This document shows, piece after piece, positions 1-64,000 of a DNA stretch of 64,000 nt. Origin of the DNA: Candidatus Woesearchaeota archaeon (lineage in GTDB: Archaea > Nanobdellota > Nanobdellia > Pacearchaeales > GW2011-AR1). How positions within the stretch are numbered: the stretch's first letter is position 1; the number at the start of each line of letters is the position of its first letter. The notes under the pieces were generated by a model, which saw nothing but the letters and a program-made list of their open reading frames with translations, had not been told where the DNA came from and did not search any database. The stretch covers positions 20,880 through 84,879 of the forward strand of contig CAYPFA010000003.1 in assembly GCA_964410025.1 (NCBI GenBank). Reading direction: 5' to 3'. A program made the translations under genes and the position numbers.

Positions 1-295
1 TAATTAAAATATTTTTAAACCACATTTTTGCATTTTCTCTTTTAACAACATCATAACCCGAAATCATAAAATTAAAGCCCGTATAAAGCAATAGCAATCC
101 ATAAAACATCGAGAGGATATACATAACTATCGCCCAAATAGAACCGAACGCAGAAAGATTAACTGGCTCAGTTATCAGCGATTTTGTTAAGTCTAATAAT
201 GGCTGAATTGGTGCATTAATTAAGTTTATAATAAAATCATAAAGCTTTTGTGGGATGCAGGTTGCTAAATTCAATAAACCGCAATCGTCAGTCAT
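1..295 (-). CDS. Membrane protein, partial (N-terminal ~98 aa; gene runs past window start). ATG at 295 overlaps the TGA of the upstream gene (ATGA).
   Basis: Manual minus-strand translation from ATG 295-293 gives MTDDCGLLNLATCIPQKLYDF...GSIWAIVMYILSMFYGLLLLYTGFNFMISGY with hydrophobic helices and no stop before position 1. Confidence 0.35.
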   Translation of the reverse strand, partial: MTDDCGLLNLATCIPQKLYDFIINLINAPIQPLLDLTKSLITEPVNLSAFGSIWAIVMYILSMFYGLLLLYTGFNFMISGYDVVKRENAKMWFKNILI

Positions 296-1671
296 TTTTT
301 ACCTCCAAAATACTTTTTCAAAACCACAAGTAGAACATAATTTAGAAACAGAAAAATGCCACAGTTATAAATAATCCAAAATCTATCTTGTTCTTGTACA
401 TAAATTATTCTTTCTGTCTTTGAACTTCCATTAAAAGCAACTATCTTATTTTCTAAGTTCTGAGAAATAAAACTCGTATTTCCGAAGATAATCTTGCTTT
501 GGTTTCCATAACTAATATTTACAGATAAATTTTGAGGATAAACATAAACTTTTATTGTTTCATTCGCAAGATAATTTAATTTATCTGTTTCAATTCTAAA
601 ATCAATAGGTTTTTGCTCAGCATAGCATGATTTGTTTATGTAATTAAATAAGTCAAATGCCTCGATTGAACAATTATTTGTATTTTTAACAATTAAACTC
701 GTTCCTTGCTTGAATAAATTCTTAATTTGCTCTTGTTTGTAGTCATTTGCTCTTAAAGTTAAAACATAGTAGGGAGACTTAGAATAATTAACAGAATAAA
801 TAAATTCGTCAAACTTATAATAAGAATCTTGAAAGTTTGCTTTAACAGAATTGCTATAACTTAAATTAAAATTAGTATTGCCTGAATAACTTGAAAGTGT
901 ATTAAGATTGGCTGTTAAAGAATTGTTATAATATTTTATTTGCAGATAATCTACTGCTTGTAAATTATCTTTCTGAACTTCATTATAATTATAAGAACAT
1001 CGGTAGCTATATGTTCTGCAAACGCCATTCTTTCGCTTAGAGCAATATCTTTCCCAATAATAATGATCAATTGAATAAGAAACATTAATGGTGAAAACAG
1101 ATTTAATTTGTGAATCGCCAAGTATATTGACATTTACTAATTTTCCACTTCCCTGATAAATATTATTTACAAAAACCTTATTTTCAGAGATATTTTTAGT
1201 CAGAGTATAGCTTCTTTTGCAGTCTCCGCTACTAGTTTGCGAATATCCTGGGCTATTATAATTAACAGGAGAGATGAAATTATAGTTATAACCAGTAAAT
1301 ACTTTTGTTTGATTCGAAACATATAAAGAATTATTGTACAAAACAGAAGGCATTGCTGTAAAAATACTCATCCAAAAATCTTTAATAAAAATACCTTGCT
1401 GTTTACTTACGCCATTTGGCGGATTAACAATTGCCAAGTTTGTATTCCTATCATAAATATATTTGTGGTCTGGAAAGAATTTATTAGAATAATCTAGGTT
1501 TGAAATAATTAGTTCTTTTTCTAAGTCAGTTAAATTCATATTTTTAATTTGGACGCAGGTATCATAATTAGGTGCAGAAATTTGAGAACACTCAATAGAA
1601 TAAATGAAAGGGATTTGCACAGCTACTAAAAGTAAAAGTGCAAAGAGCCCAATCAAATATTTTTTTATCAT
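292..1671 (-). CDS. Secreted or cell-surface protein with N-terminal signal/TM segment. Asn/Tyr/Ser-rich with many N-x-S/T sequons.
   Basis: 459-aa ORF with hydrophobic N-terminus (LIGLFALLLLVAVQIPF), then a low-complexity N/Y/S-rich body. Start follows the stop of the upstream gene by 1 nt. Confidence 0.5.
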   Translation of the reverse strand: MIKKYLIGLFALLLLVAVQIPFIYSIECSQISAPNYDTCVQIKNMNLTDLEKELIISNLDYSNKFFPDHKYIYDRNTNLAIVNPPNGVSKQQGIFIKDFWMSIFTAMPSVLYNNSLYVSNQTKVFTGYNYNFISPVNYNSPGYSQTSSGDCKRSYTLTKNISENKVFVNNIYQGSGKLVNVNILGDSQIKSVFTINVSYSIDHYYWERYCSKRKNGVCRTYSYRCSYNYNEVQKDNLQAVDYLQIKYYNNSLTANLNTLSSYSGNTNFNLSYSNSVKANFQDSYYKFDEFIYSVNYSKSPYYVLTLRANDYKQEQIKNLFKQGTSLIVKNTNNCSIEAFDLFNYINKSCYAEQKPIDFRIETDKLNYLANETIKVYVYPQNLSVNISYGNQSKIIFGNTSFISQNLENKIVAFNGSSKTERIIYVQEQDRFWIIYNCGIFLFLNYVLLVVLKKYFGGKK

Positions 1672-1672
1672 G

Positions 1673-2011
1673 CTAGCCTATGATAAAATTTACTATCAAA
1701 GGTGCTAGCCAAATGACAATTAAGCCGATAACGACATACATTGCCATATTCTTTGCCTGTTCTCGTTTTCCTGGATCGTCCCCAGACATAATATATGTAA
1801 TTCCAGCAAATAACAAAACTAAAACCGCTATGGCTGAAGCAAAGTATTTTACTAGATTATATATCTTCATCACTGGAGAGAGCATTGTGTCGAATGTCGC
1901 TTTATCTGCTGGAGAGATTGGCTGATTATAGTCCAAAGCTACAACAACCTGAAGAGCAAACATTATTCCGAGTAAAACAAGACCCATGATAGAATATATT
2001 TTCTTATCCAT
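1673..2011 (-). CDS. Small two-helix membrane protein with a topology reminiscent of VirB2/TrbC-type pilins
   Basis: 112 aa with N-terminal hydrophobic segment (MGLVLLGIMFALQVVVA), a polar middle and a second long hydrophobic segment (AIAVLVLLFAGITYI...VVIGLIVIWLAPLIV). Overlaps the upstream zinc-ribbon gene. Confidence 0.4.
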   Translation of the reverse strand: MDKKIYSIMGLVLLGIMFALQVVVALDYNQPISPADKATFDTMLSPVMKIYNLVKYFASAIAVLVLLFAGITYIMSGDDPGKREQAKNMAMYVVIGLIVIWLAPLIVNFIIG

Positions 2012-2192
2012 TTTTATACCTCCTGCAAAATTTAGTTGATTTTGAGGTACTTTCTAATAGAAGACTGATAAATTGCATTATATATTTAGGATAATCTTCT
2101 CCATATTTTCCTTTAAAAAAATCCTTGCAAGAATCACAAACATCGTCTTCATTGTCATCTATTTTCTTCTGGCAAACAAAACATCTTGTCAT
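2004..2192 (-). CDS. Small zinc-ribbon protein (CxxC...CxxC)
   Basis: 62 aa: MTRCFVCQKKIDDNEDDVCDSCKDFF. Two CxxC pairs. ATGA overlap with the methyltransferase gene stop. Confidence 0.45.
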   Translation of the reverse strand: MTRCFVCQKKIDDNEDDVCDSCKDFFKGKYGEDYPKYIMQFISLLLESTSKSTKFCRRYKNG

Positions 2193-3139
2193 GATTCACC
2201 ACCTATTTCTTTTAATCTTCTTTCAGCTGTTTTGAGATATTCTCTATTTATTTCTAAACCAATAAAATTTCTTTTCAATCTTTTGCAAACTAATGCAGTT
2301 GTCCCGCTACCCATAAAGGGATCTAAAACGATTCCGCCTTCTGGACAACCTGCAAGCATGCAAAATTCAGGTAGTTTGGAAGGAAACATGGCGAAATGTA
2401 ATTCTCTTGAAGGTTCGAATGGGAACATCAAACAATCAGAGGGATTTTTACCATTAGGATGACAGGATTTTTTCACTCCATGCACATTAAATTGTTTTGC
2501 ATAAGGACTTTCTGAATTTGTTTTATATAGTGTCTTTTCTCTTTTTAGAGAGCTCTCTTTATGAGGAATTCTTACCTTATTTAAATCAAAATAATATTTT
2601 TCATTTTTAACAAAGAAGAGGATAGATTCTGAAACTGTATTAAATCTGTCTTTCGCAGAAGAAGGTATCGCATTTCCCCAGCTTTCTTTTGTTTTCCAAT
2701 TGGTTAGTGTTTTTATCCATTTAATATCGTTTCTCAATATTAATCCCAGTTGACATTGTGCAGATATTGCGATTCTATATGGGATCAGAAGCTTTTGTTT
2801 TGGTCTAAGCCAATCACATTTATGACCTAATGCCCTATTGTAGTAAGAATCGCCTATATTGAGAAAAATAGTTCCTGTTGGTTTTATTATTCTCTTACAT
2901 TCTTTTAGAATTTCTAGAATATTATTAATATAGTCTACTGGACTTTTTTCTCTGCCTATCTGATTCTTAACTCCATAATCTCTTAATGCCCAATAGGGCG
3001 GGGAAGTTATAACACAATCCACATAATTATCGGGTATTCTCTTTAGTGATTTTAGGCAATCTCCGAGGTATATTTTATTTAGTCCTCTAATGTCCTGTTT
3101 GATTGAGTTTTTTATTTTCATGGAAACCAAACCCCTCAC
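2189..3139 (-). CDS. DNA methyltransferase, N4-cytosine/N6-adenine family (PF01555-like, beta-class motif order; SPPY suggests N4C)
   Basis: N-terminal catalytic motif IV VDCVITSPPYW preceded by IYLGDCLKSLKRIPDN. C-terminal AdoMet motif I VLDPFMGSGTTALVCKRLKRNFIGLEIN. First gene of a co-directional overlapping operon. Confidence 0.8.
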   Translation of the reverse strand: MRGLVSMKIKNSIKQDIRGLNKIYLGDCLKSLKRIPDNYVDCVITSPPYWALRDYGVKNQIGREKSPVDYINNILEILKECKRIIKPTGTIFLNIGDSYYNRALGHKCDWLRPKQKLLIPYRIAISAQCQLGLILRNDIKWIKTLTNWKTKESWGNAIPSSAKDRFNTVSESILFFVKNEKYYFDLNKVRIPHKESSLKREKTLYKTNSESPYAKQFNVHGVKKSCHPNGKNPSDCLMFPFEPSRELHFAMFPSKLPEFCMLAGCPEGGIVLDPFMGSGTTALVCKRLKRNFIGLEINREYLKTAERRLKEIGGES

Positions 3140-3336
3140 TTATTCTTATATTCCCTAACAGAAAAAACTTCGAAGTTTTATTCGAACTTTTTTTAGACAA
3201 AAAATCTGTTAGTTTCTATTTAAATCAAAGAACTATTTGTTTTGTATGGAAACAAAAAAGCCCCTGACGCCCGAAGAAGTTATTGCACAACTGAAGAAAC
3301 TCATAGAATCTAGAAATAAACTTAATTCTTTAAAAA

Positions 3337-3519
3337 ATGGGAATGAACTCAAAGCTCCACATACTGCTCAAAACTGAAGACTTCAATAAGCTAAAGAACG
3401 AGGCTTTTAATAAACAGGTTTCCCTGTCTGACCTATGCAGATTAAGACTTTTGCAGTATAACCAGCTTGAGAAAATTGAATTGATACTAGAGAATATAAA
3501 TCAAAAGATAAAACATTGA
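3337..3519 (+). CDS. Putative ribbon-helix-helix (CopG/Arc-like) DNA-binding protein, divergent from the methyltransferase operon
   Basis: 60 aa. KLHILLKTEDFNKLKNEAFNKQVSLSDLCRLRL fits a beta-strand plus two helices RHH pattern. A 197-bp divergent intergenic region is shared with the MTase gene. Confidence 0.4.
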   Translation: MGMNSKLHILLKTEDFNKLKNEAFNKQVSLSDLCRLRLLQYNQLEKIELILENINQKIKH

Positions 3520-3706
3520 ATAAACCTCTATTGCCGAGTATAAGGGTCTTTAAATATAGGTATTTCTAACAAGAATCAATAAAATAGAATACTTTAAATT
3601 TACATCCCTTTCGGATAAGATAATATGTTACATTGGGCTGGAGAGTAATGTGTTTGTGATTTCAGAGAGACGGAAATACATCTCCTCGCAATCACAAAAT
3701 ACTGTA

Positions 3707-3779
3707 CGCTCCCACCGGGATTCGAACCCGGGTTTCCACCGTGAAAGGGTGATGTCCTTGGCCTCTAGACTATAGGAGC
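3707..3779 (-). tRNA. tRNA-Glu (anticodon UUC), 73 nt, no encoded CCA
   Basis: Minus-strand sequence GCTCCTA-TA-GTCT-AGAGGCCAA-GGAC-A-TCACC-CTTTCAC-GGTGG-AAAC-CCGGG-TTCGAAT-CCCGG-TGGGAGC-G folds as a canonical cloverleaf. T-loop GTTCGAATC. Anticodon loop CU-UUC-AC. Confidence 0.85.
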
Positions 3780-3801
3780 TTTGATTTCTTCAACAAAGTT
3801 G

Positions 3802-3810
3802 AATTTATAT
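3802..3810 (-). promoter_or_regulatory. TATA-like box (AATATAAAT on minus strand) about 22-30 nt upstream of tRNA-Glu 5' end
   Basis: Minus-strand upstream region reads ...TTATAGAAGAGAATATAAATTCAACTTTGTTGAAGAAATCAAA|GCTCC. The spacing fits an archaeal TATA/BRE promoter. Confidence 0.35.
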
Positions 3811-3840
3811 TCTCTTCTATAAGATAACGCAGTGCGTGCA

Positions 3841-3856
3841 TTAGACTATAGGAGCT
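3841..3856. repeat. 16-bp exact direct repeat of the tRNA-Glu 5' end (tagactataggagctt, copy of 3765-3780)
   Basis: An identical 16-mer occurs at 3765-3780 (inside and just upstream of tRNA-Glu on the minus strand) and at 3841-3856. The sequence diverges immediately outside. Confidence 0.6.
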
Positions 3857-4007
3857 TAATTTACCGAGCAAAAATTCGTTTTTAAAACTTCCTAAAATAA
3901 AAGATATATAAAACCTTAAATATTTCGAGCTTAAAAGGCTTTATCTTCACTAGAGAATAATATAAATTAACACAAACAAATAAAAAGCCTCATTTCTCTA
4001 GAAAAAT

Positions 4008-4997
4008 ATGGTAAAGGCACAAAATCCAAACCAATCGATCTCGCAAATCAATGATTTAATTTTTAAAGAACTTATTAAGCGAGGCTATTCTCTTGAGGGC
4101 AACACTCGTGTTTGGAATATAGCTGATTCTAAATTATGGTATTTAACCCCAGAGCAAGCTCAAGGCTACTTGGATTTGGAAAATGACACTAGCTACCAAA
4201 AACAAACAGGTCAACCACAAGCTGAAGATTTAATAGAATCAAACATGAAAGAAATTGTTGAAGAGGTTGGAAATGAACCAATAAACATTGTTGATTTGGG
4301 GTGTGGAGATGGCTCCAAGGCAATAAAGATTATTGAGTTATTAAGAATGATTAATCAGAATATAAAAATAAGATATTGCCCTATTGACATTAGTGGATAT
4401 ATGGTACAGAAGGCAATTGAAACAGTACTTTCTAAGAAAAATGTTAATGAGATTATAGAATTTCAATATAATATTTCTGATTTTGAAAATTTGGAAAACG
4501 TTACTCCCTTGTTAAATACGGGCGAGTATAAGAAAAATGTTTTTCTTTTGCTTGGAAATACGTTGGGTAATTTCGATATACACGAATTACTTTATGAAAT
4601 AAGAAATGCTATGAAGCTAGATGATATATTTTTGGTCGATACTGCTGTCGATGATAATAAACAAGAAGAGAGGGCGGCTGCTTATAGAAAAAACAAGAGA
4701 TTTAATGACTTCTTGGTAAATGTACCATTACAGCTTGGCTTAGATAAAGACGAAGTTGAGTGGGGGACAAGATGGAGATCACAGAGGATTGAATATTATT
4801 ATACTGTTTTAAAACAAAAAATAATTAGATTTCAAGAAAAAGAAATTGCATTTAATAAAGGAGATCAGATTATAATTGCTTACTCATACAAGCATAAGAA
4901 GGATAATCTTTTGACTTACTTTAATATGCATTTCAAACAGGTCTCTCTGAATATCTCTAAAGACAAGTCCAAGGCATTAGTTATCTGTAAAAAATAA
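4008..4997 (+). CDS. Class I SAM-dependent methyltransferase (EgtD/Methyltransf_33-like motif I)
   Basis: 329 aa. Motif I NIVDLGCGDGSKAIKIIELL with downstream acidic residue pattern. No other recognisable domains. Confidence 0.55.
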   Translation: MVKAQNPNQSISQINDLIFKELIKRGYSLEGNTRVWNIADSKLWYLTPEQAQGYLDLENDTSYQKQTGQPQAEDLIESNMKEIVEEVGNEPINIVDLGCGDGSKAIKIIELLRMINQNIKIRYCPIDISGYMVQKAIETVLSKKNVNEIIEFQYNISDFENLENVTPLLNTGEYKKNVFLLLGNTLGNFDIHELLYEIRNAMKLDDIFLVDTAVDDNKQEERAAAYRKNKRFNDFLVNVPLQLGLDKDEVEWGTRWRSQRIEYYYTVLKQKIIRFQEKEIAFNKGDQIIIAYSYKHKKDNLLTYFNMHFKQVSLNISKDKSKALVICKK

Positions 4998-5023
4998 AAA
5001 ACTCACAAAAATAAATGAGTTAC

Positions 5024-5374
5024 TTAAAAATTAAATTTCTTTGCAATATTTCCTATAATTGGAGTTTCCTTTTCTTCTCCAGACAAAGCATAAACCCAGC
5101 TGAATATCCAAAGAACAGTAAAAAATAAACTAATTAATTTACTTATTATCCATCCGAATCCAGGAATCCAGAATATTATAGAGCTAATAATTGAACCAAC
5201 TATTGCAAATAAAAATATTACCAATGATTGTTTTGCATAAAACATTACATATTTATTTTCTTTTTTTGTTAGTAATGCAATAAGAAATCCAACAATACTA
5301 AAGAAAGCAGCAACGAATGCAAATGTCTTGCTATCATCAGTTTTTTTTGCAACAACTTTTTTTGATTTCACCAT
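5024..5374 (-). CDS. Small integral membrane protein (3 predicted TM helices), Lys-rich N-terminus
   Basis: 116 aa. MVKSKKVVAKKTDD then FAFVAAFFSIVGFLIALL, LVIFLFAIVGSIISSIIFWIPGFGWII and FFTVLWIFSWVYAL. Confidence 0.45.
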   Translation of the reverse strand: MVKSKKVVAKKTDDSKTFAFVAAFFSIVGFLIALLTKKENKYVMFYAKQSLVIFLFAIVGSIISSIIFWIPGFGWIISKLISLFFTVLWIFSWVYALSGEEKETPIIGNIAKKFNF

Positions 5375-5792
5375 AAAACCTCCCTTTTCCGATATAGAAT
5401 ACCTAAGTCGTCGTCGTTTATAAAACTAGTTATTTAAAAAATTTCACAAAAATAAATTCTGAGCCCAAAAAAATTTCGCTGTTGAGTTTATCATTGCGAA
5501 GCAACTATTGTTTAGTATTTCGCAACTGCAAAATTTTTTCACAAGATTTGACTTTTCCGCAGAATGATTCCCCCGGGACAAATATTGGTAACGAATAAAA
5601 TGAGCTCACCAAAATGTTGAACTTCAAGCAATTCGCTTTTGCCTTAATATTTCTAAATTTAAAATTGCAAATGCAAATTGCGAGTCAGGACCCCCCTGGA
5701 GTCACAAGTGCGTGCATAATTTTCACAAAGTGAAAACAAATATCCTTCTTTATTTCCAGGGAAACTTTCTTCGGTGAAGAAAGGAAGCCTAA

Positions 5793-5913
5793 TGAGCCCA
5801 CCAAGATTTGAACTTGGGACCCCCGCCTTTCTTAGCATTTCTGCTTGAAATAATGTTTCTAACGAAACACGTTCTTATAAGAGCGGTGCTCTACCAGGCT
5901 AAGCTATGGGCTC
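5793..5913 (-). tRNA. Intron-containing tRNA, anticodon UAU (tRNA-Ile-like), ~47-nt intron at canonical 37/38 position
   Basis: Minus strand: GAGCCCA-TA-GCTT-AGCCTGGTA-GAGC-A-CCGCT-CTTATA[47-nt intron AGAACGTGTTTCGTTAGAAAC...GCTAAGAA]A-GGCGG-GGGTC-CCAAG-TTCAAAT-CTTGG-TGGGCTC-A. All stems pair. Mature length is 74 nt. Confidence 0.6.
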
Positions 5914-6155
5914 ATCTTTATCTTTTATGTTCCCACAGCAAAGAGCAATTTTTATTCTTTCTCTTTCATAAGCTATGGGCTCATAACTTCCATGTTTAGA
6001 AGATATTGAGCTTTTTTAAAGATTTGTTAATTAGTTTTATTTTTGAATTCTTTTGTCTACTGGTAAAGTGCATCTTAAATCGATATTAACCATAGTATGT
6101 TTTTCAAAGCGTTTTTCTCACCATAACCTTTATAAACACATTTTTGTACTAAAAA

Positions 6156-6926
6156 TTGAACACAATGGAAGAACGAAAGATTGTTGTTCCTGGCGAAACG
6201 ATTATCCAAGGCGATGAATTCTTGCCGGGCGACGGAACACGAAGAGAAGAGAAAGATATTGTTGCTAGTAGATTTGGCTTAGCAGATATTTCTGATAGAC
6301 TTGTTAGAGTAATTCCTTTATCTGGAGTTTATGCTCCCCGAAGAGGAAATGTAATTATCGGACAAATTGTTGGAATAACTTTTAAGGGATGGAATGTTGA
6401 TTTCGGCAGTCACGCTAACGGATTTTTGAATGTTGCTGAGGTTCCAAGATATATTGGAAAAGGTGAACTTAGAGATTTCTTAGATTTTGGCGACGTTGTT
6501 TGTGCTAAAGTTTTCGGAACAGACGGAAATAGTGTTGACTTATCCATAAAATTCAGAGGATTCGGAAAAATCGACGGCGGACAATTAATTAATGTTAATC
6601 CAAATAAAGTTCCAAGAATTATCGGCAAAGAAGGAAGCATGGTTAACTTAATAAAGGAAGCAGCTGAATGTGATATTACCGTCGGACAAAACGGAATTAT
6701 TTGGGTTGCTGCAGACAAAATTGAAAACGAATTAAATGCAAAAAAAATTATAGAATTTATTTGTGAAAATTCCTATCTTGCTGGATTAACTGAAAAAGTT
6801 GAAGCTTTTGTAGAAAAAGAATTTGGTAAAAAAATTAAAGCAAAAGACATGAGTGCACAACAACCAATGGAAAATACTGAAAATCAAAATCAAGAAAATG
6901 AAGGAGAAGAAAATGTCGAAAACTGA
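6156..6926 (+). CDS. rrp4: Exosome complex RNA-binding subunit Rrp4 (S1 + KH domains)
   Basis: 256 aa with S1-like region (VVPGETI...GDEFLPG...YAPRRGNVIIGQIVG) and KH-like GKEGSMVNLIKE. First gene of an rrp4-rrp41-rrp42 operon. Confidence 0.8.
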   Translation: MNTMEERKIVVPGETIIQGDEFLPGDGTRREEKDIVASRFGLADISDRLVRVIPLSGVYAPRRGNVIIGQIVGITFKGWNVDFGSHANGFLNVAEVPRYIGKGELRDFLDFGDVVCAKVFGTDGNSVDLSIKFRGFGKIDGGQLINVNPNKVPRIIGKEGSMVNLIKEAAECDITVGQNGIIWVAADKIENELNAKKIIEFICENSYLAGLTEKVEAFVEKEFGKKIKAKDMSAQQPMENTENQNQENEGEENVEN

Positions 6927-7638
6927 AAGCGCTTATAAGAAAAGATATGATGGAAGAAAGAATGACGAACTTAGACCAATCTCTGCTAGGGTAGGAATTG
7001 TGCCTTCCGCTGATGGTTCTGCAATCTATCAATCTGGAAAAACAAGAGCTATTGCTGTTGTTCGAGGACCACGATTACTTCATCCAAAACATATGGAAAA
7101 TCCTAAAAAAGGAATCTTAAGAGTTAATTATCAAATGATGGCCTTCTCTGTATGGGACAGAATCAAGCCAGGAAACTCAAGAAGAGGACAAGAAATCGGA
7201 AAAGTTACAGAATGGGCTTTATCTGAAATTGTTGATTTAGAAGCTTTCCCTAATTCCGTAGTTGATGTTATTATTCAAATTCCACAAGCTGATGCTGGAA
7301 CAAGAGTAGCTGGAATCAATGCTGCTGCTATGGCTTTGGCTCAAGCTGGCGTACCAATGAAAGAAATGGTTTCTGCTGTTGCCGTTGGAAAAATGGATAG
7401 AACTTTAGTTGTTGATGTTGATAAAGAAGAAGAAGACTTTGAAGAAGGCGAAGGCGCAACAGATATTCCGATCTGTTTTACTTCAAGAACAAAAAAGATA
7501 AGTTTATTACAATTAGACGGTAAAATTTCAATACCAGAATTAAAAGAATCAATTGAAATGGCAAAGAAAGCTTCAGAAAAAATATATGATGTTCAAATGA
7601 GAGCACTTAAAGAACCAGGAAAAGAGGTAAAAGGATAA
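6913..7638 (+). CDS. rrp41: Exosome complex exonuclease Rrp41 (RNase PH fold). Start moved to ATG 6913 with upstream AAGGAG.
   Basis: RNase PH-like sequence (RKNDELRPISARVGIVPSADGSAIYQSGKTRAIAVVRGP...). The ORF caller start at 6853 lies inside rrp4. ATG 6913 is preceded by aaggagaag. Confidence 0.85.
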   Translation: MSKTESAYKKRYDGRKNDELRPISARVGIVPSADGSAIYQSGKTRAIAVVRGPRLLHPKHMENPKKGILRVNYQMMAFSVWDRIKPGNSRRGQEIGKVTEWALSEIVDLEAFPNSVVDVIIQIPQADAGTRVAGINAAAMALAQAGVPMKEMVSAVAVGKMDRTLVVDVDKEEEDFEEGEGATDIPICFTSRTKKISLLQLDGKISIPELKESIEMAKKASEKIYDVQMRALKEPGKEVKG

Positions 7639-8457
7639 ATGGAAACACCAAAATTACAAAAGAGAAGAATAATTGAATTTTTACGAGAAGGTAAAAGATT
7701 CGATGGAAGAAAGTTAGACGAAGTTAGAGATATAAAAGTTGAACTTGGAATAAGCGAAAATGCTGAAGGTTCATGTGCTGTAAAATTCGGAAATACAGAA
7801 GTTTATGCTGGAGTTAAAATGTCTATTATTGCACCTTATGCTGATGGTCCTGATGAAGGAACTTTATCTGTTGGACTTGAACTTGGTACAATGGCTGACG
7901 ATGATTTTGATTTAGGCGCTCCTGGAATTGAAGCTATTGAGATGGCAAGAGTTATCGACAGAGGAATTAGAGAATCTGGAATTATTGATTGGAAAAAACT
8001 TTGTATTGAAGAAGGTAAAAAAGTTTGGCAAGTTTCTATTGATATTTATGCTGTAAACAACGACGGTAATTTATTTGACGCTGCTGCCTTAGCTGGACTT
8101 ATTGCTTTGGCTAATGCTAAACTTCCAGTTTATGATGAAAAAGAAGGAAAAGTTAAGCATGAATTAAGTGATAAATCTATTCCATTAAATAAAGATAAAA
8201 TGTCTTTCAATCTAACTGTTTATAAAATCGGAGAAATCTTTGTTCTTGATCCGACAAGAGAAGAAGAAGAAATCACTGAATGTAGACTTGGAATGGCTTT
8301 AGCAGACAACGAAGGAAAACCAAGAATTACTGCAATGCAAAAAGGAAGAGAGGGTGGCCTGAGTTCTGAAGATATGGAAAAGATTTTAAAGTTAGTTGAT
8401 GATAAATTCCCAGAGCTAAACAAAAAAATAACTAAGCTTGTTTGGAATAATAAGTAA
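7639..8457 (+). CDS. rrp42: Exosome complex subunit Rrp42 (RNase PH-like, non-catalytic)
   Basis: 272 aa RNase PH-like protein (RFDGRKLDEVRDIKVELGISENAEGSCAVKFGNTEVYAGV...) immediately after rrp41. Confidence 0.8.
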   Translation: METPKLQKRRIIEFLREGKRFDGRKLDEVRDIKVELGISENAEGSCAVKFGNTEVYAGVKMSIIAPYADGPDEGTLSVGLELGTMADDDFDLGAPGIEAIEMARVIDRGIRESGIIDWKKLCIEEGKKVWQVSIDIYAVNNDGNLFDAAALAGLIALANAKLPVYDEKEGKVKHELSDKSIPLNKDKMSFNLTVYKIGEIFVLDPTREEEEITECRLGMALADNEGKPRITAMQKGREGGLSSEDMEKILKLVDDKFPELNKKITKLVWNNK

Positions 8458-8466
8458 ATATTAAAC

Positions 8467-8922
8467 ATGGTAAAAGAACAACAAGAATTTTCAAAATATG
8501 AACGAGCAAGAATTTTAGGAGCACGAGCTTTGCAAATTTCTATGGATGCTCCACTTTTAATGAAAGTTGATGATGCTGATTTGGAAAATTTAAACTTTGA
8601 TCCTTTGAAAATTGCTCAAAAAGAACTTGACTCTGGAGTTTTACCAATTACAATTAATAGACCAATGCCAGAAAAGAGAGACGAGAAACTTAAAGAAATA
8701 AAGATTGAAGAGCTTGAAAAAGAAGAAGAAGAAAAAGCAAAAGAAGCACCTAAAGAAGAAGATAAAGAAGAATCAGATGAAACCGCAACAGTAGTTACTG
8801 AAGAAAAGGCAACAGAAGTGGCTGATATGAAATCTGATGAAGAAGTAGAAGAAGAAGTTGAAAGCGAGGGAGCTGGAGAAGATCTTGGCGGCGGAGACGA
8901 AGGCGGATCATCAGAAGAATAA
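8467..8922 (+). CDS. rpoK: RNA polymerase subunit Rpo6/K (Rpb6 homolog) with an ~80-aa acidic C-terminal tail
   Basis: SKYERARILGARALQISMDAPLLMKV matches the Rpb6/RpoK signature. The C-terminal half is E/D/K-rich low complexity. Confidence 0.75.
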   Translation: MVKEQQEFSKYERARILGARALQISMDAPLLMKVDDADLENLNFDPLKIAQKELDSGVLPITINRPMPEKRDEKLKEIKIEELEKEEEEKAKEAPKEEDKEESDETATVVTEEKATEVADMKSDEEVEEEVESEGAGEDLGGGDEGGSSEE

Positions 8923-8972
8923 GAATATGAACAGAAAAATTAGATTTATATTAATTATAAGGGAGGATTTCT

Positions 8973-9311
8973 ATGGAAGGTTTTAATAGAGGCGGAGGAC
9001 GTGGCGGTTTCGGAGGCGGTCGAGGCGGTGGCTTTGGTGGCGGAAGAGGCGGCGGATTTCAAAGAAGAAGCTTTAACGACGGACCGAGAGAAATGCACAA
9101 GGCAACTTGCACAGAGTGTAAGAAAGAATGTGAAGTTCCATTCAAGCCAACAGAAGGCAAACCAGTTTTCTGTAAGGATTGTTACTTCAAAAAGAAAAAT
9201 GCTGAAGGCGGAAACGAAGGCTTTAGACCAAGACGACAAGAACAACCATCGCAAGATGCGGGTTCAAGTGGTAAGGACGATTTTGAATCATCTCAATCTG
9301 ACGGCGAATAA
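8973..9311 (+). CDS. RGG/GAR-repeat protein with C4 zinc ribbon (putative RNA-binding)
   Basis: GGGAGG Shine-Dalgarno 7 nt upstream of ATG 8973. N-terminus NRGGGRGGFGGGRGGGFGGGRGGGFQRR, then CTECKKEC-x17-FCKDCY. Forms a GC-rich island in AT-rich DNA. Alternative-frame ORF 9001..9321 rejected. Confidence 0.6.
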   Translation: MEGFNRGGGRGGFGGGRGGGFGGGRGGGFQRRSFNDGPREMHKATCTECKKECEVPFKPTEGKPVFCKDCYFKKKNAEGGNEGFRPRRQEQPSQDAGSSGKDDFESSQSDGE

Positions 9312-9544
9312 AGCGCTTTGAGCGAAAACAAAAGTAAAATAAAATTTACTTTTCGCGAGATGCATTTTATGAGCAGGATAAAAGACTTTAGTATCTTAAT
9401 TTAATTTTTATTTTATTCCTCTTTATTTTTTGAGAGATTTTTTATTTTTTAGAACTTTTATGCACAAGGTGTCATTTAGAAAGATTTTTGTTACTTATTT
9501 TTTTATTTCAAAACCTTTATTAACTAATTCTGAGTAATAAATTT

Positions 9545-10771
9545 ATGTTCATAAAAAGTGGTGGTGCGCGAACAATCAAAAATTCTCGAGGAGAAAAAAC
9601 GATTGAAGTTTTTCTTAAAACTTATACAGGTAATTTTATAGCCTCAGCGCCTTCTGGAAAATCAAAAGGAAAACATGAAGTTCAAGATTATAGCGATAGA
9701 GGAATTGATTGGAGCGTGAGACTCGTAGGATCATTTTTTGGAAAACTTGTTAATAGAAATTTAATGATTAAAGATTTGGACGACTTGGCAGAAGTTGAAA
9801 AACTAATAAATAATTTTGAATCAGTTCATGGAAAAATTGGCGGAAATGCAAAGTATGCCGTAGAATGTGTTTTTATTAAGGCTGCTGCAAAAGAAAATAA
9901 AAAAGAATTATGGAAATTTGTTTATGATTCTATGAATTTTAAGGACATAAAAATGCCAATGCCAGTTGGAAATTGCATCGGTGGTGGCCTACATTCAAAA
10001 GGAATTTATGGCAAAAAACCAGATTTTCAGGAATTTTTATTAATACCAAATGAAGAAACTTTTTCGCACGCTGTAACAAGAAATATTCATGCCTATCTTT
10101 ATGCTAAAAAACTTTTGAAAGCAAGACATCATGCCTGGATAATGCAGACAAATGATGAGCATGCATGGAATACAAATTTATCTAATGAAGAAGTTCTTGA
10201 TGTTCTTTCTACTGTTGCTGAAAAATATAATTTAAGAATTGGTTTAGATGTTGCATCTTCAAGTTTTGTTGATAAAAATGGTTATTATAATTATGAAAAC
10301 AAATCCTTAATGCGAGATAGAACTGAGCAAGTGGATTATATAAAAATTTTAACCAAAAAATATAATTTATTTTATATTGAAGATCCCCTAATGGAAGAAG
10401 ATTTTTCAGGATTTAAAGAATTGCTTGGAAAAGTCAACTCAAAAAATACAATGATTGTTGGAGACGATTTGACTACGACGAATGTTCAAAGAGTTGGAAG
10501 AGCGGTTCGGGCTGGTTCTATAAACGCGATGATTGTAAAGCCCAATCAAATAGGTTCTTTATTAGAAGTAAAAAAAGTTATAGAATTTTGTAAGAAAAAT
10601 AAAATAAAAATCATTTTCTCCCATCGTTCTGGAGAAACAATGGACAATGCTCTTGGAGATTTTGCAGTCGGATTTCAAGCTGATTTTGTTAAAACGGGAA
10701 TTTATGGCAAAGAAAGATTAATAAAATTAAAGAGAATAATTGAAATCGAAAAGAGTTTGAGGAAGATATGA
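9545..10771 (+). CDS. eno: Enolase (phosphopyruvate hydratase), divergent
   Basis: N-terminal ARTIKNSRGEKTIEVFL (cf. enolase A.EILDSRGNPTVEV) and C-terminal IVKPNQIGSLLE...SHRSGETMDNALGDFAVG (enolase signature SHRSGETED...ADLAV). Confidence 0.75.
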   Translation: MFIKSGGARTIKNSRGEKTIEVFLKTYTGNFIASAPSGKSKGKHEVQDYSDRGIDWSVRLVGSFFGKLVNRNLMIKDLDDLAEVEKLINNFESVHGKIGGNAKYAVECVFIKAAAKENKKELWKFVYDSMNFKDIKMPMPVGNCIGGGLHSKGIYGKKPDFQEFLLIPNEETFSHAVTRNIHAYLYAKKLLKARHHAWIMQTNDEHAWNTNLSNEEVLDVLSTVAEKYNLRIGLDVASSSFVDKNGYYNYENKSLMRDRTEQVDYIKILTKKYNLFYIEDPLMEEDFSGFKELLGKVNSKNTMIVGDDLTTTNVQRVGRAVRAGSINAMIVKPNQIGSLLEVKKVIEFCKKNKIKIIFSHRSGETMDNALGDFAVGFQADFVKTGIYGKERLIKLKRIIEIEKSLRKI

Positions 10772-11208
10772 TGGAGATTAGAAAAGCTAAGAAAGGCGAC
10801 TTAAAAGAAATTGCTGAGATATTCAGAGTTGAAACTGCCAAAGAGCCATACTTAATGAATTGGAATGAGAAAACCTCCTTAATGAAGATAAAAGAGCTAT
10901 TTGAAATTGGAGAAATTTTTATTCTAGAAGAAAAGAAAATAATTGGTTTTATTGCGATTCAAATAAGACTCGGCTCAAAAGGCAAAAAGGCAATTGTTGA
11001 TGAATTGTGGATTAAACAAGATTTTCAGGGGAAAGGATTCGGGAAAAGCCTAATTAATTTCCTCGAAAATTATTTGAAGAAAAAGAATATTTTTAGAATT
11101 GCCGTAATTTCAGATAAAAATTCTAAGGCATACGGATTTTATGAAAAATTAAACTTTAAGGCTTATCCAGAAGACATTTTAATGGCTAAAAAGATAGATG
11201 AAAATTGA
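10768..11208 (+). CDS. GNAT family N-acetyltransferase
   Basis: 146 aa. LWIKQDFQGKGFGKSLINFLE (acetyl-CoA binding Q/RxxGxG/A) and YGFYEKLNFK. ATGA overlap with eno. Confidence 0.6.
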   Translation: MMEIRKAKKGDLKEIAEIFRVETAKEPYLMNWNEKTSLMKIKELFEIGEIFILEEKKIIGFIAIQIRLGSKGKKAIVDELWIKQDFQGKGFGKSLINFLENYLKKKNIFRIAVISDKNSKAYGFYEKLNFKAYPEDILMAKKIDEN

Positions 11209-11740
11209 AATCATAAAAAATAAAAATATTACAAAAGAGATTGAGAATTTTATTAACGATTTAAGGCAGGCTGAGTGGCCAGAAGATCCAAGAAAAGATT
11301 TTGAAAAATCGTACGAGCCTGAAACTAGATGGTTATTTCTCAAAGATAAAACTAAAATCTTAGCAATGGGCGGATTAAGACCTATAAAAATTAATTATTT
11401 AGGAAAGAAATACGTAATAGAGGGCATATGTAGTATAATTTCTGTTAAAAAGGGCAAGGGGTGTGGTAAAAAAATTATGCAAAAAATAGTTAAAATTCTA
11501 AAAGATGAAAATAAGACTGGACTAGGATTCTGCGGCCCTAGCGTTACCCCATTTTATCAAAAATCTGGACTTAAAACCGAGAAAGATTTTGTAAAAAGAT
11601 TTATTTATAAAAACTCAGAAACTGGCGAAGAAATAATCGATAATCATGGAGATGGAATTTATTATGATGGCAAGGATAAATTTGTTTCTAAAGTTTTGAA
11701 AAGCCAAGAACCTGTTTATATTAATGTATTACACTGGTAA
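11198..11740 (+). CDS. Putative GNAT-like acetyltransferase
   Basis: 180 aa. ICSIISVKKGKGCGKKIMQKI resembles GNAT motif A. Weak. Confidence 0.3.
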   Translation: MKIEIIKNKNITKEIENFINDLRQAEWPEDPRKDFEKSYEPETRWLFLKDKTKILAMGGLRPIKINYLGKKYVIEGICSIISVKKGKGCGKKIMQKIVKILKDENKTGLGFCGPSVTPFYQKSGLKTEKDFVKRFIYKNSETGEEIIDNHGDGIYYDGKDKFVSKVLKSQEPVYINVLHW

Positions 11741-11848
11741 ATCTAAACCTTTAAAAACCCCCAATTAATGAATAGATTAGCACGTACTGGCTGAAACAAA
11801 CCCAGATCAACTCGTGCGCTTGTTATACTAAAATTACAAAAACGAAAA

Positions 11849-12676
11849 ATGCCTACAAAAAAGAAAAAAGCAGATATTGTTGAAGGAGAAAACTTAGTTG
11901 TTGAAGATAGCGTAGAGGCTAAAGAAGAAGCTGTAAAAGAAATTAAGGAAGCAACAAAGGAACAAACAATTCTTACAGACATCGAAGATTATATTAAAAC
12001 ATCGTCCTATTTAGGAACTAAAGTTATTACTCCGACAATGAGAAAGTATGTTTATAGAAGAAGAATGGACGGACTTGCAATTTTAAATACACTTTTAGTT
12101 GATAAAAAATTAAAAGACTCCGTAGATTTTATTTCCAAATTTAAACCAAATGAATGGACATTAGTTTGTAAGAGAGAAGCTGGCTGGAGAGCAGTAAAAA
12201 TGTTTTCTGAATTAACTGGCGTTAGAATTTTCACAAAGAAATATCCTGCTGGCATTGTTACAAATACATGCTTACCAGAATTTTTTGAAACAAAAATGAT
12301 AATGGTTTGTGATCCATGGTTAGACAAGAATGCATTAACTGATGCAAAAAATATTAGAGTTCCAGTTGTTGGAATTTGTAACACAAATAATAATACTTCA
12401 AATATTGACTTTGTAATAATTGGAAACAATCATAGCAACAAATCTTTAGGATTATTTTTCTGGCTTTTAGCAAGAGAATATATGAAAGCGCATGGAATAG
12501 ATAAGAAAGTACCTTCACTTGAAGACTTCGTCGGAGAAGCTCTTATTATGGAAGAACCAAAGAAGAAAAGAAAAGAAAAAGATGCTGCTGACAAATTGAA
12601 AGAAGCTGAAAACTCTATTGAAGCAAGGTTTAAGAAGATTACAGAGAAAGAAAGTGGCGCTGCTGAAGGCGTATAA
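11849..12676 (+). CDS. rps2: 30S ribosomal protein S2 (uS2) with K/E-rich N-terminal extension
   Basis: VCDPWLDKNALTDAKNIRVPVVGICNTNNNTSNIDFVIIGNNHSNKSLGLFFWLLAREY matches the uS2 C-terminal signature. Confidence 0.8.
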   Translation: MPTKKKKADIVEGENLVVEDSVEAKEEAVKEIKEATKEQTILTDIEDYIKTSSYLGTKVITPTMRKYVYRRRMDGLAILNTLLVDKKLKDSVDFISKFKPNEWTLVCKREAGWRAVKMFSELTGVRIFTKKYPAGIVTNTCLPEFFETKMIMVCDPWLDKNALTDAKNIRVPVVGICNTNNNTSNIDFVIIGNNHSNKSLGLFFWLLAREYMKAHGIDKKVPSLEDFVGEALIMEEPKKKRKEKDAADKLKEAENSIEARFKKITEKESGAAEGV

Positions 12677-12751
12677 TAACATAAATCTATCTTCCTAAAA
12701 TATATTTTTCACAACATATATCTTTAAAACCTAAGCCGGTATTTTTGTCCT

Positions 12752-13156
12752 ATGATAAAAAGAGCGGTGATTGTTGAGACTCCATTTATGGGCGATGTTC
12801 CAAAAAATGTTATGTATGCTCGAGCCTACTGTAGAGATTGCATAGTAAATCACAATGAAGCCCCATTTTTATCTCATATAATTTATACACAGAGAGGAAT
12901 TTTGAATGATAACAATCCTCCAGAAAGAAATCTCGGAATTGAGGTCGGGTTATATTTCGGACAGTTTATGAAAGCATCAGTTGTTTATACAAATCTTGGA
13001 ATCTCTGGCGGAATGCAAAGAGGAATGGAGAGGGCAGAGAAGGAGGGTAGGGAAATAGTCGTTAGAAAATTAGACGACGATTGGGAAAAAGTTCAGAAGG
13101 AATTAATAGAAGGCATGCCAAATCATCCATTTGCTCTTCATCAAGTTTTCATGTAG
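12752..13156 (+). CDS. Hypothetical protein
   Basis: 134-aa ORF with no recognisable motif. Confidence 0.3.
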   Translation: MIKRAVIVETPFMGDVPKNVMYARAYCRDCIVNHNEAPFLSHIIYTQRGILNDNNPPERNLGIEVGLYFGQFMKASVVYTNLGISGGMQRGMERAEKEGREIVVRKLDDDWEKVQKELIEGMPNHPFALHQVFM

Positions 13157-13278
13157 ATTGAGAAAAACCCAAACGTTTATAAATCGAAATTTCAAACTAA
13201 ATATACCAATGATCAGTTTAACTGAGAGGAAACTTTCTGTTATGTTATTATTGGGAATTAAATTACACAAAAACAAAA

Positions 13279-13575
13279 ATGATTTCAGTATACGATATTG
13301 TAGAAAAAGCAGCAAAGACTGGAAAGATTGATAGAGGGATAAACGAAGTTACCAAGGCTATCGAAAGAGGCGTTGCGTTACTTGTTGTTTATGCATCTGA
13401 TGTTAATCCAAAAGAATTGACTCAACATTTACCTATTCTTGCAAAAGAAAAAGGAATAAAATGTATTGAAGCAGATTCAAAACAAAAGTTAGGACTTGCT
13501 GCAGGAATTAGTGTTTCAACTGGCGCAGTAGCTATAATACAAGCTGGCGACGCGAAACTTGATTCTTTACAATAA
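13279..13575 (+). CDS. rpl7ae: 50S ribosomal protein L7Ae (kink-turn binding)
   Basis: VEKAAKTGKIDRGINEVTKAIERGVALLVVYASDVNPKELTQHLPILAKEKGIKCIEADSKQKLGLAAGI matches L7Ae/L30e. Head of a conserved L7Ae-S28e-L24e cluster. Confidence 0.85.
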   Translation: MISVYDIVEKAAKTGKIDRGINEVTKAIERGVALLVVYASDVNPKELTQHLPILAKEKGIKCIEADSKQKLGLAAGISVSTGAVAIIQAGDAKLDSLQ

Positions 13576-13624
13576 TTAAAATTATTATTTGTAGGTAAGA
13601 AACTAATTAATTTAAATTCATAAC

Positions 13625-13921
13625 ATGGCTAAAGATCAACGAACAAAGGATGTACAAGGAAGTGCTACTAAGGGTTCTGATAAAATTATGGAAGCAGGCG
13701 GAGCTGTTCCCGGTATCGTTGAAGCTGTTGTCGGAAGAACTGGTTCTAGAGGCGAATTAACACAGGTTAAGGTTAGAGTTTTGCAAGGAAAAAATGCTGG
13801 AAAACAAATCAGAAGAAATGTTAGAGGACCAATCAAACCAAGAGATGTTTTAATGATGAGAGAAACTGAAATTGAAGCAAGAAAATTAATGAAAAGAATA
13901 CAAAAGGGAGCGTTCAGCTAA
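13625..13921 (+). CDS. rps28e: 30S ribosomal protein S28e
   Basis: VVGRTGSRGELTQVKVRVLQGKNAGKQIRRNVRGPIKPRDVLMMRETEIEARKL matches the S28e family. Confidence 0.85.
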   Translation: MAKDQRTKDVQGSATKGSDKIMEAGGAVPGIVEAVVGRTGSRGELTQVKVRVLQGKNAGKQIRRNVRGPIKPRDVLMMRETEIEARKLMKRIQKGAFS

Positions 13922-13922
13922 A

Positions 13923-14126
13923 ATGCCAAGATGCTCATTCTGCAAATCAACCTATGAATTTCCACTAGGTGTTACTGTAGTTCAAAAAGATGGAACAGCT
14001 AGAACATATTGCTCTTCTAAATGTAGAAAGAATTCTGAGATGGGAAGAGACAATCGAAAAGTTAAGTGGGTTACGAAGAATAAGGAAGCTGTAGAAGCTG
14101 AAAGATTAGAAAGAAAGAACGCTTAA
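13923..14126 (+). CDS. rpl24e: 50S ribosomal protein L24e
   Basis: MPRCSFCKSTYEFPLGVTVVQKDGTARTYCSSKCRKNSEMGRDNRKVKW matches the L24e zinc-binding family. Confidence 0.85.
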   Translation: MPRCSFCKSTYEFPLGVTVVQKDGTARTYCSSKCRKNSEMGRDNRKVKWVTKNKEAVEAERLERKNA

Positions 14127-14402
14127 ATGGAACAAGAAAAATACCAACTTCAAGAAAGCATAAAATATTCTACTGATTCGGGTTCAAAATATTCTTTACA
14201 ACGACCAATTTATTCTCCATCGATGATGTATTCCAGATTTAACAATTTATATAACGGAAGATATTAAATTCTTAAAATTAGCGTGATTAAACAGACAACT
14301 AACTGACAAATTACTCAGCCTATTTCATTCTGCTTCAAATAAACACCCTATTAGTAAATTAAAATTAATAAACTAAGATCCAAATAAACATTAATCAACT
14401 AA

Positions 14403-14771
14403 TTACTGACAATGACGACAGTTGATACTTGGACTGCCAGCATTATTGCATGAACATGGATCATCATACCAACACGTAGGACTGTCAGAGCTGCATATGT
14501 TCTTATCGCAAGAGCATTCACTGTCACATGCACAATGCTTCTCACATTGACAGTAATCGTTACAACGACAGTGTCTGCACTCACTATCGCACCTACACTC
14601 TGTATTGCAGTCGCACTTATAATCATCGCAACTTGAGCTTTGTGCATCGCAACTGCAACCAAAAGTTTTTTCTGCGATTGTTCCCTTGCCGCTTCTCAGC
14701 AAGACTGCTCTTATTAACTTAGAATCTTCTGGTGTTGTGCTTAAGATGAACCTGTCGTTTGGTTTTTGCAT
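14403..14771 (-). CDS. Cys-rich precursor-like peptide 1 (conserved leader + 22-Cys core with CxC[D/N]xxC heptads)
   Basis: MQKPNDRFILSTTPEDSKLIRAVLLRSGKGTIAEKTFG then CSCDAQSSSCDDYKCDCNTECRCDSECRHCRCNDYCQCEKHCACDSECSCDKNIC.... It is a paralog of ORF 15472..15789 and co-directional with the rSAM and peptidase. Confidence 0.6.
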   Translation of the reverse strand: MQKPNDRFILSTTPEDSKLIRAVLLRSGKGTIAEKTFGCSCDAQSSSCDDYKCDCNTECRCDSECRHCRCNDYCQCEKHCACDSECSCDKNICSSDSPTCWYDDPCSCNNAGSPSINCRHCQ

Positions 14772-14806
14772 TATATTTTATACTTTTTAGATTTAAATAA
14801 ATTGTG

Positions 14807-15469
14807 CTAAATAATTACTACTCCCCAGTCCAAAGCTGAGATGTCTCTAATTCTGTTAAAATCTGAAAATAGCATGTGCTTATTCGCGCCCGCAAAACTT
14901 GGACCAGAATTGTGATAAATTATTCCAGTAGAGTCATACCCTACCAAGGGAATATAATGTCCTCCAAAACGATTTACTTTTAAGAAGGAATCGTAATTTA
15001 ATAAGACGATGGGGATTCGCCCGCTGTCTATTTTCTTTAATAAAAATTCTAGGGGTGGGCGTGATGGTTTCTTCTGCGATAACTCGTCTGCAAAAACTTC
15101 TTTATTTATTTCTGCAACTTTTTCTAAATTTATTGAGGATAAAAGATTTTCTGCGAATTCTCCATAGAACTTTTTACTAGCTTGTCTTAATTGCTCTATA
15201 TCTGTAGGATCGCATAACATTGGATCTTTTATGAAATATTCTACCGGGACTCCTAGTTTTCTACAGGCGAGAACAATCTGAGTAGGCAGTGTCAATTCTT
15301 TTTCCTCGTGCCTAGTTAATTCATTTAGTTCTTCAAAGGAAAATTCTCTTTCGGGCAATCTGACTTTCAACGCGGACATCATCGCTGCCTGGGCGCAATT
15401 TCTTTTCTGGCTTAAAAAAAATGGAACTTGCATTTTATCTAATAATTTATCCAAAATAATCTCCACCAT
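14807..15469 (-). CDS. Papain-like Cys peptidase, C39-like (putative leader peptidase)
   Basis: 220 aa. N-terminal Q-x3-NCAQAAMMSAL resembles the C39 catalytic Cys motif (Q...CG.A.L). Downstream GGHYIPLVGYDSTG supplies candidate His/Asp. Confidence 0.5.
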   Translation of the reverse strand: MVEIILDKLLDKMQVPFFLSQKRNCAQAAMMSALKVRLPEREFSFEELNELTRHEEKELTLPTQIVLACRKLGVPVEYFIKDPMLCDPTDIEQLRQASKKFYGEFAENLLSSINLEKVAEINKEVFADELSQKKPSRPPLEFLLKKIDSGRIPIVLLNYDSFLKVNRFGGHYIPLVGYDSTGIIYHNSGPSFAGANKHMLFSDFNRIRDISALDWGVVII

Positions 15470-15471
15470 TT

Positions 15472-15789
15472 TTACTTCACACGGAAATCAAAATCATCAT
15501 AAGGGCATGCACCGTGATGCTCATTACAGCTACAATAATTATCACATCTGCATGGCTCTTTATAATCTACGCAAATACAATGTTTACATTGTGAATCGCA
15601 CCTACATTGTACGTTGCAGTCACATTGAGGATCGCAGTGACTATCACAACTTGAGCTTTGTGTGTCGCAACTGCAACCAAAAGTTTTTTCTGCAATTGTT
15701 CCCTTGCCACTTCTCAGCAAGACTGCTTTTATTAACTTAGAATCTTTATGTGTTGTACTTAATATGAACCTATCTTTTGGTTTTTGCAT
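15472..15789 (-). CDS. Cys-rich precursor-like peptide 2 (same leader, 16-Cys core). Start moved to internal ATG 15789 preceded by GGAGG.
   Basis: MQKPKDRFILSTTHKDSKLIKAVLLRSGKGTIAEKTFG then CSCDTQSSSCDSHCDPQCDCNVQCRCDSQCKHCICVDYKEPCRCDNYCSCNEHHGAC.... GGAGG 9 nt upstream of the internal Met. Overlaps the 3' end of the rSAM gene. Confidence 0.6.
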   Translation of the reverse strand: MQKPKDRFILSTTHKDSKLIKAVLLRSGKGTIAEKTFGCSCDTQSSSCDSHCDPQCDCNVQCRCDSQCKHCICVDYKEPCRCDNYCSCNEHHGACPYDDFDFRVK

Positions 15790-17200
15790 TGTCAATTTCC
15801 TCCGAGGCATTTAATCTTTGAAGTATTTGGCTTTTTAAAAGTCCTCTGTTAATCACGCATCTAGCATTATTTGTTGAGTCTAGAATTTTTCCTGATTGCT
15901 CCAATACCTTGGCCGGGCAGTCGCCTGCACAGTTATATTTTGCAAAACAATCTTCACAAAATTCCATATTTGTTACTTTTCTGTTTCGGAGATTTTCTAT
16001 GTTTTCTAAGTTGAAATCTATTTTGCCGGTCGTCTCATTGTATTGCCCAATCTTAAATGAATTAAAAATTGGGCTCTCTTCCCTACAAGCCTCAAGACAA
16101 GTAGTTACAAATCCCGTCGGAGTAATGAAAAAATTTCCACCGCATGCACCGCAAAATGTTTCACTGATCTTGTCTATCGAACCGCCTGAATAATAAAATG
16201 AAACTCCTAAATCTTTTGCTCTTTTTTCAGCAATAAGCATTTGTTCTAGAAAAACACCTGGGTCCGGTGCTTTGGCTCCAGTTGTTTGACATCGTCCGCA
16301 TTCAAATAAAGGTTCTAGATGAAAACTTTTGTTCCGAGATATTGAAGAGAAAAATTCTAAAATTTCTGGAATTCTCTTTACGCTATAGTCCGTTATTGTT
16401 GCCCGCATCCCATAGTTATAACTTTTTCCATCTTTTGCTTTGGCTTGATCAAGGTATTTAATTGTCCTAACTACATCATTGAAAGAACCCTGTCCGCCTT
16501 TTTTCGGTCTTTGCCTATTTTGAATATCTTCCGGTCCGTCTATGGAAATATTAATCCTATCAAAATTTTCTACTGCCCACTGCATTGTTTCTAAAGAATG
16601 AACTCCATTTGTTACTACATCTGCACGACTTTTAAGTCCAGCAGCAGATGACGTTTCTTTTAAATACGCAAGCGCATAGTTAATGAGTGGCAAATTACTA
16701 GACAATAAAGGTTCGCCTCCGCCATGAAAACCCACGTTAACATTATCCGATTTTTTTTTAAGTGCATTTTCGACAATAAAATCTATAGATGCCTTTGCTA
16801 TCTCTGGTTTTATAACTTGAGACAGATCGCCTGCACAAGCATAGCAATACTCACAATTAAGATTGCATCCAAATGTCGGTAGAAGCGTAACAGATGTAGG
16901 ACTATAATGTGTCTCATGGCAAGATGAGCAGGAGGATGATTTATTTTGTCCTTCCGGAACTAAAATTCTTGTCTTGAATAAATGTTCTGCCAATACAGGA
17001 TCTATTTCATATGGATTTGCCCCTTGTTGTATCTTGAAAAAAAAGTTTTCAACTCCTGGCGTAACCTCTACGACCGAGCCAGCAAGAGGAGCATAAAGAA
17101 TAGTTCTGTTTTCAACCGGAATCTTAAATAATTCGGAAGTTATTCTAAGCTTATCTTGGTCTGTTGCCATGAGTCTGATACTACTTTGGAGTTTCGTCAC
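15770..17200 (-). CDS. Radical SAM enzyme with C-terminal SPASM-like Cys-rich domain and ~100-aa N-terminal extension (putative RiPP maturase)
   Basis: CxxxCxxC at ~residue 112 (TFGCNLNCEYCYA). GGGEPLL motif. C-terminal CGACGGNFFITPTGFVTTCLEAC...CEDCFAKYNCAGDCPA auxiliary-cluster cysteines. Confidence 0.8.
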   Translation of the reverse strand: MTKLQSSIRLMATDQDKLRITSELFKIPVENRTILYAPLAGSVVEVTPGVENFFFKIQQGANPYEIDPVLAEHLFKTRILVPEGQNKSSSCSSCHETHYSPTSVTLLPTFGCNLNCEYCYACAGDLSQVIKPEIAKASIDFIVENALKKKSDNVNVGFHGGGEPLLSSNLPLINYALAYLKETSSAAGLKSRADVVTNGVHSLETMQWAVENFDRINISIDGPEDIQNRQRPKKGGQGSFNDVVRTIKYLDQAKAKDGKSYNYGMRATITDYSVKRIPEILEFFSSISRNKSFHLEPLFECGRCQTTGAKAPDPGVFLEQMLIAEKRAKDLGVSFYYSGGSIDKISETFCGACGGNFFITPTGFVTTCLEACREESPIFNSFKIGQYNETTGKIDFNLENIENLRNRKVTNMEFCEDCFAKYNCAGDCPAKVLEQSGKILDSTNNARCVINRGLLKSQILQRLNASEEIDNAKTKR

Positions 17201-17304
17201 TATTTAAAGTTTTCTTTGCGTATTTTTGAAAAAGAAAAATTTATCTTAAAAACATCCAGATGTTCGTTAACAAACTTTAAAAACAACATTAACATTTAAT
17301 TTTT

Positions 17305-18876
17305 ATGGCAGATATAAGGGCGGTGATAGCGGCAGTCGTGCCAGATCGCTATTCTGCGATAGATCCAGATCAAATAAAGAAAATAATTCATTCAAATGGG
17401 ATTGCTAAGGCAATAGAGAAAATCGAGAATAAATCCGAGGGTAAACCCAAAATAAAACCCCTTTCTTCTTATAGTCTTATTTACGACTCTCCACAAAATC
17501 AGCTCGAACCAGTATACTATTGGATTTTAGATTTTATGGAAAATTTGCCCGGCGTTAAGGTAGATAAAGTTGCAGATAATTTTATGGCCTCTCCGGGAAG
17601 CGGACAATTTTCAGAAATGGGCGCGAAGGCAACAGCGATGCAGCAACAGGCAACAAAACTTCTTGCTGATACGAATACTTTAGTAAAGACAATTCTAAAT
17701 CTAGTTTATGATTTAAAAGAATTTGAAATGAGACTTGAGCAATATAAGAGAGCAAATTCCAAGGATAAAAAAGAACAAGAAGAAGGAATGCTTGCATTAA
17801 AAAATATTTGGTTGGATCAAGTAGATTTGAAGAGAGGAAGGGGAAGTATTCATCAAATGTCTGCAGAAATGGGATACACTACTTTACGAGAAGCATTTTT
17901 AGTTGCCAATGATGTTGAAAGTTTAAAGAAAATGGCCGGTCCGGATGGAGTCATAAATGATTCGGTGCTTAGAGTGTTAATTCCGAGAATGGGTGAATTT
18001 TTAATTTGGAAAGATATGTCAGAAAAAGAATTAACAAAAAGATTTGAAATAGAAAAATCTTATTTAAAGTCTGAAGTCGAAAATTTAAAAATGTATACAA
18101 AATGGGCTCGTCCATATTTAAAAGCTGCAGAAGAATTAAGAATGAAGGGTTTTGAAAACCACGCAGCATTAGTAAGTGCTTTTTCTACTTCAATGTTTGA
18201 GCTTACCCTAATGGGAACAAGCAAGGCAAAAATGCAGCCAGTTTATGAAAAGGCCGGTTATAAATTAAAAAGAGATTATTCTGCAGTTCTTATCGTTTCT
18301 CTTAAATATAGAGGGCATCTCGGACAAAAGGCGGGACAGGGAGGACAGAGTGGTTACACATACTCTTTTGGCGGAAGATTTGATATAACATTTGATTGCT
18401 ATGCATTAAATTCTGAAGAAATGGCTTTAGTAAAAAAAACCATGGAAGATGCTGATATTGGAGACGGCATTACTCTTGTTGAAAGAAATACGGGTGTTGC
18501 TTTAGAACAACTCAAGGAAGATATAGATCGTTTCACGGGCGATAAAGAAAAGAAAAAAGAAGAAGAAAAAGCGAAAAAAGAAGATGACATAAATCCGTTC
18601 AGCGCCATATTTAATCTTTCAACGTTTTCATTCGGAGGGAAAAAAGAAGACAAAAAAGAAATTAAGTCTCCCAAGGATATAGAAAAAGATAATTTTGTAG
18701 AAAAAATAGTTAGAAAAGATGCAGCAGATAAAGCCAATACTTTTTTGTATTTAGTATATGATATTTATAAGAAAGCTCATGCAATGGCTTCCTCTCCAGA
18801 GAATTTTGACAACGGTAAAGTTGAAAAATCTGAAAAGGATATGGCAGGATTATTTAAAGAAACATTTTTGAATTAG
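17305..18876 (+). CDS. Large hypothetical protein, K/E-rich C-terminal third
   Basis: 523-aa ORF. No recognisable catalytic motif. Divergent from the rSAM gene. Confidence 0.4.
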   Translation: MADIRAVIAAVVPDRYSAIDPDQIKKIIHSNGIAKAIEKIENKSEGKPKIKPLSSYSLIYDSPQNQLEPVYYWILDFMENLPGVKVDKVADNFMASPGSGQFSEMGAKATAMQQQATKLLADTNTLVKTILNLVYDLKEFEMRLEQYKRANSKDKKEQEEGMLALKNIWLDQVDLKRGRGSIHQMSAEMGYTTLREAFLVANDVESLKKMAGPDGVINDSVLRVLIPRMGEFLIWKDMSEKELTKRFEIEKSYLKSEVENLKMYTKWARPYLKAAEELRMKGFENHAALVSAFSTSMFELTLMGTSKAKMQPVYEKAGYKLKRDYSAVLIVSLKYRGHLGQKAGQGGQSGYTYSFGGRFDITFDCYALNSEEMALVKKTMEDADIGDGITLVERNTGVALEQLKEDIDRFTGDKEKKKEEEKAKKEDDINPFSAIFNLSTFSFGGKKEDKKEIKSPKDIEKDNFVEKIVRKDAADKANTFLYLVYDIYKKAHAMASSPENFDNGKVEKSEKDMAGLFKETFLN

Positions 18877-18916
18877 CAACCGCTAAATAATTAAACTCTT
18901 CTAAATTGATTTATTT

Positions 18917-19537
18917 ATGGTTGAAGTAAAAATAAAAAAAAATTTAGATGACGAAGTTAAAAGTCTTGAGAAAAAATTAAACGAGCTTATTAAAAAAAAT
19001 TCCCCACAAAAAGAAAAAGATAATTCTGAAAAAAAATTAGATAAAAAAGAAGATTTGAAAAAAGAAACTATAGAAAATGAGTTGCCAGTAGAAGAAAATA
19101 ATTCCAGAGATTTTACATCTTCTTCATTAATGACATCGCAAAACATTTCTTTAGGTCCGGAAGGTTTAGGTTTTGCAAATTCCAGAGCAGGTTTACAGAA
19201 TACTCAAAATCTTGAAAAGAATCTTCAGTTCGTGGAAACAGCATCGGGAGAAAAAAAGCAAGAGGCGCTTTACAGTGAGGCAAGAAATAGCTATGAATCA
19301 TCCGATAACAATAGAAAATTAGTGCAGAATGTGCCAGACAATAATCCTCTTACAAGATCAATAGTAACATCAAACTCTTCTGGTCAGATGCGAGGATCTC
19401 GTGTAGTCGAAAATTCTTCCGGAGATTCTGAAGATAATCTTGAAGGCACAACAAAATATGCACCAGTTCAAATCAGCACAACAAACACTCTGCCGTGGGA
19501 AAGGCCTTCGGATAGGTTCAAAAAATACACAGGATAA
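18917..19537 (+). CDS. Hypothetical low-complexity (K/E/S/N-rich) protein
   Basis: 206-aa ORF, predicted disordered and coiled-coil-like. Confidence 0.3.
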   Translation: MVEVKIKKNLDDEVKSLEKKLNELIKKNSPQKEKDNSEKKLDKKEDLKKETIENELPVEENNSRDFTSSSLMTSQNISLGPEGLGFANSRAGLQNTQNLEKNLQFVETASGEKKQEALYSEARNSYESSDNNRKLVQNVPDNNPLTRSIVTSNSSGQMRGSRVVENSSGDSEDNLEGTTKYAPVQISTTNTLPWERPSDRFKKYTG

Positions 19538-19567
19538 CTTTAAATATATCCTCGCCGTTAATTATTT

Positions 19568-21460
19568 ATGGGTGATACTAGTTACGAAAATTTTTATGGC
19601 GGAGGAATCTCTAGTTTTGATTCCAATTATTCTTCAGGTGGAGCTTTTCTGGGAAATCATGATTATAAAATGTCAAATAATCTAGGATTTCCAGGCTCTG
19701 CTCAAACAGCAAATCAGCTCAAGGAAACCGTTAATGCAATCAAGCAGGGTGTGAAAGCATTCGAGGTTACAATGGTTAGTCCAGAAACTGCCGATCAAAT
19801 TCCCATACAAAATTTTGATGAAATGCGTGCGTTAATGAAATTAACTGGAGTCAAGCCATCCGTTCACGCGCCAATTATAGATCCATCGGGTTTCGAACAA
19901 CGAGCAGGATATAGCGAGGAGCATAGAAAAGAGGCTGAAAGAAAATTATTTGACACGCTAAAAAAAGCAAGCATGTTAGATAGGGAAAATAATGTTCCAG
20001 TCGTAATTCACTCGACAGCCAATGTTCAGGGCGCAGAATATCGTCCAGGAGACGAGTCAAAAGGAGAATCGAGATGGAATAGAGTTTCACTAGGTGTATT
20101 TAATAAACAGAGTAAACAAATCGCCGGAGTAATTCCAGAAGAAAGAGAATACGCTTTAGATATGAGTGCAAAAGATTATGCTAATGGCGGTAAACTAACG
20201 AAAGCAGAAGACATGATTGCAAAAGAAAATAAAAGCAGTTGGATAAAAGAAAAAGAGCACATAAATTATTACACACGTATAATGGATCAAGAGGTTGAAA
20301 GTTTTAATAGACAAGGGCTGGATAAGACTGGAGATATAGAAGATAAAGAAATACAAAAAAGTTTTTTAAGCAATATTAATCGTGCTCAGGGTCTCGTTGA
20401 AACGAATCAAGAACAGGTTAATCAGCTCTGGAATAAGCTCGGAAAATTTGGTACAGATGAACAAAGAGGAGAGCTAAAGAAAATTTCAGAAAAGTATGCG
20501 GATGATGTAAAAAAGTTTGATGAGAAAAAGAAGGAAGCAATTGATGATGAAGCCAAAAAAAGATTGATTGTTGAAAAGGCTCAATTTATAAATAGCGTCT
20601 ATGAAGATCTAAACAACATAACTAGCGGCTACTCCCCTCATGATAAAAATAAACTAGAAACTAAAGAGTCTGAAGAAAAATGGGGAGCTCCCAAGATACT
20701 TGTAAACGCAGAAGAATTTGCAAAGGAAAAGGCAGCTGAGACTTTGGGCGCAGTTGCATGGAGAGGATATAAAGAACTTGGAGGAGAAAAGGCTCCGATG
20801 ATTGCGGTAGAAAATATGTATTCAGGCATGGCTTTCTCGAGGGCAGAAGACATGGAGGGATTGATAAAGAATTCAAGAAAAAAATTTGTTGAGAATGCGA
20901 AAAAAAATGGTATGGATGAAAGAGATGCTAGTGCAGCAGCAGAAAAATTAATAGGAGTTACTTGGGACGTTGGACATCTTAATTTATTTAAAAAATCTGG
21001 ATTTACGGATAAGGATGTAATTGGTGAAACGGCAAAAATTGCGCCTTTAGTTAAACATGTTCATCTAACTGATAATTTTGGCTATTCAGATTCTCATCTC
21101 GCTCCCGGAATGGGAAATGTGCCATTTAAAGAAATTCTTAAAGAACTCGAGAGAACTGGAAAACTAGGCGATATGAGAAAGATTGTTGAGGCACCAGGTT
21201 TCTTCCAACATTTTCAAAAATCTCCTCACTCATGGACCATGGCGGCGCTAGGAAGCCCAATCTACGGCGGAATGATGGGTCCCTATTGGAATCAGGCATC
21301 GGGAGTTTCAAGTGGCGGCGGATATATGGGCGGACCTATGGCTTATCTTCCAGAGAAACATTTTTCAACCTACGGAAGCGGATTTTCATCCTTGCCAGCA
21401 GAACTGGGCGGACAACTTCCAGGGACACAATCGAGATTTAGTGGGACGCCGAATACTTAG
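19568..21460 (+). CDS. Xylose-isomerase-like TIM-barrel (sugar phosphate isomerase/epimerase/AP-endonuclease-2 fold) protein with a long K/E-rich insertion
   Basis: C-terminal VKHVHLTDNFGYSDSHLAPGMGNVPFKEILKELERTGKLGDMRKIVEAPGF matches the PF01261-type H-x-H-l-D...H-l-G-G-idf...GY-G...E pattern. N-terminal barrel-like start (FEVTMVSP...PSVHAPIIDPS). The middle ~200 aa is charged. Confidence 0.45.
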   Translation: MGDTSYENFYGGGISSFDSNYSSGGAFLGNHDYKMSNNLGFPGSAQTANQLKETVNAIKQGVKAFEVTMVSPETADQIPIQNFDEMRALMKLTGVKPSVHAPIIDPSGFEQRAGYSEEHRKEAERKLFDTLKKASMLDRENNVPVVIHSTANVQGAEYRPGDESKGESRWNRVSLGVFNKQSKQIAGVIPEEREYALDMSAKDYANGGKLTKAEDMIAKENKSSWIKEKEHINYYTRIMDQEVESFNRQGLDKTGDIEDKEIQKSFLSNINRAQGLVETNQEQVNQLWNKLGKFGTDEQRGELKKISEKYADDVKKFDEKKKEAIDDEAKKRLIVEKAQFINSVYEDLNNITSGYSPHDKNKLETKESEEKWGAPKILVNAEEFAKEKAAETLGAVAWRGYKELGGEKAPMIAVENMYSGMAFSRAEDMEGLIKNSRKKFVENAKKNGMDERDASAAAEKLIGVTWDVGHLNLFKKSGFTDKDVIGETAKIAPLVKHVHLTDNFGYSDSHLAPGMGNVPFKEILKELERTGKLGDMRKIVEAPGFFQHFQKSPHSWTMAALGSPIYGGMMGPYWNQASGVSSGGGYMGGPMAYLPEKHFSTYGSGFSSLPAELGGQLPGTQSRFSGTPNT

Positions 21461-21615
21461 CTCGAACACAATATTTAATTTATTGGAGAGCTGAGGATGA
21501 GTAGAATAATTAGGTTTTGATAATCATAGTCGCTAAAATTTAAAAATCACAAAGACTGAGGATAAAATAAATCCTAACATTTATAAAACGCAAAAACATA
21601 GAATATAAAAGAGAG

Positions 21616-22479
21616 ATGGTTGATAAAAAAAAGAAATCTGTTCACGTAAAGAATGTAGATGAAATCCCAAAATCTAATTCTCAAAATGTTCCCACAATGC
21701 TTATCGCTACTGAAAGAGAAATTGCTTTAGATTTTGCAACAAAAGTTTACAATCAGTTTGAGCAAACGGTTAAGGCAATCGTTTATTTCGGAAGTTCAGC
21801 TAAAAATGAATCTAAAAAAGAATCAGATATTGATTTAATAATAATCATCGACGACGTAACAATTATTTGGGACGAAGAATTAATAGCAACCTACAGAGAA
21901 GAGTTGGGTAAAATAATTCAAAGAAATCCTTATATTAAATCTCTTCATATAAACACAGTCAAGCTTTCTACCTGGTGGCAAGATCTTATGCGTGGCGATC
22001 CAGTTGTTATAAATGTTTTACGATATGGCGAAGCATTAATAGATCACGGAGGTTTTTTTAATCCGCAAAAAGCATTATTGCAACAAGGGAAAATTCGTTC
22101 AACGCCAGAAGCAGTTTATAGTTTATTGCAAAGAGTTCCAAATCATTTAGCAAGAGCACGATCTTCAATACTCGGTGCCATCGACGGATTTTACTGGGCC
22201 TGTGTTGATTCCGCTCATGCTGCATTAATTTCAGCAAATATTTTACCGCCATCTCCAGAACATGTTGCTGAGATAATGGAAGAAAATTTTGTTAAAAAGA
22301 AATTAACTAATCAAAAATTTGTGGATTTTTATACTGAAGTTCATTCTCTTATGAAAGAAATTACGCACGGTAAAGTTACATCCATCTCGGGAAAAAAGTT
22401 AGATGAAATAAGAGATAACACAGATGCCTTCGTCGGAGAAATGTCAAAAATTTCAGAATTGCTAATTAAAAGTCAATAA
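21616..22479 (+). CDS. Pol-beta superfamily nucleotidyltransferase domain protein
   Basis: IVYFGSSAKNESKKESDIDLIIIIDD matches the GS-x9-13-D-x-D nucleotidyltransferase motif. Confidence 0.45.
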   Translation: MVDKKKKSVHVKNVDEIPKSNSQNVPTMLIATEREIALDFATKVYNQFEQTVKAIVYFGSSAKNESKKESDIDLIIIIDDVTIIWDEELIATYREELGKIIQRNPYIKSLHINTVKLSTWWQDLMRGDPVVINVLRYGEALIDHGGFFNPQKALLQQGKIRSTPEAVYSLLQRVPNHLARARSSILGAIDGFYWACVDSAHAALISANILPPSPEHVAEIMEENFVKKKLTNQKFVDFYTEVHSLMKEITHGKVTSISGKKLDEIRDNTDAFVGEMSKISELLIKSQ

Positions 22480-22486
22480 AATTTGT

Positions 22487-22837
22487 CTAGAATATAGCCA
22501 ATCTATTCGGAGTTTCTTGATGTTTATCATAAACAATTTGAGCATCGCCCCATCCGCAATTTCCACAGAAAGGCGTATTTTTATTAACACAACATGATTT
22601 TTTTATTCTTGGACTAAATCCTAAATATTTTGCATTTTTTTCAAAAGATCCATCACCAGTTCCTCTGGAATATGTAATATATGCTCGATCTCGTTCGTGA
22701 CCATCACAACTAAAAATAGTATCATATCCGTGATTCATTAATTGATTAACAATATATCTCATACCTAAATCAATCTTTTTGTCATCAAAAAATTCTAAAG
22801 GAATTTTACCAGGAATTATAATTAAAGGTTCTTTCAT
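22487..22837 (-). CDS. Hypothetical Cys-containing protein (start moved to MKEPLIIIPG)
   Basis: The ORF caller start lies inside the upstream gene. An ATG right after the upstream stop gives a ~116-aa product. Confidence 0.3.
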   Translation of the reverse strand: MKEPLIIIPGKIPLEFFDDKKIDLGMRYIVNQLMNHGYDTIFSCDGHERDRAYITYSRGTGDGSFEKNAKYLGFSPRIKKSCCVNKNTPFCGNCGWGDAQIVYDKHQETPNRLAIF

Positions 22838-22838
22838 T

Positions 22839-23810
22839 TTAAGCAGCTTTCTTTTCTTTAGCCTTTTCTTCAGCTGCCTTTTTAGCCTTCTCTTCTTCAA
22901 TTGCTTGAGCGGCTCCCTGCATTATTCCAAAAGTTAGTTGCTTAACAGCTTCTCTTGCAGATATATTATCTTTATATTTTTCATTAAGCTCTTTTTCTGC
23001 TTTTTCAAATGTCTTCATTGCTTCTACCTTTGCCTTTGCATTATCCCCCATTTCAATTTCAAGCTCAAGATCATTAACTTTTTTTTCTGCTGCCTTTTCT
23101 TCATCAGATATTTTCTCAAGTCCTTTTGCTATTGCGAAATTTTGATTCAAATAATTTTTATATCCATATTTGTCAATAGTCTTTTGTGCAATGATTTGAG
23201 AAATATGACTATCAGCTTTAAGTAATTCTTCTTTACCTTGTAATAAGAATTTGTAATACGCACTCTTTTTATCAACCTTTAATTTTTCTATTCTTTCATT
23301 AAAATATTTCTCAGGATCTTCCTTAATTCTTCTTGCTGTTTCCTGATATTTTGAAATTTTCTCTACAACTTTATTGTATTTGTCTTCCTTTTCTTTTCTT
23401 TTTGCTTCTTCGTCTGGATTATCGCTTGCCTTTCCCTTTTGTTTTAATGCGGGAGTACTAATTGCAGCCACAATTCCATCTTTCTCAGAAAGAAGGGAAC
23501 TTAAATCTTTAAAATTTTTTTGCGTAAATTCGCCAAGACGTCCAGCTTCATTTCCAACCATTCTCTCTAAGTTTTGACGAGCATAATCTCTATCTAATGA
23601 TGCCGCAGAAGGATCTATATTTAAATATGATTGAAGGGAGTCAGAACTTTCCAATTTTGATTCTCTTAATTTTTGCAATTCAGAAAAATATCCAACTCTT
23701 CCAGAGAAATAATCTTTGCTAAATTTCTCACTAGCATTAGTTTCAGAATATGTGATGGGTTTAGCTTTTTCGTCTGCCATATTAGCTCCTTTTGATAAAT
23801 ATACAAGCAC
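22839..23810 (-). CDS. Hypothetical K/E-rich coiled-coil protein
   Basis: 323-aa ORF with long charged heptad-like stretches. Confidence 0.4.
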   Translation of the reverse strand: MLVYLSKGANMADEKAKPITYSETNASEKFSKDYFSGRVGYFSELQKLRESKLESSDSLQSYLNIDPSAASLDRDYARQNLERMVGNEAGRLGEFTQKNFKDLSSLLSEKDGIVAAISTPALKQKGKASDNPDEEAKRKEKEDKYNKVVEKISKYQETARRIKEDPEKYFNERIEKLKVDKKSAYYKFLLQGKEELLKADSHISQIIAQKTIDKYGYKNYLNQNFAIAKGLEKISDEEKAAEKKVNDLELEIEMGDNAKAKVEAMKTFEKAEKELNEKYKDNISAREAVKQLTFGIMQGAAQAIEEEKAKKAAEEKAKEKKAA

Positions 23811-23909
23811 TAAATACTTTATAAATCTTTCGGTTGTTGTATCTTAGTAGGAGTAACAATAATAATCAGACATAAATCATATAATATAGTCAATTAAACA
23901 ATTATAATT

Positions 23910-24476
23910 TTATCTTTGAAGAACTTGTCTGAACGGAGTTGTATTTTTCTCGTGTTTTACCTGTTGAGTTTGTTTCTTAGCTTTTGCTTCTGTTTTATTT
24001 TCTGCAAATCCAGCTTCAGCAGTTGCTTCTTGCTTTTCTTTGTTTTCAATTTTGTCTTCTGCAGTTTCTTTCTTTTCAGATTCTTCAGTATGATCATTTG
24101 CTTTATCATGCTTAATATTTGTTTTTTGAACCGGAGCATTTCTTTTTGCATCTCTAGCCATCTTGAATTTTACAACTGCTGCAGGTTCTGCAAGAGTAAC
24201 ATAGACAATTCCGCCTTTTTTAACAGCTTTAACTTTTACCTTATGTATTGGATTTTTAATACCTCTATACCAAAGCTCTTCGTTAAGATACATATCAATC
24301 TTAACTTTTTTTAAGTCTCTTTCTTCAACATGCATATGTTTAGCAATAAATTGTTTTAATGCGATAACCGCTCTTCTTGCTTTCTTGTAACTTTTAGCCT
24401 TGTGAAATTCACTTCTAAGTGGAACGATATATTCTCTCTCAAGTTCAATTTTATCTTCGATTTTTGTTTCTACCAT
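23910..24476 (-). CDS. rpl31e: 50S ribosomal protein L31e with K/E-rich C-terminal extension
   Basis: EREYIVPLRSEFHKAKSYKKARRAVIALKQFIAKHM...KVKIDMYLNEELWYRGIKNPIHKVKVKA matches L31e. Confidence 0.8.
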   Translation of the reverse strand: MVETKIEDKIELEREYIVPLRSEFHKAKSYKKARRAVIALKQFIAKHMHVEERDLKKVKIDMYLNEELWYRGIKNPIHKVKVKAVKKGGIVYVTLAEPAAVVKFKMARDAKRNAPVQKTNIKHDKANDHTEESEKKETAEDKIENKEKQEATAEAGFAENKTEAKAKKQTQQVKHEKNTTPFRQVLQR

Positions 24477-24685
24477 TAGCCTAAAAAGCTCTTCTGCATT
24501 CTTCTTGGTTTAATTTTTAATTTTCTATGTCTCCAATTTCTTTTGACATGAGTTATAGCTGAAGGATGCGCTTTCTTACCCTTTCCTTTTGCCTTTAATA
24601 CAGCCCAAAACGGAGCCCACTTAGTTCTTTTGCCCCATACTTCTAAATGAAGCTTCTTACTCTTCTGATTGTGTTTCAATACCAT
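24476..24685 (-). CDS. rpl39e: 50S ribosomal protein L39e
   Basis: KKLHLEVWGKRTKWAPFWAVLK...HVKRNWRHRKLKI matches L39e. TAATG stop/start overlap with rpl31e. Confidence 0.7.
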   Translation of the reverse strand: MVLKHNQKSKKLHLEVWGKRTKWAPFWAVLKAKGKGKKAHPSAITHVKRNWRHRKLKIKPRRMQKSFLG

Positions 24686-25184
24686 TTTCTGTTATGTTCT
24701 CATTTAATTCTTGTTCGACAATAACTCTGTCTTTTCCAATATAATCTTCTAATTCTCTGATTGTTACGTCTGCAACCTTTATAGAATCCAAATAATCTCT
24801 TCCTTTTTGTGTTAATCTTCTACCAAATTGCTTGTCTTTGATTGTTTCCACTAAACCAGCTTTTTCACATTGCTGTAAAATTAATCTAATCATTTTTCCA
24901 GATGATTTCTTGAATCTTGCCGGTCTTACTCCTCTGTTTTTTCTTCCACCATATCTTGTTCTTAATCTTTCAACACCAACAACTCCGTTGATATATAATT
25001 GTCTAAGAATAGAAGCTGATCTTGTTTGCCAGAATGTAAAACTTTCAGGAACTCTTTGTTTTGAAACTCCAGTTTTTACATAAAATGCCCATTCGGGTGC
25101 TTTAATTTCTGGAATATTTTGTAATGCTTCAGCTAGTGCGACATTAAATGCTTGAGGATCTTTTGTAAATATTGTTCTTGCCAT
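24657..25184 (-). CDS. rps19e: 30S ribosomal protein S19e
   Basis: FWQTRSASILRQLYINGVVGVERLRTRYGGRKNRGVRPARFKKSSGKMIR matches S19e. Confidence 0.85.
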   Translation of the reverse strand: MARTIFTKDPQAFNVALAEALQNIPEIKAPEWAFYVKTGVSKQRVPESFTFWQTRSASILRQLYINGVVGVERLRTRYGGRKNRGVRPARFKKSSGKMIRLILQQCEKAGLVETIKDKQFGRRLTQKGRDYLDSIKVADVTIRELEDYIGKDRVIVEQELNENITENGIETQSEE

Positions 25185-25284
25185 GTTTTGTAATTGTGCC
25201 CTTCTTTCGAAGATAAATTGTCAACGTTCTTTCGAACGGAACTTTAACACATAATATTCTTAGTTTTTGGGTTTATAAAGGTTA

Positions 25285-25545
25285 TTAATCTCTAACTTCT
25301 CGTCTAAACTTATTGATAGTTACTACATAACCAACCAATCTTGCTGTATAATTTTTCCCAAGCGTCTCAACAATTTTGTTTGCGATTTCTTGTGCTTCCG
25401 CCTTATCTCTGCAGGCCGATTTTAAAATAGAAATTTTCATTATCTCTTCATCTACAAATAACTTTTTAATTTGATCAATAACTCCCTGAGTAAGTCCATT
25501 TTTCCCAATTTGAATTTGCATTATCTGATTTCGTCTGTTTGGCAT
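25285..25545 (-). CDS. CRM-domain (YhbY-like) RNA-binding protein
   Basis: QIGKNGLTQGVIDQIKKLFVDEEIMKISILKSACRDKAEAQEIANKIVE matches the YhbY/CRS1 pattern (IGK.GLT...ELIKVK). Confidence 0.55.
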   Translation of the reverse strand: MPNRRNQIMQIQIGKNGLTQGVIDQIKKLFVDEEIMKISILKSACRDKAEAQEIANKIVETLGKNYTARLVGYVVTINKFRREVRD

Positions 25546-25575
25546 ATTTTAGAAAAAGATTTATTGTTTATAAGC

Positions 25576-25965
25576 CTACTTATTTTGGGTTTTCTCAAAC
25601 TCTAAAATCGTTTGTTTTTTTACTAGAATTTCCTTGCACTTACCTACGCCAAATGTTCCTGTTTTCATATCTTTTGATTTAGAAACATCGTTTGCTAAAA
25701 AATAATGAACTAAAATATCTTTTTTATTGTCTCTCCAATCTTGAGAATGTTTTGCACACATGACTGCGGCTTCTTCTAGGTCTTTTTTTGTGACTTCAGA
25801 TGAAGGAGATTTAGTGTTTGTAAACGGACTTCCTGGTGCTTTTGTGTGCAAGAGAAATTCGTTTTTTTCAGCTTGTGCGATTAGCCCTTCATTTGTTTCT
25901 GCTGACTTTCCCATGAGAACTATTTTACCTGATGAAGTTTTGTATTCACGAAATTTGTTTGGCAT
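25576..25965 (-). CDS. Standalone NFACT-R (DUF814)-like domain protein
   Basis: SGKIVLMGKSAETNEGL...LLHTKAPGSPFT...DILVHYFLANDVSKSKDMKTGTFGVGKCKEILV resembles the DUF814 pattern (vGrnA.eNd.L...H....SaHV). Confidence 0.45.
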   Translation of the reverse strand: MPNKFREYKTSSGKIVLMGKSAETNEGLIAQAEKNEFLLHTKAPGSPFTNTKSPSSEVTKKDLEEAAVMCAKHSQDWRDNKKDILVHYFLANDVSKSKDMKTGTFGVGKCKEILVKKQTILEFEKTQNK

Positions 25966-26003
25966 GAAATAATTAGGAGAATTGGGTTTTTAGAGATTTG
26001 GGA

Positions 26004-26474
26004 TTATCTCTTATTCAGCTTCCACAAAGAAAAATTCAACACAGAAGCAAATGTTACCCACATCAAATAAGGTATTTGAATTAGTCCTGCAATGTTAGAA
26101 ATTTGATAAAATACGAACATCATTGAAATTATAGAAATCCATAAAAGAATTATTTCTGCGAATGCATAGCCGGGTTTTTTAATTCCAAAAAATAAAAATG
26201 ACCATACCATATTCAAAATTAGTTGAATACTAAAAATTATTATTACTAACGTAGTTATTTTTCCAGAATTCCATACGAGATAAAGAGAAATTCCCATTAA
26301 TAAATATAAAATTGTCCAAACCGGACCGAAAATCCAACTCGGAGGATTGAAGCTTGGTTTCTTTATTTTAGAATACCATTTAGGAATTGATTTTATATTA
26401 AAAATAGAACCAATAATTCCTGCAAATTCACATATAAAAATACAAATTAAAAGTTTAATAATATTTAGTGGCAT
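26004..26474 (-). CDS. tspO: TspO/MBR family tryptophan-rich membrane protein
   Basis: WYSKIKKPSFNPPSWIFGPVWTILYLLMGISLYLVW and multiple TM helices. Confidence 0.6.
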   Translation of the reverse strand: MPLNIIKLLICIFICEFAGIIGSIFNIKSIPKWYSKIKKPSFNPPSWIFGPVWTILYLLMGISLYLVWNSGKITTLVIIIFSIQLILNMVWSFLFFGIKKPGYAFAEIILLWISIISMMFVFYQISNIAGLIQIPYLMWVTFASVLNFSLWKLNKR

Positions 26475-26483
26475 GAATATAAA

Positions 26484-27080
26484 TTAAAATTCTTCTTCTT
26501 TTGCTTGGCTTTCGTTTTCCTTTAATCTCTTTAAAGCTGCTCTAACGTTTTTATTCAATTGCTTCATAGATTCTTCCAATTGATCTTTATTTTTTGTTCC
26601 AGTGCAAACTAATTTACCGTTGCTGAATAGTAAGAAAGTTGCTGTTGGGTCAACCAATTTGTAAACCAATCCTGGAAATTGTTCTGGCTCATATTCTGTA
26701 TTTTCTAACTCTAATGAAAGAGTGTTTAAATTCAAATCAAGATTTATACTTCCAGATGCTACAATGTTTTGAACATTTATTTTTGGTTTTACCGTAACAT
26801 GAACACCGATTTTTTTCAATTGTTTTATAACTTGTTCAACTACTTCCTTAACTTGAGCAATAGATTTTACACCAGTGCAAACTAAATTTCCTGATGAGAA
26901 AACAAGAACTGCTGATTTTGGTTTTTTAACTCTTAAAACTAATCCCGGAAATGTTTCTGGATTATATTCTGTGTTTGGTTGTGTTCGAGCTAATTTGGAT
27001 AAAGAAATTTCTTTTTCGAGAGAAGTTGTAGCAACAATATTTTGAACTTTTAAAGAATCTTCTGGTTTTTCCTTTGCCAT
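26484..27080 (-). CDS. tbp: TATA-box binding protein with acidic C-terminal tail
   Basis: Two direct repeats, each with NIVATTSL/NIVASGSI, EYNPE/EYEPEQFPGLV and LVFSSGNLVCTGVKS / LFSNGKLVCTGTKN. Confidence 0.9.
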   Translation of the reverse strand: MAKEKPEDSLKVQNIVATTSLEKEISLSKLARTQPNTEYNPETFPGLVLRVKKPKSAVLVFSSGNLVCTGVKSIAQVKEVVEQVIKQLKKIGVHVTVKPKINVQNIVASGSINLDLNLNTLSLELENTEYEPEQFPGLVYKLVDPTATFLLFSNGKLVCTGTKNKDQLEESMKQLNKNVRAALKRLKENESQAKEEEF

Positions 27081-27139
27081 CTTATTTATAAAGGGCGCGA
27101 GGGGTTTATAAAGGTTATGATTTGAGTACGACGAGGCTT

Positions 27140-28837
27140 TTAATTTCCTTTCTTGGCTTCGTTTTTAACGTCTTCCAAAGTTGCAATATCTTTCAAGCTT
27201 TTATCTGGTCTGAGAACAATCATTCGCGGAAATCTCATTGCATAGCCTGAAGTATACGTTGGAGAGGCTTGGATATTTTGATAGCCAATTGTTGCAATTA
27301 TTTCTGGTTTAACTTGAATATGTTTTCCGTCTTCGCTAATAATAATTTTTTTTAGCTCTCTTGTTAATTCAAGAAAACTCAAACCTTCCTCTTCTTTTTC
27401 TTTTAATCCCGTTGAAACTTTTCCAATCTCTAGTAATTCTCCATTTTCATCTTTACATGAAACATCAAAACTTGTAAGCCAACCAGCTCGTTTTCCCGTT
27501 CCATATTCTGCACCTGTAATTATTAAATCGAATTCGTTTGGATCTGGTTTTAGTTTTACAGCATAACCAATTCTTGCGCCCGGTTTGTAAATTGATTCTA
27601 GATTTTTTGCCATTAAGCCTTCCTGGTTTTCTTCAAGAGCCTTATTGTAAAACTTTTCAGCTTCATCTTCCGAATCAGTTATAATTTGTTCTGCTAGTTT
27701 TATTTTGAAAGGAACTTGTTTTATAATTTTTTCAATAATTTTTCTTCTTTCTTTAAATGGTTCTTCAATTAAAGATTTCCCATCGTAATAAATTATGTCA
27801 AAAACATTCAGCTCTACAGGAAGCTCTTTTTCTAATTTTTCAATGTCATATTTTCTTCTTATTCTCTGAGAAATGTCTTGGAATGGTTTATATTTTTTTA
27901 ATTTCGGATCATAGCCCACCGCTTCGCAGTCAATAATAAAAGTTTTAGCATCGACATTTTTTACTGATTCAACAGCATCGGGAAATTGTTTGGTTACATT
28001 ATCTAGTCTTCTTGTGAAAATCTTTATTTCTCCATGTTCATCTTTATTTATCATCATTCTAAATCCATCATATTTGAATTCAAACGCTGCAGGTTTTCCA
28101 ACAATTTCAAACGCGTCCTTGATATCTTTTGCTTTTGGATAAAGCATGACCTTTACTGGTTTTCCAGGGGAAAGTGAAATCTTTGCCAATTCTTTTTCTC
28201 CTTTGGCTGATTTTTCAAAAACTTCCGCAAAATCTGTTGCCTTATCTAAAGCATTTTGTACAATCTCAATTTTTTGCTTTTTCTCTTCAATATCTTTCGG
28301 ATGAAATGCAAACTCAACAATAGAATCTCTTAGTAAACCGCTTCCAATTCCAACCTTTAAATCACCTAAAATTGTTCTGATAATATACTTAGCTTCTTTT
28401 GCCGAAGCAGAATTCATCATTTCTGAAATAATTCCAAATTTTCTATCGACTGCACCCTTGCCCTCTGTTTCCGGAAGTTTTCTTAAATTTTCTAAAACTT
28501 TTTTTGTTGTTAGTTTTTGCGCAAATAAACTTTGTTGCTTTCCCGAACTCATTAAAGATTCTGCGGTTTTACCCAAATCCCCTACTTTCTTAAATTCCTT
28601 AACAACTTTTTCTTCAGCAACACCTGAAGATTTTGAAATTGATTTTATTGCCAGCTGTTCTGAAATTCCAGTCTCTTTCTCGTCATAATCTGCGAAAAAT
28701 CTTCCCTGCAATAAATAAATTGTCTCTGGCTCCGAAACTATTTCTTTTAGAAATTCAGCTAAAATTGAAGTTTTTTCAAGTCCCTTTTTTGTTGCTTCAA
28801 GTTTTTCATAAACTTCGCAAAGTTTTGAGTATAGCAT
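27140..28837 (-). CDS. lig: ATP-dependent DNA ligase (archaeal/eukaryotic type)
   Basis: Adenylation motif I EFKYDGFRMMI (KxDGxR), with downstream OB-fold region. 565 aa. Confidence 0.9.
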   Translation of the reverse strand: MLYSKLCEVYEKLEATKKGLEKTSILAEFLKEIVSEPETIYLLQGRFFADYDEKETGISEQLAIKSISKSSGVAEEKVVKEFKKVGDLGKTAESLMSSGKQQSLFAQKLTTKKVLENLRKLPETEGKGAVDRKFGIISEMMNSASAKEAKYIIRTILGDLKVGIGSGLLRDSIVEFAFHPKDIEEKKQKIEIVQNALDKATDFAEVFEKSAKGEKELAKISLSPGKPVKVMLYPKAKDIKDAFEIVGKPAAFEFKYDGFRMMINKDEHGEIKIFTRRLDNVTKQFPDAVESVKNVDAKTFIIDCEAVGYDPKLKKYKPFQDISQRIRRKYDIEKLEKELPVELNVFDIIYYDGKSLIEEPFKERRKIIEKIIKQVPFKIKLAEQIITDSEDEAEKFYNKALEENQEGLMAKNLESIYKPGARIGYAVKLKPDPNEFDLIITGAEYGTGKRAGWLTSFDVSCKDENGELLEIGKVSTGLKEKEEEGLSFLELTRELKKIIISEDGKHIQVKPEIIATIGYQNIQASPTYTSGYAMRFPRMIVLRPDKSLKDIATLEDVKNEAKKGN

Positions 28838-29008
28838 AAAACAAATAGAGAAAATAAGTTAATAAAAGTTAGTATTTACAAATAAGAAAATAAGAAAAAT
28901 TTATAAACTGCCCTTTGCCCTTAACAGAATGAGTTTTGATTGCCTCTGGTGTTCATAAGAAAATTGTAAGTTTTCCTATTTGCGATTCTAAATTTAACTC
29001 TTCAAAAA

Positions 29009-29719
29009 ATGGATAAAATTGGCGTTGTTGTGTGTTTGCATGGAGACGAACCTGTCGGTCTAGAGGTGAAGAAAATGTTATCCATCAACGCACAAACTTT
29101 TATTGCAAATCCAAAGGCATTGACGAAAAACGTGAGGTTTTTAGAAACAGATATGAACCGTTGTTTCCCGGGAAAAGAAAATGGATTACATGAAGAAAAA
29201 TGTGCCTATAATCTTTTGAGAGATATAAAAAAATTCAAATATATCGTTGATGTACATTCTTCGTCAGGCGGGATTGAGCTTTTTGGTATAATTACAAAAC
29301 CAAATGAAGAAAAATTTAATCTTGCAAAAAAAATGGGTCTAAAGAAAGTTATTGTTATGACAGAAAAATTTGCAAAAGGAGCTTCTTTGATAGATAATGT
29401 TAACTGTGCAATTAGTTTAGAAGTCGGCCCGCACGATAGAAAAGAGAATGCCTTAGAAATCGCACATTTAATCAAAAACCTAGAAAGGAATTTTGATAAA
29501 GATTGTTCATGCGTTAAATTAGATGTGTTCGAAATATTTGATATTATTTATGGAGATAAAACTGCAAAAAGTTATCTTTCAAATTTTAAAGCCGTAAAAA
29601 AAGGAGACATAATCAAAGAGGACATGGAAAAACAATTTGCCCCATTTGATTTTGTTCCAGTTTTTGTTGGAGAAGATTCTTACAAGGGAATAATTTGCAT
29701 GGCTGCAAAGAAAATTTAA
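29009..29719 (+). CDS. Succinylglutamate desuccinylase/aspartoacylase (AstE/AspA) family zinc hydrolase
   Basis: VVVCLHGDEPVG...DMNRCFPGKENG...YIVDVHSS fits the H-G-x-E / DLNR / DxH zinc-ligand pattern. Confidence 0.5.
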   Translation: MDKIGVVVCLHGDEPVGLEVKKMLSINAQTFIANPKALTKNVRFLETDMNRCFPGKENGLHEEKCAYNLLRDIKKFKYIVDVHSSSGGIELFGIITKPNEEKFNLAKKMGLKKVIVMTEKFAKGASLIDNVNCAISLEVGPHDRKENALEIAHLIKNLERNFDKDCSCVKLDVFEIFDIIYGDKTAKSYLSNFKAVKKGDIIKEDMEKQFAPFDFVPVFVGEDSYKGIICMAAKKI

Positions 29720-29728
29720 ATTTTAAAA

Positions 29729-30367
29729 TTACTTAGTTCCTAGGCACAGAACGGAATCACCATTTTTGTAATCAACTTTCAAGATATCGTCAAATAAGCG
29801 GCTAGCGGTTTGATGATTCAATGCGAGGGGATATAATGAAGTTCCATAGAAACCCCTTGCTACCATTAAGGAATCAACTTTTAAGTGTAGATTATCTGCC
29901 AAGTCTTTCATTACAGTTGATATTCTTTCTGGAAAAATTAGAGAATCATTTGGGAAAATTTTATGAGAAAACTTTTCAAGCGCACGATACATCCTCGGAT
30001 TTTGGGTTTTTAATGCAACAAATTTTTCGTCTTCTTTAGCTATCAGAGTAACTTCTCCGAAAACACCACGTCCTTGTGCGTTGGGATTAATTGCAATCCC
30101 ATCAACAAATAAAACCCTTGTTCCGTTTAGTATTTTTGGAGAATAAGAACACATTCCGAAAACTTTTCCGCTATCTTTCAATAGATATACTTTAGATGGC
30201 ATAGTTAGGTGTTGATAAATATCTTCCTCTGTCATTGGTGTGCCGAAAGCATCACGAACAACTTGCACAATATTCATAAAATCTTCTTTGTTTTCTCTAA
30301 AAAAAACTTGAGGATTGGTTATTCTTTCTAAATCGCTACCAGATGGTAGTCTAATAATACCAGTCAC
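29729..30367 (-). CDS. Hypothetical, possible GNAT-like fold
   Basis: VDGIAINPNAQGRGVFGE weakly resembles GNAT motif A. 1-nt gap to the upstream chorismate mutase gene. Confidence 0.3.
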   Translation of the reverse strand: MTGIIRLPSGSDLERITNPQVFFRENKEDFMNIVQVVRDAFGTPMTEEDIYQHLTMPSKVYLLKDSGKVFGMCSYSPKILNGTRVLFVDGIAINPNAQGRGVFGEVTLIAKEDEKFVALKTQNPRMYRALEKFSHKIFPNDSLIFPERISTVMKDLADNLHLKVDSLMVARGFYGTSLYPLALNHQTASRLFDDILKVDYKNGDSVLCLGTK

Positions 30368-30368
30368 T

Positions 30369-31118
30369 TTAATCCGCGCCTCTTTTTATCAGATATTCGA
30401 CTTCAACTTGTTTAGTCATGGGAATTATTCTCTCTTTAAAAAAATCCTCAATAATCATTGAATTTAATTTATATCTTGCACCCTTCTCCCTAACTCGTGC
30501 TAAAACATCATACTCAACCCTTGTATCAGTAAGTGCAGCAAGAATTGCTCGTCTGTCGTTTGTCTTAATCATCGGTTCATAAACACCAGGGCTTTGTTGA
30601 AATTTACTTTCGGCAACATAAGTCCCAAAATGTATTCTCTGAGACAAATCCTTCAGACATTTAATATCACAAGTCGCACTTGAACCATAGTGGCCATCGT
30701 CACCAATTTCACAAATGAAAGGAATAATATCTTTGTACATTTCCGCTATAGCTGAATTTAAATTTATTCCAGTTCTTTTTACAGGAACAGGCTGATACTT
30801 TTGATCAACAATAGGCCGAGTATTATTTGGGAAAAATGGTCGTTCATCTGGGTGAGTAAATCTTCCGGCTCGTGCCTCAAGATTTTCAGTTTCTTTAATC
30901 ATAAATTCCAAAAAGGAAGAAGGAATATCCGGAGGCAACATCATTCCAAAATAATCTGCTTGATTTTCTAAAGTCGGAACGATAACAACTCCCCCAGGTT
31001 GATAAATTCTATCGTTAGATTTTAATTCTGATCTAGAAAACAAGTCGAAAATAAGAACATCCTCCATCCTAGCAAGTTTTGGCCTAATTATGTTATCCAA
31101 ATCTAACCCGGAATCCAT
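30369..31118 (-). CDS. Chorismate mutase, eukaryotic/yeast ARO7-like AroQ type
   Basis: RFTHPDERPFFP, GSSATCDIKCLKDLSQRIHFGTYVAESKFQ and RIIPMTKQVEVEYLIKR closely parallel my recollection of yeast ARO7 ([59 protein letters not shown]). At 249 aa the length matches. Confidence 0.65.
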   Translation of the reverse strand: MDSGLDLDNIIRPKLARMEDVLIFDLFSRSELKSNDRIYQPGGVVIVPTLENQADYFGMMLPPDIPSSFLEFMIKETENLEARAGRFTHPDERPFFPNNTRPIVDQKYQPVPVKRTGINLNSAIAEMYKDIIPFICEIGDDGHYGSSATCDIKCLKDLSQRIHFGTYVAESKFQQSPGVYEPMIKTNDRRAILAALTDTRVEYDVLARVREKGARYKLNSMIIEDFFKERIIPMTKQVEVEYLIKRGAD

Positions 31119-31227
31119 ATATCTTTATATTTTAGCTATTTTTAAATCTTGTTGTGATAGACCATATATTTGTAACTTGGTGCAATATATAGAAACTAGT
31201 AAATCAATTATATTTAAATTATTGTAA

Positions 31228-31908
31228 TTATATCCTACTCAAGCTCTTTTCTGCCTCGTTTGCTATTTTTCTCATTGTTGAAACACACAGAACTGGATGT
31301 TTACCAATAGCTGTTTCTTCACTCAACATAATTCCATGAGAACCTAAAAATATTGCCGTTGCAACATCGCTTACCTCTGCACGAGTTGGAGAAGTTGATT
31401 TAGTCATAGAAAGTAACATTTCGGTTGCAGTTATTGCGAATTTTTTTGAGGCTCTACATTTCTTCAGAATTTCTCTTTGAAGAACAGGAACATTTTCAAA
31501 CGGTACATTTTTTGCCAAATCTCCCCTTGCAACCATTATTCCCCAGCTTGCTTTTATTATTCCATCTATATTTTTTATTCCCGATTGTGTTTCAATTTTT
31601 GCAATAACTTTTATTTTTTTATCAACTTTCTTTTTTATGTTGTTTATCATTGAGGAATTATTAGCAAAACTCACCGCAAGATAATCGAACTTCTGTGTAA
31701 TCGCCCAATCTATCGCACTCAAGCCCTTTATATCAATCATTATTTCAACTCCTATATTTTTTATACTGTCCATTATTTTTTCCCATTGTTCTGGGTTTCC
31801 ATACTTGGTATTAATTCTTGCAATATTCATACCAGCAACTTTCATTTTTTTTAGAATTCCGAAATTTATACTCGCCGGGCCGATTGTACAAATTATTTTT
31901 GTCTTCAT
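31228..31908 (-). CDS. Pyruvate kinase-like barrel lacking domain B and the C-terminal domain (mini-PK)
   Basis: KIICTIGPAS...GMNIARINTKYG (PK: CTIGPAS...GMNVARLNFSHG), IKVIAKIETQ, MVARGDLAKNVP, PTRAEVSDVATAI and MLSEETAIGKHP all match PK motifs. Only 226 aa. IDIKGLSAI is followed directly by DYLAVSF. Confidence 0.65.
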   Translation of the reverse strand: MKTKIICTIGPASINFGILKKMKVAGMNIARINTKYGNPEQWEKIMDSIKNIGVEIMIDIKGLSAIDWAITQKFDYLAVSFANNSSMINNIKKKVDKKIKVIAKIETQSGIKNIDGIIKASWGIMVARGDLAKNVPFENVPVLQREILKKCRASKKFAITATEMLLSMTKSTSPTRAEVSDVATAIFLGSHGIMLSEETAIGKHPVLCVSTMRKIANEAEKSLSRI

Positions 31909-31993
31909 AATATTATTAATAAATACTGGTTAATAAATCTTTTAGTCATCACCCTTTCCAAATCTTTATAAACAAAAATAATTAGAGATTATT

Positions 31994-32314
31994 ATGACAG
32001 AAATTACAGACGCAAATTTTGAAAAAGAAGTTCTTGAGGCAAGCGAGAAAATGCCTGTTGTTGTAGATTTTTGGGCATCCTGGTGCGGACCATGTATGAT
32101 ATTAAAACCAATTATTGAAAAGCTGGAAAAAGAATTCAAGGGCAAAGTTATAATTGGAAAATATAATGTTGAGGAAAACCAAGTTCAAGCTGGAAATTAT
32201 GATATAATGTCAATTCCTGCTGTAAAAATGTTCAAAGGTGGCGAAGTTATCGACGAATTTGTCGGAGTTCGACCCGAAGATTCTATTAGAGAATGGATTA
32301 AGGGAAATTTGTAG
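31994..32314 (+). CDS. trx: Thioredoxin
   Basis: 106 aa with WASWCGPCM active site. Confidence 0.85.
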   Translation: MTEITDANFEKEVLEASEKMPVVVDFWASWCGPCMILKPIIEKLEKEFKGKVIIGKYNVEENQVQAGNYDIMSIPAVKMFKGGEVIDEFVGVRPEDSIREWIKGNL

Positions 32315-32446
32315 GAATATAAATTTTAATAGTAATTTTTCAGAGTGTTCTATTTGTGCCGTACTTTCTTTTAGTCTATTTTTGCCACTTTGATATTTTT
32401 AATGTTACCATTATATAGTTACATTTATAAATAGAAAGCCCATGTT

Positions 32447-33628
32447 ATGCATATGGAAATATCTTCAATACCAGAATTTGAGGGATTAAAGCCTAGAATA
32501 CAATCTGAATTAGAAACAACATTAAAGGAAAGAGCAGAATTGGGACTTTCTAGTCCTAGCGATGTTAAAATTATTACGTCATTTTATAATACACAGGGAG
32601 CATTGGCAACTGCCAGGCGAACACAGGATGGTTCTGAAATTCATATCAATGTTGGCATGTCTGTCATGGAAAGACTTGGAGGATCAGATCGTGAAAAGAT
32701 GTTTGGGATACAGGAATATTTTGATAAAACAAGAGATTTTTTATCGGCAACAAATGAAAAGGAAATTTTTGAAATTATTGAAGATCCTGAAAAATATATT
32801 AAAAAATTCGAGCAACGCTTTCCCGAAAAAGGACTATCGGCACGTCAGAATTTTTTAAAGGAACTGGGTGAAGATTATGAAACGCGTAGGAAATATGTAA
32901 TAAATAATGCTCCATGTGTGAAACATGAATTAAGTAACTTGTTCCCAAAAATTTCCAAAGAGTTTGAGATGACTGATCTTTGTTCTCTAAGACATGAGAT
33001 GGATCATGTAGATTTTTTTAATTGCCCATTCATTAAGTATGAGCATTCATTATATGAAGACGTGGCAAAACTTTATGCAAATTTTGATTTTAAAGGCGGG
33101 GATAAAAATCAGTCATTAGCTATTGCCAGGGCGAATATGGATATTCTACAGGCAAGGTCGCAATCTTCGCCACTATTAGAAGCTCGTGCTTTCTTTTTTA
33201 CTTTTGTAAAACCCGGACAGTGGGCCAATGTAGATTTTAGTGCTATTGGGAAAAGTGTCTACGAATATTATTCTAGAAATTATATTGAGGCTGGAATGTC
33301 CGAGGAAATTATTGATAAGTTAATCTCCGTTGCTTGGTCCGAAGGTAAAATGGATAGACAAACATCAAATTTTTTATTTCACACAGTGAATAAGGAAAGA
33401 GGAAGTGTTAATGCCGACAGGTATGTTGTTAATCCAGGACAGGTTAATTATGCTGTTGCAGATAATATTTTATATAAAGAATTTCCAGAATGGCAAAATA
33501 TATTTGCTACAAATGCAAAGAAATCAGTTGATGTTATTAGTAATGCTTATGCAAGCAATCCTTCCAGATTAAGAGAGGCTAATCGCGCTAGAACCTTCGA
33601 AGAATATTTAGAGTTATGTAAGCAATAG
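32447..33628 (+). CDS. Hypothetical protein with HExxH motif (putative zinc metallopeptidase)
   Basis: 393 aa. LRHEMDHVDFF contains HEMDH. No other recognisable domain. Confidence 0.35.
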   Translation: MHMEISSIPEFEGLKPRIQSELETTLKERAELGLSSPSDVKIITSFYNTQGALATARRTQDGSEIHINVGMSVMERLGGSDREKMFGIQEYFDKTRDFLSATNEKEIFEIIEDPEKYIKKFEQRFPEKGLSARQNFLKELGEDYETRRKYVINNAPCVKHELSNLFPKISKEFEMTDLCSLRHEMDHVDFFNCPFIKYEHSLYEDVAKLYANFDFKGGDKNQSLAIARANMDILQARSQSSPLLEARAFFFTFVKPGQWANVDFSAIGKSVYEYYSRNYIEAGMSEEIIDKLISVAWSEGKMDRQTSNFLFHTVNKERGSVNADRYVVNPGQVNYAVADNILYKEFPEWQNIFATNAKKSVDVISNAYASNPSRLREANRARTFEEYLELCKQ

Positions 33629-33669
33629 AATGCCCAAACAAATAAAAACCCTCTTAAGTTCTGTAAACT

Positions 33670-36003
33670 ATGCCGAAAAAGAAAATATCTACAAAAAAAG
33701 AAATTTCTAACGAACCAAAAGTTGCACCTACTAGTGTCAATCCTACAGAACAGAAAGAAATCACAGCTCCTGCTCCAAAAAAGAAAGTTTCCGCCAAGCC
33801 AAAAGTTATTGCAAATGGAAATACTGTTTTAATTGTAACTGAAAAACCTCAGGCTGCTGAAAAAATTGCTGCTGCGCTTTCAGATGGAACCGATGAAAAA
33901 AGCAAAGACAAAAACGGGGTTGCCTATTATCAATTTAACAAAGACGGAAAAAATGTTTTAGTTGGTTGTGCAGTTGGTCATTTATTTGGAATAAAGCAGA
34001 ATGAGTTAAGAGGCGAATTTCCAAATTTTGATGTTTCCTGGATGCCAAACTATCAATCTAAAAAAGCAGATTTTACGAAAAAATATTATGATACACTGAA
34101 AAGACTCGCAAGCGAAGCAACGGAAGTAGTGGTAGCAACGGACTACGACATTGAAGGAGAGGTTATCGGTTGGAATGTTGTGCGATTTATCTGCAAAAGA
34201 AATGACGCTAAAAGAATGAAATTTTCTTCTCTAACGAAAGATGAGCTTCAAGAATCTTGGAATAATTTACAACCGACAATTAATTGGGGCGAAGCTTATG
34301 CTGGTGAAACTCGGCATCATTTGGATTGGTTTTATGGAATTAATCTTTCTCGTGGTCTAATGAAAGCGCTTTCTTCTACGGGAAAATTCAGAATTCTTTC
34401 AATCGGTAGAGTCCAGGGACCTTCACTAAAAATTATTTATGATAAGGAAATGACCATTCGAGCATTTAAATCCGAACCCTACTGGCAAGTTTTTCTAAGA
34501 GTTAGAGATTTAAACCGGCAAAAAATTGAAGTTAAATTTCCAAAAGATTTATTTGATGAAAAGGAACTTGCACGATTTAAGTATCTGAAAGATCAGAAAG
34601 GAACCGCAAAAACAGAGCTAGAAGAAGAGAAGGTTCTTGCGCCATTTCCCTTTGATTTAACGACACTTCAGACAGAATCCTATAGAATGACAGGATTAAC
34701 TCCATCGCAAACCCTAAGTGTCGCACAAGAGTTATATCTCGGCGGAATTATATCTTACCCAAGAACCTCTTCTCAAAAATATCCAATTGGAATTGGCTAT
34801 GATAAAATTATGAAAAAACTTCAGAAGTATACCCAACTTACAAAATATGCTGTTAATCCTAATCCAACTGAAGGACCAAAATCCGACCCTGCGCACCCAG
34901 CAATTTATCCAACTGGAGACTTTAAAGAATTGAATGAGATGGAAAAGAAACTATATGATCTAATTGTAAAAAGATTTATAGCTTGCTTTTGTGCGCCTGC
35001 AATTGTTGAAAACAAAAAAGTAACCGTTGATGTAAACGGACTTTTATTTAATACTCGTGGATTAAAAATCGTTGAAAAAAATTGGATGAATGTTTATCCG
35101 AACTCAACTAAAGACGAAGATATTCCAACAATTATTGGCGAAGTTAGTGTAGAAGAAATTAGGACCGAGGAAAAACAAACAAAACCGCCACAAAGATATT
35201 CGGCAGCTTCACTTGTTAAAGAACTTGAAAAAAGAGATTTAGGAACAAAGGCAACTCGTGCAAATATTATTGAAACACTTTACGACAGAGGTTATGTTAA
35301 AGAAAAAAGTGTTGAACTTTCTCCACTTGGCGAAAAAATAATTGACACACTTTTAAAATATGCACCAGCAATTGTCGACGAAGAATTGACTAGAGAAATT
35401 GAAAAAGAAATGGAAGATATTTCTGCATCTAAGTCTGGTTGGCAGGAAAAGGAAAATAAAGTTATGGAAGAAGCAAAAGTTTCCATTAGAAAAATAGCTA
35501 AAGATATTACAAAGAATTTAGATAAGATTGGCAAGTCTTTAGCTGAAGCAAACGAGGCTGTTTATGAACAAGAAAGAGAAGACAGTACTTTAAATCAATG
35601 TCCGAATTGCAAAGAAGGAAGATTGAGAATCATGTTTGGTAAAAAATACAGAAGATATTTTATTGGTTGTGACAAATATCCTGCCTGTAAAACTATTTTC
35701 TCTTTGCCGCCAACCGGAATGATGAAACCCGCAAGAATCAAAGATGAGAAAGGCGAAGAAGTTAGTGAGCTTTGTAAAGAATGTCAATTCCCGATGGTTA
35801 TGGCTCTTAAAAAAGGAAGACGACCGTGGAAATTCTGTTTTAATCCGAAATGCCCTAGTAATGCAGAATGGCAAAAGAAGAAAGAAGAATATGCAAAACA
35901 AAAAGAATTAGAAGGTGCTGAGGCAGAAGAAGGAAGCGCTGAGAAAAAAGAATCTGCGAATAAGAAAGAAGAAATTAAAGAAGAAGTTAATGAGGAAAAC
36001 TAA
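33670..36003 (+). CDS. topA: DNA topoisomerase type IA (Topo III/TopA-like) with Lys-rich N-terminal extension and C-terminal zinc ribbons
   Basis: TOPRIM start VLIVTEKPQAAEKIAAAL. Central topo IA core (ISYPRTSSQKYP with catalytic Tyr region). C-terminal CPNCKEGRL...CDKYPACK and CKECQF...CFNPKC zinc ribbons. Confidence 0.85.
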   Translation: MPKKKISTKKEISNEPKVAPTSVNPTEQKEITAPAPKKKVSAKPKVIANGNTVLIVTEKPQAAEKIAAALSDGTDEKSKDKNGVAYYQFNKDGKNVLVGCAVGHLFGIKQNELRGEFPNFDVSWMPNYQSKKADFTKKYYDTLKRLASEATEVVVATDYDIEGEVIGWNVVRFICKRNDAKRMKFSSLTKDELQESWNNLQPTINWGEAYAGETRHHLDWFYGINLSRGLMKALSSTGKFRILSIGRVQGPSLKIIYDKEMTIRAFKSEPYWQVFLRVRDLNRQKIEVKFPKDLFDEKELARFKYLKDQKGTAKTELEEEKVLAPFPFDLTTLQTESYRMTGLTPSQTLSVAQELYLGGIISYPRTSSQKYPIGIGYDKIMKKLQKYTQLTKYAVNPNPTEGPKSDPAHPAIYPTGDFKELNEMEKKLYDLIVKRFIACFCAPAIVENKKVTVDVNGLLFNTRGLKIVEKNWMNVYPNSTKDEDIPTIIGEVSVEEIRTEEKQTKPPQRYSAASLVKELEKRDLGTKATRANIIETLYDRGYVKEKSVELSPLGEKIIDTLLKYAPAIVDEELTREIEKEMEDISASKSGWQEKENKVMEEAKVSIRKIAKDITKNLDKIGKSLAEANEAVYEQEREDSTLNQCPNCKEGRLRIMFGKKYRRYFIGCDKYPACKTIFSLPPTGMMKPARIKDEKGEEVSELCKECQFPMVMALKKGRRPWKFCFNPKCPSNAEWQKKKEEYAKQKELEGAEAEEGSAEKKESANKKEEIKEEVNEEN

Positions 36004-36004
36004 A

Positions 36005-36208
36005 ATGAGATTGAGAGACCCTAAAGATGTTGTGAATATGGATTGGCCAGATATGCCGATTACCGATAGAGCAGTTGAAGCAATGAGGCAATATGGAAGA
36101 ACTGGAAAATATTCTTCTGGAGATATGCGAGTAAATACGGGTAGAGTTTATACGGATGCTGAATACGAGTCTTTGCGAACAAGAGTTCAAAATACACCTC
36201 TTCCTTAG
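36005..36208 (+). CDS. Small hypothetical protein (start moved to ATG 36005)
   Basis: The ORF caller extended into topA. An ATG at 36005 right after the topA stop gives a ~67-aa product MRLRDPKDVVNMDWPDMPITDRAVEAM.... Confidence 0.3.
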   Translation: MRLRDPKDVVNMDWPDMPITDRAVEAMRQYGRTGKYSSGDMRVNTGRVYTDAEYESLRTRVQNTPLP

Positions 36209-37147
36209 TTACTTTTTATTTTGACTTATGAATTTGTATACTTCGTCAAAAACAATTTCCTTATCATAATCCATAGTTATAACGTGCCCAGAATTATTTA
36301 AATAAACCAATTTTTTATTTTCAGAATTTACATTATCAAAAATGTATTGTGCTGAAGCTGGAGCAGCACGATTATCAAAAGAAGATTGTAATATAATAAT
36401 TGGAGAATTTATTTTTTTAATATTATCTCTTGTTTCAATTCTAAGTTTTTCACCCTCGAGCAAAACACTTAACGGAAGTCTATCAAACGAGGGAAGTTTT
36501 TCCGCAACACTAGGATCTTTCGCAAGGCCATACTCTATTCTTCTCACGCTAGGTGAAATAAACTTAACGGTCTTAAAAAAATAAAACGTAAAGTCTCCCA
36601 GAAAATTTGACCCATAAATAATTGGAGTTGCCAAGGAAATAATTCCGCTCAAATTATATTTTTCTCCAAGTTTCAAAGAAAGTGATCCGCCAGTAGATAA
36701 TCCTCCGATAAAAACATTCTCATAACTTTTATTCAATTCTTTATGAATTTCTTCAACTTGCAGATATTCTTCATATCCATCCAGTTTTTTTATAGAATCA
36801 TAATCTCTGCCCTGATTGAGCATTAACGGAACAACTACTGAAATGTTTTTATCTCCCAAAAAATGTGCCATCTCTTCAAGCTCAATCGGAGTTCCACCCA
36901 TTCCATGCAAAAGCAAAACGACGGTATCTTGACTTCTATTTAAAAAAATCGGCTCCGTTCCATTAAATATTTCATAGCCATAGTTAATAAAAGAACCATT
37001 TCCAAAATTAAATTTTTCATAATAAACCATTTCTCTTTGCTTGGAAAGATCTATATTCGAATACAAAAAAAATATAATGTAAATTATAATTAACAAAGCA
37101 AAAATCCATAATATTTTTCTTGATTTTTTATTCTTTACCATCGCCAA
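36209..37147 (-). CDS. Alpha/beta hydrolase (esterase/lipase-like) with N-terminal TM anchor
   Basis: HGMGGTPIE and nucleophile elbow FIGGLSTGGSLSL (GxSxG). N-terminal hydrophobic helix. Confidence 0.6.
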   Translation of the reverse strand: MAMVKNKKSRKILWIFALLIIIYIIFFLYSNIDLSKQREMVYYEKFNFGNGSFINYGYEIFNGTEPIFLNRSQDTVVLLLHGMGGTPIELEEMAHFLGDKNISVVVPLMLNQGRDYDSIKKLDGYEEYLQVEEIHKELNKSYENVFIGGLSTGGSLSLKLGEKYNLSGIISLATPIIYGSNFLGDFTFYFFKTVKFISPSVRRIEYGLAKDPSVAEKLPSFDRLPLSVLLEGEKLRIETRDNIKKINSPIIILQSSFDNRAAPASAQYIFDNVNSENKKLVYLNNSGHVITMDYDKEIVFDEVYKFISQNKK

Positions 37148-37928
37148 ACCTCTCGCATCCTTCTTTTATTGTAATAACACTAATGTTATTTTCTTTTACA
37201 TATTGAACAACTTCTTTGAAAAATTCAAAACTTACCGCATTCTGCCTAGCAACTCCGCCATATAATCCTTCTATTTTAACATCAGAAAGATTTCCTATAT
37301 CATGAAAGGTTATAATATTCCACTTGCCAGGTTTTATGGCTCGTTTTATAGTACCCAAATCATTAGACGCTCTAAATGTAAAATCCTTTAGCAAATGTGT
37401 TCTTAATGGAATAGAATTTGTGCCAACATCTTGTGTCGAAGCACATTTGTAATTTTCTTCAACTTTCTTTATAGTTTGAGTATTATAATTTCCGCCAGGA
37501 TAAACAAATGTAGACGCGTTAATTCCCTTTTCTGCCAAATCTTTTTTGCTGCCATTTATCTCATTTTCCAAATCTCTAGAATATATAAGATTTGTATGAT
37601 TTCTCGTATGACTTCCCATTTCCATAAACGAACTAACGTTTACAATTTTATCCCACCCAAGATAATATTTTTTCTCCCATTCTATATTTGAATCCGGTTT
37701 AGAAGTTATCACATAAATTGAGCCCGTCATATTATTTTCTTTTAATAGCGAATATGCCTGCGCCTGAGACGACAGAGCATCATCAAATCTAAATGAAATA
37801 TATGTTTGATTTAATTCCGGAGTTGAAAAAATAAAATATCCTTTTGCTTGATTCATATAAATCACCGAAGAGAAAAAAGTTACAAAAAATATTACGATAA
37901 GCCAGAATATAATTGTTTTTCTTGCCAT
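37128..37928 (-). CDS. Putative polysaccharide deacetylase (NodB/CE4-like) with N-terminal TM anchor
   Basis: ISFRFDDALSSQ resembles the NodB TFDDG motif. Downstream His-containing motifs (HTRNH, HD). Weak. Confidence 0.35.
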   Translation of the reverse strand: MARKTIIFWLIVIFFVTFFSSVIYMNQAKGYFIFSTPELNQTYISFRFDDALSSQAQAYSLLKENNMTGSIYVITSKPDSNIEWEKKYYLGWDKIVNVSSFMEMGSHTRNHTNLIYSRDLENEINGSKKDLAEKGINASTFVYPGGNYNTQTIKKVEENYKCASTQDVGTNSIPLRTHLLKDFTFRASNDLGTIKRAIKPGKWNIITFHDIGNLSDVKIEGLYGGVARQNAVSFEFFKEVVQYVKENNISVITIKEGCERFGDGKE

Positions 37929-37929
37929 T

Positions 37930-38397
37930 TTACTGAACTCTTTTTATTTCTCCCCTTAAAAGAAGAATTATATAACTTAGTTGTGCGATAAATAAATATG
38001 GTAAAATTACACCATAAATCATAAGTTGAAGTATAAAACTCACAACATTCAAAACGATGTTTCCATAAGGGAAAAGCGTAATATAATAATTAACTCCAAA
38101 AATTGTTACAAGCATTATTAATGAGATTAAATATCCTCTGACTGGGAAAGTATTACCGAATCCTCTTTTTTTAATATCAGTTATTAAAAAAATTGTAGTA
38201 ATAATTCCGAGAGCTGAAAAAATAATAGAAGTTACGGCAGTCGGTATAAGTAAATTAGAGAAGAAATTATAGTTTATTGTGAAACCGGTCAAAGATATTT
38301 TAGAAAATAAAGAAAAAAAATCCCTAGCTAGGTAAATGCAAGCAAAAAGTCCAACAACAATAAGACCAAGCAATTTATTTTTTGATAATTTATACAT
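37930..38397 (-). CDS. Polytopic membrane protein, hypothetical
   Basis: 155 aa, 4-5 hydrophobic helices. Confidence 0.4.
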   Translation of the reverse strand: MYKLSKNKLLGLIVVGLFACIYLARDFFSLFSKISLTGFTINYNFFSNLLIPTAVTSIIFSALGIITTIFLITDIKKRGFGNTFPVRGYLISLIMLVTIFGVNYYITLFPYGNIVLNVVSFILQLMIYGVILPYLFIAQLSYIILLLRGEIKRVQ

Positions 38398-38435
38398 ATA
38401 ATAATTAGCGAAATATCATTTAAAAACTTGTCTAG

Positions 38436-39185
38436 TTAGAATATTCCTCGTCTTCTAATTCCACTATTTACAATTTCAAATTCCAATTCTTTTTCTGGCA
38501 AACTTCTGTGTTTTCTTAAAATTAAACTTCTTCTTCCGTGATTGTTTCTTACTTCCATTATGCATTTAGACCAATATTTCAGCAAATCTCCGCCAACCAT
38601 TGACACCTGTCTTTCTTTCTGCTCATTTTCGTTTTGAATAAATTGTGAATAAACCTGATTAGTTACTACGACTGGAATATTTTCTTTTCTAGAAATTTCC
38701 GTCAAAACCCTAAGCTGATTTGCCAAGGCTCGGTTAACCGATTGAATATTCTGAGTATCCTCCGATTTAATTGCATCTCCAAGTTCCAAACGATAAAGCA
38801 TTGCAATACTGTCAATAATTATTAGAGAAATGCCCCCCTTTTTTACAAATTTTAAAAGCTGATCAAACGATTCTTCCTGTTCTTCAAACGAGGTTGGTTT
38901 TAGTATCATGATATTTTTAAGTGTCTGTTCTAAGAGCGTTTTGTCCTTATCCAAAAGTTGAGCAACTCTTTCGGAAGAAAATCCGCCTTCAGTATCAACA
39001 TAAATAACCTTGTTGCCCTTTTTTGCTTGCGAAACAGCAACTATTAAGCAAAGATTTGTTTTTCCGCTTCCGCCTGCCCCATAGATTGTTGTAATAATAT
39101 CGTTTTCATAACCGCCAAAAAGAAATTTATTTAGATCATAACTTCCTGCTGAAATTCTATTTCTAGAATCCTGTGACTCTTCCAT
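38436..39185 (-). CDS. radB: RadB-like recombinase paralog (RecA/RadA family ATPase)
   Basis: Walker A YGAGGSGKTNLCL, then VIYVDTEGGFSSERVAQL (RadB: YIDTEGGFSPERL), Walker B LIIIDS. Confidence 0.75.
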   Translation of the reverse strand: MEESQDSRNRISAGSYDLNKFLFGGYENDIITTIYGAGGSGKTNLCLIVAVSQAKKGNKVIYVDTEGGFSSERVAQLLDKDKTLLEQTLKNIMILKPTSFEEQEESFDQLLKFVKKGGISLIIIDSIAMLYRLELGDAIKSEDTQNIQSVNRALANQLRVLTEISRKENIPVVVTNQVYSQFIQNENEQKERQVSMVGGDLLKYWSKCIMEVRNNHGRRSLILRKHRSLPEKELEFEIVNSGIRRRGIF

Positions 39186-39262
39186 GAAATTAAATAAATT
39201 TTGCAGTTTTAAGTATTTAGGTTGTTAATTATGTTTAAAAACTCCACAATCATAGATATTTC

Positions 39263-39466
39263 ATGGTGAAAAAAGTAAACTGGGTTTTGGCATTGATAAT
39301 GTCTATAATATTCGGTCAGCTTGGAGTTGACAGATTTATTATGGGCCAAGTCGGTCTCGGAATCTTGAAACTTATTACCCTCGGCGGTTGCGGTATTTGG
39401 TGGCTTATTGATGTGATTCTTATAGCTACAAAACACGACTTTGAGGGAATACAGTGGGCAGACTAG
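39263..39466 (+). CDS. TM2-domain small membrane protein
   Basis: GQLGVDRFIMGQVGLGILKLITLGGCGIWWLIDVILI matches the TM2 pattern (G..G.hRFYlG....G...L.T.Gg.GIW...D.i.i). Confidence 0.55.
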   Translation: MVKKVNWVLALIMSIIFGQLGVDRFIMGQVGLGILKLITLGGCGIWWLIDVILIATKHDFEGIQWAD

Positions 39467-39792
39467 ATTTTAAAAAAATTCTCAAAGAATTTGGAAAAAT
39501 CATTAGTTTTAACTCTGAATATCGTCCGTATGTTTTTATAATTGTTTTAAGTCTTCTTATGATAATACCATTATCAGTTTTGGAGATCACGCCCAAATTT
39601 TCAATCTGTCAAAGAATTTTAGGAGACAGCTGCCCATCAGCAGGAATTACTAGAGGTGTATCTTGTTTATTGAAAGGAAATTTTGAGCTTGCCATGCAAT
39701 ATAATAAAATTTCAATTCTTGTCCTAATCGTTATGATTGTAATAATTTTAAACGATTTCTATAATAAATTTAATACCAAAAGGATTAAATAG
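39454..39792 (+). CDS. Hypothetical membrane protein
   Basis: 112-aa ORF with hydrophobic segments and a Cys cluster (CQRILGDSCPSAGITRGVSC). Confidence 0.3.
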   Translation: MGRLDFKKILKEFGKIISFNSEYRPYVFIIVLSLLMIIPLSVLEITPKFSICQRILGDSCPSAGITRGVSCLLKGNFELAMQYNKISILVLIVMIVIILNDFYNKFNTKRIK

Positions 39793-39822
39793 TCAGAAAA
39801 TTCTATAGAAGGGAACAAGATA

Positions 39823-41466
39823 ATGAAGAATAATAAATTTGATTATAAAAAGAAAAATTCTAAACCAAATTTCGGATTTGATACGAAAGAATTTTCTAGA
39901 GAAGTTAAAGAAGCTAGTCGCATCGACGTAGGAGAAATCACCGTTAAAAATAAAGGTGAATCTTTCAGCGTTTATGGGATGATTGATCGAGTTGTACAAA
40001 CTGGCGGACCAACAATTTTCTATATTTCTGACGGAACTGGAATTTTAGCACTTAAGGCCTTTGAGGGCGCAGGTGTTCGTTCTTATCCTCATATAGATGT
40101 AGGAGATGTTGTCAAGGCTGTTCTAACAGTTGAAGAGTATAATGGTGAACTTGAAGGAGAGACTAACAATATTTGGAAACTAACTGAGAATGAGAAAAAA
40201 GAGTTAGTCGAAAAAATCATCAGAATAGAAAAGGAAAGAGCTAGAGTTACACCAATTCCATTTCTAGTGCATAGCCCAATTCTAGAAAAATTAAAAGAAA
40301 GATTTACAAAAGCTGCTACAGAAATTAGACTTGCGATAATACAAAGTAGGCCAATAATCATAAGACATCATAATGATACCGATGGCTATTCCGCTGGTTT
40401 TGCACTTGAGAGATCAATTTTACCTTTAGTTGAAAAACAACATTTAGGAAATCCAAAAGCAGCATGGGAATATTTTTCAAGAGCTCCTTGCGCAGCACCA
40501 TATTATGAACTTGAAGATTCAATCAAAGACACTTCTTTAAGTCTGAGAAATGCAGCAAAGTTTTCTAACAAAATGCCACTAATTGTAATTGTAGATAATG
40601 GTTCCACGCAAGAAGATTTGATGGGAATTTTACAAGGAAAGGTTCACGGATCAGATTTTATCGTCGTAGATCATCATAAATTTGACAAGGACGTAATTAC
40701 AGATAAAGTACTAGTTCATGTAAATCCATTCCTAGAAGGCGAAAGCGGAGCATCCATATCTGCAGGAATGTTGTGCGCAGAACTAGCTCGTTTTGTAAAC
40801 CCAGAAACAAAAAACATTTCTCAAATTCCAGCTCTTGCAGGATTAGCAGATAGAATTGATTTGGAAAATGAAAATCTTGTTAATGAATATTTAAAAGTAG
40901 CCGAGAAAGAAGGATATTCAAAGGAGTTATTAAAAGATCTTTCACTTGTTATAGATTATGTTTCAACTAGAATTAGATTTCTTGAAGCAAGAGAATATTT
41001 CGAAGTTGTTTTTGGAGAGCCAAGATCTCAACAGAAAAAACTTGTTGAATTGCTAGCTCCGCATATTAAAGAATTAGATGCAAAGGGTTTAGCTATCGCT
41101 ATAGAAAATGCAATTTTAGAAGAGATAAACGGAATTTGTTTACAAAAGATAATGGTTGAAGAAACATTCCCAGGATTCGGATTTTTTCCTAAGCCAGGAA
41201 GAAGCGTTGGGCTTGTACACGATTCTCTTAAAAATAGAGGCAAGGAAAAACTTATTTCCGTAGGTATAATGAATACGGCAATGACCATAAGAGCTACAGA
41301 CAAGGCAAATTTTTCCGTTCACGATTTTATTGCGCACATAAATAAAAAACTTCCTAATGCATTTGCAGAAGGTGGTGGACATAAGAATGCAGGAACAGTA
41401 AGTTATTTGCCTAAATATAAACAAAAGGTCGTTGAATTACTAGAAGAGTTTATTAAAACAAGATAA
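39823..41466 (+). CDS. DHH-family phosphoesterase, RecJ/GAN (Cdc45-like) nuclease
   Basis: DHH motifs IIIRHHNDTDGYSAG and FIVVDHHKF. N-terminal OB-like region. C-terminal DHHA1-like GGGHKNAG. Confidence 0.75.
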   Translation: MKNNKFDYKKKNSKPNFGFDTKEFSREVKEASRIDVGEITVKNKGESFSVYGMIDRVVQTGGPTIFYISDGTGILALKAFEGAGVRSYPHIDVGDVVKAVLTVEEYNGELEGETNNIWKLTENEKKELVEKIIRIEKERARVTPIPFLVHSPILEKLKERFTKAATEIRLAIIQSRPIIIRHHNDTDGYSAGFALERSILPLVEKQHLGNPKAAWEYFSRAPCAAPYYELEDSIKDTSLSLRNAAKFSNKMPLIVIVDNGSTQEDLMGILQGKVHGSDFIVVDHHKFDKDVITDKVLVHVNPFLEGESGASISAGMLCAELARFVNPETKNISQIPALAGLADRIDLENENLVNEYLKVAEKEGYSKELLKDLSLVIDYVSTRIRFLEAREYFEVVFGEPRSQQKKLVELLAPHIKELDAKGLAIAIENAILEEINGICLQKIMVEETFPGFGFFPKPGRSVGLVHDSLKNRGKEKLISVGIMNTAMTIRATDKANFSVHDFIAHINKKLPNAFAEGGGHKNAGTVSYLPKYKQKVVELLEEFIKTR

Positions 41467-41520
41467 TTTTTATAAATCTGTTAAATTTTTCTTAAAAGAA
41501 AAAATAATTATTTAGAATTT

Positions 41521-42090
41521 TTATTCTCTGCATTTTAACTTATCAAACAAACGAATTTTAAAAAAAACAAAGTAGTTAATAAACACTATAGTTCCTAAAT
41601 TTACAATTGCCAAAAAAAGATCTTTTTGAGCCAATTTTATAAATACAACCCCGCATATTCCTAGAACTAGTCCGACTATATCCACATATGTTTTTGTTTT
41701 GCAAAATTCTTTTATATGTTCTTGTTTGCTAGCATATTTTGTATATAGGTTAAATACTATTCCAATCACGAGTACGGCAATTAATATAAAAAACCACTTA
41801 GTTATATTTTCCCAATTTGAAAAGAAAATTAGCATCACAATCCAAATGGATCCTAAAAGAGAGTATTGTAAGAAATTCATTTTCTCCTGTTGTTTAAGCA
41901 TGATATAGCCAGCATACATTGCATGGGCTAGGGTTAGCTCAGTTGCCACAACCAAAAGAAGATTTATTAAAGTCCACTCCAGACCGACAAGAAAAGCCAC
42001 AGCCGGGATTAAAAAAAGTATGATAAATAGTATTTTTGAATTAGTTAGTTTTTTAAAAAACATATTATTAGCCTCGATTAATACTGTCAA
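41521..42090 (-). CDS. Polytopic membrane protein, hypothetical
   Basis: 189 aa, about 5 hydrophobic helices. Confidence 0.4.
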   Translation of the reverse strand: MTVLIEANNMFFKKLTNSKILFIILFLIPAVAFLVGLEWTLINLLLVVATELTLAHAMYAGYIMLKQQEKMNFLQYSLLGSIWIVMLIFFSNWENITKWFFILIAVLVIGIVFNLYTKYASKQEHIKEFCKTKTYVDIVGLVLGICGVVFIKLAQKDLFLAIVNLGTIVFINYFVFFKIRLFDKLKCRE

Positions 42091-42160
42091 ATCATATTTA
42101 TAAAGATGATGCTAAGCCTTTTCAACAAAGATTTAAAAGCAAAGTTCACCAAGATTATTC

Positions 42161-42769
42161 ATGGATTTACTGAGCCTTTCTATGGGTACAATACAGGATT
42201 ATAGCTACTTTTTTCTATTTGTATTAATGTTGGTTGAGGGTCCTGTGGTTACATTGTTTGCCTCGTTTGCAGCTTCATTCGAGGTATTTAACATTTATAC
42301 AATAATAATTCTTTCATTTTTGGGCAACATACTTCCAGACCTAATCTTTTTTCATATAGGAAAATATTCAAGAAAGAGCGTGGTTGAAAAATTAATTCAG
42401 AAAATAGGACTTACTAAACAAAGAATTTTAAGACTTGAGGCCAATCTTAAGGAACATACAAAAAAAGCGATTATATTCATAAAAGTTACGCCAATGATAC
42501 CCATTCCAGGAATTATGTTGGCTGGTTTTCTAAAGATACCCTTTAAGAGATTTTTTTCAATTTCAATTGTTGTAGATTTTTTTGCAGTTTTGATTTTTTC
42601 AGCGGTAGGATATTATTCGGGAGTTGCGGGTTTAGGCATTGTTAAGTATTTCAGATTAGAAAAATTTATTATTCCAATAATATTTCTGTTAATAGTCTTT
42701 ATCTATTGGTTGTCGAAGAAAATATATCGTTTTGTTATTAAAAATATAAAAAATAATGAAATGCCATGA
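42161..42769 (+). CDS. Membrane protein (possible DedA/VTT-like)
   Basis: 202 aa. Hydrophobic helices with the IKVTPMIPIPGIMLAGFL region. Weak family call. Confidence 0.35.
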   Translation: MDLLSLSMGTIQDYSYFFLFVLMLVEGPVVTLFASFAASFEVFNIYTIIILSFLGNILPDLIFFHIGKYSRKSVVEKLIQKIGLTKQRILRLEANLKEHTKKAIIFIKVTPMIPIPGIMLAGFLKIPFKRFFSISIVVDFFAVLIFSAVGYYSGVAGLGIVKYFRLEKFIIPIIFLLIVFIYWLSKKIYRFVIKNIKNNEMP

Positions 42770-43620
42770 AACCATTTCTAATAATTACATCATCAGATTT
42801 AAAATATGGAGATTTTCTTTTTAGCCACTGGCTAAAATCTTTAAAGGACAATATTGATTCAAAGAAAGTAGACATTGTGGTATTAGACTATGGATTGTCG
42901 GTAAGTCAAAAAAACAATCTACAATCCGAGAATGTCAAGGTGGTGAAATGTGTTCGTGATGGCCATGTGGTTAATATACGTTATAGAGATATGCTGTCTT
43001 TTCTTAAATCTAAAAAATATAAGCAAGTTTTATCTTGCGATAGCGGAGATATAATATTCCAAGCCAATCTTATGCCAGTTTTTTATGATTTTCCAAATAA
43101 ATTTAGAGCGATTCAGGAAAAGTTAAAAGATCCATTTTTTATCAAGATGCAACTCGAGAAAGGCTCCCTAAGTAAATTAATACATGATAAAGTTATCTTA
43201 AAATTAAGAAATTCGCCTAGTATAAATGGAGGATTTATTATTGCGCCTCAAAAAAAATTTATGAATCTATGCGATTTTGTTTATAAAAACACAGAAGACG
43301 TTTCGAGGTTTGGATCGGATCAGTTTATAGCAGATTATTATTTGTCTCAACAGAATTATGGGTGTTTGGATGAGACCTTTAATTTTATACCAATGATGTC
43401 AGGGCAAAAAACCAATGTAAAAAATGGCGTTTTCGTTGATAAGAATAATGCACCATTCGTAGTGGTTCATAATACTGGTGGGAAAGATTTATTGCGAGTT
43501 ATAGATAATTTCGGATATGGTAAAGAATTCAATAATGTGAATAAATTAAAATATTTTATAAGAAGAGTTTATATAAAAATTGTGAATTCTAAAATTATAG
43601 CCTTTTTACTAAATCTTTAG
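42766..43620 (+). CDS. Hypothetical protein
   Basis: 284-aa ORF overlapping the previous stop (ATGA). No motif recognised. Confidence 0.35.
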   Translation: MKPFLIITSSDLKYGDFLFSHWLKSLKDNIDSKKVDIVVLDYGLSVSQKNNLQSENVKVVKCVRDGHVVNIRYRDMLSFLKSKKYKQVLSCDSGDIIFQANLMPVFYDFPNKFRAIQEKLKDPFFIKMQLEKGSLSKLIHDKVILKLRNSPSINGGFIIAPQKKFMNLCDFVYKNTEDVSRFGSDQFIADYYLSQQNYGCLDETFNFIPMMSGQKTNVKNGVFVDKNNAPFVVVHNTGGKDLLRVIDNFGYGKEFNNVNKLKYFIRRVYIKIVNSKIIAFLLNL

Positions 43621-43630
43621 AAAATAATTT

Positions 43631-44689
43631 TTATTTGAAAACTGTTTTAATAAATTTCTTTACAGATTCTGTAGTTTTCCATGGAGCCTTAAAGCCATTA
43701 AAGTTGTTTGTTTTATTTAGGTCTTCTTTTAAATTAAGCTGATCCTGATGCATATGATGAAAAAGGCCTCTTTCTTCGTATAGGTCGGCAAGATACTCTT
43801 GTTCTGGTTGGCCAGGAGTCGGAATAATTAAAGCTTTTTTTACACCAAGTTCACAGAATTCCATCATCGTTGTATATCCAGGTCGGCTTATGATAAACTT
43901 AGCCCTATTCATCATTTCTTCTTGTTTTTTTTGATTAAGAAAGCTATAGAATTGTATTTTTTCCGTAGATTTATGTGAGTCTGATTCGGGTTTGCCAAGT
44001 GCAACAACTATTTTGCCATCGAGATTTTTTAATTGAGGGATTACTTTTTTTTCAAATTCAGTTCTTTGTGGTTCCGGTCCCGAGATGCTAATAAAATAGT
44101 CTATATCTTTTTTGATATTAAGTTTCTTTAATTGAGAAATTATACCAATGTAAACTACTCTAGACTTTGGTACATTTTTCAAATTATGGCTCAGGTCGCC
44201 GCTAATATCATTTTTATCAAAATCAGGAATTAATAAATATCCATATTTGTTTATTACGCTAAAGAGAAAATATTCATAAAAATATTGAAAAAGCGGAAAC
44301 ATTTTCAGACTTATGTGATGATGTATAAAATATGAGTTTTCTTTTTTGTCATAAACATCGTATCTGCAATCGGATATTATTTTATCGTAGTTCCCAGACT
44401 CTATTATTTTTTCAGTTTTATTTCTGGAGACTTTAAGGTCGTAAAGTATTCGTGGAATAGCAAGTATGAACTTCGGGAAAAAAAATTTTGTAGCACTAAA
44501 TGGAATGTATAAACTAGATACATCAAAGTAAGTACATTTTTCACCGAAACGATTTTTTAATAGACTTAGCGCTCTCCCGGTTGAAATAATATCCACGCTA
44601 TTTTTTCTTTTTAATAATTCCTCAATTAGCGAGATGTCTCTTGTTGCATGCCCAAGACCCCAATCAAAAACTCCGAATAATATATTCAT
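43631..44689 (-). CDS. UDP-glycosyltransferase (GT1/GT28 MGT-like)
   Basis: N-terminal ILFGVFDWGLGHATRDISLIEEL and C-terminal nucleotide-sugar binding region (ISRPGYTTMMEFCELGVKKALIIPTPGQPEQEYLA). Confidence 0.5.
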   Translation of the reverse strand: MNILFGVFDWGLGHATRDISLIEELLKRKNSVDIISTGRALSLLKNRFGEKCTYFDVSSLYIPFSATKFFFPKFILAIPRILYDLKVSRNKTEKIIESGNYDKIISDCRYDVYDKKENSYFIHHHISLKMFPLFQYFYEYFLFSVINKYGYLLIPDFDKNDISGDLSHNLKNVPKSRVVYIGIISQLKKLNIKKDIDYFISISGPEPQRTEFEKKVIPQLKNLDGKIVVALGKPESDSHKSTEKIQFYSFLNQKKQEEMMNRAKFIISRPGYTTMMEFCELGVKKALIIPTPGQPEQEYLADLYEERGLFHHMHQDQLNLKEDLNKTNNFNGFKAPWKTTESVKKFIKTVFK

Positions 44690-44737
44690 AGAATAATATG
44701 CAAATTAATGTTTAAAAAGATTATGTACTAAAAACTC

Positions 44738-44992
44738 TTACTTCATTTTTTTAAATTCTTCAGAATATTTGTCTAGGTCTTTTTGTGCAGCTGCGATTGC
44801 TTTTTGGACAATCTTGGATGCATTTTCGCCTTCGACATGTAACATTGGATTCTTTGTTGGATGTTCTCTTTTCCAAGCTGCGATTTTAGCGCCTTCCTTA
44901 TTACAATAAACTCTAAGAAGTTCAACTATAGTTAGATTATCCATCTCGATATCAACTTCGTTCTTTTCGTCTTTTAGAATTTTGATGTTCAT
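44738..44992 (-). CDS. rpoL: RNA polymerase subunit Rpo11/L
   Basis: 84 aa. MNIKILKDEKNEVDIEMDNLTIVELLRVYCNKEGAKIAAWKREHP matches the RpoL/Rpb11 pattern. Confidence 0.7.
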   Translation of the reverse strand: MNIKILKDEKNEVDIEMDNLTIVELLRVYCNKEGAKIAAWKREHPTKNPMLHVEGENASKIVQKAIAAAQKDLDKYSEEFKKMK

Positions 44993-45028
44993 AGAAATAG
45001 GTAATATTTTGGGTTTTTAAGGCTTTTG

Positions 45029-47083
45029 TTATCCCTTCACGCTCTCTATTTTACTCGTCCCTTCTTTTTTTATTCTAATAATATTGTCTACGAAACCTTC
45101 GATCTTTTGCTCGTGGCTAACCAGAATGATTTGTTTTGCTTCAAGTTGTTCAAAGATATCTCGCATCTTGTCCAGCTGAGCTTCTGAAAATCCATCTGTT
45201 GGCTCGTCTAGGATAAGCAAATCTTTTGTTTTTAGTTTCGAAATCAAGGAGTTTGTAATTTGATTTAAAGCCAGACGATAAGCCAAAGCCACCGCAGTTC
45301 TTTCTCCCCCGGATAAAAATTCATAATCAATTTCATAATCTTGATTTAAAATAATTGGAGTAAAATCCTCATCTATTCTTACGGAAAGCGCATCAGAAAC
45401 TAGCATGGTAAACCATTCATTAAAAGTTCTAGAAAAATCCCGTCTAAGTGTAAGCATAACATTATTCTCAGTCATACTAACAAGTGTGATAAATTTTTCC
45501 TCAAGCCAGTCTTGAAAACTTCTAATTAAAATCATCTGAGCCCTTATTTTTTCCTTTTCCGCAATTTCTTTCCCGAGTTCTTCAGAACGATTAATTAGCA
45601 TCTCAAATTCTTTTCTTTTTTCCGCTAAACTGATTTCAGTTCTTCTGGACTCAAAATCCATATTGTCAAATTTCTTTTTTTCAGAGTCAAATATTTCTTT
45701 AGTTTGCTTAAAGGACTCAATTTTATTCCTAAGTTCAAAAATTTGCTTATCTGAAGATTCAATTTCGCAGATAGTTCTATCTAAAATCATATAATCACTT
45801 TTTATTTTAGTTTCAGCAATTCTTTGGTGTTCAAATCTTATTTTATTTTTTTCAAGAAGTGTTTTATCTTGTTCATATCCATTGATAAGTATTTTTTCCT
45901 TTTCCATATCTCTTAAAATTTGCGTTTTCTCAACGATCTTTTGCTCTAAATCTCTTTCAATATCTTCAATTTCAAATTGAGTTTTTTTACTAATCTTGTC
46001 CTTGTGTCCTTCTAATACCGACTGGAAGCATGTTGGGCAATTTTCCATAGAAACAACTTTCTCCTTCATTTTTAGCGCAGTTTCTTTTTGGGAATTATAT
46101 GAATAAACTCTTGAATTAACTTCCATAAATCTAGAATTAAATTCATCAAGTAATTTTTTATGTTTAATCAGGAGCGCAGTAACATTTTCCAATTCTTCTT
46201 GCCTGAAATCAATCTTGTCAGAAAGTTGTATTTTCTCAGTAGATATATCTCTTTCAAGCCTTATTTTAATTGATTTTTTCCCCTGCAGCTCACCCTCAAT
46301 TTTTGAAAGTTGCACATCCAACCTTGCCTTTTCATCCAAAATATTTCTTAATTCATCAAGCTTTGTAGTGAAAGATTTTTTTTCAAAATTAACTCTCTCT
46401 AGACTAAAAACCAATTCTGATACCTCTTTAGAAATTCTAATTCTATCTTCGTCTGTTTTTGCAAGTTTTTCTCTAATATTATTTATCTCCCTTATTTGCG
46501 ATTCTTTTATTTTTACACTTTCTTTTATTTTTTGTAAAAGTATTTGCGCATTTTCTTTTATTCTTCTATATCTATCAATACCAAATATATGCCTAAGAAT
46601 ATCGAGTCTTGTTTCTGGCCTTTCATTTATAATTTCTTTCATGCCTTCTTGCGGAGTATAAACTGTAAACTTATATAGCAAATCGGATTTTTTAGCAAAC
46701 TCCTTAGGGTATCCTAAAAAAGAAATTACCCTGTTTTTCATTTCAGAAGTGGAGAGTTCATATTTTTCCTTACCGATATAAAGAACACTAGATTCTTGGG
46801 CAATGCTCCCGTTTTTACTTTTTTTTATGCTTCGTTCTATAAAATAAACTTCATTATCTATCTCAAATTCCAGAGAGACTTCAGCCAATTCTTCACCCTG
46901 TCTCAAGATTGAACTTCCCTTTTGTCCAGGCTGCAAACCAAAAATTGCAAATTGAAGCGCTAGAAGCACTGAAGTCTTTCCGGCTCCAATATCTCCAGAA
47001 AGAAGAATTGAACCAGTGGGAAATTCTATTTCTAGTTCTTTATAACTTCTAATATTTTTTAATTTTAATTTTTTAAGTATCAT
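45029..47083 (-). CDS. rad50: Rad50 DNA double-strand break repair ATPase (short form) with CxxC zinc hook
   Basis: Walker A SGDIGAGKTSVLLAL. Central coiled coil with zinc hook ENCPTCFQS. Signature LSGGERTAVALAYRLAL and Walker B LLILDEPTDGFS. Confidence 0.9.
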   Translation of the reverse strand: MILKKLKLKNIRSYKELEIEFPTGSILLSGDIGAGKTSVLLALQFAIFGLQPGQKGSSILRQGEELAEVSLEFEIDNEVYFIERSIKKSKNGSIAQESSVLYIGKEKYELSTSEMKNRVISFLGYPKEFAKKSDLLYKFTVYTPQEGMKEIINERPETRLDILRHIFGIDRYRRIKENAQILLQKIKESVKIKESQIREINNIREKLAKTDEDRIRISKEVSELVFSLERVNFEKKSFTTKLDELRNILDEKARLDVQLSKIEGELQGKKSIKIRLERDISTEKIQLSDKIDFRQEELENVTALLIKHKKLLDEFNSRFMEVNSRVYSYNSQKETALKMKEKVVSMENCPTCFQSVLEGHKDKISKKTQFEIEDIERDLEQKIVEKTQILRDMEKEKILINGYEQDKTLLEKNKIRFEHQRIAETKIKSDYMILDRTICEIESSDKQIFELRNKIESFKQTKEIFDSEKKKFDNMDFESRRTEISLAEKRKEFEMLINRSEELGKEIAEKEKIRAQMILIRSFQDWLEEKFITLVSMTENNVMLTLRRDFSRTFNEWFTMLVSDALSVRIDEDFTPIILNQDYEIDYEFLSGGERTAVALAYRLALNQITNSLISKLKTKDLLILDEPTDGFSEAQLDKMRDIFEQLEAKQIILVSHEQKIEGFVDNIIRIKKEGTSKIESVKG

Positions 47084-48276
47084 TGCAACACTTCCTCGAA
47101 TTTTAATAATTTCTTCAAATCATCCATTAACCTTTTTTCATAAATTGATTCTTTTTCATCTTCATTTTTTTCTATTGCCAAAGAATTCATTAGTTGCGGT
47201 AAGACATCCATGAACTCTTTTATATCATTGGGATTTTTTTGCCGGTAGTCCGAAAAAACTTTTTCTTCAATATTTTCCACATGTTCAACTTCTACATGCA
47301 TCTCCATTTCTTGAGCCTGTATAGACGAAATATTTCTTAAAAAAGAATAAGCGCCCTTTTTTATTATAAACTCTTCAATTTCATTAAATCTTATGTCTCC
47401 CGTTTTTCCCTGCTGCAAAACGCCCTTTAGTTTTAATAAAAATACCTTATTTACAAGAAATAATTTGTCAATTTCCGAAATAATTTTTTCAGTTGCCGTA
47501 AGCGCATCATTAATTTCTACCTCAATACTCACAACCTCTTTTATTGGAAGCAGAATCTGTCTAGTTTTTATTTTTGGACCATCAGTATCTACCATATAAA
47601 AACCTCCACATTTCAGATCAACAAGTTCTTGAAAATTGTTTGGAAAAATTGGACCGGGGTAAACAAAAACAGAGTTTGCTTGTTTGGTTTCGAATCTCTG
47701 ATGAATATGACCGAGAGCATAATAATTTGCAATAGGTAGACGTTCTTTCTCAACCGAATCCATAGGAATATTCCCAACAACATCTTTAATTGTCGAGTGG
47801 ATCATGAAAATAGAAAATGGATAAAATGATTCAAAATAAACTTTTTTTAAGTCTTCAATTTCCATTCCAGATTTTTTACCAGAATAGCCAAGAATAGCCA
47901 CCTCATTAAAAAATGTTGGAGAAAGTTTTATTCTTCCGTCTGTTTGAACTTCGGATTTATCAACACTTCTAACAAAACCCGCTTTTTCTAAAACGTCCAA
48001 AAAAGTTTTTCCAGAGGCAGAAAAATCATGACTTCCGGCAATCATAAAAACCGGAATTTGTGCCTCTTTTATTTTTTTAAATTCAGAAAAAGTTTCCTTC
48101 AAAATTTCAATTGGGGGATAGGCAGAATCAAACAAATCTCCAGCTAATAAAAGAAAATCTGGTTTTTCCTGAATTACAATTTCCACCGCTTTTTGAAAAG
48201 ACTGAAAGTTCAACGATTGTAATTCCTCCTGTCTCCATCCTCCCAAGTGGCAATCTGCAAAGTGTGCGAATTTCAT
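47080..48276 (-). CDS. mre11: Mre11 nuclease (calcineurin-like phosphoesterase)
   Basis: MKFAHFADCHLG, LLAGDLFD, IAGSHDF and GHIHQ phosphoesterase motifs. ATGA overlap with rad50. Confidence 0.9.
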   Translation of the reverse strand: MKFAHFADCHLGGWRQEELQSLNFQSFQKAVEIVIQEKPDFLLLAGDLFDSAYPPIEILKETFSEFKKIKEAQIPVFMIAGSHDFSASGKTFLDVLEKAGFVRSVDKSEVQTDGRIKLSPTFFNEVAILGYSGKKSGMEIEDLKKVYFESFYPFSIFMIHSTIKDVVGNIPMDSVEKERLPIANYYALGHIHQRFETKQANSVFVYPGPIFPNNFQELVDLKCGGFYMVDTDGPKIKTRQILLPIKEVVSIEVEINDALTATEKIISEIDKLFLVNKVFLLKLKGVLQQGKTGDIRFNEIEEFIIKKGAYSFLRNISSIQAQEMEMHVEVEHVENIEEKVFSDYRQKNPNDIKEFMDVLPQLMNSLAIEKNEDEKESIYEKRLMDDLKKLLKFEEVLQ

Positions 48277-48785
48277 CGTTTTATCTCCTTACCATCGATA
48301 ATTAATGTAGATTGATTTCCATTAAGTTCTCCAGCATCAATTACCCTATCAACTTTTTTTATAATTTCTTGTGAAATTTCCTTAACAGATTTTGCAAACG
48401 GCTCCCCTGATAAATTTACAGATGTGGTAACAAATGGTTTTCCAGATTTTTGGATTTCAAAGCACGTATCGTTTTTTGGGATTCTTATTCCAATCCTATC
48501 ATTCGCAGAAATATGACTTAAAAAATTAAAATCTTTTTTCTTCAAAAGAAGTGTGTATGGTCCAGGCAAATAACTTTTCAGATCCACGTCCACAATAAAA
48601 TTATTTAGTATCCAGCTAAAAGATGGCGCAATTACAGAAAGCGGCTTGTCTTTATCTCTCAATTTTATTTCCTTTATCTTTTCTACAGATTTTTCATTCG
48701 TCGCATCGCAGCCAATTCCATAAATAGTATCCGTAGGATAAATAAATATTTTTCCAGCCAATATCTCTTCTTTTAAATTTTCCAT
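48273..48785 (-). CDS. tsaC: Sua5/YrdC/TsaC L-threonylcarbamoyladenylate synthase (YrdC domain only)
   Basis: IFIYPTDTIYGIGCDATNEKSVEKIKEIKLRDKDKPLSVI matches the YrdC signature. ATGA overlap with mre11. Confidence 0.8.
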   Translation of the reverse strand: MENLKEEILAGKIFIYPTDTIYGIGCDATNEKSVEKIKEIKLRDKDKPLSVIAPSFSWILNNFIVDVDLKSYLPGPYTLLLKKKDFNFLSHISANDRIGIRIPKNDTCFEIQKSGKPFVTTSVNLSGEPFAKSVKEISQEIIKKVDRVIDAGELNGNQSTLIIDGKEIKR

Positions 48786-48837
48786 TTGTCTTCCTCTTTC
48801 TTGAAGATATTGTGGTGTTTATAAGAATTATTGTTGT

Positions 48838-49839
48838 TTATTTCCACGTCACTTCAATATCATCAGTTCGTTCTCTTGGGTCAATATCTAATTTGTCTAA
48901 ATCTTCTGGTTTGACAAAAATTCTTGCGTTGAACATCTTTATTCCAAGGTAAGCTAACATCGCAGCATTATCTACGAGTAATGGTCTTTCCGGACAGAAA
49001 AATTTAGCGCCTCTTTCTTCACACATTATTTTACACATTTCCTGCAAACGAGAATTGCATGCAACTCCGCCACCTAATAATAATTCTTTTTTGCCCGTAT
49101 GAGCCAACGCCCTTTCAGCTGCCTCGACCAGCATCGCAAAAACGGTTTCTTGTAACGAGAAAGATAAGTCTTCCAGTGTTTCCTCTTTTTTGTCTAGCAT
49201 ATTTTTGAGCTTTGTTAGAATCCCGGAAAAAGCAACATCCATTCCCTTTATAGAATAGTTTAGCTCAACGAATTTCTTTCCATTTTTAGCGAATTCCTGA
49301 ATTTTTGGTCCGCCCGGGAAACCCAAACCAGCATATCTCGCAAAAGTATCAATAAAATTTCCAACTCCAACGTCAAGCGTTTCACCGAATATCCTATATT
49401 TTCCTGATTCATAAGCAATTATCTGCGTGTTAGCGCCTGAAGCGTAAAGTAGAACCGGATCTTTCGCGCCAGTTATCTCTCCAATTTCTAAATGAGCAAT
49501 GCAATGGTTTACAGGAACTATCGGAATTTCAAGCTCTTTGGCTATTTTTTTAGCAAATCTCATTCCTTCAAGCAAGCTCGGAGCCAAACCAGGAGCATTT
49601 GAAAGCGCAATGAATTTAATTTGTTCTTTTGTTATCTTTGCATCCGCAAGTGCCTTTTCAAATAGCTGTGGAGCTAATTCTTTATGATGTTTTGCAACTT
49701 CGTTTGGAATTAAACCACCCTTTTCTGTTGTAAAAATATCTTTTATGTTAATGAGAATCATCTTTGTGGAATATTCTAGCACTGCGAAACCTAATGTGTG
49801 CGCTGTGCATTCAATACCTAAGACGAATGATTTTTCCAT
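48838..49839 (-). CDS. kae1: Kae1/TsaD tRNA threonylcarbamoyladenosine transferase (KEOPS catalytic subunit)
   Basis: VLGIECTAHTLGFAVL N-terminal ASKHA fold. HCIAHLEIG metal-binding His. C-terminal LLGGGVACNSRL. Confidence 0.85.
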   Translation of the reverse strand: MEKSFVLGIECTAHTLGFAVLEYSTKMILINIKDIFTTEKGGLIPNEVAKHHKELAPQLFEKALADAKITKEQIKFIALSNAPGLAPSLLEGMRFAKKIAKELEIPIVPVNHCIAHLEIGEITGAKDPVLLYASGANTQIIAYESGKYRIFGETLDVGVGNFIDTFARYAGLGFPGGPKIQEFAKNGKKFVELNYSIKGMDVAFSGILTKLKNMLDKKEETLEDLSFSLQETVFAMLVEAAERALAHTGKKELLLGGGVACNSRLQEMCKIMCEERGAKFFCPERPLLVDNAAMLAYLGIKMFNARIFVKPEDLDKLDIDPRERTDDIEVTWK

Positions 49840-49964
49840 GAATAAACATGAAAATTATAGTATAAAAATGTTGAGAAAAATTTGAATGAGCCGGAACTCC
49901 CTATAGCCCGGCCCATTGAATATGATATTTAAATAAAAAAATAATAATTATTTAAAAAGAAAAA

Positions 49965-50090
49965 TTACTTTTTCTTTTTCTTTTTACCGCCTCTAGCCAT
50001 CTTAGCTTCACATACGTTTCCTTTTCCGTCTACATAGTAAAGATATCCTGGCTTTCTTGTGATAGCGTTTTTTACAAGTATTGATCCCAT
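49965..50090 (-). CDS. Small basic protein, 41 aa, poly-Lys C-terminus (not in ORF track)
   Basis: Manual translation gives MGSILVKNAITRKPGYLYYVDGKGNVCEAKMARGGKKKKKK. AGGAGG Shine-Dalgarno 5 nt upstream of ATG 50090. Confidence 0.35.
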   Translation of the reverse strand: MGSILVKNAITRKPGYLYYVDGKGNVCEAKMARGGKKKKKK

Positions 50091-50141
50091 ATTTACCTCC
50101 TTTTTCCTCTTAAATATAATCAATTTATATTTAGTTTGTAT

Positions 50142-50504
50142 TTAAATGTTTCGTTTATTTGTCGACGAAGATTTTATCATTCTCGAGTGAACATTTCCAT
50201 CGTCGGCAATCGGAATTTCTAGAAGATATTTTCCATATCCAGAAATATATGGCTTCCAATTTTTTACAATTTTTTGTTTAGTGGTTCTCATTTTATCGTC
50301 GAGCCAAATAGCTTTAAAGGGTTTACAAAAAAAAGAATGAATTGCTAAATTTTTATTTTTATTAAAGACAAATAATAATGGTGGAGAACTTTTTCTAAAC
50401 ATTAATCCAGAAAATTTTGACCAAACAGTATCACAAGCCTTAACGTTTATCGTGAACTTATTTTGACTAAGATAATAAGAAATTTTTTTTAGAACCATCT
50501 CCAT
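50142..50504 (-). CDS. DUF192 (COG1430) family protein
   Basis: SGLMFRKSSPPLLFVF...AIWLDDKMR...YLLEIP matches the DUF192 pattern. Confidence 0.5.
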   Translation of the reverse strand: MEMVLKKISYYLSQNKFTINVKACDTVWSKFSGLMFRKSSPPLLFVFNKNKNLAIHSFFCKPFKAIWLDDKMRTTKQKIVKNWKPYISGYGKYLLEIPIADDGNVHSRMIKSSSTNKRNI

Positions 50505-51052
50505 TTCCCTTCTTTTTTTGCAATCATTTCTTTAAACGCCATATTAATCTGAAGCGGCGCTGGCTGAATTGGTTTTTTCTGTTCCTTCTGATCATCACTG
50601 ACTCCGACAATATGTGCCTGAGTTTTTGTCTGTCCCCAATTTTCTATTGATACGAAAGTTGTTGATTCTTTATTTTTTTTCAAATTTACATAATGACTAT
50701 AAACATCTCGGACACTTCCTTCGTGAACCATGTTATGATGAATAAACCCTCCACCGAAAGTTTTTGGAATGTGCATTAGTTCGTGAATTATTGTTTTTGT
50801 TTTTTCAGATTCTGGAAGTCTGTCAAATTTCTCAGAAATAACTTCAATTAAATAAAATCCAGTGTTTCTTCCCATGGCTATTTGCATTGCCTTTCCGAGT
50901 GCATGACATCTCGCAATTGTTCTCGGAGCCATGGAGCCTGTGCTTCTTAGAAAACCCAAATTAGAAAGATCAACATGATCCCAATTTAAAGTCTTGCAAA
51001 TTTCTTCTGCTTCTTTTTTTATATCATCTGCTTGAAAATATTTTATTCCCAC
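50489..51052 (-). CDS. Putative zinc metallopeptidase (HExxH; SprT/DUF45-like)
   Basis: TIIHELMHIPKTFGGGFIHH contains HELMH plus downstream His. Confidence 0.4.
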   Translation of the reverse strand: MGIKYFQADDIKKEAEEICKTLNWDHVDLSNLGFLRSTGSMAPRTIARCHALGKAMQIAMGRNTGFYLIEVISEKFDRLPESEKTKTIIHELMHIPKTFGGGFIHHNMVHEGSVRDVYSHYVNLKKNKESTTFVSIENWGQTKTQAHIVGVSDDQKEQKKPIQPAPLQINMAFKEMIAKKEGKWRWF

Positions 51053-51270
51053 TATAAAACCTCAATCAACTTATGCTTACTTGTCATTCCAGACTTTATC
51101 TTAATATTCTTCCAAGGAACGCCGTAATGTTTTGCCAACATTCCAATAAGTTCTATATTCGCCTCGTTATTTTCTGCTTCTCCAGATACGTAAACTAATA
51201 AATTATTTCCACCAAAATCTTCTATTTTTGGATTTGGAGAACGCGCTTTCACCATTACTCTTACTATCAT
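51052..51270 (-). CDS. Small hypothetical protein
   Basis: 72-aa ORF abutting the flanking genes. Confidence 0.25.
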   Translation of the reverse strand: MIVRVMVKARSPNPKIEDFGGNNLLVYVSGEAENNEANIELIGMLAKHYGVPWKNIKIKSGMTSKHKLIEVL

Positions 51271-51312
51271 AAAAAATTAAGAATTTGTTAGATTAAAAAG
51301 ATTTAGGTACTA

Positions 51313-51894
51313 CTAAAAATCCCATCCGAGATGTTCGGTAGATTTGTAACAACAACCATGCTTTAATTCTCCATTTACTCCATAATTTTTAAGATTTCTA
51401 AATGCTCCGCCCAAGCAACCATAAAGAGTATCTGGATTTATTATGTTTCCATAAATCTCTCCACCCGCGAATTCAAATTTCGGCGAAACTTCTAATATTT
51501 TCTTAGCCATATTCTCCCACTGGCTAAGAAGTCCTGCATTAGTTGGTGTCGAATTATCAGGTTCTGTTTCTATTAAATACACACCGTCTAATCCCCGAGC
51601 CTTTCTAATTATATTAAGGGTATTTTCTTTACTATTAGTTGTTTCAAATAAAATAATATTTCTATCCGGCAACCAAATTTCTTTAATATTTGATATATAG
51701 TCTGTAGAAGATTTTAATTGCTCATGTTGATAATATCTCCAAATATTTTTTCCTAATCCAAAATAAAAAGGATGCACAACAACTAATGCTGGTGCTTGTG
51801 AATTAATAGGATTTCCCTGTGGAAAAAAATTATTAATTCTATTTGTTCTAAACAAATGGCTTCCAATTCCTTCTAGAGTCTGACTTAATACCAT
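51313..51894 (-). CDS. Hypothetical protein
   Basis: 193-aa ORF with no recognised motif. Confidence 0.3.
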   Translation of the reverse strand: MVLSQTLEGIGSHLFRTNRINNFFPQGNPINSQAPALVVVHPFYFGLGKNIWRYYQHEQLKSSTDYISNIKEIWLPDRNIILFETTNSKENTLNIIRKARGLDGVYLIETEPDNSTPTNAGLLSQWENMAKKILEVSPKFEFAGGEIYGNIINPDTLYGCLGGAFRNLKNYGVNGELKHGCCYKSTEHLGWDF

Positions 51895-51933
51895 ATAAAA
51901 TTAGAAAATTTAAAGATTAAAAAGATTTAGGTA

Positions 51934-53130
51934 CTACCTAGTTATAATCTCTATTCCGTCTCTATGATTCAGTGGATGGTCTTTTCCAACAGCTTGCTTT
52001 GTCCGAGCGTTAATTGCTTTAACGAAATTGTTTCCCAAATCTGTGTGAAGTTTAAATGCGAATTGTAAAGCCGTTGTGCCGCCAGGAACTAAAAAGCAAT
52101 CTGGCAAAATATTTCCCTTCGAGTCTGCAAGTTTATGTGCACCTGCCGGAAAGACTGCAATGTATTTTAACAAAGAAAAAACCGTTGCATCTAAAAGAGC
52201 TTGAACCCCAGTACCTTCTAAAAATTTATCCAAAATATTTTCTTTAATTGTTTTCAAAGCTTGTTTTTGTTTATCGTTCAATTTTTCTTCATGTATTTTA
52301 AAATCCTTATTTCCTGGCACATAATCAATCATTCCTGCCTTCGCTGCTTGTCTTAGAGAAAGTTCAGAATCTGCTGAGCAAGGAATAATTCTTAGCATTG
52401 GAAAATCTTCTCTAATCTTTTTATACCATTCCATTCCACTGGGCTTATCAATTTTATTTGCAGCAATAATCATTGGCTTTGTCATGTGTCGTATTTCATG
52501 AGCGAATCTTCTCAAATCTTGAGCTGTCCATGTTCCCGCCTTTTCTGCATCGAGGTTTAATCTCCTATTCGCTGCTTTTACATCGTCTTCTGTAACATTT
52601 AACCCAGAAAATTGTTTTGCGATTGCTTTAACCAAATCGGTTTTTTCTATAACCATTTTTCTCACCAGCGGTCCCCATGCTTTATTTAAAATTCCAAGAT
52701 ACCATAAATCTAATTCATTTTCCAACATCGCAATATCTTTTATAGGGTTTCCTTTATCTGGAGAACATTCCTTGCCTTCTGCATCTGTTGTTGCCGAAAC
52801 ATCTACTATATGAATAAAAGCATCCGCTCTAGATAAGTCTGTTAAAAATTGATTTCCCAAACCCTTTCCCTCGGAAGCTCCTTCAATTAAACCAGCCACA
52901 TCCATTAATTCAACCGGAACAAATCTCGTTTCTCCATTGCAGCTTCCCGTTCGCGGATTGCATTTTGTGTTAAATTCTTTACAAATACACGGAACTCGTA
53001 CATATCCGACGCCGGTATTTGGTTTTATCGTTGCGAAAGGATAGGCTGCAATTAAAACATCCATAAGCGTTGCTGCCTTAAAAAAAGTTGATTTCCCGCA
53101 TGACGGCTTTCCTACTAATCCAATTAACAT
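51934..53130 (-). CDS. ychF: Obg/YchF-family GTPase (OLA1/YchF-like)
   Basis: G1 GLVGKPSCGKSTFF. G3 DVAGLIEGASEGKGLGNQFL (YchF: DIAGLVKGASKGEGLGNKFL). Confidence 0.75.
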   Translation of the reverse strand: MLIGLVGKPSCGKSTFFKAATLMDVLIAAYPFATIKPNTGVGYVRVPCICKEFNTKCNPRTGSCNGETRFVPVELMDVAGLIEGASEGKGLGNQFLTDLSRADAFIHIVDVSATTDAEGKECSPDKGNPIKDIAMLENELDLWYLGILNKAWGPLVRKMVIEKTDLVKAIAKQFSGLNVTEDDVKAANRRLNLDAEKAGTWTAQDLRRFAHEIRHMTKPMIIAANKIDKPSGMEWYKKIREDFPMLRIIPCSADSELSLRQAAKAGMIDYVPGNKDFKIHEEKLNDKQKQALKTIKENILDKFLEGTGVQALLDATVFSLLKYIAVFPAGAHKLADSKGNILPDCFLVPGGTTALQFAFKLHTDLGNNFVKAINARTKQAVGKDHPLNHRDGIEIITR

Positions 53131-53161
53131 AATTTATCGAGAAAATGGCGGTTTAAATAAA

Positions 53162-53668
53162 TTGGGGTTTGATAAAATATATGACGAAATAAAAGTTGCA
53201 GCTCTCCAAAATCTTTATAAACAGAAAGATACTCATTTAAGAATGGTTAAAGAGGCGAAGAATTCATCTAATACTGTTAAAACTCCAAGGAAAAAAAGGA
53301 TGTCCGTATCTGAAAGAGAAGAACTTTTAATAGAAAATTTTATAGGTCTGCAAAAAGCAATGATTCATCTTTCTATGAAATTTGAAAATCTCTCAGATAA
53401 TATTTCAAAACTTTTAAATGTATTCGAGCTATCAGCAAAAGATTATTTAATGACGAAAAAACCAGGTACAGAATCTGATAAGGATTTGTTAAATAAAATT
53501 AATTCTCTTTTAGAACAAAACAAAACAATTGCAAAAGGACTTGTAACAATTGAAGAAAAGGTTAGAAATAAAACAGGAGATTTTGTTCCGGAGCAGGTTC
53601 AGAGACAGCCACTTCCACAGCTTCCCCAATTTCCCCCATCCAAACCAAGGATAGTAGATCAAATATGA
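53162..53668 (+). CDS. Hypothetical protein
   Basis: 168-aa ORF, first of three overlapping or abutting plus-strand ORFs. Confidence 0.3.
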   Translation: MGFDKIYDEIKVAALQNLYKQKDTHLRMVKEAKNSSNTVKTPRKKRMSVSEREELLIENFIGLQKAMIHLSMKFENLSDNISKLLNVFELSAKDYLMTKKPGTESDKDLLNKINSLLEQNKTIAKGLVTIEEKVRNKTGDFVPEQVQRQPLPQLPQFPPSKPRIVDQI

Positions 53669-54237
53669 ATGAGTCAGCACAATTCTCACCAATTGCTAGG
53701 GCGATAGTTTTAAGGGCTATAAGTTCTTTGCAAGTTAAAAATTTCAAAATAGCTGAAAGACATGTGATAAATACCGATATGGTTCCTAGAATGTCTGAAA
53801 AAATTCTTCCGCATAAATCTCTAACTGAAAGCCCCGTTCATGCTCATATTTTAGCAGCGCAAGTGTCAAAACCACTACCAACATTTTCGGATAAAAATAC
53901 ATCTGCGCCAATGCAGGTTATTCCACAACAGTCTTCAGGAAGCTATGGAAAAATTGCAAATTTAGTTCAAGATATAAATGTAACTCACATAGAATGTTTC
54001 GGACCGCATATTCCAGTAACCGTTATAAAATTCGGTCAAAAACAAATAACAAACATAATTCTTTCAGAAGATGAGATAAAATTATTTTTAGCATTTGTTT
54101 CCGAGAAATCAAAAATTCCACTTACTAGCGGAGTTTTCAAGGTTGTTGTAGACGGAATGCTAGTAAATGCGATTGTATCAGAAGAAATTGGCACAAAGTT
54201 TATGATTAAGAAAAATTATCAAATTAATTCTGCATAA
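53665..54237 (+). CDS. Hypothetical protein
   Basis: 190-aa ORF. ATGA overlap with the previous gene. Confidence 0.3.
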   Translation: MNESAQFSPIARAIVLRAISSLQVKNFKIAERHVINTDMVPRMSEKILPHKSLTESPVHAHILAAQVSKPLPTFSDKNTSAPMQVIPQQSSGSYGKIANLVQDINVTHIECFGPHIPVTVIKFGQKQITNIILSEDEIKLFLAFVSEKSKIPLTSGVFKVVVDGMLVNAIVSEEIGTKFMIKKNYQINSA

Positions 54238-54238
54238 A

Positions 54239-54520
54239 ATGGCAAAAGACAAAATTACAAAAGAAATAATAGAAAAATATCGAGCATTATCCGAGAAAGC
54301 TTTAGCGGAAGTTAAAAAAAATATTGTCAAAGATAAAAAAGATCAAGCAGAAAAAATCATCGAAATGGTCGAATGTTATTTATCTGACTCAAAACATTTT
54401 GAAAAACAAGGAGATTTAATCAATTCTTTTGGCGCTATTTATTATGCACATGGTTGGCTTGACTGTGGCGCAAGACTGAAAATATTCGACGTAAAAGACG
54501 ATAAATTATTCACAATATAA
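54239..54520 (+). CDS. Hypothetical protein
   Basis: 93-aa ORF. 1-nt gap after the previous stop. Confidence 0.3.
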   Translation: MAKDKITKEIIEKYRALSEKALAEVKKNIVKDKKDQAEKIIEMVECYLSDSKHFEKQGDLINSFGAIYYAHGWLDCGARLKIFDVKDDKLFTI

Positions 54521-54521
54521 A

Positions 54522-55418
54522 ATGGCTAAAGAAAGACTTGTATTTTTAGATATTCTAAAAATAATTTCCATAGTACTTGTTATTTCATTTCACTTTCTAT
54601 ATCAACTAACGCTAGATAATTCATTGAGATCAGTAGGATTTGTGGGAGTTTCTCTATTCTTTATAATAAGCGGTTTTTCTCTAGCAAAAAACTATTCACA
54701 TCACACGAACTTTTCTTTTAAATGGTTTCTAAAGAGATATTTGAAAATAGCCTCGGCATATTATGTTGCACTAATTTTAATTATAATTTTATTTGCCAAA
54801 CAATGTTATTCTGGAAATTTATTTTTAAACCTCCTAGCTCATTTCACCTTTACAGATTCGTTTTTTCCGCAATTTAGTTATGGTATAATAAGTCCAGCCT
54901 GGTTTCTAGCGCCCCTAATTGTTTATTATTTTCTTTTTCCATTTTTGAATAAAATAATAAAAAACAACTGGAAACTAATATTTATTCCGTTCATTTTTTC
55001 AGTTGCCATTCGTCTTTTGTATTCTGAAAGCTATGTTTCAACAAACTTTTTATTTTTCCTTGGAGAATTTTGTTTCGGCATAGCATTTGCATATAGCAGA
55101 AAAATTTGGCTAATGATTATTCCATTGATTATAATTTTAGTACAGCCACTAATGTATATTCCATTCATGATTTTCTTTTTATTTTCATTCGTAGAAAACA
55201 AGCATCTATCTTCAAAAACAATAACATGGATTTCTGGAAATATAATTTTCTTATTTTTATTTCATGAGGCCTTAATTAATCTTATATTTAACAAATGGCA
55301 AATTTATAATCTATCTGGATCAATATCGATAATTGTTTATATAACTTTAGTCGCATCTTCCATATATTTATCTAATATTATACAAAAAGCTTTGATTAAT
55401 AATAACAAACTTTTTTAA
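54522..55418 (+). CDS. Membrane acyltransferase (Acyltransferase_3/OafA-like)
   Basis: N-terminal RLVFLDILKIISIVLVISFHF and about 9 hydrophobic helices. Confidence 0.45.
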   Translation: MAKERLVFLDILKIISIVLVISFHFLYQLTLDNSLRSVGFVGVSLFFIISGFSLAKNYSHHTNFSFKWFLKRYLKIASAYYVALILIIILFAKQCYSGNLFLNLLAHFTFTDSFFPQFSYGIISPAWFLAPLIVYYFLFPFLNKIIKNNWKLIFIPFIFSVAIRLLYSESYVSTNFLFFLGEFCFGIAFAYSRKIWLMIIPLIIILVQPLMYIPFMIFFLFSFVENKHLSSKTITWISGNIIFLFLFHEALINLIFNKWQIYNLSGSISIIVYITLVASSIYLSNIIQKALINNNKLF

Positions 55419-55440
55419 ACAGCCGTATCTTTATTATTTC

Positions 55441-56142
55441 ATGCAACCAAATAGGTCAAAAAAGGTGGTAGTTTTAAGTCTTGGCGGAAGTCTTATCGTT
55501 CCCTATGAAATAGATTTGGAATTTTTGGGAAAATTTAGAGAAGTAATTCAGAAAAATTCTGATAAATATAAATTTGTCGTCGTATGCGGTGGCGGAAGTG
55601 TTGCGAGGAAATATATCTCAGCTTTAAAACAAGATAAGAAAAGTGATTATTTACAAAGCATGATTGGAATTTCCATAACCAGAACCAATGCCAGATTTAT
55701 GACATATTTCTTCGGCAAAGATGCAAACGAAGGGATTCCCCACGATATGAAGCATCTTGAAAATTTATTAAAGAAAAACGACATAGTTTTTTGCGGAGCT
55801 CTACGATACGCGCCCGACCAAACTTCAGACACCAATGCAGTTAAACTAGCAAATTACTTTCAAACAGATTTTGTGAATCTGACAAACGTAAAAGGACTTT
55901 ATAATAAAAATCCGCATGAAGACAAATCCGCAAAATTTATTCCTCGTGCAACAATTAATGAATTTAATAAAATTGTAATGGCGATTCCTCAGAAACCAGG
56001 AATGCACGCACCCGTAGATCATTCGGCAATGAAGTTAATTAAGAAGCATGAGATTAGAACTGTAATTATTGGCAAAGACATGAGGCAATTTGATAATTTT
56101 TTGAACGGAAAGCCTTTTGAAGGCACGATTATTGAGGATTAA
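55441..56142 (+). CDS. pyrH: Archaeal-type uridylate (UMP) kinase, amino-acid-kinase family
   Basis: VVLSLGGSLIVP, VVVCGGGSVARKYI, IGISITRTNA and TSDTNAVKLANYFQTDFVNLTNVKGLY align with archaeal PyrH. Confidence 0.75.
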   Translation: MQPNRSKKVVVLSLGGSLIVPYEIDLEFLGKFREVIQKNSDKYKFVVVCGGGSVARKYISALKQDKKSDYLQSMIGISITRTNARFMTYFFGKDANEGIPHDMKHLENLLKKNDIVFCGALRYAPDQTSDTNAVKLANYFQTDFVNLTNVKGLYNKNPHEDKSAKFIPRATINEFNKIVMAIPQKPGMHAPVDHSAMKLIKKHEIRTVIIGKDMRQFDNFLNGKPFEGTIIED

Positions 56143-56724
56143 ATGCCACAAGATATGACATTGTTCAAGCAGGAAGGAAGTCTTTATTTTAAAAGAATTA
56201 AAAGAAGATTGTATCTAGATAAATATGAAGATTATGAGGGAATAGACGGACTTTTAATTGATGCTGAAGAAGATGAAGCAAGAAAGATTATGCAATTTGT
56301 TAAAGCTAAAAATCTAAAGTTAAAAATTGCAGTTGTGGCCAGAGATGACACATACAATAGAAGAATTTTAGATACAATAAAGATTGATTATCTTGTTTCT
56401 CCAGAGCTAAGCCCCAGAATTGATACCTTAAAACAACGATCTTCTGGTCTAAATCATGTTCTTGCGACAATCGCCAGGGATAAAGATGTTACAATCGTAA
56501 TAAATTTATCAAATTTTATTTCAACGCAGGATCCAAAAATAAAATCAATCCTAATTTCAAGAACCATTCAAAACATAGTTGTTTGTAGAAAGGCTAATTG
56601 TAAGATAAAATTCGCCACCTTCGCACAATTTGAAAGTGATCTTTTAGACGAAAAACAAATATTTTCAATCGGCTCGTCATTGGGAATGTCAAGTCAACAG
56701 GCAAAAGATGCCTTTGAGTTTTAG
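56143..56724 (+). CDS. Possible RNase P protein component 3 (Rpp30-like TIM barrel)
   Basis: IDYLVSPE...GLNHVLATIARDKDVTIVINLSNFIS...IVVCRKANCKIKFATFAQFESDL loosely fits the Rpp30 pattern. Confidence 0.35.
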   Translation: MPQDMTLFKQEGSLYFKRIKRRLYLDKYEDYEGIDGLLIDAEEDEARKIMQFVKAKNLKLKIAVVARDDTYNRRILDTIKIDYLVSPELSPRIDTLKQRSSGLNHVLATIARDKDVTIVINLSNFISTQDPKIKSILISRTIQNIVVCRKANCKIKFATFAQFESDLLDEKQIFSIGSSLGMSSQQAKDAFEF

Positions 56725-56733
56725 AAAAACGAA

Positions 56734-56759
56734 ATTGACATGGCTTGTCCATGGCCTTT
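56734..56759 (+). repeat. Hairpin motif copy A: ATTGA-CATGG-CTTGT-CCATG-GCCTTT, followed by a T-tract
   Basis: Shares flanks ATTGA and GCCTT with copies B and C. The stem is different but still complementary (CATGG/CCATG). Confidence 0.5.
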
Positions 56760-56792
56760 ACTTTTTAACAAATTATTTCTAATTAAAAAGTA

Positions 56793-56818
56793 ATTGACAC
56801 AACTTAATTGTGGCCTTT
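56793..56818 (+). repeat. Hairpin motif copy B: ATTGA-CACAA-CTTAA-TTGTG-GCCTTT, followed by GAGTTTTA
   Basis: 26/28 identity to copy C. Stem CACAA/TTGTG. Confidence 0.5.
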
Positions 56819-56823
56819 GAGTT

Positions 56824-57066
56824 TTAATTATATCTTCCAGAATATCTTGCAAAAACTTCAATATTAATGTTGTTTCTTAAATCATAAACTTTTATCTCGG
56901 GCCCAAATCTTCTAATTTTATCTTCGAAAATCTTTAGTCTGCCTTCAGCTTCCCTGTGCTCTGCTAATTCATCTTTTTTCAAAACATAAGGTTTGCATGG
57001 CTTGTATATTATTTGTCTAACTGGCCCATTATTCATACTTTTGAAAATTGCCATTTGTGTATCCAT
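56824..57066 (-). CDS. Hypothetical 80-aa protein, last gene of rpoE-spt4-rps24e-rps27ae operon
   Basis: 80-aa ORF co-directional and closely spaced after rps27ae. Confidence 0.35.
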   Translation of the reverse strand: MDTQMAIFKSMNNGPVRQIIYKPCKPYVLKKDELAEHREAEGRLKIFEDKIRRFGPEIKVYDLRNNINIEVFARYSGRYN

Positions 57067-57087
57067 TTTTAAAATCTTAAAGAATTC

Positions 57088-57297
57088 TTACTTTTTCTTT
57101 GCTGTGAATTCAGTATAATGGCATTTGCCACAATACATTCTATTATCTGCCTTCATTAAGAAAGAAGCAGGTCCACATCTTGGACAATACGGTGCTCTAA
57201 CTATTTTTCCGCCTTCGATTTTATACATTGCGGATTTTTTAGAAGTAGGTTTGTTTTGATGTTTCTTCTTTCCTTTAATCTTTGATTTTACTGCCAT
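57088..57297 (-). CDS. rps27ae: 30S ribosomal protein S27ae
   Basis: Zinc ribbon CPRCGPASFLMKADNRMYCGKCHYTEF with basic N-terminus. Confidence 0.85.
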   Translation of the reverse strand: MAVKSKIKGKKKHQNKPTSKKSAMYKIEGGKIVRAPYCPRCGPASFLMKADNRMYCGKCHYTEFTAKKK

Positions 57298-57298
57298 T

Positions 57299-57613
57299 TT
57301 ATTTTGCTACCTCTGCTCTCTTTTTTTCTTCTTCAGCTTTTTTAGCATCAGCTTCTAATTTTTTTCTAATTTTTCTTCCAACTACTTCAATTTCATTCTT
57401 TGCCTTTTCATTATCATAAACCACAATGTCAACACTAAATTCTTCCTTTCCGAAGCTTCCTCTGATTTGTTTTACAACACAAAGAGCTTCATCTTGTTTG
57501 ATTAAATCAATAACTTCTTTTTTAGAAGGACTTTTTTCTGCAGTTACTTTTAAGAAGAATTCTTCTCTACATAACGAAGGATTTTTAATTTGTTTTATAA
57601 TATCGAATTTCAT
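57299..57613 (-). CDS. rps24e: 30S ribosomal protein S24e
   Basis: MKFDIIKQIKNPSLCREEFFLKVTAEKSPSKKEVIDLIKQ matches the S24e N-terminal pattern. Confidence 0.85.
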   Translation of the reverse strand: MKFDIIKQIKNPSLCREEFFLKVTAEKSPSKKEVIDLIKQDEALCVVKQIRGSFGKEEFSVDIVVYDNEKAKNEIEVVGRKIRKKLEADAKKAEEEKKRAEVAK

Positions 57614-57798
57614 TTTGTTTTTATAGCAAATCTGCCTTTTGAATTTATTTTTAAATTATGAGCAATAATTGATTTTTCTGGATTAAATATAACTGTTTCG
57701 CCTTTGAAACCATCTGAAAAAGCAGTTTCTCCACAGTTAGGGCACTTAGCTCCTTCAACCATCATTTTACATTTCAAACATGCTTTTTCTTTTACCAT
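57610..57798 (-). CDS. spt4: Transcription elongation factor Spt4 / RNA polymerase subunit E''
   Basis: KACLKCKMMVEGAKCPNCGETAFSD C4 zinc ribbon, 62 aa, immediately downstream of rpoE. Confidence 0.75.
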   Translation of the reverse strand: MVKEKACLKCKMMVEGAKCPNCGETAFSDGFKGETVIFNPEKSIIAHNLKINSKGRFAIKTK

Positions 57799-58406
57799 TA
57801 TTTCTTTTTCTCCTTTTTAGCTTTAGGTTTTTCTACACTCTCTTCTTTAGTTGCAGTTTTTGCCTTTTTAGACCTTTCCTTATCAGCACTTATCCATTCA
57901 AGTTTTCCAAGTCCAGGTTGTCTCATTGTTAAACCAATTTTTGGTTCTTCGCCTTTATATGAAATAGCAACGATTCTTGCCAAGCAATTGTCTCCAACAT
58001 TCAAAGATTTCTTTCCATCTTTTCCAGTTAAATTTCCAGTTTTAGAAAAAGAAACAAAATCATCCATTGTTTGTGAAATATGAATCATTCCTCTAACTAC
58101 GCCCATATCAATAAACGCACCGAAGTTTGTAATTTCTTGAATTTTTCCGTAAACAAGTTCTTGTAATTCTGGTTTAAAAACAACAAGTTTAAATTTTGAT
58201 TTATAATAAGCAGCACCATCACCAGGAATAATAATTCCATCAGCAACACTATTTACTTCTAAAACATCAACAACAGTTCCAAGTTCTCTATCTTGAAAAT
58301 TTTCATAACTTTTATGCAACTGTTCCTTTACAGCCTCAGCTGTTTTTAAACCAAACAATTTTGGCTCTACTCTTACATAATCCTCAACTTCGACTAAATA
58401 GAACAT
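57798..58406 (-). CDS. rpoE: RNA polymerase subunit Rpo7/E' (S1 domain)
   Basis: Rpb7-like N-domain (MFYLVEVEDYVRVEPKLFG...GIIIPGDGAAYYKSKF) and S1 domain (GKIQEITNFGAFIDMGVVRGMIHISQTMDDFVSF...ARIVAISYKG). Confidence 0.85.
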   Translation of the reverse strand: MFYLVEVEDYVRVEPKLFGLKTAEAVKEQLHKSYENFQDRELGTVVDVLEVNSVADGIIIPGDGAAYYKSKFKLVVFKPELQELVYGKIQEITNFGAFIDMGVVRGMIHISQTMDDFVSFSKTGNLTGKDGKKSLNVGDNCLARIVAISYKGEEPKIGLTMRQPGLGKLEWISADKERSKKAKTATKEESVEKPKAKKEKKK

Positions 58407-58439
58407 GATTTTATTAGAAAAAGTTCGTTTTTAAAGCTT

Positions 58440-58491
58440 TCGTCAATCGCCGAGTTATTTTTCACAAGCTAACTTGAAATGCGATTGACGA
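58440..58491. repeat. 11-bp perfect inverted repeat TCGTCAATCGC ... GCGATTGACGA (30-nt loop) followed by 15-mer GAAAAAGAATATTTT
   Basis: Arms at 58440-58450 and 58481-58491 are exact reverse complements. The 15-mer at 58494-58508 recurs at 58624-58638. Confidence 0.5.
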
Positions 58492-58555
58492 CCGAAAAAG
58501 AATATTTTCGGCTAAGTCGTTGAAAAATAATCTTTTTTAGGACAATTTTGAAACG

Positions 58556-58581
58556 ATTGACACAACTTGATTGTGGCCTTC
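58556..58581 (+). repeat. Hairpin motif copy C: ATTGA-CACAA-CTTGA-TTGTG-GCCTTC
   Basis: Near-identical to copy B at 56793-56818, located upstream of rpoE. Confidence 0.5.
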
Positions 58582-58620
58582 GAAGTTCGATTATTGTTTT
58601 TATCGACAATACGAACTTCG
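58581..58620. repeat. Nested inverted repeat CGAAGTTCG-AT-T-ATTGT-ttttatcg-ACAAT-A-CGAACTTCG, followed by second copy of GAAAAAGAATATTTT
   Basis: 9-bp outer arms at 58581-58589 and 58612-58620. 5-bp inner arms at 58593-58597 and 58606-58610. Confidence 0.5.
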
Positions 58621-58667
58621 ATAGAAAAAGAATATTTTTGACTATTATGTTTTTATTTTTAAACTAA

Positions 58668-58979
58668 TTAATGCCGTAACTGTTCCACAAGTGCAGATTC
58701 AACAAAAATTCTTCCGTCGTCAGCAATCATATATGGAACCGAAGTTTGTGTAAGATTTTTTACTTCTTTAGTAAAATCAATTCTTCCAGAACCAGAAATC
58801 ATAGTGTCAACAAAAACCTTTGTTGGCCCATTTTCATCGCCAGAAATTAAAGAAATTCTTTTTGCTTCCAATAATGCTCTCTGGACTGCATAAGAAAGCT
58901 CTCCGTGAAAAGGTCTACTAAGATTAGAATTTCCATTAGTATTTTCTATTGTATAAATTACTCTATATTCTTTTATCAT
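58668..58979 (-). CDS. Hypothetical protein
   Basis: 103-aa ORF with no recognised motif. Confidence 0.3.
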   Translation of the reverse strand: MIKEYRVIYTIENTNGNSNLSRPFHGELSYAVQRALLEAKRISLISGDENGPTKVFVDTMISGSGRIDFTKEVKNLTQTSVPYMIADDGRIFVESALVEQLRH

Positions 58980-59013
58980 AAAATTCCCTATAAAACTCCA
59001 CTTAAAAACGTTC

Positions 59014-59391
59014 CTATATTAACTCTAAATCCTTGAAATCTTTAATCACAAGAATCCTATTCCCAATTCTACTTTTCAACTTTTTATCCAGAGTTGCAAG
59101 TGCAATATCTTTTCCTTTAATGAATTGAAAAATTCCTTCGTCAACATGTTTATTTTTTATGGAAATATATTCTGGTTTAGCCATGTCTAAAAGCATAAGT
59201 GCAAGTTTCGCAGCATCCTTATCTTTTCCTTTTAATCCAGCCCTAGAACCAAGATCTTTCAATTCTGAAATAACTTCATTTGGCACAATCCACTTTATTT
59301 CTTCGCCAATCTTTTCATTTGCCACGCTAACAAAATCAATTTTTTGCTTCGCGCACGCCAATAAAAAATTTGTGTCTAATACAATTTTCAT
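59014..59391 (-). CDS. PIN-domain protein (putative ribonuclease)
   Basis: MKIVLDTNFLLACAKQKIDF N-terminal PIN signature with conserved Asp. C-terminal acidic residues. Confidence 0.55.
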   Translation of the reverse strand: MKIVLDTNFLLACAKQKIDFVSVANEKIGEEIKWIVPNEVISELKDLGSRAGLKGKDKDAAKLALMLLDMAKPEYISIKNKHVDEGIFQFIKGKDIALATLDKKLKSRIGNRILVIKDFKDLELI

Positions 59392-59448
59392 AATTTATAC
59401 AAAGAAATGAGGTTTATATTATTTGTCTAATTCAATTTTTAGTCCAAA

Positions 59449-60003
59449 TTATTTGGAGAAGTATCTTCTTATAATCGTTAAATCAGCTTCTTTATACATT
59501 TTAAATTCATGAGAACTTATTCTATCAGCCAACTTACCGTGGCCCAAATCAACCAAACATGCATCCTCTCCATCGGGTGAAATAACAATATTTGAAGTTC
59601 TACACAAATCCAACCTGGAGATTCCTAGTGAGTGCAGTTCATAAATAGTGTCTTCTAATTTTTTTTGAGAACGAGTGTTTGTAATTAATTTTTCAGTCTC
59701 TTCAAGAGTTTTGCCGTCGTAAAATTCTTTAAGTATAGCTCGGTTGTGTTTTTCTGTTTCCCTATATGCAGCCACCAAATGAGTTATTCCCGGAACTCCT
59801 CTAGCCAAATTTAAAAGTTCTTCCTCTGCCCTTAAATGTTCAACCACTTCTTCATAGCCTGGTTCGTTTTCATAGCCCATTTCAGTTGTTTTTAAAACAT
59901 AAAGCTTGCCTTCTCTTTCTACTTGGCATACTAGTAATGACGACGGCCTAAGTCTTCTCTTGTAGTGCAATGAGGGATCAATTGCTCTTACTATTTTTTT
60001 CAT
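59449..60003 (-). CDS. Bud32-like small atypical kinase (KEOPS) with divergent catalytic loop
   Basis: 184 aa. Catalytic-loop region ISRLDLCRTSNIVISPDGEDACLVDLGHGKL parallels Bud32 HGDLTTSNMLL...IDFGL, but HGD is replaced by RLD. Confidence 0.55.
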   Translation of the reverse strand: MKKIVRAIDPSLHYKRRLRPSSLLVCQVEREGKLYVLKTTEMGYENEPGYEEVVEHLRAEEELLNLARGVPGITHLVAAYRETEKHNRAILKEFYDGKTLEETEKLITNTRSQKKLEDTIYELHSLGISRLDLCRTSNIVISPDGEDACLVDLGHGKLADRISSHEFKMYKEADLTIIRRYFSK

Positions 60004-60126
60004 AACATCTAATGGGTAAAATCCTTTATAAATCTTCTTAATTGTAACTACTATTAAGATACATATATAATCAACTGCCCATCATTATTTTTAAAAAATA
60101 AAAAAATAAAAAATTTGTACGAGATA

Positions 60127-61506
60127 TTAAATATCCGGTAACTTTTTTAGCGAGTCTTCAAGTTCTTTTGAATCAAGAGCTACGTCTTTCAGCTTGCCTT
60201 CCATATAGTTTTCATAGGAAGACAAATCTAGAAACCCATGTCCACTTAAGTTAAAGACAATTGTTTTTCCATCATTTTTATTTGCTTCATCTATTGCTGC
60301 TTTAATTGCATGAGAAGATTCCACCGCCGGAATAATCCCCTCAGCTCTAGCAAAAACTATTGCCGCTTCAAAAACTTCCGACTGCTTATAGGCACGAGCT
60401 TCAATATATCCTTTTTCATAAAGCTGTGAAATCAACGGAGACATTCCATGATATCGTAATCCAGCCGCATGAATTGTTTCAGGAATAAATCCCGAACCAA
60501 GACTATACATTTTAAGTAAAGGAGTCAGTCCAGTAGTATCTCCGAAATCATATCCATATTTACCCTTTGTAAGCGACGGACATGCTTCGGGCTCAACGGC
60601 AATTGCTTTAACGTCTTTATATTTTCCGCTACCAGATAACTTATCCTTTAAAAATGGGAAACATAATCCGCCAAAATTACTTCCGCCCCCAACGCAACCA
60701 ATCACGGTGTCCGCTTTTTCGTCGATGCTATTAAGCTGTTCGATTGCCTCTTGACCAATTATAGTTTGGTGCATCAATACATGATTTAAAACAGAACCGA
60801 GTGCATATTTTACATCATTATTTTTCGCAGCTTCTTCAACAGCTTCGCTAATTGCGATTCCCAAACTTCCAGAACAATTCGGATTTTCTTTTAAAATTTT
60901 ACGTCCTGATTCTGTTTGGTTACTCGGTGATGCAATTACCTGCCCATTAAATAATTTCATTACAACTTTTCTAAAGGGTTTCTGTTCGTAACTACATTTT
61001 ACCATATAGACTTTACAGCCCAGTCCAAATAGATTACATGCAAAAGAAAGTGCAGATCCCCATTGTCCCGCTCCAGTTTCTGTAGTCAAAGATTTCACTC
61101 CTTCCATTTTATTATAGTAGGCTTGAGCCAAAGCAGTGTTTAATTTGTGTGAACCAGCAGGACTAACAGATTCATTTTTAAAATAAATCTTGCAGTTAGT
61201 TCCAATTGCTTTTTCCAATCTTTCTGCCCTAGTTAGTGGAGTTGGACGATATATTCTATATGCGTCTCTAACTTCCTCCGGAATTTTAATATATCTTTCT
61301 CGACTAACTTCCTGTTTGATTATTTCCATCGGAAAAATAACCGATAGTTCCTCTACACCAATAGGTTTTTTCGTTTGAGGATTTAATGGAGGAGCTAGCT
61401 CAAAAGGCATATCGGCCTGTATGTTATAATAAAATTCAGAGATTTCATTCTCTGAAAGAATAATCTTTTTATCAATATTTTTCATATTGTAAATACCTCC
61501 TTTCAA
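60127..61506 (-). CDS. trpB: Tryptophan synthase beta chain, TrpB2-type (standalone)
   Basis: 459 aa. PLP-lysine motif [11 protein letters not shown]. Glycine-rich loop [11 protein letters not shown]. Length and insertions typical of TrpB2. Confidence 0.85.
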
Positions 61507-61797
61507 CTTTTGACACTTTTGCCAATCGGTAAAAACCGAAATAACAAAAGGTAAATGTAATTGACTTAATGCATTTAAAAAAACAAATATAAGGTAAACT
61601 AAAAGAAATTAAATTAAAGTAAAAAATGCCACCGATAATTGACAACTAGGGATCTATCTAAGAATAATTTTCTAAATCCACCGATACACCATTTGTGTTG
61701 TCATGATCTTAAAAGTTATAACTTATATTTAAACCTTTGTAATTTAATTTTTTTACTTTCCACAATCCTTAAATAATACGATATTCTTAATAGAAAT

Positions 61798-62358
61798 ATG
61801 GAAGAGAGTGATAATATACTTAGAATTTTAAAAGAGGCGAGAGAAGCAATCGAGCTAAATGATTCCTATAAATTAAAAATTCTTTCAGACCAAACCATTC
61901 ATGCAGCAACTATTTATCAAGACGCCGATAATATTTTAGTATCCGTAGTTATTTATTCTATGTCAAAAATAATTGAGCGAGAAAATTATAGAAAGATGCC
62001 TGGCTGGAATGAATTTTTCGCAATATTGATAAAAAATTTAGATCTAGCAATAAGTGCAATCGAGAAAAAACAATTAGAAAAATTTGTTCTAGCAATGGGA
62101 ACCATAAGAAATTCTATAAATGAAATAGAGGGAGATTTGCCAGTTTACATAAAAGACATTTTCTACAAAGCCGGAATAAATAAGGCTTTCAAACTTTACG
62201 AGCACGGTTTATCCGCAGAAAAAACAGCAGCATTATTGGGAATTTCTCTTTGGGATTTAGCATCTTACATCGGACAATCAACTGTTTCTGAATCGCATTA
62301 CAATGAATCAATTCCTGCAAAAGATCGAATTAAATTAGCAACAGATTTTTTCAAATGA
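61798..62358 (+). CDS. Hypothetical protein
   Basis: 186-aa ORF. Confidence 0.3.
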   Translation: MEESDNILRILKEAREAIELNDSYKLKILSDQTIHAATIYQDADNILVSVVIYSMSKIIERENYRKMPGWNEFFAILIKNLDLAISAIEKKQLEKFVLAMGTIRNSINEIEGDLPVYIKDIFYKAGINKAFKLYEHGLSAEKTAALLGISLWDLASYIGQSTVSESHYNESIPAKDRIKLATDFFK

Positions 62359-63026
62359 AATTCGTAATTCTAGATTCGGGCCCAATGATTTCCCTAACTC
62401 TAAATGGATTACTAAGCACATTAAGAAGATTAAAGGAAAAATTCCCACAGATTAATTTTATAATAACTCCTGAGGTATATAGAGAAGTCGTCGAGAAACC
62501 AATCAAAGTTAAAAAATATGAGCTAGAAGCAATTAGGGTACAAACGTTAATTGATGAAAAAGTTATTTCTCTTTCTTCTGAGTTTGTAAAAAATAATCTG
62601 CTTCAAAAAGAAACCGCAAGAATTTTGGAAATGTCTAATTCAATTATGAGAGCAGATAGGCAAAATCTTCAAATTATTCAATCTGGCGAAGCTTCTTGCG
62701 TGGCTTTTGCAAACCTATGTAATTGCGAAAACCTAATAGCTGTGGACGAAAGAGCAATCCGTCTTTTAACAGAATCTCCAGAAAATCTTAAGGCAGTTAT
62801 GGAAAGAAAACTACATATGTCTGTTTCTGTAAATCCAAAAAATTTAAGGGAATTTAAGAAATTCAGATTTATCCGTTCCGCAGAATTGGCATATGTCGCA
62901 TTAAAAAATAAACTCTATGATTTTAAACCAGATAAACAAACTTTAGACGCTATTTTGTACGGACTAAAATACGCCGGCACATCTATTTCTAGCAAAGAAA
63001 TTGAAGAGATAAAGCAATTAGTTTAA
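62355..63026 (+). CDS. Hypothetical protein
   Basis: 223-aa ORF. ATGA overlap with the previous gene. Confidence 0.3.
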   Translation: MKFVILDSGPMISLTLNGLLSTLRRLKEKFPQINFIITPEVYREVVEKPIKVKKYELEAIRVQTLIDEKVISLSSEFVKNNLLQKETARILEMSNSIMRADRQNLQIIQSGEASCVAFANLCNCENLIAVDERAIRLLTESPENLKAVMERKLHMSVSVNPKNLREFKKFRFIRSAELAYVALKNKLYDFKPDKQTLDAILYGLKYAGTSISSKEIEEIKQLV

Positions 63027-63034
63027 TTAGATTG

Positions 63035-63946
63035 TTAAAGTGGTTTTGTATTTTTTCCGAGATAAGTGTTCTTTACTAATTCATCAAATCTTCCAGAACG
63101 TATATAATTACCAACTATCAATGATGAAACCCTCAACCTTTCCCAGCTAAAGGTGCCAATTATATATGCGTCAGAAGCAATATTGATGGCATCCACGTGG
63201 AAAAAATCTCCGCCGTCAAGTTTAGAGCTTACTGCCTTAAAGACATTTTCCATGCCAAACTTTTTTACTATATATCGTGGTTCAAATTGTACAGCCGCAA
63301 AATCATCGTATGTTATCATCGTATTATTTAACAATCCCAATATTTGTTTGGAATTACATATTGTTTGAAAACCAGGAGATACTGTTCTTTGTAATAAGGC
63401 AGAAAAATAATCTTTCTGAGTAATTCTTTGACAAGAAAAGTTAGGTGTTATTAATCTTCCTCGTTCTTGTCCGCCTTGTTTGTAAATTTTAAGAAACCCT
63501 TTGAATCTATCTTCGTCAAAAGTTACGCCTTCGAACTGAAGGTATTTATCGCTTGGTTCTTCATCAGTTAAAGAATAAAGTTTCCAGTTCTCCCTTTCGC
63601 TAAGGGTGGTTCTTGTTGTTTTATTCCCAAATTTTTCTTTAAACTGTTCTGGGCTGATGACTATTTCCTCAAGCTCACCTCTTTCTATTCCGGAGTTAGG
63701 ATCATCAAATTTGAATTTCATAAATCTACTTTTACCCAGTGAACCATTAAACGTTAGTCCGTACGGCTCATTTGTTCCAATCCCAATATATACCGGTATT
63801 GCTTGCACATTACCATTTTTGTTTTTACCAGCTGCGAATTGAATGTGAATTTTTTCAGTTTCCCTGTAAAGAGGTGAATTTCCTTTCTTAAATTGGCTTG
63901 CAATTTCTTTTCCATTTATATTTAAATTTCTACACAACTCACGCAC
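63035..63946 (-). CDS. Hypothetical protein
   Basis: 303-aa ORF. Confidence 0.3.
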   Translation of the reverse strand: MRELCRNLNINGKEIASQFKKGNSPLYRETEKIHIQFAAGKNKNGNVQAIPVYIGIGTNEPYGLTFNGSLGKSRFMKFKFDDPNSGIERGELEEIVISPEQFKEKFGNKTTRTTLSERENWKLYSLTDEEPSDKYLQFEGVTFDEDRFKGFLKIYKQGGQERGRLITPNFSCQRITQKDYFSALLQRTVSPGFQTICNSKQILGLLNNTMITYDDFAAVQFEPRYIVKKFGMENVFKAVSSKLDGGDFFHVDAINIASDAYIIGTFSWERLRVSSLIVGNYIRSGRFDELVKNTYLGKNTKPL

Positions 63947-64000
63947 TTCAGTAGAGCATTTTTGTCCGTAATAAGATTCATTTAAAAAATGTGGAAATTC

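What the first reader, a model, noticed from the sequence alone, without database searches (positions are those of the whole stretch)
1..3860. DNA methyltransferase with divergent RHH regulator, zinc-ribbon, pilin-like and secreted-protein operon abutting tRNA-Glu: possible integrated or mobile module
A beta-class N4/N6 DNA methyltransferase (SPPY ... DPFMGSGTT) heads a translationally coupled minus-strand operon with ATGA overlaps at every junction. The operon continues with a 62-aa CxxC zinc-ribbon protein, a 112-aa two-helix membrane protein with VirB2/TrbC-like topology, a 459-aa Asn/Tyr-rich secreted protein and a further membrane protein running off the window edge. A small RHH-like ORF is divergently transcribed from the same intergenic region, in an arrangement that resembles C-protein-type control. 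No restriction endonuclease is visible. The block ends ~570 bp from the 3' end of tRNA-Glu, a classic integration target. A 16-bp direct repeat of the tRNA 5' end lies just upstream of the tRNA.
Basis: partly seen in the sequence, partly recalled or inferred. Interest (0 to 1): 0.55.

Follow-up and report, generated by a model that had tools for sequence, protein, structure and literature searches.

The report
tRNA-integrated type IV secretion element
The methyltransferase operon is the tRNA-proximal end of a small integrated mobile element that encodes a minimal conjugation-type (type IV secretion) machine; I found the element family in 80 fetched loci (162 matches) from tiny DPANN archaea (labelled Pacearchaeota, Woesearchaeota or Nanoarchaeota) and no description of it in the papers I could search.

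Summary
Window 2-3519 holds a beta-class DNA methyltransferase, a Zn-ribbon, a VirB2/TrbC pilin, a 459-aa surface protein and the start of a polytopic membrane protein. An RHH gene is divergent, and tRNA-Glu lies 187 bp beyond it.

An identical metagenome contig (L001) continues the operon into a 987-aa VirB3/VirB4 ATPase with a C-terminal PD-(D/E)xK nuclease-like domain. A dCMP deaminase and a type I R-M system follow.

The same module occurs in 80 loci from species-representative genomes, nearly all labelled as DPANN archaea. In at least 13 of them the order is tRNA, tyrosine integrase, MTase/RHH, then the T4SS genes. One locus has a 15-nt att repeat that brackets 14.7 kb.

In the window's own population, a variant contig diverges exactly 2 nt past the tRNA-Glu 3' end, and another contig has different genes there. 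A close relative carries the same element arm next to tRNA-Asp.

So "integrated or mobile module" is supported. C-protein-type control, ATGA overlaps at every junction, and the 16-bp repeat as an att clue are not.

The window copy has no integrase and no attR within 13.5 kb. No relaxase or coupling protein was seen anywhere. Direction of transport and the MTase's role are inferred.

The parts
2..295 (-). First 98 codons of a 277-aa polytopic membrane protein (p277). It sits in the VirB6 position, directly before VirB4, and its N-terminus resembles the pilin.
   Evidence: Its ATG overlaps the stop of the 459-aa ORF as ATGA. The full gene is L001 3537..4370. The family is present in 76 loci. 24 of 54 members give a weak T4SS_pilin hit and only 1 of 54 a weak TrbL/VirB6 hit.
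292..1671 (-). 459-aa membrane-anchored all-beta surface protein (p459).
   Evidence: No Pfam, NCBIfam or PADLOC family matched. 66 homologues were found, with 6 invariant Cys. The AF2 model has pLDDT 86: N-terminal helices, long-stranded beta sandwiches, an Ig-like domain and a TM helix. Foldseek returned only generic Ig/FN3/MG-domain surface proteins, TM <= 0.23. Short 120-140-aa family members keep only the N-terminal 70 aa and the C-terminal anchor.
1673..2011 (-). VirB2/TrbC-type T4SS pilin, 112 aa.
   Evidence: PF18895 E=3.1e-17 and PF04956 at 32.1 bits, both above their cut-offs. There is a weak match to the Mycoplasma ICE pilin-like family NF045849. It is conserved in 76 loci.
2004..2192 (-). 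62-aa four-cysteine Zn-ribbon protein. It is usually the first gene of the T4SS operon.
   Evidence: The ORF overlaps the pilin start by 8 nt and the MTase stop as ATGA. Homologues occur in 51 loci. It is fused to the C-terminus of a class-2 MTase in L033.
2189..3121 (-). Beta-class N4/N6 DNA methyltransferase, 310 aa, 'class 2' (SPPY ... DPFMGSGT).
   Evidence: PF01555 E=1.3e-55. PADLOC Type II MTase E=8e-74. Solved relatives include both N4C and N6A enzymes. ATG 3121 is the start: the TATA-like box is only 12 nt from the upstream GTG, and homologues and gene calls are 310 aa. Three of three homologues picked independently lie next to a pilin-p277-VirB4 set.
3143..3225 (.). Dyad-symmetric divergent control region. 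It has TATA-like boxes at 3143-3152 (minus strand) and 3217-3225 (plus strand), an inverted repeat CTAACAGA (3155-3162) / TCTGTTAG (3205-3212), and two TTCGAA hexamers (3169-3174, 3181-3186) among A/T tracts.
   Evidence: Read from the sequence and from the repeat search. The inverted repeat is conserved, with 9-nt arms, in relative L003, while the second TTCGAA is not. Most other loci have the analogous AATCGGAGA...TCTCCGATT flanking phased A/T tracts. Its function as operator or oriT is inferred.
3246..3377 (+). 43-aa small helical protein (p46), the first gene of the divergent unit. It overlaps the RHH ORF by 41 nt.
   Evidence: ORF seen. A counterpart with the same position and a 50-nt overlap occurs in L025 and L037, and a 4-nt overlap occurs in L017. 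No family matched.
3337..3519 (+). 60-aa ribbon-helix-helix protein (rhh60).
   Evidence: An alignment of 28 family members shows the beta-strand/helix/helix pattern. Sub-threshold Pfam matches are NikA-like in 15/28, CopG_antitoxin in 13/28, and RHH_1/3/4/5/7. It is present in 30 loci.
3520..3706 (.). Element arm next to the tRNA. The junction with the chromosome lies at about 3704/3705.
   Evidence: Variant contig L087 is 100% identical to window 3705-5771 and unrelated to the left of that. This arm is homologous to the sequence that follows tRNA-Asp in L003.
3707..3779 (-). tRNA-Glu(UUC). Its 3' end faces the element, so it is the integration target.
   Evidence: ARAGORN and Rfam at 62 bits. 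The same tRNA-then-element orientation is seen in at least 13 related loci.
3842..3857 (.). Second copy of a 16-nt repeat of the tRNA 5' end. The first copy is 3766-3781. It is not a boundary of this element.
   Evidence: It lies upstream of the tRNA promoter, on the chromosomal side. It is also present in contigs L087 and L088.

Best explanation
Window 1-3706 is the tRNA-proximal part of an integrated mobile element of a DPANN archaeon (relatives are labelled Pacearchaeota, Woesearchaeota or Nanoarchaeota). The element is built around a minimal, monoderm-type (MPF-FATA-like) type IV secretion or conjugation module.

Shown:
- The gene order is p46 and RHH, divergent from MTase, Zn-ribbon, VirB2 pilin, anchored surface protein, VirB6-position membrane protein, and a VirB3/VirB4 ATPase with a C-terminal PD-(D/E)xK nuclease-like domain.
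- The module is conserved in 80 fetched loci.
- It lies downstream of different tRNA genes, usually with a tyrosine integrase next to the tRNA.
- One locus has att repeats.
- The block is present or absent exactly at the tRNA-Glu 3' end among close relatives of this organism.
- A DNA methyltransferase of one of three kinds is embedded at varying positions in 31 of 50 modules, and is once fused to the Zn-ribbon.

Inferred:
- The VirB2 pilus, the membrane channel and the VirB4 ATPase move DNA between cells.
- The RHH protein binds the inverted repeat that overlaps both divergent promoters. It would act as repressor and/or as a NikA-like DNA-processing accessory.
- The nuclease-like domain on VirB4 processes the DNA in place of a separate relaxase.
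- The methyltransferase pre-methylates the element or host DNA, so that transferred or resident DNA survives restriction. That restriction includes the R-M cargo these elements carry.

The window copy lacks the integrase and the small class-1 MTase that most relatives have between the tRNA and the RHH. It is therefore probably no longer self-excising.
For: Extension of the operon:
- Contig L001 is 100% identical to window 1-3831. It continues into p277, VirB4, a dCMP deaminase and type I R-M genes.

T4SS identity:
- VirB4 passes the NCBIfam equivalog NF045971 (329.1 bits against a 325 cut-off). It also has the CagE_TrbE_VirB domain and a weak PrgI/VirB3 N-terminus.
- The pilin passes two Pfam cut-offs.

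Nuclease-like domain:
- The AF2 model has pLDDT 91.
- Foldseek hits are dominated by Hjc, XPF, YaeQ, Cdn1 and restriction enzymes.
- Weak Pfam hits are CoiA_nuc, AHJR-like and ERCC4.
- Residues E881, D912, E925, E927 and K942 are invariant.

Distribution:
- 162 relatives in species-representative genomes, 80 loci fetched, nearly all labelled as DPANN archaea.
- The gene order was mapped.

Mobility:
- 36 of 85 loci have a tyrosine recombinase within 10 kb.
- At least 13 show tRNA then integrase within 80-250 bp, followed by the module.
- L046 has a 15-nt direct repeat of the tRNA-Asp 3' end, 14.7 kb apart.
- L087 breaks 2 nt past the tRNA-Glu 3' end. A second contig with the identical 329-aa neighbour has ThiF-family and other genes there instead.
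- The same element arm lies next to tRNA-Asp in L003.
- The dinucleotide signature of the element is an outlier: 58 against a background of 21-42.

MTase linkage:
- 31 of 50 modules have an adjacent or embedded MTase.
- The reciprocal test gave 3 of 3.
- There is an MTase-Zn-ribbon fusion, and one protein carries both PF01555 and PF18895.

RHH:
-.
Against: - There is no integrase in the 64-kb window or in L001.
- There is no second copy of the tRNA-Glu 3' end within 13.5 kb, and no copy of the empty-site flank. The far boundary of this copy is therefore unknown.
- L003, the closest long relative, also lacks a detectable attR.
- No relaxase and no VirD4-type coupling protein appeared in the Pfam annotations of seven loci or among the 10 recurrent neighbour families I annotated with Pfam. 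Self-transfer is unproven.
- The nuclease assignment rests on marginal fold scores (E 5e-4 to 0.1, TM 0.4-0.5). The motif is ExE rather than ExK.
- VirB6 homology of p277 is not demonstrated.
- The empty-site evidence is 17 nt of a short contig plus a gene list without DNA.
- GC content barely deviates: 31.0% against 31.8-34.5%.
- Nothing shows the direction of transport or the substrate.
Confidence: 0.7

Rival explanations
1. This is a host-serving DNA-import or host-contact apparatus, working like the crenarchaeal Ced/Ted systems or the essential T4SS of Patescibacteria. The pilus, channel and VirB4 bring in DNA from the host or from neighbouring cells for repair or nucleotide salvage. The VirB4-fused nuclease degrades or processes incoming DNA. 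The methyltransferase marks self DNA. The integrases and tRNAs reflect only how the gene set spreads.
For: - The component set is minimal: a VirB2-like pilin, a polytopic membrane protein and one VirB4-type ATPase. There is no coupling protein or relaxase, as in Ced/Ted (PMC9905601).
- VirB4 is very highly conserved, 58-82% identity over about 1000 aa in more than 100 clusters.
- There are weak CoiA (competence nuclease) matches.
- A dCMP deaminase recurs next to the module in 4 loci.
- DPANN archaea are described in the literature as reduced, host-dependent cells. T4SS essentiality is shown in the similarly reduced Patescibacteria (PMC12857230).
- The window copy has no integrase.
Against: - The tRNA-integrase-att architecture, multiple copies per genome and presence/absence polymorphism are those of a selfish integrative element.
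- Cargo is typical of mobile islands: R-M systems, a reverse transcriptase, a toxin gene.
- The two readings are not exclusive. An element could encode an import machine.
Confidence: 0.2
2. This is an ordinary orphan or R-M-associated methyltransferase under C-protein-like control that merely happens to lie next to a pilus operon.
For: - The MTase matches Type II MTase models.
- A small DNA-binding protein is divergently transcribed from a region with an inverted repeat.
- In most relatives the RHH gene directly precedes a small MTase in one operon.
Against: - There is no endonuclease gene beside it.
- The regulator is RHH, not the HTH of C proteins.
- The RHH gene stays with the T4SS genes where no MTase follows it, as in the window and L003.
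- The MTase-T4SS linkage is reciprocal and does not depend on position, and includes a gene fusion with the Zn-ribbon.
- TTCGAA is not avoided in the window: 17 observed against 15.3 expected.
Confidence: 0.04
3. This is a decayed remnant with no present function. The window copy lost its integrase and class-1 MTase and is a fossil island.
For: - Integrase and attR are missing.
- Assemblies break repeatedly in this region: L001 at 3831, L086 at 1489, L087 and L088 at the tRNA.
Against: - All seven module ORFs are intact.
- They are tightly packed, and I read Shine-Dalgarno-like GGAGG/GGTG motifs upstream of the internal starts.
- They are 82-86% identical in protein to those of relative L003 (MTase, p459 and VirB4).
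Confidence: 0.06

Closest known systems
MPF-FATA conjugation modules of monoderm ICEs and plasmids (CD1110-family VirB4 of Clostridioides conjugative transposons; Mbov_0397/Mbov_0395 of Mycoplasma and Spiroplasma ICEs)
   Same: - VirB4 reaches the NCBIfam CD1110 equivalog cut-off and scores 306 bits on the Mbov_0397 model.
- The best plasmid matches are Firmicutes, Actinobacteria and Spiroplasma VirB4s.
- The pilin weakly matches the Mbov_0395 pilin-like family.
- The element is integrated, with a tyrosine recombinase at a tRNA.
   Different: - Identity to those VirB4s is only 23-31%, and they never cover residues beyond about 826.
- The C-terminal PD-(D/E)xK-like domain, the N-terminal VirB3-like fusion, and the embedded MTase, Zn-ribbon and RHH set are specific to the archaeal clade.
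- No VirD4 coupling protein, relaxase, VirB1 hydrolase or VirB8-like protein was seen.
- The elements are only about 10-18 kb.
Ced (Sulfolobales) and Ted (Thermoproteales) archaeal DNA-import systems (PMC9905601)
   Same: - Both are archaeal.
- Both are a minimal set of a VirB2-like pilin, a VirB6-like membrane protein and one VirB4/HerA-type ATPase.
- Both lack a relaxase and a coupling protein.
   Different: - As I recall, Ced and Ted are described as chromosomal systems of the cell and not as integrase-bearing elements at tRNAs. A word search of PMC9905601 found no mention of integrase, methyltransferase or DPANN.
- The nuclease-domain fusion, the MTase, the RHH and the Zn-ribbon I know of only here. 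I did not check Ced/Ted for them.
- Sequence relationship to CedA/CedB was not tested here.
T4SS of Patescibacteria/CPR (PMC12102498)
   Same: - Both occur in an ultrasmall, host-dependent lineage.
- Both are MPF-FATA-derived VirB4 systems with a VirB2-like pilin of the same Pfam family (PF18895).
- That paper reports 37 patescibacterial VirB4s that cluster with archaeal homologues.
   Different: - The patescibacterial loci usually include VirD4, VirB1, VirB8-like and separate VirB3 genes.
- That paper reports no VirB3-VirB4 fusions.
- A word search of that paper found 'nuclease' not at all and 'methyltransferase' only once. I did not read whether its loci are integrated at tRNAs.
Orphan methyltransferases of conjugative plasmids and phages (for example the PRK13699-type plasmid DNA methylase)
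   Same: - Both are solitary beta-class MTases carried by a transfer-competent element and expressed with the transfer genes.
- The 214-aa class-1 MTase of most relatives best matches NF010253/PRK13699, at 118.7 bits, below its 244-bit cut-off.
   Different: - Here the MTase is inside or heads the mating-apparatus operon. I have not seen that placement described for plasmid leading-region MTases.
- It is exchangeable among three MTase kinds (PF01555 DPPY, PF01555 SPPY and MT-A70).
- An anti-restriction role is inferred, not shown.
RHH relaxosome accessory proteins and transfer-operon repressors (NikA of R64; CopG/TraY-type)
   Same: - It is a small RHH protein encoded beside an intergenic region with inverted repeats and A/T tracts, between divergent transfer operons.
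- NikA-like is the most frequent Pfam match: 15 of 28 members, best E 1.3e-4.
   Different: - All matches are below the Pfam cut-offs.
- No relaxase partner is present.
- Binding to the inverted repeat is untested.

Membership tests
Type IV secretion / conjugative mating-pair-formation system | VirB4-family ATPase | tested here: met
   L001 4367..7330 lies just outside the window on the identical contig. NF045971 scores 329.1 bits against a 325 cut-off. PF03135 scores 22.9 against 21. PF19044 has E=5e-26.
Type IV secretion / conjugative mating-pair-formation system | VirB2/TrbC-type pilin | tested here: met
   Window 1673..2011: PF18895 62.9 bits against 26.6, and PF04956 32.1 against 27.9.
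Type IV secretion / conjugative mating-pair-formation system | VirB6-type polytopic channel protein | tested here: inconclusive
   p277 has the right position and is hydrophobic throughout. Only 1 of 54 members gives a weak TrbL/VirB6 hit, while 24 of 54 hit T4SS_pilin in the N-terminal part.
Type IV secretion / conjugative mating-pair-formation system | VirB3-like membrane segment | tested here: inconclusive
   PrgI hit at residues 5-54 of VirB4: E=6e-4, 20.7 bits against a 27 cut-off. PF12666 is precomputed for several homologues.
Self-transmissible conjugative element | Relaxase and VirD4-type coupling protein | tested here: not met
   Neither appears in the Pfam annotations of seven loci or among the 10 recurrent neighbour families I annotated with Pfam. 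Archaeal conjugative plasmids also lack recognisable relaxases (PMC12857230), so this does not exclude transfer.
Integrative element at a tRNA gene | Site-specific recombinase next to the tRNA | tested here: not met
   There is none in the window or in L001. It is met in relatives: at least 13 loci show tRNA then a PF00589 integrase within 80-250 bp, and 36 of 85 loci have one within 10 kb.
Integrative element at a tRNA gene | Direct att repeats that include the tRNA 3' end | tested here: not met
   There is no second copy of 10 nt or more within 13.5 kb of the window's tRNA-Glu. It is met in L046: CGGCAGGGGCGTTCA at 5823-5837 and 20499-20513.
Integrative element at a tRNA gene | Presence/absence polymorphism with the breakpoint at the tRNA | tested here: met
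   L087 is identical from window 3705 rightwards and different to the left. A contig with the identical 329-aa neighbour has ThiF-family and other genes on that side. The homologous arm lies next to tRNA-Asp in L003.
Beta-class N4/N6 DNA methyltransferase (PF01555) | Catalytic (D/S)PP(Y/F) motif upstream of the AdoMet motif FxGxG, over a full-length domain | tested here: met
   SPPY is at residue 40 and DPFMGSGT at residue 267 of the 310-aa protein. PF01555 covers profile positions 1-220 of 221. N4-cytosine against N6-adenine cannot be decided. Solved relatives include both. From general knowledge, SPPY leans towards N4C.
C-protein-controlled restriction-modification system | Cognate endonuclease gene plus an HTH C protein with a C-box | tested here: not met
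   There is no endonuclease ORF in the block. The regulator matches only RHH families.
Ribbon-helix-helix (CopG/Arc/MetJ/NikA) DNA-binding proteins | N-terminal beta-strand followed by two helices, with family-level sequence match | tested here: inconclusive
   The pattern is conserved in 28 sequences. At least ten RHH-type Pfam families are hit, all below their cut-offs, best E 1.3e-4. No structure was predicted.
PD-(D/E)xK nuclease superfamily (C-terminal domain of VirB4) | Restriction-endonuclease-like fold with conserved acidic and lysine residues | tested here: inconclusive
   The model is confident, pLDDT 91. Top Foldseek hits are almost all PD-(D/E)xK proteins, but with E 5e-4 to 0.1 and TM 0.4-0.5. 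E881, D912, E925, E927 and K942 are invariant, but the motif reads ExE, not ExK.
Ced/Ted archaeal DNA-import systems | Sequence or profile homology to CedA, CedA1, CedB or the Ted proteins | not tested
The resemblance is in composition only (PMC9905601).

The most novel reading that the evidence does not exclude
These are the first recognised integrative-conjugative elements of DPANN archaea. They form a very compact family (about 10-18 kb) that inserts at tRNA 3' ends and moves DNA with only a VirB2 pilus, one channel protein and a single ATPase. That ATPase is fused to a restriction-endonuclease-fold domain, which would replace both the relaxase and the coupling protein. An RHH accessory protein and an MTase/Zn-ribbon pair are built in. 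The pair would make transferred DNA restriction-proof.
Probability: 0.35. Interest if true: 0.75.

Novelty: new variant of a known kind. Interest (0 to 1): 0.6.

Why it matters
DPANN archaea make up a large share of archaeal diversity. They have reduced genomes, and how they exchange genes or take up DNA from hosts is largely unknown.

If the reading is right, several things follow:
- A conserved, compact, tRNA-integrating element with a minimal T4SS would be a concrete vehicle for gene flow in this group.
- It would be a natural minimal model for how a VirB4 machine handles DNA without a separate relaxase or coupling protein.
- It would be a clear case of a DNA methyltransferase recruited as a standing part of a transfer apparatus.
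- It would give annotators a rule. In these genomes, the small MTase, RHH, Zn-ribbon and pilin genes next to a tRNA mark a mobile element and not a restriction system.

For this window alone the result is more modest: it holds an integrase-less copy of that element.

Tried and rejected
- **att search.** I looked for a second copy of the tRNA-Glu 3' end (at least 10-11 nt) in L001 and in the window, and found none. I looked for the 17-nt empty-site flank in L001 and the window, and found none. L003 has no attR either.
- **Extending the contig.** Looking up the identical MTase gave only the same two contigs.
- **Metagenome scan.** An exact-pattern scan for the chromosomal flank gave 0 hits, so those samples are apparently not in that collection.
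- **Viral contigs.** No relatives of VirB4 were found, so this is not a virus.
- **TTCGAA as MTase target or phase switch.** I considered that the two TTCGAA hexamers, and the locus-specific cores between A/T tracts in other loci, are the MTase's target and form an epigenetic switch. Three results count against it, so I dropped it as a claim. L025 and L037 have nearly identical MTase and RHH proteins but different cores. L003 has lost the second TTCGAA. TTCGAA is not depleted in the window.
- **Inverted repeat against RHH residues.** An automatic search for inverted repeats that co-vary with RHH beta-strand residues was too noisy to use.
- **p46 and RHH as one frameshifted gene.** Rejected, because L017 has the two as separate genes with a 4-nt overlap.
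- **PDB sequence search with the nuclease-domain profile.** Only noise.
- **p459 fold search.** Only generic Ig-like matches.
- **Representative-library search of the nuclease-like domain.** 707 hits, mostly 150-400 aa. Of the four I inspected, two are 2-TM-anchored stand-alone proteins and one contains the end of a VirB4. This was not decisive.
- **Literature.** Six full-text searches and five papers checked by word search gave no description of this DPANN module.

Full report
**1. What is in the window**

ORF listing and direct reading show a tightly packed minus-strand gene row:

| Gene | Coordinates | Size |
|---|---|---|
| MTase | 2189..3139 (start most likely ATG 3121) | 310 aa |
| Zn-ribbon | 2004..2192 | 62 aa |
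| Pilin-like protein | 1673..2011 | 112 aa |
| p459 | 292..1671 | 459 aa |
| Further ORF, leaving the window | 2..295 | 98 codons in window |

The junctions are, in order: ATGA, an 8-nt overlap, a 1-nt spacer, and ATGA. The claim of ATGA at every junction is therefore only half right.

- Pfam confirms the MTase (PF01555, E=1.3e-55).
- Pfam places the 112-aa protein above the curated cut-offs of both T4SS_pilin and TrbC/VirB2.
- Two small ORFs lie on the other strand. One is a 43-aa helical protein (3246..3377). It overlaps a 60-aa RHH-like protein (3337..3519).
- tRNA-Glu(UUC) is at 3707..3779 on the minus strand, with its 3' end pointing at the block.
- The 16-nt repeat of the tRNA 5' end is exact and unlikely by chance.
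- The neighbouring genes are archaeal housekeeping genes: exosome subunits Rrp4 and Rrp41, and Rpb6.
- GC is about 32% throughout the window.

**2. The operon continues into a type IV secretion ATPase**

A look-up of the 459-aa protein found a JGI contig, L001, that is 100% identical to window 1-3831 and extends leftwards. In order it carries:

- The truncated ORF, which is a 277-aa polytopic membrane protein.
- A 987-aa protein with a weak PrgI/VirB3-like N-terminus, a CagE_TrbE_VirB domain and a TraG/HerA P-loop domain. It reaches the NCBIfam equivalog cut-off of CD1110-family VirB4 conjugal-transfer ATPases.
- A dCMP deaminase.
- A complete type I HsdR.
- Two unknown genes, one of them DUF4238.
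- HsdS.

The last 155 or so residues of VirB4 form an extra domain.

- It is conserved in all close homologues.
- AlphaFold models it confidently, pLDDT 91.
- Foldseek against the PDB returns almost only PD-(D/E)xK proteins: Cdn1, YaeQ, Hjc, XPF/Hef, splicing endonuclease and restriction enzymes. The scores are marginal.
- Single-sequence Pfam scans give weak CoiA_nuc, AHJR-like and ERCC4 hits.
- E881, D912, E925, E927 and K942 are invariant.
- Plasmid-borne VirB4s match only residues of about 90-826, at 23-31% identity.

**3. The module is a conserved unit of DPANN archaea**

VirB4 has more than 750 relatives. The best 120 are 58-82% identical over the full length. Where they are named, the names are Pacearchaeota, Woesearchaeota or Nanoarchaeota.

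A scan of one genome per species found 162 relatives, and I fetched 80 loci. With my own ORF calls and iterated HMMs, the usual layout is:

- [MTase, RHH, small helical protein] on one strand.
- [Zn-ribbon, pilin, p459-family protein, p277, VirB4] divergently on the other strand.

Family counts across the 85 loci then held (the 80 plus L001-L005): Zn-ribbon in 51, RHH in 30, pilin and p277 in 76. The pilin and p277 profiles hit the same ORFs, so that count is shared.

The p459 family keeps an N-terminal 70 residues and a C-terminal anchor. Its central domain of about 330 aa is present or absent. The window's long form models as an anchored all-beta ectodomain.

**4. The methyltransferase belongs to the module**

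A DNA MTase lies next to or inside 31 of 50 modules that have enough flanking sequence. Its kind and position vary.

- Class 1 is a 211-220-aa DPPY enzyme behind the RHH gene. This is the commonest form.
- Class 2 is a 290-370-aa SPPY enzyme, as in the window. It is found before the RHH gene, at the head of the T4SS operon, between the Zn-ribbon and the pilin, or between p277 and VirB4.
- An MT-A70 enzyme is the third kind.

Further links:

- In L033 the class-2 MTase is fused to the Zn-ribbon.
- One database protein carries both MTase and T4SS-pilin domains.
- Going the other way, three of three class-2 homologues chosen only for lying on long contigs sit divergently next to pilin-p277-VirB4.

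Chance adjacency and a plain R-M reading are therefore rejected. The window has the class-2 enzyme only. The place where relatives have the integrase and the class-1 enzyme is 187 bp of non-coding DNA.

**5. It is an integrated element**

The largest unexplained neighbour family turned out to be a tyrosine recombinase (PF00589).

- 36 of 85 loci have an integrase within 10 kb.
- In at least 13 loci a tRNA is followed within 80-250 bp by the integrase and then the module. The tRNA is Asp ten times, plus Glu, Cys and Gly. In each case its 3' end points at the module.
- In L046, the last 11 nt of tRNA-Asp plus 4 nt recur 14.7 kb downstream. The repeats bracket the integrase, MTase, RHH, the T4SS genes, a reverse transcriptase, unknown genes and a 93-aa protein.
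- That 93-aa protein marks the distal end in L046. Its family recurs in 16 loci, mostly 1-9 kb downstream of VirB4.

For the window itself:

- Contig L087, from another run, is identical from 3705 rightwards and unrelated to the left. The break is 2 nt past the tRNA 3' end.
- An 11-kb contig with the identical 329-aa neighbour protein has ThiF-family and other genes on that side.
- The sequence following tRNA-Glu here is homologous to the sequence following tRNA-Asp in relative L003.
- The element's dinucleotide signature lies outside the window's background, 58 against 21-42. GC barely differs.

Against a currently active element:

- There is no integrase anywhere in the window or in L001.
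- There is no attR or empty-site flank within 13.5 kb.
- There is none in L003 either.

The 16-nt repeat is on the chromosomal side and is also present in L087 and L088. It is unrelated to this element's boundaries.

**6. The control region**

Between the two divergent starts lies a near-perfect dyad: TATA-like box, 4 nt, CTAACAGA, 42 nt, TCTGTTAG, 4 nt, TATA-like box.

- The centre holds two TTCGAA hexamers 12 bp apart, among A/T tracts.
- The inverted repeat is conserved in L003. The second TTCGAA is not.
- Most other loci have AATCGGAGA...TCTCCGATT in the same places.
- The RHH family has the expected strand-helix-helix pattern.
- Its most frequent Pfam match, though below threshold, is NikA, an oriT-binding relaxosome accessory protein. 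CopG-type families follow.

I infer that the RHH binds the repeat and controls both promoters. The region may also be where DNA processing starts. Neither is shown.

**7. Mechanism and its limits**

Shown: the anatomy, the family assignments, conservation, linkage to tRNA and integrase, polymorphism, and the MTase association.

Inferred:
- DNA is the substrate.
- The VirB4-fused domain nicks or processes DNA.
- The MTase protects DNA from restriction. This would be relevant because these elements often carry R-M systems as cargo.

No relaxase or VirD4 was seen. This resembles archaeal conjugative plasmids and the Ced/Ted importers (PMC12857230, PMC9905601). It leaves export, import and host-contact functions all open.

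**8. Comparison and novelty**

The system works like an ICE with an MPF-FATA-type apparatus. In composition it also resembles Ced/Ted and the patescibacterial T4SS (PMC12102498). It differs from all of them in four ways:

- the VirB3-VirB4-nuclease fusion;
- the built-in MTase, Zn-ribbon and RHH genes;
- its small size;
- its DPANN host range.

Six full-text searches and five papers checked by word search turned up no description of it. The library is incomplete, so prior mention elsewhere cannot be excluded. I rate it a new variant of a known kind.

Noticed in passing
window 5793-5913 (-): An intron-containing tRNA found by Rfam (53 bits) but missed by ARAGORN. It has a 48-nt insertion after the anticodon loop. 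The anticodon reads as UAU (Ile) in the alignment. It sits in the 780-bp 'empty' stretch before the Rrp4 gene.
   Followed up: partly
window 14625-14772 and 15643-15790: A 148-nt direct repeat, 91% identical, flanks a 220-aa minus-strand ORF (14807..15469). No Rfam family matches it.
   Followed up: partly
window 3766-3781 / 3842-3857: An exact 16-nt copy of the tRNA-Glu 5' end lies 62 nt upstream of the tRNA, beyond its TATA-like box. It is also present in contigs whose sequence past the tRNA differs. It may be a scar of an older event at this tRNA.
   Followed up: partly
L035/L037 (JAIORZ010000011.1) and L038/L065 (JAGVXH010000003.1); L043/L071 (JAHWHZ010000001.1): Some genomes carry two modules on one contig. 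Two pairs are convergent, about 40-50 kb apart. In one genome two modules flank a single tRNA-Ile and integrase.
   Followed up: no
L046 12930-14042 (-); L091 2435-3616 (+): A reverse transcriptase (RVT_1) lies next to the 3' end of VirB4, on the opposite strand, in two unrelated loci. It is possibly a defence or retron-type cargo gene.
   Followed up: no
L046 20067-20348 and 15 other loci: A conserved protein of about 93 aa (...KGKxxYSESxQAWNTIxLKKE...EKRSKFSYE...) with no family match lies in most loci 1-9 kb downstream of VirB4. In L046 it lies directly before attR, the position expected of an excision or regulatory factor.
   Followed up: partly
P0307, P0309 (library proteins): The nuclease-like C-terminal domain of VirB4 also occurs as stand-alone proteins of about 290 aa. 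These have two N-terminal TM helices and a charged linker.
   Followed up: partly
L001 7419-7841; also L005, L007, L029: A dCMP/cytidine deaminase gene recurs close to the module in four loci. It directly follows VirB4 in L001 and L029. It could be chromosomal flank, or linked to nucleotide handling.
   Followed up: no
L010 1017-2099, L083 5303-6340: Some class-2 MTases carry an internal Cys-rich insertion (CPExVCKKCGTP...CSCNSGF) between the catalytic and AdoMet motifs. This is another zinc-finger-like element tied to the MTase.
   Followed up: no
L025 7116-7259 / 6980-7165; L037; window 3246-3377 / 3337-3519: The small helical ORF and the RHH ORF overlap by 41-50 nt in different frames in several loci, but by only 4 nt in L017. 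The long overlap is conserved at the protein level in both frames.
   Followed up: partly

What the first reader, a model, noticed from the sequence alone, without database searches (positions are those of the whole stretch)
14403..17200. Candidate novel archaeal RiPP-type cluster: radical-SAM/SPASM enzyme, C39-like peptidase and two hyper-cysteine-rich precursor-like peptides
Four co-directional minus-strand genes sit between the conserved L7Ae-S28e-L24e cluster and a divergent hypothetical gene. The first (17200->15770) is a 476-aa radical-SAM protein. It has CNLNCEYC at ~residue 112, a GGGEPLL motif and a C-terminal Cys-rich auxiliary-cluster region (CGACGG...CLEAC...CEDC...CAGDC) typical of SPASM/twitch enzymes. 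The second (15789->15472) is a 105-aa ORF overlapping the rSAM 3' end, with its own GGAGG ribosome-binding site. The third (15469->14807) is a 220-aa papain-like peptidase with a C39-like Q-x3-NCAQAAMMSAL motif plus a candidate His/Asp pair. The fourth (14771->14403) is a 122-aa ORF. The two small ORFs share an almost identical ~40-aa N-terminal segment (MQKP[K/N]DRFILSTT..DSKLI[K/R]AVLLRSGKGTIAEKTFGCSCD.QSSSCD) and then diverge into cores with 16 and 22 Cys arranged as repeated C-x-C-[D/N/E]-x-x-C heptads. A conserved leader with a hypervariable Cys-rich core, a maturase carrying an N-terminal extension and a leader peptidase is the canonical logic of radical-SAM-modified RiPPs. Such clusters are rarely described in archaea and, to my knowledge, not in this kind of small-genome lineage.
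Basis: partly seen in the sequence, partly recalled or inferred. Interest (0 to 1): 0.88.

Follow-up and report, generated by a model that had tools for sequence, protein, structure and literature searches.

The report
Cysteine-repeat radical-SAM peptide cassette, DPANN archaeon
A small-genome archaeon carries a four-gene cassette (iron-sulfur radical enzyme, cysteine protease, two peptides that are one-quarter cysteine) that belongs to a large family, with no curated model or paper found, of enzyme-tailored peptides present in many archaea and bacteria, whose chemistry and purpose are still unknown.

Summary
Four co-directional minus-strand genes encode a radical-SAM/SPASM enzyme, a 105-aa Cys-rich peptide, a C39-like cysteine peptidase and a 122-aa Cys-rich peptide.

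The RiPP reading is supported by comparative evidence:
- The rSAM has relatives in 264 species-level genomes.
- In 56 of 81 loci examined, it is followed directly by one to six ORFs with a homologous leader (M..KP[N/D][D/Y]R ... E-x-TF) and a core of C-x-C-[D/N/E]-x-x hexads.
- The peptidase family (invariant Cys25/His171, ComA-like fold) lies next to an rSAM/SPASM gene in all eight relatives whose contig shows the flank; a ninth, on a 1.2-kb contig, shows only a Cys-rich ORF.

The closest known enzymes are the thioether-forming ranthipeptide maturases (CteB, PapB, SCIFF). All curated cut-offs are missed by a wide margin, and neither Pfam nor NCBIfam has a model for the peptides.

The most likely mechanism is leader-guided, repeated Cys-to-Asp/Asn thioether cross-linking followed by leader removal. 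This is inferred, not shown.

The cassette is not archaea-specific and not unique. It is one DPANN branch of a family spanning many bacterial and archaeal phyla, for which I found no curated model and no paper. I rate it a new variant of a known kind, of moderate to high interest.

The parts
15770..17170 (-). Radical-SAM/SPASM peptide maturase. It is 466 aa from ATG 17170; the ORF is open back to GTG 17200. It carries an N-terminal domain of about 95 aa that precedes the rSAM core.
   Evidence: Pfam Radical_SAM E 1.8e-13. Best NCBIfam matches are SCIFF maturase, PapB, CefB and nif11 maturase, all far below cut-off. Best PDB match is CteB 5wgg, E 2e-41. CX3CX2C and the SPASM cysteines are invariant in 29 homologs.
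17201..17208 (-). TTTAAATA, an archaeal TATA-box-like element 30 nt upstream of the rSAM ATG. It sits in the 104-bp divergent intergenic region shared with the 523-aa gene.
   Evidence: Read directly from the sequence. Promoter function is inferred.
15472..15789 (-). Precursor-like peptide A, 105 aa. The leader is about 38 aa (MQKPKDRF...AEKTFG). The core is 67 aa with 16 Cys. Its start overlaps the rSAM 3' end by 20 nt.
   Evidence: Homologous leaders are seen.
15800..15804 (-). GGAGG, a Shine-Dalgarno-like element 10 nt upstream of the peptide A start codon.
   Evidence: Read from the sequence in the alignment.
14807..15469 (-). Stand-alone C39-like (papain-fold, clan CA) cysteine peptidase, 220 aa. 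The predicted triad is Cys25/His171/Asn187. No signal peptide or membrane segment is visible by inspection.
   Evidence: 135 family representatives. C25 and H171 are invariant in 50 sequences. 39 of 50 members hit PF09778, 29 hit Peptidase_C39_2 and 15 hit Peptidase_C39. The profile aligns to the ComA Cys and His. The AF2 model has pLDDT 91. Best fold matches are the ComA peptidase domain, Alr0975, 3erv, PCAT1 and LahT150.
14403..14771 (-). Precursor-like peptide B, 122 aa. It has the same leader as peptide A and a core of 84 aa with 22 Cys.
14790..14797 (-). TTTAAATC, a TATA-like element in the 35-nt gap before peptide B. It may be a separate promoter for a nearly leaderless transcript.
   Evidence: Read from the sequence. 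It is also flagged as an A/T hexamer pair. Function is inferred only.
17305..21460 (+). Divergent three-gene neighbour: 523 aa, 206 aa, and 630 aa with a xylose-isomerase-like TIM barrel. It stays next to the rSAM-peptide cassette in related archaea although the other flank changes. A functional link is unproven.
   Evidence: Adjacent in the window, L001, L002, L008, L009, L088 and L091. No Pfam or PDB assignment except AP_endonuc_2 and MJ1311.

Best explanation
This is a ribosomal-peptide tailoring cassette of the radical-SAM/SPASM type.

Proposed mechanism:
1. The two small genes encode precursors with a leader of about 38 residues (N-terminal KP[N/K]DR motif, C-terminal E-K-T-F-G). The core of 67-84 residues is built from C-x-C-[D/N/E]-x-x hexads.
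2. The enzyme binds the leader, probably through its N-terminal domain.
3. It then works along the core. A 5'-deoxyadenosyl radical abstracts a side-chain hydrogen from the Asp/Asn/Glu at hexad position 4. A neighbouring cysteine thiolate, held on an auxiliary Fe-S cluster, captures the radical.
4. The result is a ladder of small thioether (ranthionine-type) rings. Each hexad offers both a C-x-x-[D/N] unit and a [D/N]-x-x-C unit.
5. About half of the cysteines would stay free for disulfides or metal ligation.
6. The C39-like cysteine peptidase encoded between the two precursors then removes the leader, possibly after ...TFG.

Shown here: gene content, homology, catalytic residues, and conserved co-occurrence of the enzyme with precursors and with the peptidase.

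Inferred: leader binding, the thioether chemistry and its acceptor residue, the cleavage site, and the biological role (an intracellular or exported cross-linked, acidic, thiol-rich peptide).

My confidence that this is an rSAM-modified RiPP system is about 0.85. My confidence that the modification is Cys-to-Asp/Asn/Glu thioether formation is about 0.45.
For: rSAM:
- The best curated-model matches are all Cys-directed peptide maturases: SCIFF 5e-33, PapB 7e-32, CefB 2e-30.
- The best solved structure is the ranthipeptide synthase CteB, E 2e-41, aligned over rSAM core and SPASM.
- The CX3CX2C and SPASM cysteines are invariant in 29 homologs.
- Full-length RiPP maturase models align from residue 9-30 onward, so the N-terminal domain is shared with them.

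Precursors:
- In 56 of 81 related loci, one to six same-strand ORFs with at least two CxC motifs lie just downstream of the rSAM, typically -60 to +60 bp from its stop.
- 38 of 74 candidate ORFs carry the N-terminal P[NDSP][DYN][RS] motif.
- Hexad position 4 is D/N/E in 89% of archaeal/CPR hexads and N/D/E/Q in 83% of bacterial hexads. The other non-Cys positions differ between lineages.

Known chemistry of the nearest enzymes is Cys-Asp S-C-beta (PapB, QhpD), Cys-Glu S-C-gamma, Cys-Thr (CteB) and Cys-Asn in NxxC motifs (PMC11002830; PMC11851443).

Peptidase:
- Invariant Cys25/His171, with Asp/Asn at His+16 as in ComA.
- ComA, PCAT1 and LahT150 fold matches.
- Relatives lie beside an rSAM/SPASM gene in all eight contexts that show the flank. 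One contig repeats the window's exact order rSAM-peptide-peptidase-peptide.
- The ninth context, L093, is a 1.2-kb contig. It shows a Cys-rich ORF directly upstream of the peptidase but not the rSAM.

Operon-like packing: 20-nt overlap, then 2-nt and 35-nt gaps.
Against: - No modification has been observed, and nothing here proves the peptides are substrates.
- The rSAM misses every curated equivalog cut-off by a wide margin (114.6 vs 425 bits for SCIFF; 110.9 vs 340 for PapB). The chemistry therefore cannot be transferred with confidence.
- The N-terminal domain gives no PqqD/RRE hit in Pfam.
- The peptidase is absent from most loci of the family, including the closest ones, L001, L002 and L008. 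Leader removal by it is not a general feature.
- The precursors lack a double-glycine site.
- No transporter or immunity gene lies in or near the cassette.
- With two Cys per hexad and only one obvious acceptor, half the cysteines are unexplained.
- The composition is also what a metal-binding peptide would look like.
Confidence: 0.6

Rival explanations
1. The end product is mainly a metal- or iron-sulfur-binding peptide, a leader-delivered metallothionein-like molecule. The rSAM adds only a few rigidifying links, or some other modification, and the free CxC thiols together with Asp and His do the work. This reading overlaps with the best explanation. It differs on what matters functionally.
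For: The cores are 24-26% Cys in C-x-C and C-x-x-C arrangements. They are rich in Asp and contain His. There is no transporter or immunity gene in the cassette. In about 30 bacterial loci of the same family, a PqqD-like protein with a twin-arginine signal sits just upstream of the rSAM. That would fit export of a folded or cofactor-loaded cargo. The peptidase model also resembles the phytochelatin-synthase-like Alr0975.
Against: No metallothionein family in Pfam or NCBIfam matches the peptides. A metallothionein needs no leader, rSAM or peptidase, yet all three co-occur. No metal-homeostasis genes are nearby. The Alr0975 similarity is at the level of the common papain fold, with TM about 0.49.
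Confidence: 0.25
2. It is an rSAM RiPP, but the chemistry is different. Possibilities are alpha-carbon thioethers (sactionine), Cys oxidation to formylglycine or a thioaldehyde, epimerisation, or Cys-Cys or C-C links.
For: The enzyme is below cut-off for every characterised family. SPASM enzymes with similar scores include sactisynthases, anSME and cyclophane formers. Hexad position 6 is Val in 69% of bacterial hexads, so another acceptor is possible there.
Against: The only non-Cys hexad position conserved across both archaeal and bacterial branches is the D/N/E position. The three best model matches and the best structure match are non-alpha thioether formers or their close relatives.
Confidence: 0.2
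3. The 220-aa protein is not the leader peptidase. It may act as a transpeptidase or ligase, an immunity or self-protection factor, or a protease for another substrate.
For: It is missing from most loci of the Cys-repeat family. There is no double-glycine site in the leaders. The window protein itself is below every Pfam and NCBIfam cut-off. There is a fold match to a phytochelatin-synthase-like acyl-enzyme former.
Against: The Cys/His/Asp(Asn) triad is conserved. The best fold and profile matches are bacteriocin-leader peptidase domains. The family tracks rSAM-plus-small-peptide cassettes of two different cargo types, which is what a leader-directed protease would do.
Confidence: 0.15
4. It is not a RiPP system. 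The Cys-rich ORFs are unmodified small proteins or not genes at all, and the rSAM has another substrate, for example as a sulfatase maturase.
For: There is no experimental evidence of expression or modification. Some gene callers miss or truncate the small ORFs: JGI-aa and 82-aa genes in L004 and L006.
Against: Leader and core are conserved across phyla and always sit directly downstream of the rSAM. The leader shows 7 synonymous against 5 non-synonymous codon differences at 91% nt identity. There is no sulfatase signature in any long ORF of the window. The anSME model scores 73.7 against a cut-off of 349.
Confidence: 0.05

Closest known systems
Ranthipeptide systems: SCIFF/CteA-CteB (thermocellin) and PapA-PapB (freyrasin)
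   Same: An rSAM/SPASM maturase with an N-terminal extension sits next to a Cys-rich precursor. These are the best model and structure matches. Freyrasin has six repeated Cys-Asp S-C-beta rings, and PapB tolerates different ring sizes (PMC11002830). That is the closest precedent for a repeated Cys/Asp motif.
   Different: Scores are only about a quarter to a third of the family cut-offs. No SCIFF precursor model matches the peptides. The cores are much longer (67-84 aa against roughly 20-45) and carry 16-26 Cys in a C-x-C-[D/N]-x-x hexad, with two Cys per repeat. The leader motifs (KP[N/D][D/Y]R, E-x-TF) are different. Several precursors are arrayed in tandem.
NxxC peptides and NxxcB (streptococcal beta-thioether RiPPs)
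   Same: An N-x-x-C unit is cross-linked from Asn C-beta to Cys S by an rSAM/SPASM enzyme (PMC11851443). Every hexad here contains a [D/N]-x-x-C unit.
   Different: NxxC precursors are short quorum-sensing-linked peptides with a single motif. No specific sequence relationship to NxxcB was detected or tested here.
QhpD and the quinohemoprotein amine dehydrogenase gamma subunit
   Same: A SPASM rSAM makes several Cys-Asp and Cys-Glu thioethers in one polypeptide (PMC11002830). The model TIGR03906 matches at 6e-21.
   Different: That substrate is an enzyme subunit with a quinone cofactor, not a leader-bearing repeat peptide. The score is far below cut-off (74.5 vs 453).
C39 bacteriocin-processing peptidase domains (ComA, PCAT1, LahT)
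   Same: Papain-like fold, catalytic Cys and His, and Asp/Asn 16 residues after the His. They are genetically tied to ribosomal peptide precursors.
   Different: The protein here is stand-alone, soluble and 220 aa, with an inserted helical region of about 70 residues. It is not fused to an ABC transporter. It is closer to PF09778 and Peptidase_C39_2 than to PF03412. The leaders lack a Gly-Gly site.
Metallothioneins
   Same: Cys content is about 25%, with C-x-C and C-x-x-C spacing.
   Different: No family match. Metallothioneins have no leader, no maturase and no peptidase.

Membership tests
Radical SAM / SPASM peptide maturases | CX3CX2C cluster motif and a radical SAM core domain | tested here: met
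   C112/C116/C119. PF04055 scores 51.5 bits against a cut-off of 29.5. The cysteines are invariant in 29 homologs.
Radical SAM / SPASM peptide maturases | C-terminal SPASM seven-cysteine motif (CX9-15GX4C ... CX2CX5CX3C ... C) for two auxiliary clusters | tested here: met
   C350...G363-x4-C368, C415/C418/C424/C428 and C448 are present and invariant. The Pfam SPASM model itself scores 15.1 against a cut-off of 21.5. The feature is therefore met by motif and by the CteB alignment, not by Pfam score.
Radical SAM / SPASM peptide maturases | N-terminal RiPP recognition element (PqqD-like) | tested here: inconclusive
   No PqqD hit for eight N-terminal domains at E up to 10. However, full-length RiPP maturase models (TIGR04463, CefB, geopeptide, nif11) align from residues 9-32.
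Radical SAM / SPASM peptide maturases | A small precursor gene adjacent to the enzyme, conserved across genomes | tested here: met
   56 of 81 loci have CxC-rich ORFs just downstream on the same strand.
Ranthipeptides (SCIFF / PapB type) | Maturase reaches the curated equivalog score (TIGR03974, NF047865) | tested here: not met
   114.6 vs 425 bits and 110.9 vs 340 bits.
Ranthipeptides (SCIFF / PapB type) | Precursor belongs to the SCIFF family or another curated ranthipeptide precursor family | tested here: not met
   No NCBIfam or Pfam family matches either peptide, or five bacterial relatives, at E up to 0.1. The single exception is a spurious 0.093 MshL hit on one bacterial peptide.
Ranthipeptides (SCIFF / PapB type) | Thioether between Cys sulfur and a non-alpha carbon of the acceptor residue | not testable with these tools
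   Needs mass spectrometry and NMR of the modified peptide.
Peptidase family C39 (clan CA) | Catalytic Cys and His, with Asp/Asn as the third residue | tested here: met
   C25 and H171 are invariant in 50 sequences. They align to ComA Cys17 and His96. N187 (Asp in most relatives) lies at His+16.
Peptidase family C39 (clan CA) | Papain-like fold resembling bacteriocin-processing domains | tested here: met
   The model has pLDDT 91. Foldseek matches: ComA 5xe9 E 3.5e-5 (TM on target 0.71), 3erv, PCAT1, 6mpz.
Peptidase family C39 (clan CA) | Reaches the Pfam PF03412 or PF13529 gathering score | tested here: not met
   The window protein hits only PF09778 at 16.4 vs 28.1 bits. Relatives do hit C39 models at E <= 0.01: 29 of 50 for PF13529 and 15 of 50 for PF03412.
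Peptidase family C39 (clan CA) | Substrate leader ends in Gly-Gly, Gly-Ala or Gly-Ser | tested here: not met
   The leaders end ...AEKTFG-CSC, with a single Gly. Other loci have TF followed by C, K, S or P.
Anaerobic sulfatase-maturating enzymes | Equivalog score and a sulfatase substrate with a C/S-x-P-x-R motif nearby | tested here: not met
   TIGR03942 scores 73.7 vs 349. There is no sulfatase signature in any ORF of at least 150 aa in the 64-kb window, and no sulfatase among the neighbours.
Metallothioneins | Membership of a metallothionein sequence family, and metal-thiolate clusters | tested here: not met
   No Pfam or NCBIfam match. Metal binding itself cannot be tested here.

The most novel reading that the evidence does not exclude
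The C-x-C-[D/N]-x-x peptides may define a RiPP class of their own, present from DPANN and CPR episymbionts to Bacteroidota, Desulfobacterota, Planctomycetota and Clostridia. I found no curated model or paper for it.

On this reading, the products are long ladder-like poly-thioether peptides that keep a second set of free thiols. They would act as ribosomally made, enzyme-rigidified metal or redox chelators rather than as antibiotics.

In the small-genome archaea, the cassette would be a swappable module. The same peptidase and the same genomic slot, beside an unknown conserved three-gene unit, take either Cys-repeat cargo or His/Asp/Tyr-repeat cargo. In bacteria, the cargo would leave the cell by riding on a twin-arginine-tagged recognition protein.
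Probability: 0.2. Interest if true: 0.8.

Novelty: new variant of a known kind. Interest (0 to 1): 0.6.

Why it matters
No natural product from a DPANN archaeon has been characterised. A recent survey only counts predicted clusters (PMC12144867).

This cassette is small (2.8 kb, four genes) and self-contained. Its predictions are clear: a mass loss per cross-link, Asp/Asn acceptors, and one cleavage site. The question of whether these reduced-genome archaea make tailored peptides therefore becomes directly testable by heterologous expression.

The comparative work also turns one odd locus into a family. At least 56 loci in many phyla share the leader and the hexad core, and neither Pfam nor NCBIfam has a model for peptide or enzyme.

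If the chemistry is a repeated thioether ladder on a core of 65-85 residues with 16-26 cysteines, it would be the most densely cross-linked rSAM peptide known to me. It could also be useful as a scaffold or a metal binder.

Tried and rejected
- anSME or sulfatase maturase reading: rejected. There is no sulfatase motif in the window, the score is far below cut-off, and no sulfatase is nearby.
- Chance or antisense ORFs: the overlapping ORFs in the Cys-rich regions (14399-14662 minus strand in another frame, 14528-14722 plus, 15507-15740 plus) are by-products of the TGY-rich repeats. They have no conserved counterparts.
- PqqD/RRE assignment of the N-terminal domain by Pfam: no hit, so this is left open.
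- Single-sequence structure prediction of the peptidase failed (pLDDT 36). The alignment-based run succeeded.
- A word-indexed homolog search for the peptidase found only itself. The exhaustive HMMER search found 135 representatives.
- Literature: eight searches found nothing on this family. They covered sequence motifs such as CAPVH, CVPVH and YWYPN, Cys-rich precursor phrases, CXC with radical SAM, metallothionein with radical SAM, ranthipeptide with DPANN taxa, and twin-arginine with PqqD. Hudson et al. 2019 (PMC6622460) is not held. The absence of a description therefore applies only to the searchable library.
- Organism name: exact look-ups returned no taxon. The DPANN/Pacearchaeota-like assignment rests on the named nearest relatives and a rough NJ tree.
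- A homolog of the Ser-rich coiled-coil protein that flanks the cassette in L001, L002 and L088 is not present in the window.

Full report
**1. What is in the sequence**

Between the archaeal ribosomal-protein genes L7Ae-S28e-L24e (13279-14126, plus strand) and a divergent 523-aa gene (17305-18876) lie four tightly packed minus-strand ORFs:
- an rSAM gene (15770-17200);
- a small ORF (15472-15789, or 15810 with the alternative start);
- a 220-aa ORF (14807-15469);
- a second small ORF (14403-14771).

The rSAM 3' end overlaps the first small ORF by 20 nt. The next two junctions are gaps of 2 nt and 35 nt.

The window is 30-37% G+C. It carries archaeal/eukaryotic-type ribosomal proteins and a 121-nt tRNA hit that ARAGORN does not call, which probably contains an intron. 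It is therefore archaeal.

The nearest named relatives of the rSAM are Pacearchaeota, Woesearchaeota and Nanoarchaeota MAGs. A DPANN origin is therefore likely.

The two peptides have 16 and 22 Cys. Against a 1.07% Cys background, P is about 4e-14 and 1e-20. They share a leader that is 91% identical at the DNA level, with 7 synonymous and 5 non-synonymous codon differences.

Minor corrections:
- The rSAM probably starts at ATG 17170 (466 aa, the public gene call). A TTTAAATA box lies 30 nt upstream.
- The repeat unit is a hexad, C-x-C-[D/N/E]-x-x.

**2. The enzyme**

Pfam finds a radical SAM core above cut-off and a SPASM domain just below it. The CX3CX2C triad and the complete SPASM cysteine pattern are present, and they are invariant in 29 homologs of 38-57% identity.

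Among 18,950 NCBIfam models, the best matches are all peptide maturases acting on Cys-rich peptides: SCIFF maturase (5e-33), PapB (7e-32), CefB (2e-30) and the nif11-peptide maturase (6e-30). Every score is a quarter to a third of the curated cut-off, so the protein belongs to none of these families.

A family profile finds the ranthipeptide synthase CteB as the best solved structure (5wgg, E 2e-41). anSME follows twenty orders of magnitude behind.

No sulfatase signature exists in any long ORF of the window, and none of the called neighbours is a sulfatase.

The N-terminal domain of about 95 residues gives no PqqD hit. Several full-length RiPP maturase models do align from residues 9-32. A recognition-element role is plausible but not established.

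**3. The peptides are a conserved family tied to the enzyme**

A word-indexed search of 5.8 billion proteins found only three relatives of peptide B, which at first suggested a near-orphan. Context analysis changed this picture.

The rSAM has 547 database relatives. It also has relatives in 264 species-level genomes.

I extracted ORFs from 81 non-redundant loci. In 56 of them, one to six same-strand ORFs with at least six Cys and at least two CxC motifs begin within a few dozen bases of the rSAM stop codon.

These ORFs share three features:
- an N-terminal M-x(0-8)-P-[N/D/S/P]-[D/Y/N]-[R/S] motif (window: MQKP[K/N]DR);
- a leader end of E-[D/E/K]-[K/R]-T-F in archaea and CPR, or PG[L/M]ET[F/Y]F in bacteria;
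- a core of C-x-C-x-x-x hexads.

The closest loci carry four (L001) and six (L002) such genes in tandem.

Position-specific counts were made on 47 archaeal/CPR hexads and 48 bacterial hexads. Besides the two Cys, only position 4 is conserved in both groups: D/N/E in 89% and N/D/E/Q in 83% respectively. Positions 2 and 6 are lineage-specific, for example S/T and Val in bacteria.

A block C[RS]CD[SA][QE]C[KR]HC[RI]C recurs in both window peptides, in L001 and L002, and in a Parcubacteria genome. A related CKHCRCVSDCRC stretch occurs in L093. The cores are therefore constrained, not freely variable.

Neither Pfam nor NCBIfam has a model for these peptides, for their bacterial counterparts, or for the rSAM. 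Eight literature searches found no description.

**4. The peptidase**

On its own, the 220-aa protein scores only weakly (PF09778 at E 0.006; a C39 NCBIfam model at E 0.0075). The word-indexed search found nothing but the protein itself.

An exhaustive HMMER scan of 1.84 billion representatives found 135 relatives. In an alignment of 50, only Cys25 and His171 are invariant. Of those 50 members:
- 39 hit PF09778;
- 29 hit Peptidase_C39_2;
- 15 hit Peptidase_C39.

The family profile aligns Cys25 and His171 to the catalytic Cys and His of the ComA peptidase domain. The residue 16 positions after the His, as in ComA, is Asp in most members and Asn187 here.

An alignment-based AlphaFold model reached pLDDT 91. 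Its best matches in the PDB are:
- the ComA peptidase domain (E 3.5e-5, TM 0.71 on the target);
- the phytochelatin-synthase-like Alr0975;
- a Bacillus C39-like protein;
- PeiR, PCAT1 and LahT150.

It is therefore a stand-alone clan-CA, C39-like cysteine peptidase.

Context is the strongest argument that it serves the cassette. All eight relatives whose contig shows the flank lie beside an rSAM/SPASM gene, usually with one to four small ORFs in between: L009, L088, L089, L090, L091, L092, the P0133 contig and L094.
- The P0133 contig repeats the window's order rSAM(453 aa)-103 aa-peptidase-110 aa.
- L093 is a 1.2-kb contig that does not reach an rSAM. It shows a Cys-repeat ORF directly upstream of the peptidase.

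The peptidase is absent from L001, L002, L008 and from the bacterial loci. It is an accessory of some archaeal branches, not a universal part of the family.

**5. How it most likely works**

The nearest characterised enzymes make thioethers from Cys sulfur to side-chain carbons (PMC11002830; PMC11851443):
- PapB and QhpD link Cys to Asp C-beta, and to Glu C-gamma.
- CteB links Cys to Thr C-gamma.
- NxxcB links Cys to Asn C-beta within an N-x-x-C unit.

Each hexad here offers both C-x-x-[D/N] (Cys1 to position 4) and [D/N]-x-x-C (position 4 to the next Cys1).

I therefore propose the following sequence. The enzyme binds the leader. It then forms four-residue thioether rings repeatedly along the core, up to about 8-10 in peptide B. 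The C39-like peptidase finally removes the leader. The cut may fall after ...TFG, but that site is a guess, because relatives lack a conserved Gly there.

The second Cys of each hexad is left over. It may form disulfides or bind metal. This is why a metallothionein-like function is kept as a partly overlapping rival.

No transporter or immunity gene is present, so whether the product is exported is unknown.

Shown: homology, motifs and co-occurrence. Inferred: every chemical step.

**6. Comparison with what is known, and novelty**

The logic (leader, rSAM/SPASM, Cys-rich core, C39-type protease) is the established logic of sactipeptides and ranthipeptides. Predicted rSAM RiPP clusters have already been counted in DPANN genomes, with none characterised (PMC12144867).

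What is new relative to curated families:
- the precursor family itself (leader motifs, hexad core, 16-26 Cys over 40-95 residues, tandem arrays);
- an rSAM clade outside all curated equivalogs;
- a dedicated stand-alone peptidase family.

A rough NJ tree places the window in a DPANN-dominated clade. CPR and a few Bacteroidota and Planctomycetota sequences are interleaved in it, which points to transfer between small-genome archaea and bacteria. Two large bacterial clades have their own accessory genes.

I rate it a new variant of a known kind.

**7. Verdict**

- Observation: confirmed.
- Interpretation: supported at the genomic level.
- Chemistry and role: open.
- Interest: 0.6.

Noticed in passing
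window 17305-21460 (+); also L001 4883-9020, L002 9387-13389, L008 10730-14990, L009 10908-14791, L088 1-3379, L091 1-2482: A three-gene unit stays directly beside the rSAM-peptide cassette in seven DPANN loci. It comprises a coiled-coil-rich protein of about 510-560 aa with no family, a protein of about 205 aa with no family, and a protein of about 610-660 aa with a xylose-isomerase-like TIM barrel (AP_endonuc_2, weak MJ1311 match). The orientation flips, the other flank differs, and the cassette type changes, yet the adjacency holds. Its function is unknown, and a link to the cassette is possible.
   Followed up: partly
L088 3464-5639; L089 1022-3044; L090 2444-4420; L091 2566-4618; L092 222-3432: A second cargo class uses the same peptidase family. 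A short SPASM rSAM (365-410 aa, no N-terminal domain) is followed by one to four peptides. These peptides have a leader ..NPKLRK..R.REF[L/M]F[G/S][H/Y][S/G]D and a core rich in His, Asp, Tyr and Ser (HSDY/YSDY repeats) with almost no Cys. In L088 and L091 this cassette occupies the same slot beside the three-gene unit as the Cys-repeat cassette does in the window.
   Followed up: partly
L053 7520-7978; L036 4727-5173; L085 4997-5464 (about 30 bacterial loci): In the bacterial branches of the family, a protein of about 150 aa lies immediately upstream of the rSAM. It combines a twin-arginine (TAT) signal with a PqqD-like domain, which is an unusual pairing for a RiPP recognition protein. About 20 of these loci also carry two Peptidase_U32 (UbiU-like) genes and a TPR membrane protein. 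The Bacteroidota/Rhodothermales branch carries a beta-propeller protein with a T9SS sorting tail.
   Followed up: partly
window 5793-5913 (-): Rfam finds a tRNA spanning 121 nt (53 bits) that ARAGORN does not report. It is probably an intron-containing archaeal tRNA.
   Followed up: no
window 12752-13156 (+): A 134-aa DUF7768 protein (E 3e-24) is inserted between the ribosomal protein S2 gene and the L7Ae-S28e-L24e genes.
   Followed up: no
L004 7461-7604 and 8524-8772; L006 2310-2453 and 3373-3621: The JGI gene calls for the same DNA truncate both Cys-rich precursors to 47 aa and 82 aa. The Logan calls give the full 105/112 aa and 122 aa. Such peptides are therefore easily missed or mis-called in public annotations, which may explain why the family has no curated model.
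   Followed up: no
L001 1533-1934 (-); L002 5452-5877 (-); L088 5680-5991 (+): A Ser/Thr-rich protein of about 100-140 aa with a C-terminal coiled coil (..LLEKKMDRFERK) flanks the cassette in three relatives. It has no counterpart in the window.
   Followed up: yes

What the first reader, a model, noticed from the sequence alone, without database searches (positions are those of the whole stretch)
14403..15789. Paralogous precursor-like ORFs: conserved leader through GCSCD.QSSSCD, then CxC[D/N]xxC heptad-repeat cores; metallothionein-like alternative
The two ORFs are near-identical for ~52 residues and then diverge in length and sequence. Both keep a strict heptad in which Cys at positions 1 and 3 is followed by Asp/Asn/Glu at position 4 (CRCDSEC, CRCNDYC, CQCEKHC, CACDSEC, CSCDKNIC / CDCNVQC, CRCDSQC, CRCDNYC, CSCNEHHGAC). 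Regular spacing of Cys next to an acidic or amide residue is what ranthipeptide-type Cys-to-Asp/Asn thioether crosslinks would require. CxC repeats are also the hallmark of metallothioneins, so a metal-binding role cannot be excluded. At DNA level this appears as a ~21-nt periodicity of TGC/TGT codons. That periodicity also produces the spurious antisense ORFs 14399..14662, 14528..14722 and 15507..15740.
Basis: seen in the sequence. Interest (0 to 1): 0.6.

Follow-up and report, generated by a model that had tools for sequence, protein, structure and literature searches.

The report
Cysteine-repeat peptide precursors beside radical-SAM enzyme
Two small cysteine-rich genes in a tiny-celled archaeon are real and are almost certainly raw material for a neighbouring radical-SAM enzyme that cross-links peptides; they belong to a widespread, undescribed peptide family found in archaea and bacteria.

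Summary
The two ORFs are real (14403-14771 and 15472-15789, minus strand). They share a conserved 38-residue leader and differ in their Cys-rich cores. 13 of 14 CxC motifs are followed by Asp/Asn/Glu, far more than shuffles give. The repeat unit is six residues (18 nt), not seven (21 nt).

They sit in one operon: radical-SAM/SPASM maturase, pepA, standalone C39-like cysteine peptidase, pepB. The contig is archaeal and probably DPANN.

In 161 related loci, leader profiles hit 98 of 23,184 ORFs. 96 of these lie directly downstream of the maturase homologue on the same strand. Cores range from 4 to 27 Cys, but the CxC[D/N/E]xx hexad recurs. Bacterial members add a PqqD-like protein, a second radical-SAM enzyme and U32 peptidases.

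The maturase is most similar to the thioether-forming CteB. It scores far below every curated family cut-off.

The precursor reading is well supported. A plain metallothionein reading is not. Thioether chemistry is inferred only; sequence statistics favour Cys-x-x-Asp/Asn/Glu, with Cys N-terminal to the acceptor.

No Pfam or NCBIfam model and no paper I could search describes these precursors. I rate it a new variant of a known kind.

The parts
15770..17170 (-). Radical-SAM/SPASM peptide maturase (466 aa from ATG 17170; the mechanical ORF list extends to GTG 17200). Predicted N-terminal RRE-like domain, CX3CX2C at C102/C106/C109, and a full SPASM cysteine set (C291, C294, C340, C358, C405, C408, C414, C418, C438).
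   Evidence: Pfam Radical_SAM, Fer4_12 and SPASM. Best NCBIfam hits are SCIFF maturase (114.6 bits), PapB (110.9) and CefB (105.7), all far below cut-offs. Closest PDB sequence is CteB 5wgg, E=8e-22. AF2 model pLDDT 89; Foldseek top hit CteB, E~3e-23, TM 0.70-0.77. Invariant Cys columns in 28 homologues. Public gene calls give 466 aa.
15472..15789 (-). pepA, precursor peptide, 105 aa. Leader is about residues 1-38 (15676-15789), ending EKTFG. Core has 16 Cys (15475-15675). The start overlaps the maturase stop by 20 nt, and a GGAGG lies 8 nt upstream.
   Evidence: Leader HMM hit E=3.4e-8. Present in public collections as P0002.
14807..15469 (-). Standalone C39-like papain-fold cysteine peptidase (220 aa; catalytic Cys25 and His171). 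Presumed leader peptidase. No transmembrane or ABC-transporter domain.
   Evidence: 135 homologues. Cys25 and His171 are invariant in 40 aligned members. The profile hits the ComA peptidase domain 5xe8/3k8u, E=2.6e-5, at both catalytic motifs. Pfam Guanylate_cyc_2 matches 30 of 40 members, Peptidase_C39_2 21 of 40 and Peptidase_C39 8 of 40. Homologues lie next to the maturase in L007/L089 and L098.
14403..14771 (-). pepB, precursor peptide, 122 aa. Leader is about residues 1-38 (14658-14771). Core has 22 Cys (14406-14657). It lies 35 nt after the peptidase gene. A TTTAAAT box at 14791-14797 could be its own archaeal promoter (seen by eye, not tested).
   Evidence: Leader HMM hit E=1.7e-8. Identical protein found on 8 public contigs with the same operon.

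Best explanation
pepA and pepB are ribosomally made precursor peptides (RiPP precursors) of a compact archaeal operon: radical-SAM/SPASM maturase, pepA, C39-like peptidase, pepB.

Shown:
- The gene pair 'maturase followed by a peptide with an M-x-K-P-N-[D/Y]-R-[L/F] N-terminus and a Cys-rich core' is conserved across DPANN archaea, CPR bacteria, Bacteroidota, Desulfobacterota and others.
- The leader is conserved while the core is hypervariable and often multi-copy.
- The core is built from C-x-C-[D/N/E]-x-x hexads.

Inferred:
- The maturase's N-terminal RRE-like domain binds the leader.
- The radical-SAM site abstracts a hydrogen from the side chain of the Asp/Asn/Glu that lies three residues after a Cys. 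That Cys, held on an auxiliary Fe-S cluster as proposed for CteB and PapB, forms a thioether.
- This yields many small Cys(i)-to-Asp/Asn/Glu(i+3) rings along a 67-84-residue core.
- The C39-like peptidase then removes the leader near the conserved [E/D][K/R]TF(G) junction.

No transporter is encoded in the operon, so the product may act inside the cell. Its biological role is unknown.
For: Operon:
- The four genes are co-oriented and tightly packed, with a 20-nt overlap, a 2-nt gap and a 35-nt gap.

Maturase:
- Radical-SAM plus SPASM with invariant cluster cysteines.
- Closest curated families are the thioether formers SCIFF maturase and PapB.
- Closest solved structure is CteB, by sequence and by fold over the whole length including the N-terminal domain.

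Co-occurrence:
- 107 of 148 related loci with room downstream carry a leader-HMM hit or a Cys-rich ORF right after the maturase.
- 96 of 98 leader-HMM hits among 23,184 ORFs are directly downstream on the same strand. Of the other two, one is upstream and one is far downstream, both on the same strand; there are none on the other strand.
- Low-Cys members with the same N-terminus fill several apparent gaps.

Precursor anatomy:
- Leader dN/dS is 0.2 with dS 0.27, while core dS is saturated. The leader is hydrophilic.
- There are 1-4 leader-HMM hits per locus. The Cys-rich ORF scan lists up to five after the maturase in L006, and L001 has four.

Hexad rule across the family:
- In 52 archaeal-type precursors, the residue after CxC is D/N/E in 69% of cases, and in 79% inside CxCxxxC, against a 32% background.

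Orientation:
- A Cys sits at -3 from D/N in 51% of cases and from E in 57%, against 19% for other residues.
- A CxC at the 3' end of an array is still followed by D/N/E in 53% of cases. A CxC at the 5' end is preceded at -3 by D/N/E in only 11%.
- PapB accepts Cys-Xn-Asp with n=0-6 (PMC9413430 abstract).

Accessory genes:
- The C39-like peptidase has conserved Cys and His.
- Bacterial relatives carry a discrete PqqD-like (RRE) protein in 40 loci.
Against: - No chemistry was observed. Thioether formation and the acceptor residue are inferred.
- The maturase scores 3-4 fold below the cut-off of every curated thioether-forming family. Related SPASM enzymes do other chemistry: TigE, ChlB and anSME are the next structural hits.
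- In the bacterial wing, position 4 of the hexad is often His, Gln or Val, and position 6 is Val in 70% of cases. Asp/Asn is therefore not a universal acceptor.
- There are two Cys per hexad but only one strongly conserved acidic or amide position, so about half of the Cys may stay free.
- The leader has no clear double-glycine site for a C39-type peptidase.
- The peptidase is present in only a few related loci.
- The AF2 model of pepB is unstructured (pLDDT 44). That fits a substrate peptide but equally fits an apo metal-binding peptide.
Confidence: 0.72

Rival explanations
1. The peptides are metallothionein-like metal binders (or Fe-S/metal carriers). CxC thiolates chelate metal, and the radical-SAM enzyme is either unrelated or only tailors a metallopeptide. 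A milder version is that the enzyme cross-links some Cys and the mature product's job is metal binding.
For: CxC is a classic metallothionein motif (general knowledge). There are two Cys per hexad but only one strongly conserved acceptor, so many thiols could stay free. No transporter is in the operon. pepB has no predicted autonomous fold, as expected for an apo metal-binding peptide.
Against: No metallothionein family matches at E<=0.1. The peptides carry a conserved 38-residue Cys-free leader under purifying selection. That leader occurs only directly after maturase homologues. Asp/Asn/Glu after CxC is not a metallothionein feature, and aromatic residues (Tyr, His, Trp, Phe) are common in the cores. 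Cys counts are even in only 24 of 58 members and range from 4 to 27. The pepA start overlaps the maturase stop.
Confidence: 0.12
2. They are true substrates of the radical-SAM enzyme, but the modification is not a Cys-to-Asp/Asn side-chain thioether. Alternatives are alpha-carbon (sactionine) thioethers to any neighbouring residue, Cys oxidation of the anSME type, epimerisation, or C-C cross-links.
For: The maturase fails every curated family cut-off. Its fold neighbours include TigE, ChlB and anSME, which do other reactions. Bacterial relatives often have His, Gln or Val at hexad position 4 and Val at position 6. That would suit an acceptor-independent alpha-carbon linkage.
Against: The best sequence and fold matches are the non-alpha thioether formers CteB, SCIFF maturase and PapB. 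In the archaeal-type clade the D/N/E enrichment three residues after Cys is strong, and it persists at array ends. An alpha-carbon or Cys-only chemistry would not require that.
Confidence: 0.15
3. The ORFs are chance reading frames produced by compositional periodicity and are not genes.
For: Short ORFs with no database annotation. Overlapping alternative-frame ORFs exist.
Against: Homologues with the same leader and the same position occur in about a hundred loci from both domains. Leader dN/dS is 0.2. The identical proteins recur on eight independent public contigs.
Confidence: 0.01

Closest known systems
Freyrasin system PapA/PapB (ranthipeptide, Paenibacillus polymyxa)
   Same: A radical-SAM/SPASM maturase acts on a precursor with a regular array of Cys-Xn-Asp/Glu motifs. 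Cys is N-terminal to the acceptor. PapB tolerates n=0-6 (PMC9413430). PapB is one of the two best NCBIfam hits.
   Different: PapA has six CX3D motifs with one Cys each (PMC9413430). Here the unit is a C-x-C-[D/N/E]-x-x hexad with two Cys and spacing n=2. There are up to 22 Cys in this window and 27 elsewhere. Cores are 67-84 residues. The PapB model scores 110.9 bits against a cut-off of 340. The leader motif is unrelated and the host is archaeal.
SCIFF / thermocellin system CteA/CteB (six-Cys-in-forty-five)
   Same: Closest maturase by sequence (5wgg, E=8e-22) and by fold (TM 0.70-0.77 over the full length including the N-terminal leader-binding domain). The precursor gene is adjacent. No dedicated exporter is present.
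   Different: From general knowledge, SCIFF peptides are about 45 aa, highly conserved, have six Cys and are single copy, and CteB makes a Cys-Thr gamma-thioether. Here the cores are hypervariable, repeated and multi-copy, and the SCIFF maturase model scores 114.6 against a cut-off of 425.
QhpC/QhpD (cross-linked small subunit of quinohemoprotein amine dehydrogenase)
   Same: A radical-SAM/SPASM enzyme installs several Cys-to-Asp/Glu thioethers in a polypeptide of roughly 80-110 residues (general knowledge). In size this is the nearest analogue of a heavily cross-linked mini-protein.
   Different: No amine dehydrogenase genes are present. The QhpD model scores 74.5 against a cut-off of 453. 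The leader and repeat architecture are absent in QhpC.
NxxcA/NxxcB (streptococcal Asn-x-x-Cys beta-thioether)
   Same: The hexads also contain [D/N]-x-x-C, and Asn is a proven thioether acceptor in that system (general knowledge; the family is named in PMC11851443).
   Different: Array-end statistics here favour Cys upstream of the acceptor, not downstream. Similarity to NxxcB was not tested.
Other curated repeated-Cys radical-SAM target families (Cys-every-fifth CefA/CefB, CXXX-repeat, CcpM Cys-rich peptide)
   Same: Regularly spaced Cys in a precursor next to a SPASM maturase. CefB is the third-best NCBIfam hit (105.7 bits).
   Different: The spacing rule differs (2+4 hexad with D/N/E). All models are far below cut-off. 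None of the precursor models match.
Metallothioneins
   Same: High Cys content with CxC motifs.
   Different: A conserved Cys-free leader, obligatory maturase adjacency, D/N/E after CxC, abundant aromatic residues, and no Pfam metallothionein match.

Membership tests
Radical-SAM/SPASM RiPP system (general) | Maturase with a CX3CX2C radical-SAM motif and a SPASM domain with the seven-Cys motif for two auxiliary clusters | tested here: met
   Pfam Radical_SAM 1.8e-13, Fer4_12 and a weak SPASM hit. C102/C106/C109, C340-x12-G-x4-C358, C405-x2-C-x5-C-x3-C418 and C438 are invariant in 28 homologues.
Radical-SAM/SPASM RiPP system (general) | Leader-binding RRE (PqqD-like winged helix), fused or separate | tested here: met
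   The AF2 model has an N-terminal beta-strand/three-helix domain (residues 8-72, pLDDT about 90). It aligns with CteB over the full length. There is no sequence-level PqqD hit in the window protein. Bacterial relatives have a separate PqqD-family gene upstream in 40 loci.
Radical-SAM/SPASM RiPP system (general) | Adjacent small precursor with a conserved leader and a variable core | tested here: met
Ranthipeptides (non-alpha thioether peptides) | S-C-beta or S-C-gamma thioether between Cys and an acceptor side chain in the mature peptide | not testable with these tools
   Needs mass spectrometry or NMR. Only indirect support exists: Cys-x-x-[D/N/E] enrichment.
PapB family ranthipeptide maturase (NF047865) | Score at or above the curated cut-off of 340 bits | tested here: not met
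   110.9 bits. Relatives score 111.9-157.
SCIFF system (TIGR03974 maturase, six-Cys-in-45 peptide) | Maturase at or above 425 bits, and a conserved precursor of about 45 aa with six Cys | tested here: not met
   Maturase scores 114.6 bits. No SCIFF precursor model matches pepA or pepB. The cores have 16 and 22 Cys.
Double-glycine leader / C39 processing | Papain-fold peptidase with catalytic Cys and His of the C39 type | tested here: met
   Cys25 and His171 are invariant. The profile matches the ComA peptidase domain. Pfam C39-like families match family members.
Double-glycine leader / C39 processing | GG/GA/GS cleavage motif at the end of the leader, and a peptidase fused to an ABC exporter | tested here: not met
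   The leader ends ...SGKGTIAEKTFG with no GG. The peptidase is a 220-aa standalone protein with no transporter in the operon.
Metallothionein | Match to a metallothionein family, a Cys-rich protein without a leader and largely without aromatic residues, and a stand-alone gene | tested here: not met
   No Pfam or NCBIfam hit at E<=0.1. There is a 38-residue Cys-free leader. Tyr, His, Trp and Phe occur in the cores. Maturase adjacency is obligatory. Metal binding itself was not testable.
   The maximum Kyte-Doolittle mean over 11 residues is 0.7. The leader has 7-9 basic and 3-4 acidic residues spread throughout. Related leaders are strongly acidic.

The most novel reading that the evidence does not exclude
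This is the archaeal face of an undescribed, cross-domain RiPP class. Each C-x-C-[D/N]-x-[E/D] hexad would be stitched into two overlapping Cys(i)-to-acceptor(i+3) thioether rings. The result would be a rod-like, hyper-cross-linked mini-protein with up to about 20 or more cross-links. It would be kept, often in several divergent copies, by genome-reduced DPANN archaea and CPR bacteria. That would suggest a role in their symbiotic lifestyle, such as surface or host interaction, or metal or redox handling, rather than a role as a classical antibiotic.
Probability: 0.2. Interest if true: 0.75.

Novelty: new variant of a known kind. Interest (0 to 1): 0.55.

Why it matters
According to a 2025 survey, only two archaeal RiPPs, both haloarchaeal lanthipeptides, had been experimentally validated, and radical-SAM RiPP clusters in DPANN archaea are known only as antiSMASH predictions (PMC12144867). 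This locus gives a concrete, minimal test case of four genes.

It also defines a precursor family that can be recognised by three features: an N-terminal KPN[D/Y]R motif, an [E/D][K/R]TF junction, and CxC[D/N/E]xx hexads. The family spans DPANN archaea, CPR bacteria and many other bacterial phyla. It has no Pfam or NCBIfam model.

If the hexads are cross-linked as inferred, the products would be among the most densely cross-linked ribosomal peptides known. The maturase would then be a useful multi-site cyclisation catalyst.

Tried and rejected
- Sequence search with pepB alone, and with a 28-member precursor profile, found only 3 and 12 proteins. Small ORFs are under-called in public gene sets. 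The family had to be reached through the maturase instead.
- Pfam and NCBIfam scans of the window precursors and of seven relatives gave nothing.
- Ten literature searches found no description of the family. They included searches on sequence strings such as CRCAPVH, KPNYRL and CSCNKVC.
- The AF2 model of pepB is unstructured (pLDDT 44). It does not discriminate between a substrate peptide and an apo metal binder.
- The heptad/21-nt periodicity was rejected in favour of hexad/18 nt. A DNA tandem-repeat origin was also rejected.
- A secretion-signal reading of the leader was rejected.
- An NxxC-type orientation, with the acceptor upstream of Cys, was considered and is disfavoured by array-end statistics.
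- The conserved neighbours (523-aa, 206-aa and 630-aa proteins) could be part of the system, but this could not be decided. An in-place inversion would keep them adjacent whether or not they are linked, and none has an informative homologue.
- The organism name could not be recovered from cluster look-ups.
Full report
**What is at the coordinates**

On the minus strand there are four tightly packed genes:
- A radical-SAM enzyme, 17170 to 15770. The mechanical ORF starts at GTG 17200, but public gene calls and a TTTAAATA box about 34 nt upstream favour ATG 17170.
- pepA, 15789 to 15472, 105 aa.
- A 220-aa ORF, 15469 to 14807.
- pepB, 14771 to 14403, 122 aa.

The pepA start codon overlaps the end of the enzyme gene by 20 nt, and a GGAGG lies 8 nt upstream of it. 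pepA and the 220-aa gene are 2 nt apart. pepB follows after 35 nt, with a TTTAAAT box at 14791-14797 that could be its own promoter (seen by eye, not tested).

The window is archaeal. It carries ribosomal proteins L7Ae, S28e and L24e immediately downstream at 13279-14126. GC content is about 33%. The nearest named relatives of the enzyme are from Pacearchaeota, Woesearchaeota and Nanoarchaeota, so a DPANN archaeon is the likely source. That assignment is an inference.

**Checking the observation**

- pepA and pepB are 65% identical overall (E=2e-42). 44 of the first 49 residues are identical, and they then diverge with indels.
- 13 of 14 CxC motifs are followed by Asp, Asn or Glu. With Cys positions fixed and the other core residues shuffled, 0 of 20,000 (pepB) and 137 of 20,000 (pepA) shuffles reach the observed count.
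- The 'strict heptad' and the '21-nt periodicity' are not correct. The unit is the hexad C-x-C-[D/N/E]-x-x. Cys autocorrelation peaks at lags 2, 6 and 12. TGY codons peak at 18 nt, not 21.
- Tandem Repeats Finder sees no DNA repeat in the genes. The pattern is therefore maintained at the protein level.
- One of the three 'antisense' ORFs (14399..14662) is actually on the same strand in another frame.

**The neighbours**

The 466-aa enzyme:
- It has Radical_SAM, Fer4_12 and SPASM signatures.
- Its best NCBIfam matches are the SCIFF maturase (114.6 bits), PapB (110.9), CefB (105.7) and the Nif11-peptide maturase (104.3). All are three- to five-fold below their curated cut-offs.
- In 28 homologues the CX3CX2C motif and the full SPASM cysteine set are invariant.
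- The closest solved protein is the thioether-forming CteB (5wgg, E=8e-22).
- An AlphaFold model (pLDDT 89) has an N-terminal strand/helix domain, the radical-SAM barrel and the SPASM domain. It matches CteB best over its whole length (E about 3e-23, TM 0.70-0.77). TigE, ChlB and anSME follow.

The 220-aa ORF:
- It belongs to a family of 135 mostly stand-alone proteins of about 200-220 aa.
- Cys25 and His171 are invariant.
- Its profile matches the ComA double-glycine peptidase domain at both catalytic motifs (E=2.6e-5).
- Family members hit the Pfam C39-like families: Guanylate_cyc_2 30 of 40, Peptidase_C39_2 21 of 40, Peptidase_C39 8 of 40.
- It has no membrane or transporter part.

**Related loci**

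- Direct searches with the peptides find almost nothing: 3 and 12 proteins. One hit (P0003) lies in a locus (L001) where a 57%-identical maturase is followed by four tandem paralogous precursors.
- Searching through the maturase gave 253 homologues at E<1e-20 and 160 loci with flanks.
- These loci come from Pacearchaeota, Woesearchaeota, other archaea, CPR/Patescibacteria, Bacteroidota, Desulfobacterota, Planctomycetota, Acidobacteriota and others.
- A crude scan finds a Cys-rich ORF on the same strand right after the maturase in 97 of 143 loci with room.
- Two leader HMMs, one archaeal-type and one bacterial-type, were run against all 23,184 stop-to-stop ORFs of these loci and the window. They give 98 hits outside the window. 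96 lie directly downstream on the same strand, one lies upstream on the same strand and one lies far downstream. None lies on the other strand. In the 64-kb window only pepA and pepB hit.
- Combining both criteria, 107 of 148 loci carry a precursor. Several of the rest carry low-Cys peptides with the same KFRLED-type N-terminus that my filters missed.
- Multi-copy precursors occur mainly among the archaeal-type loci: 1-4 leader-HMM hits per locus, and up to five Cys-rich ORFs after the maturase in L006.

**Anatomy of the family**

- The leader starts at the very N-terminus with M-x-K-P-N-[D/Y/F]-R-[L/F/I].
- It has an alternating hydrophobic stretch in the middle (LIRAVLL here).
- In the archaeal-type clade it ends with [E/D]-[K/R]-T-F just before the first Cys.
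- Cores vary from 4 to 27 Cys.
- In 52 archaeal-type precursors, the residue after CxC is D/N/E in 69% of cases, and in 79% within CxCxxxC, against a 32% background. Position 6 is E, D, H or Y.
- In 57 bacterial-type precursors the hexad is C-[S/T]-C-[N/D/H/Q/V]-x-V.
- Long archaeal-type cores share one conserved break of register, C-[K/R]-H-C-x-C-[V/N]-D-Y. It is present in both window peptides. I cannot explain it.

**Leader or signal peptide?**

- Between pepA and pepB the leader has dN/dS 0.2 and dS 0.27, while synonymous sites in the core are saturated.
- The leader's maximum 11-residue hydropathy is 0.7, and charges are spread throughout it.
- It is therefore not a Sec or Tat signal.

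**Which way might the cross-links run?**

- Cys is found three residues upstream of Asp/Asn in 51% of cases and of Glu in 57%, against 19% for other residues.
- A CxC at the 3' end of an array, with no further Cys, is still followed by D/N/E in 53% of cases.
- A CxC at the 5' end is preceded at -3 by D/N/E in only 11%.
- This favours Cys-x-x-Asp/Asn/Glu with Cys N-terminal to the acceptor, as in PapB substrates. PapB accepts Cys-Xn-Asp with n=0-6 (PMC9413430).
- It disfavours the Asn-x-x-Cys orientation of the streptococcal NxxC system.
- This is a statistical inference, not chemistry.

**Accessory genes elsewhere**

- Homologues of the C39-like peptidase lie next to the maturase in L007/L089 and L098 as well.
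- Bacterial loci commonly add three things: a second radical-SAM paralogue (50 loci), a separate PqqD-family protein upstream (40 loci) and Peptidase_U32-family proteins downstream (21 loci). A PqqD-like RRE protein is a hallmark of RiPP pathways (general knowledge).

**The metallothionein rival**

- No metallothionein family matches.
- The conserved Cys-free leader, the strict maturase adjacency, the D/N/E rule, the frequent aromatic residues and the odd or even Cys counts (24 of 58 even) all argue against a plain metallothionein.
- A metal-binding role for the mature, partly cross-linked product cannot be excluded. About half of the Cys have no obvious acceptor.
- The AF2 model of pepB is unstructured (pLDDT 44) and does not help here.

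**Comparison with known systems, and novelty**

- In architecture and likely mechanism this is a radical-SAM/SPASM RiPP system of the ranthipeptide type.
- It is not a member of the PapB, SCIFF, CefB, CcpM, QhpD or CXXX-repeat families by their curated thresholds.
- The precursors have no Pfam or NCBIfam model.
- Ten full-text searches, including searches on sequence strings, found no description.
- A 2025 survey notes that radical-SAM RiPP clusters are predicted across archaea, including DPANN, but that only two lanthipeptides, both from Haloarchaea, had been experimentally validated (PMC12144867).
- I therefore rate it a new variant of a known kind: real, coherent and testable, but not a new principle.

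**Verdict**

The genes, the leader/core split and the CxC[D/N/E] rule hold. The period is a hexad, not a heptad.
- The precursor interpretation is supported. The thioether chemistry remains inferred.
- Interest 0.55.

Noticed in passing
window 17305-18876 (+), 18917-19537 (+), 19568-21460 (+): A 523-aa protein has no Pfam, NCBIfam or PDB match. It is followed by a 206-aa protein and a 630-aa protein with a C-terminal AP_endonuc_2/MJ1311-like TIM barrel. Homologues of the 523-aa and 630-aa proteins lie beside the maturase-precursor cassette in at least four other genomes (L001, L006, L007/L089, L157/L158), in both relative orientations (the 206-aa protein gave no tblastn hit; L001 has a gene of the same length). 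The cassette is inverted in this window relative to L001. Whether this is lineage synteny or a functional link is unresolved.
   Followed up: partly
window 5793-5913 (-): Rfam finds a tRNA (53 bits) spanning 121 nt that ARAGORN did not call. It is probably an intron-containing archaeal tRNA.
   Followed up: no
window pepB residues 65-73 (about 14553-14579) and pepA residues 68-76 (about 15562-15588): The hexad register is interrupted by a conserved motif, C-[K/R]-H-C-x-C-[V/N]-D-Y. Related forms recur in the middle of long cores in many relatives (P0003, P0125, L135; looser variants in L106, L087, L088, L102). It may be a recognition or nucleation site. It is unexplained.
   Followed up: partly
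window 14658-14771 versus 15676-15789: Synonymous divergence between the two leaders is low (dS 0.27), whereas the cores are saturated. This suggests gene conversion of the leader or swapping of cores between paralogues.
   Followed up: partly
L019, L030, L037, L039, L069, L059 and other bacterial loci: Bacterial relatives of the system carry two tandem radical-SAM paralogues, a separate PqqD-like protein with a hydrophobic N-terminus, and one or two Peptidase_U32-family genes. Their precursors end in conserved CRCAPVH or HYW[Y/H]PN tails. This is a richer, also undescribed, version of the pathway.
   Followed up: partly
window 12752-13156 (+): A DUF7768 protein (E=2.9e-24) sits between the ribosomal protein S2 and L7Ae genes. 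Its function is unknown.
   Followed up: no
L013, L014, L012, L108, L109, L112, L115: Bacteroidota- and Phycisphaerales-labelled contigs carry maturases 40-46% identical to the archaeal one. Some carry precursors with the archaeal-type ...ERTF junction, for example MKNFKLPNEL...NSERTFTDRCTCEDY. This suggests transfer between DPANN archaea and bacteria, or mis-binning.
   Followed up: no
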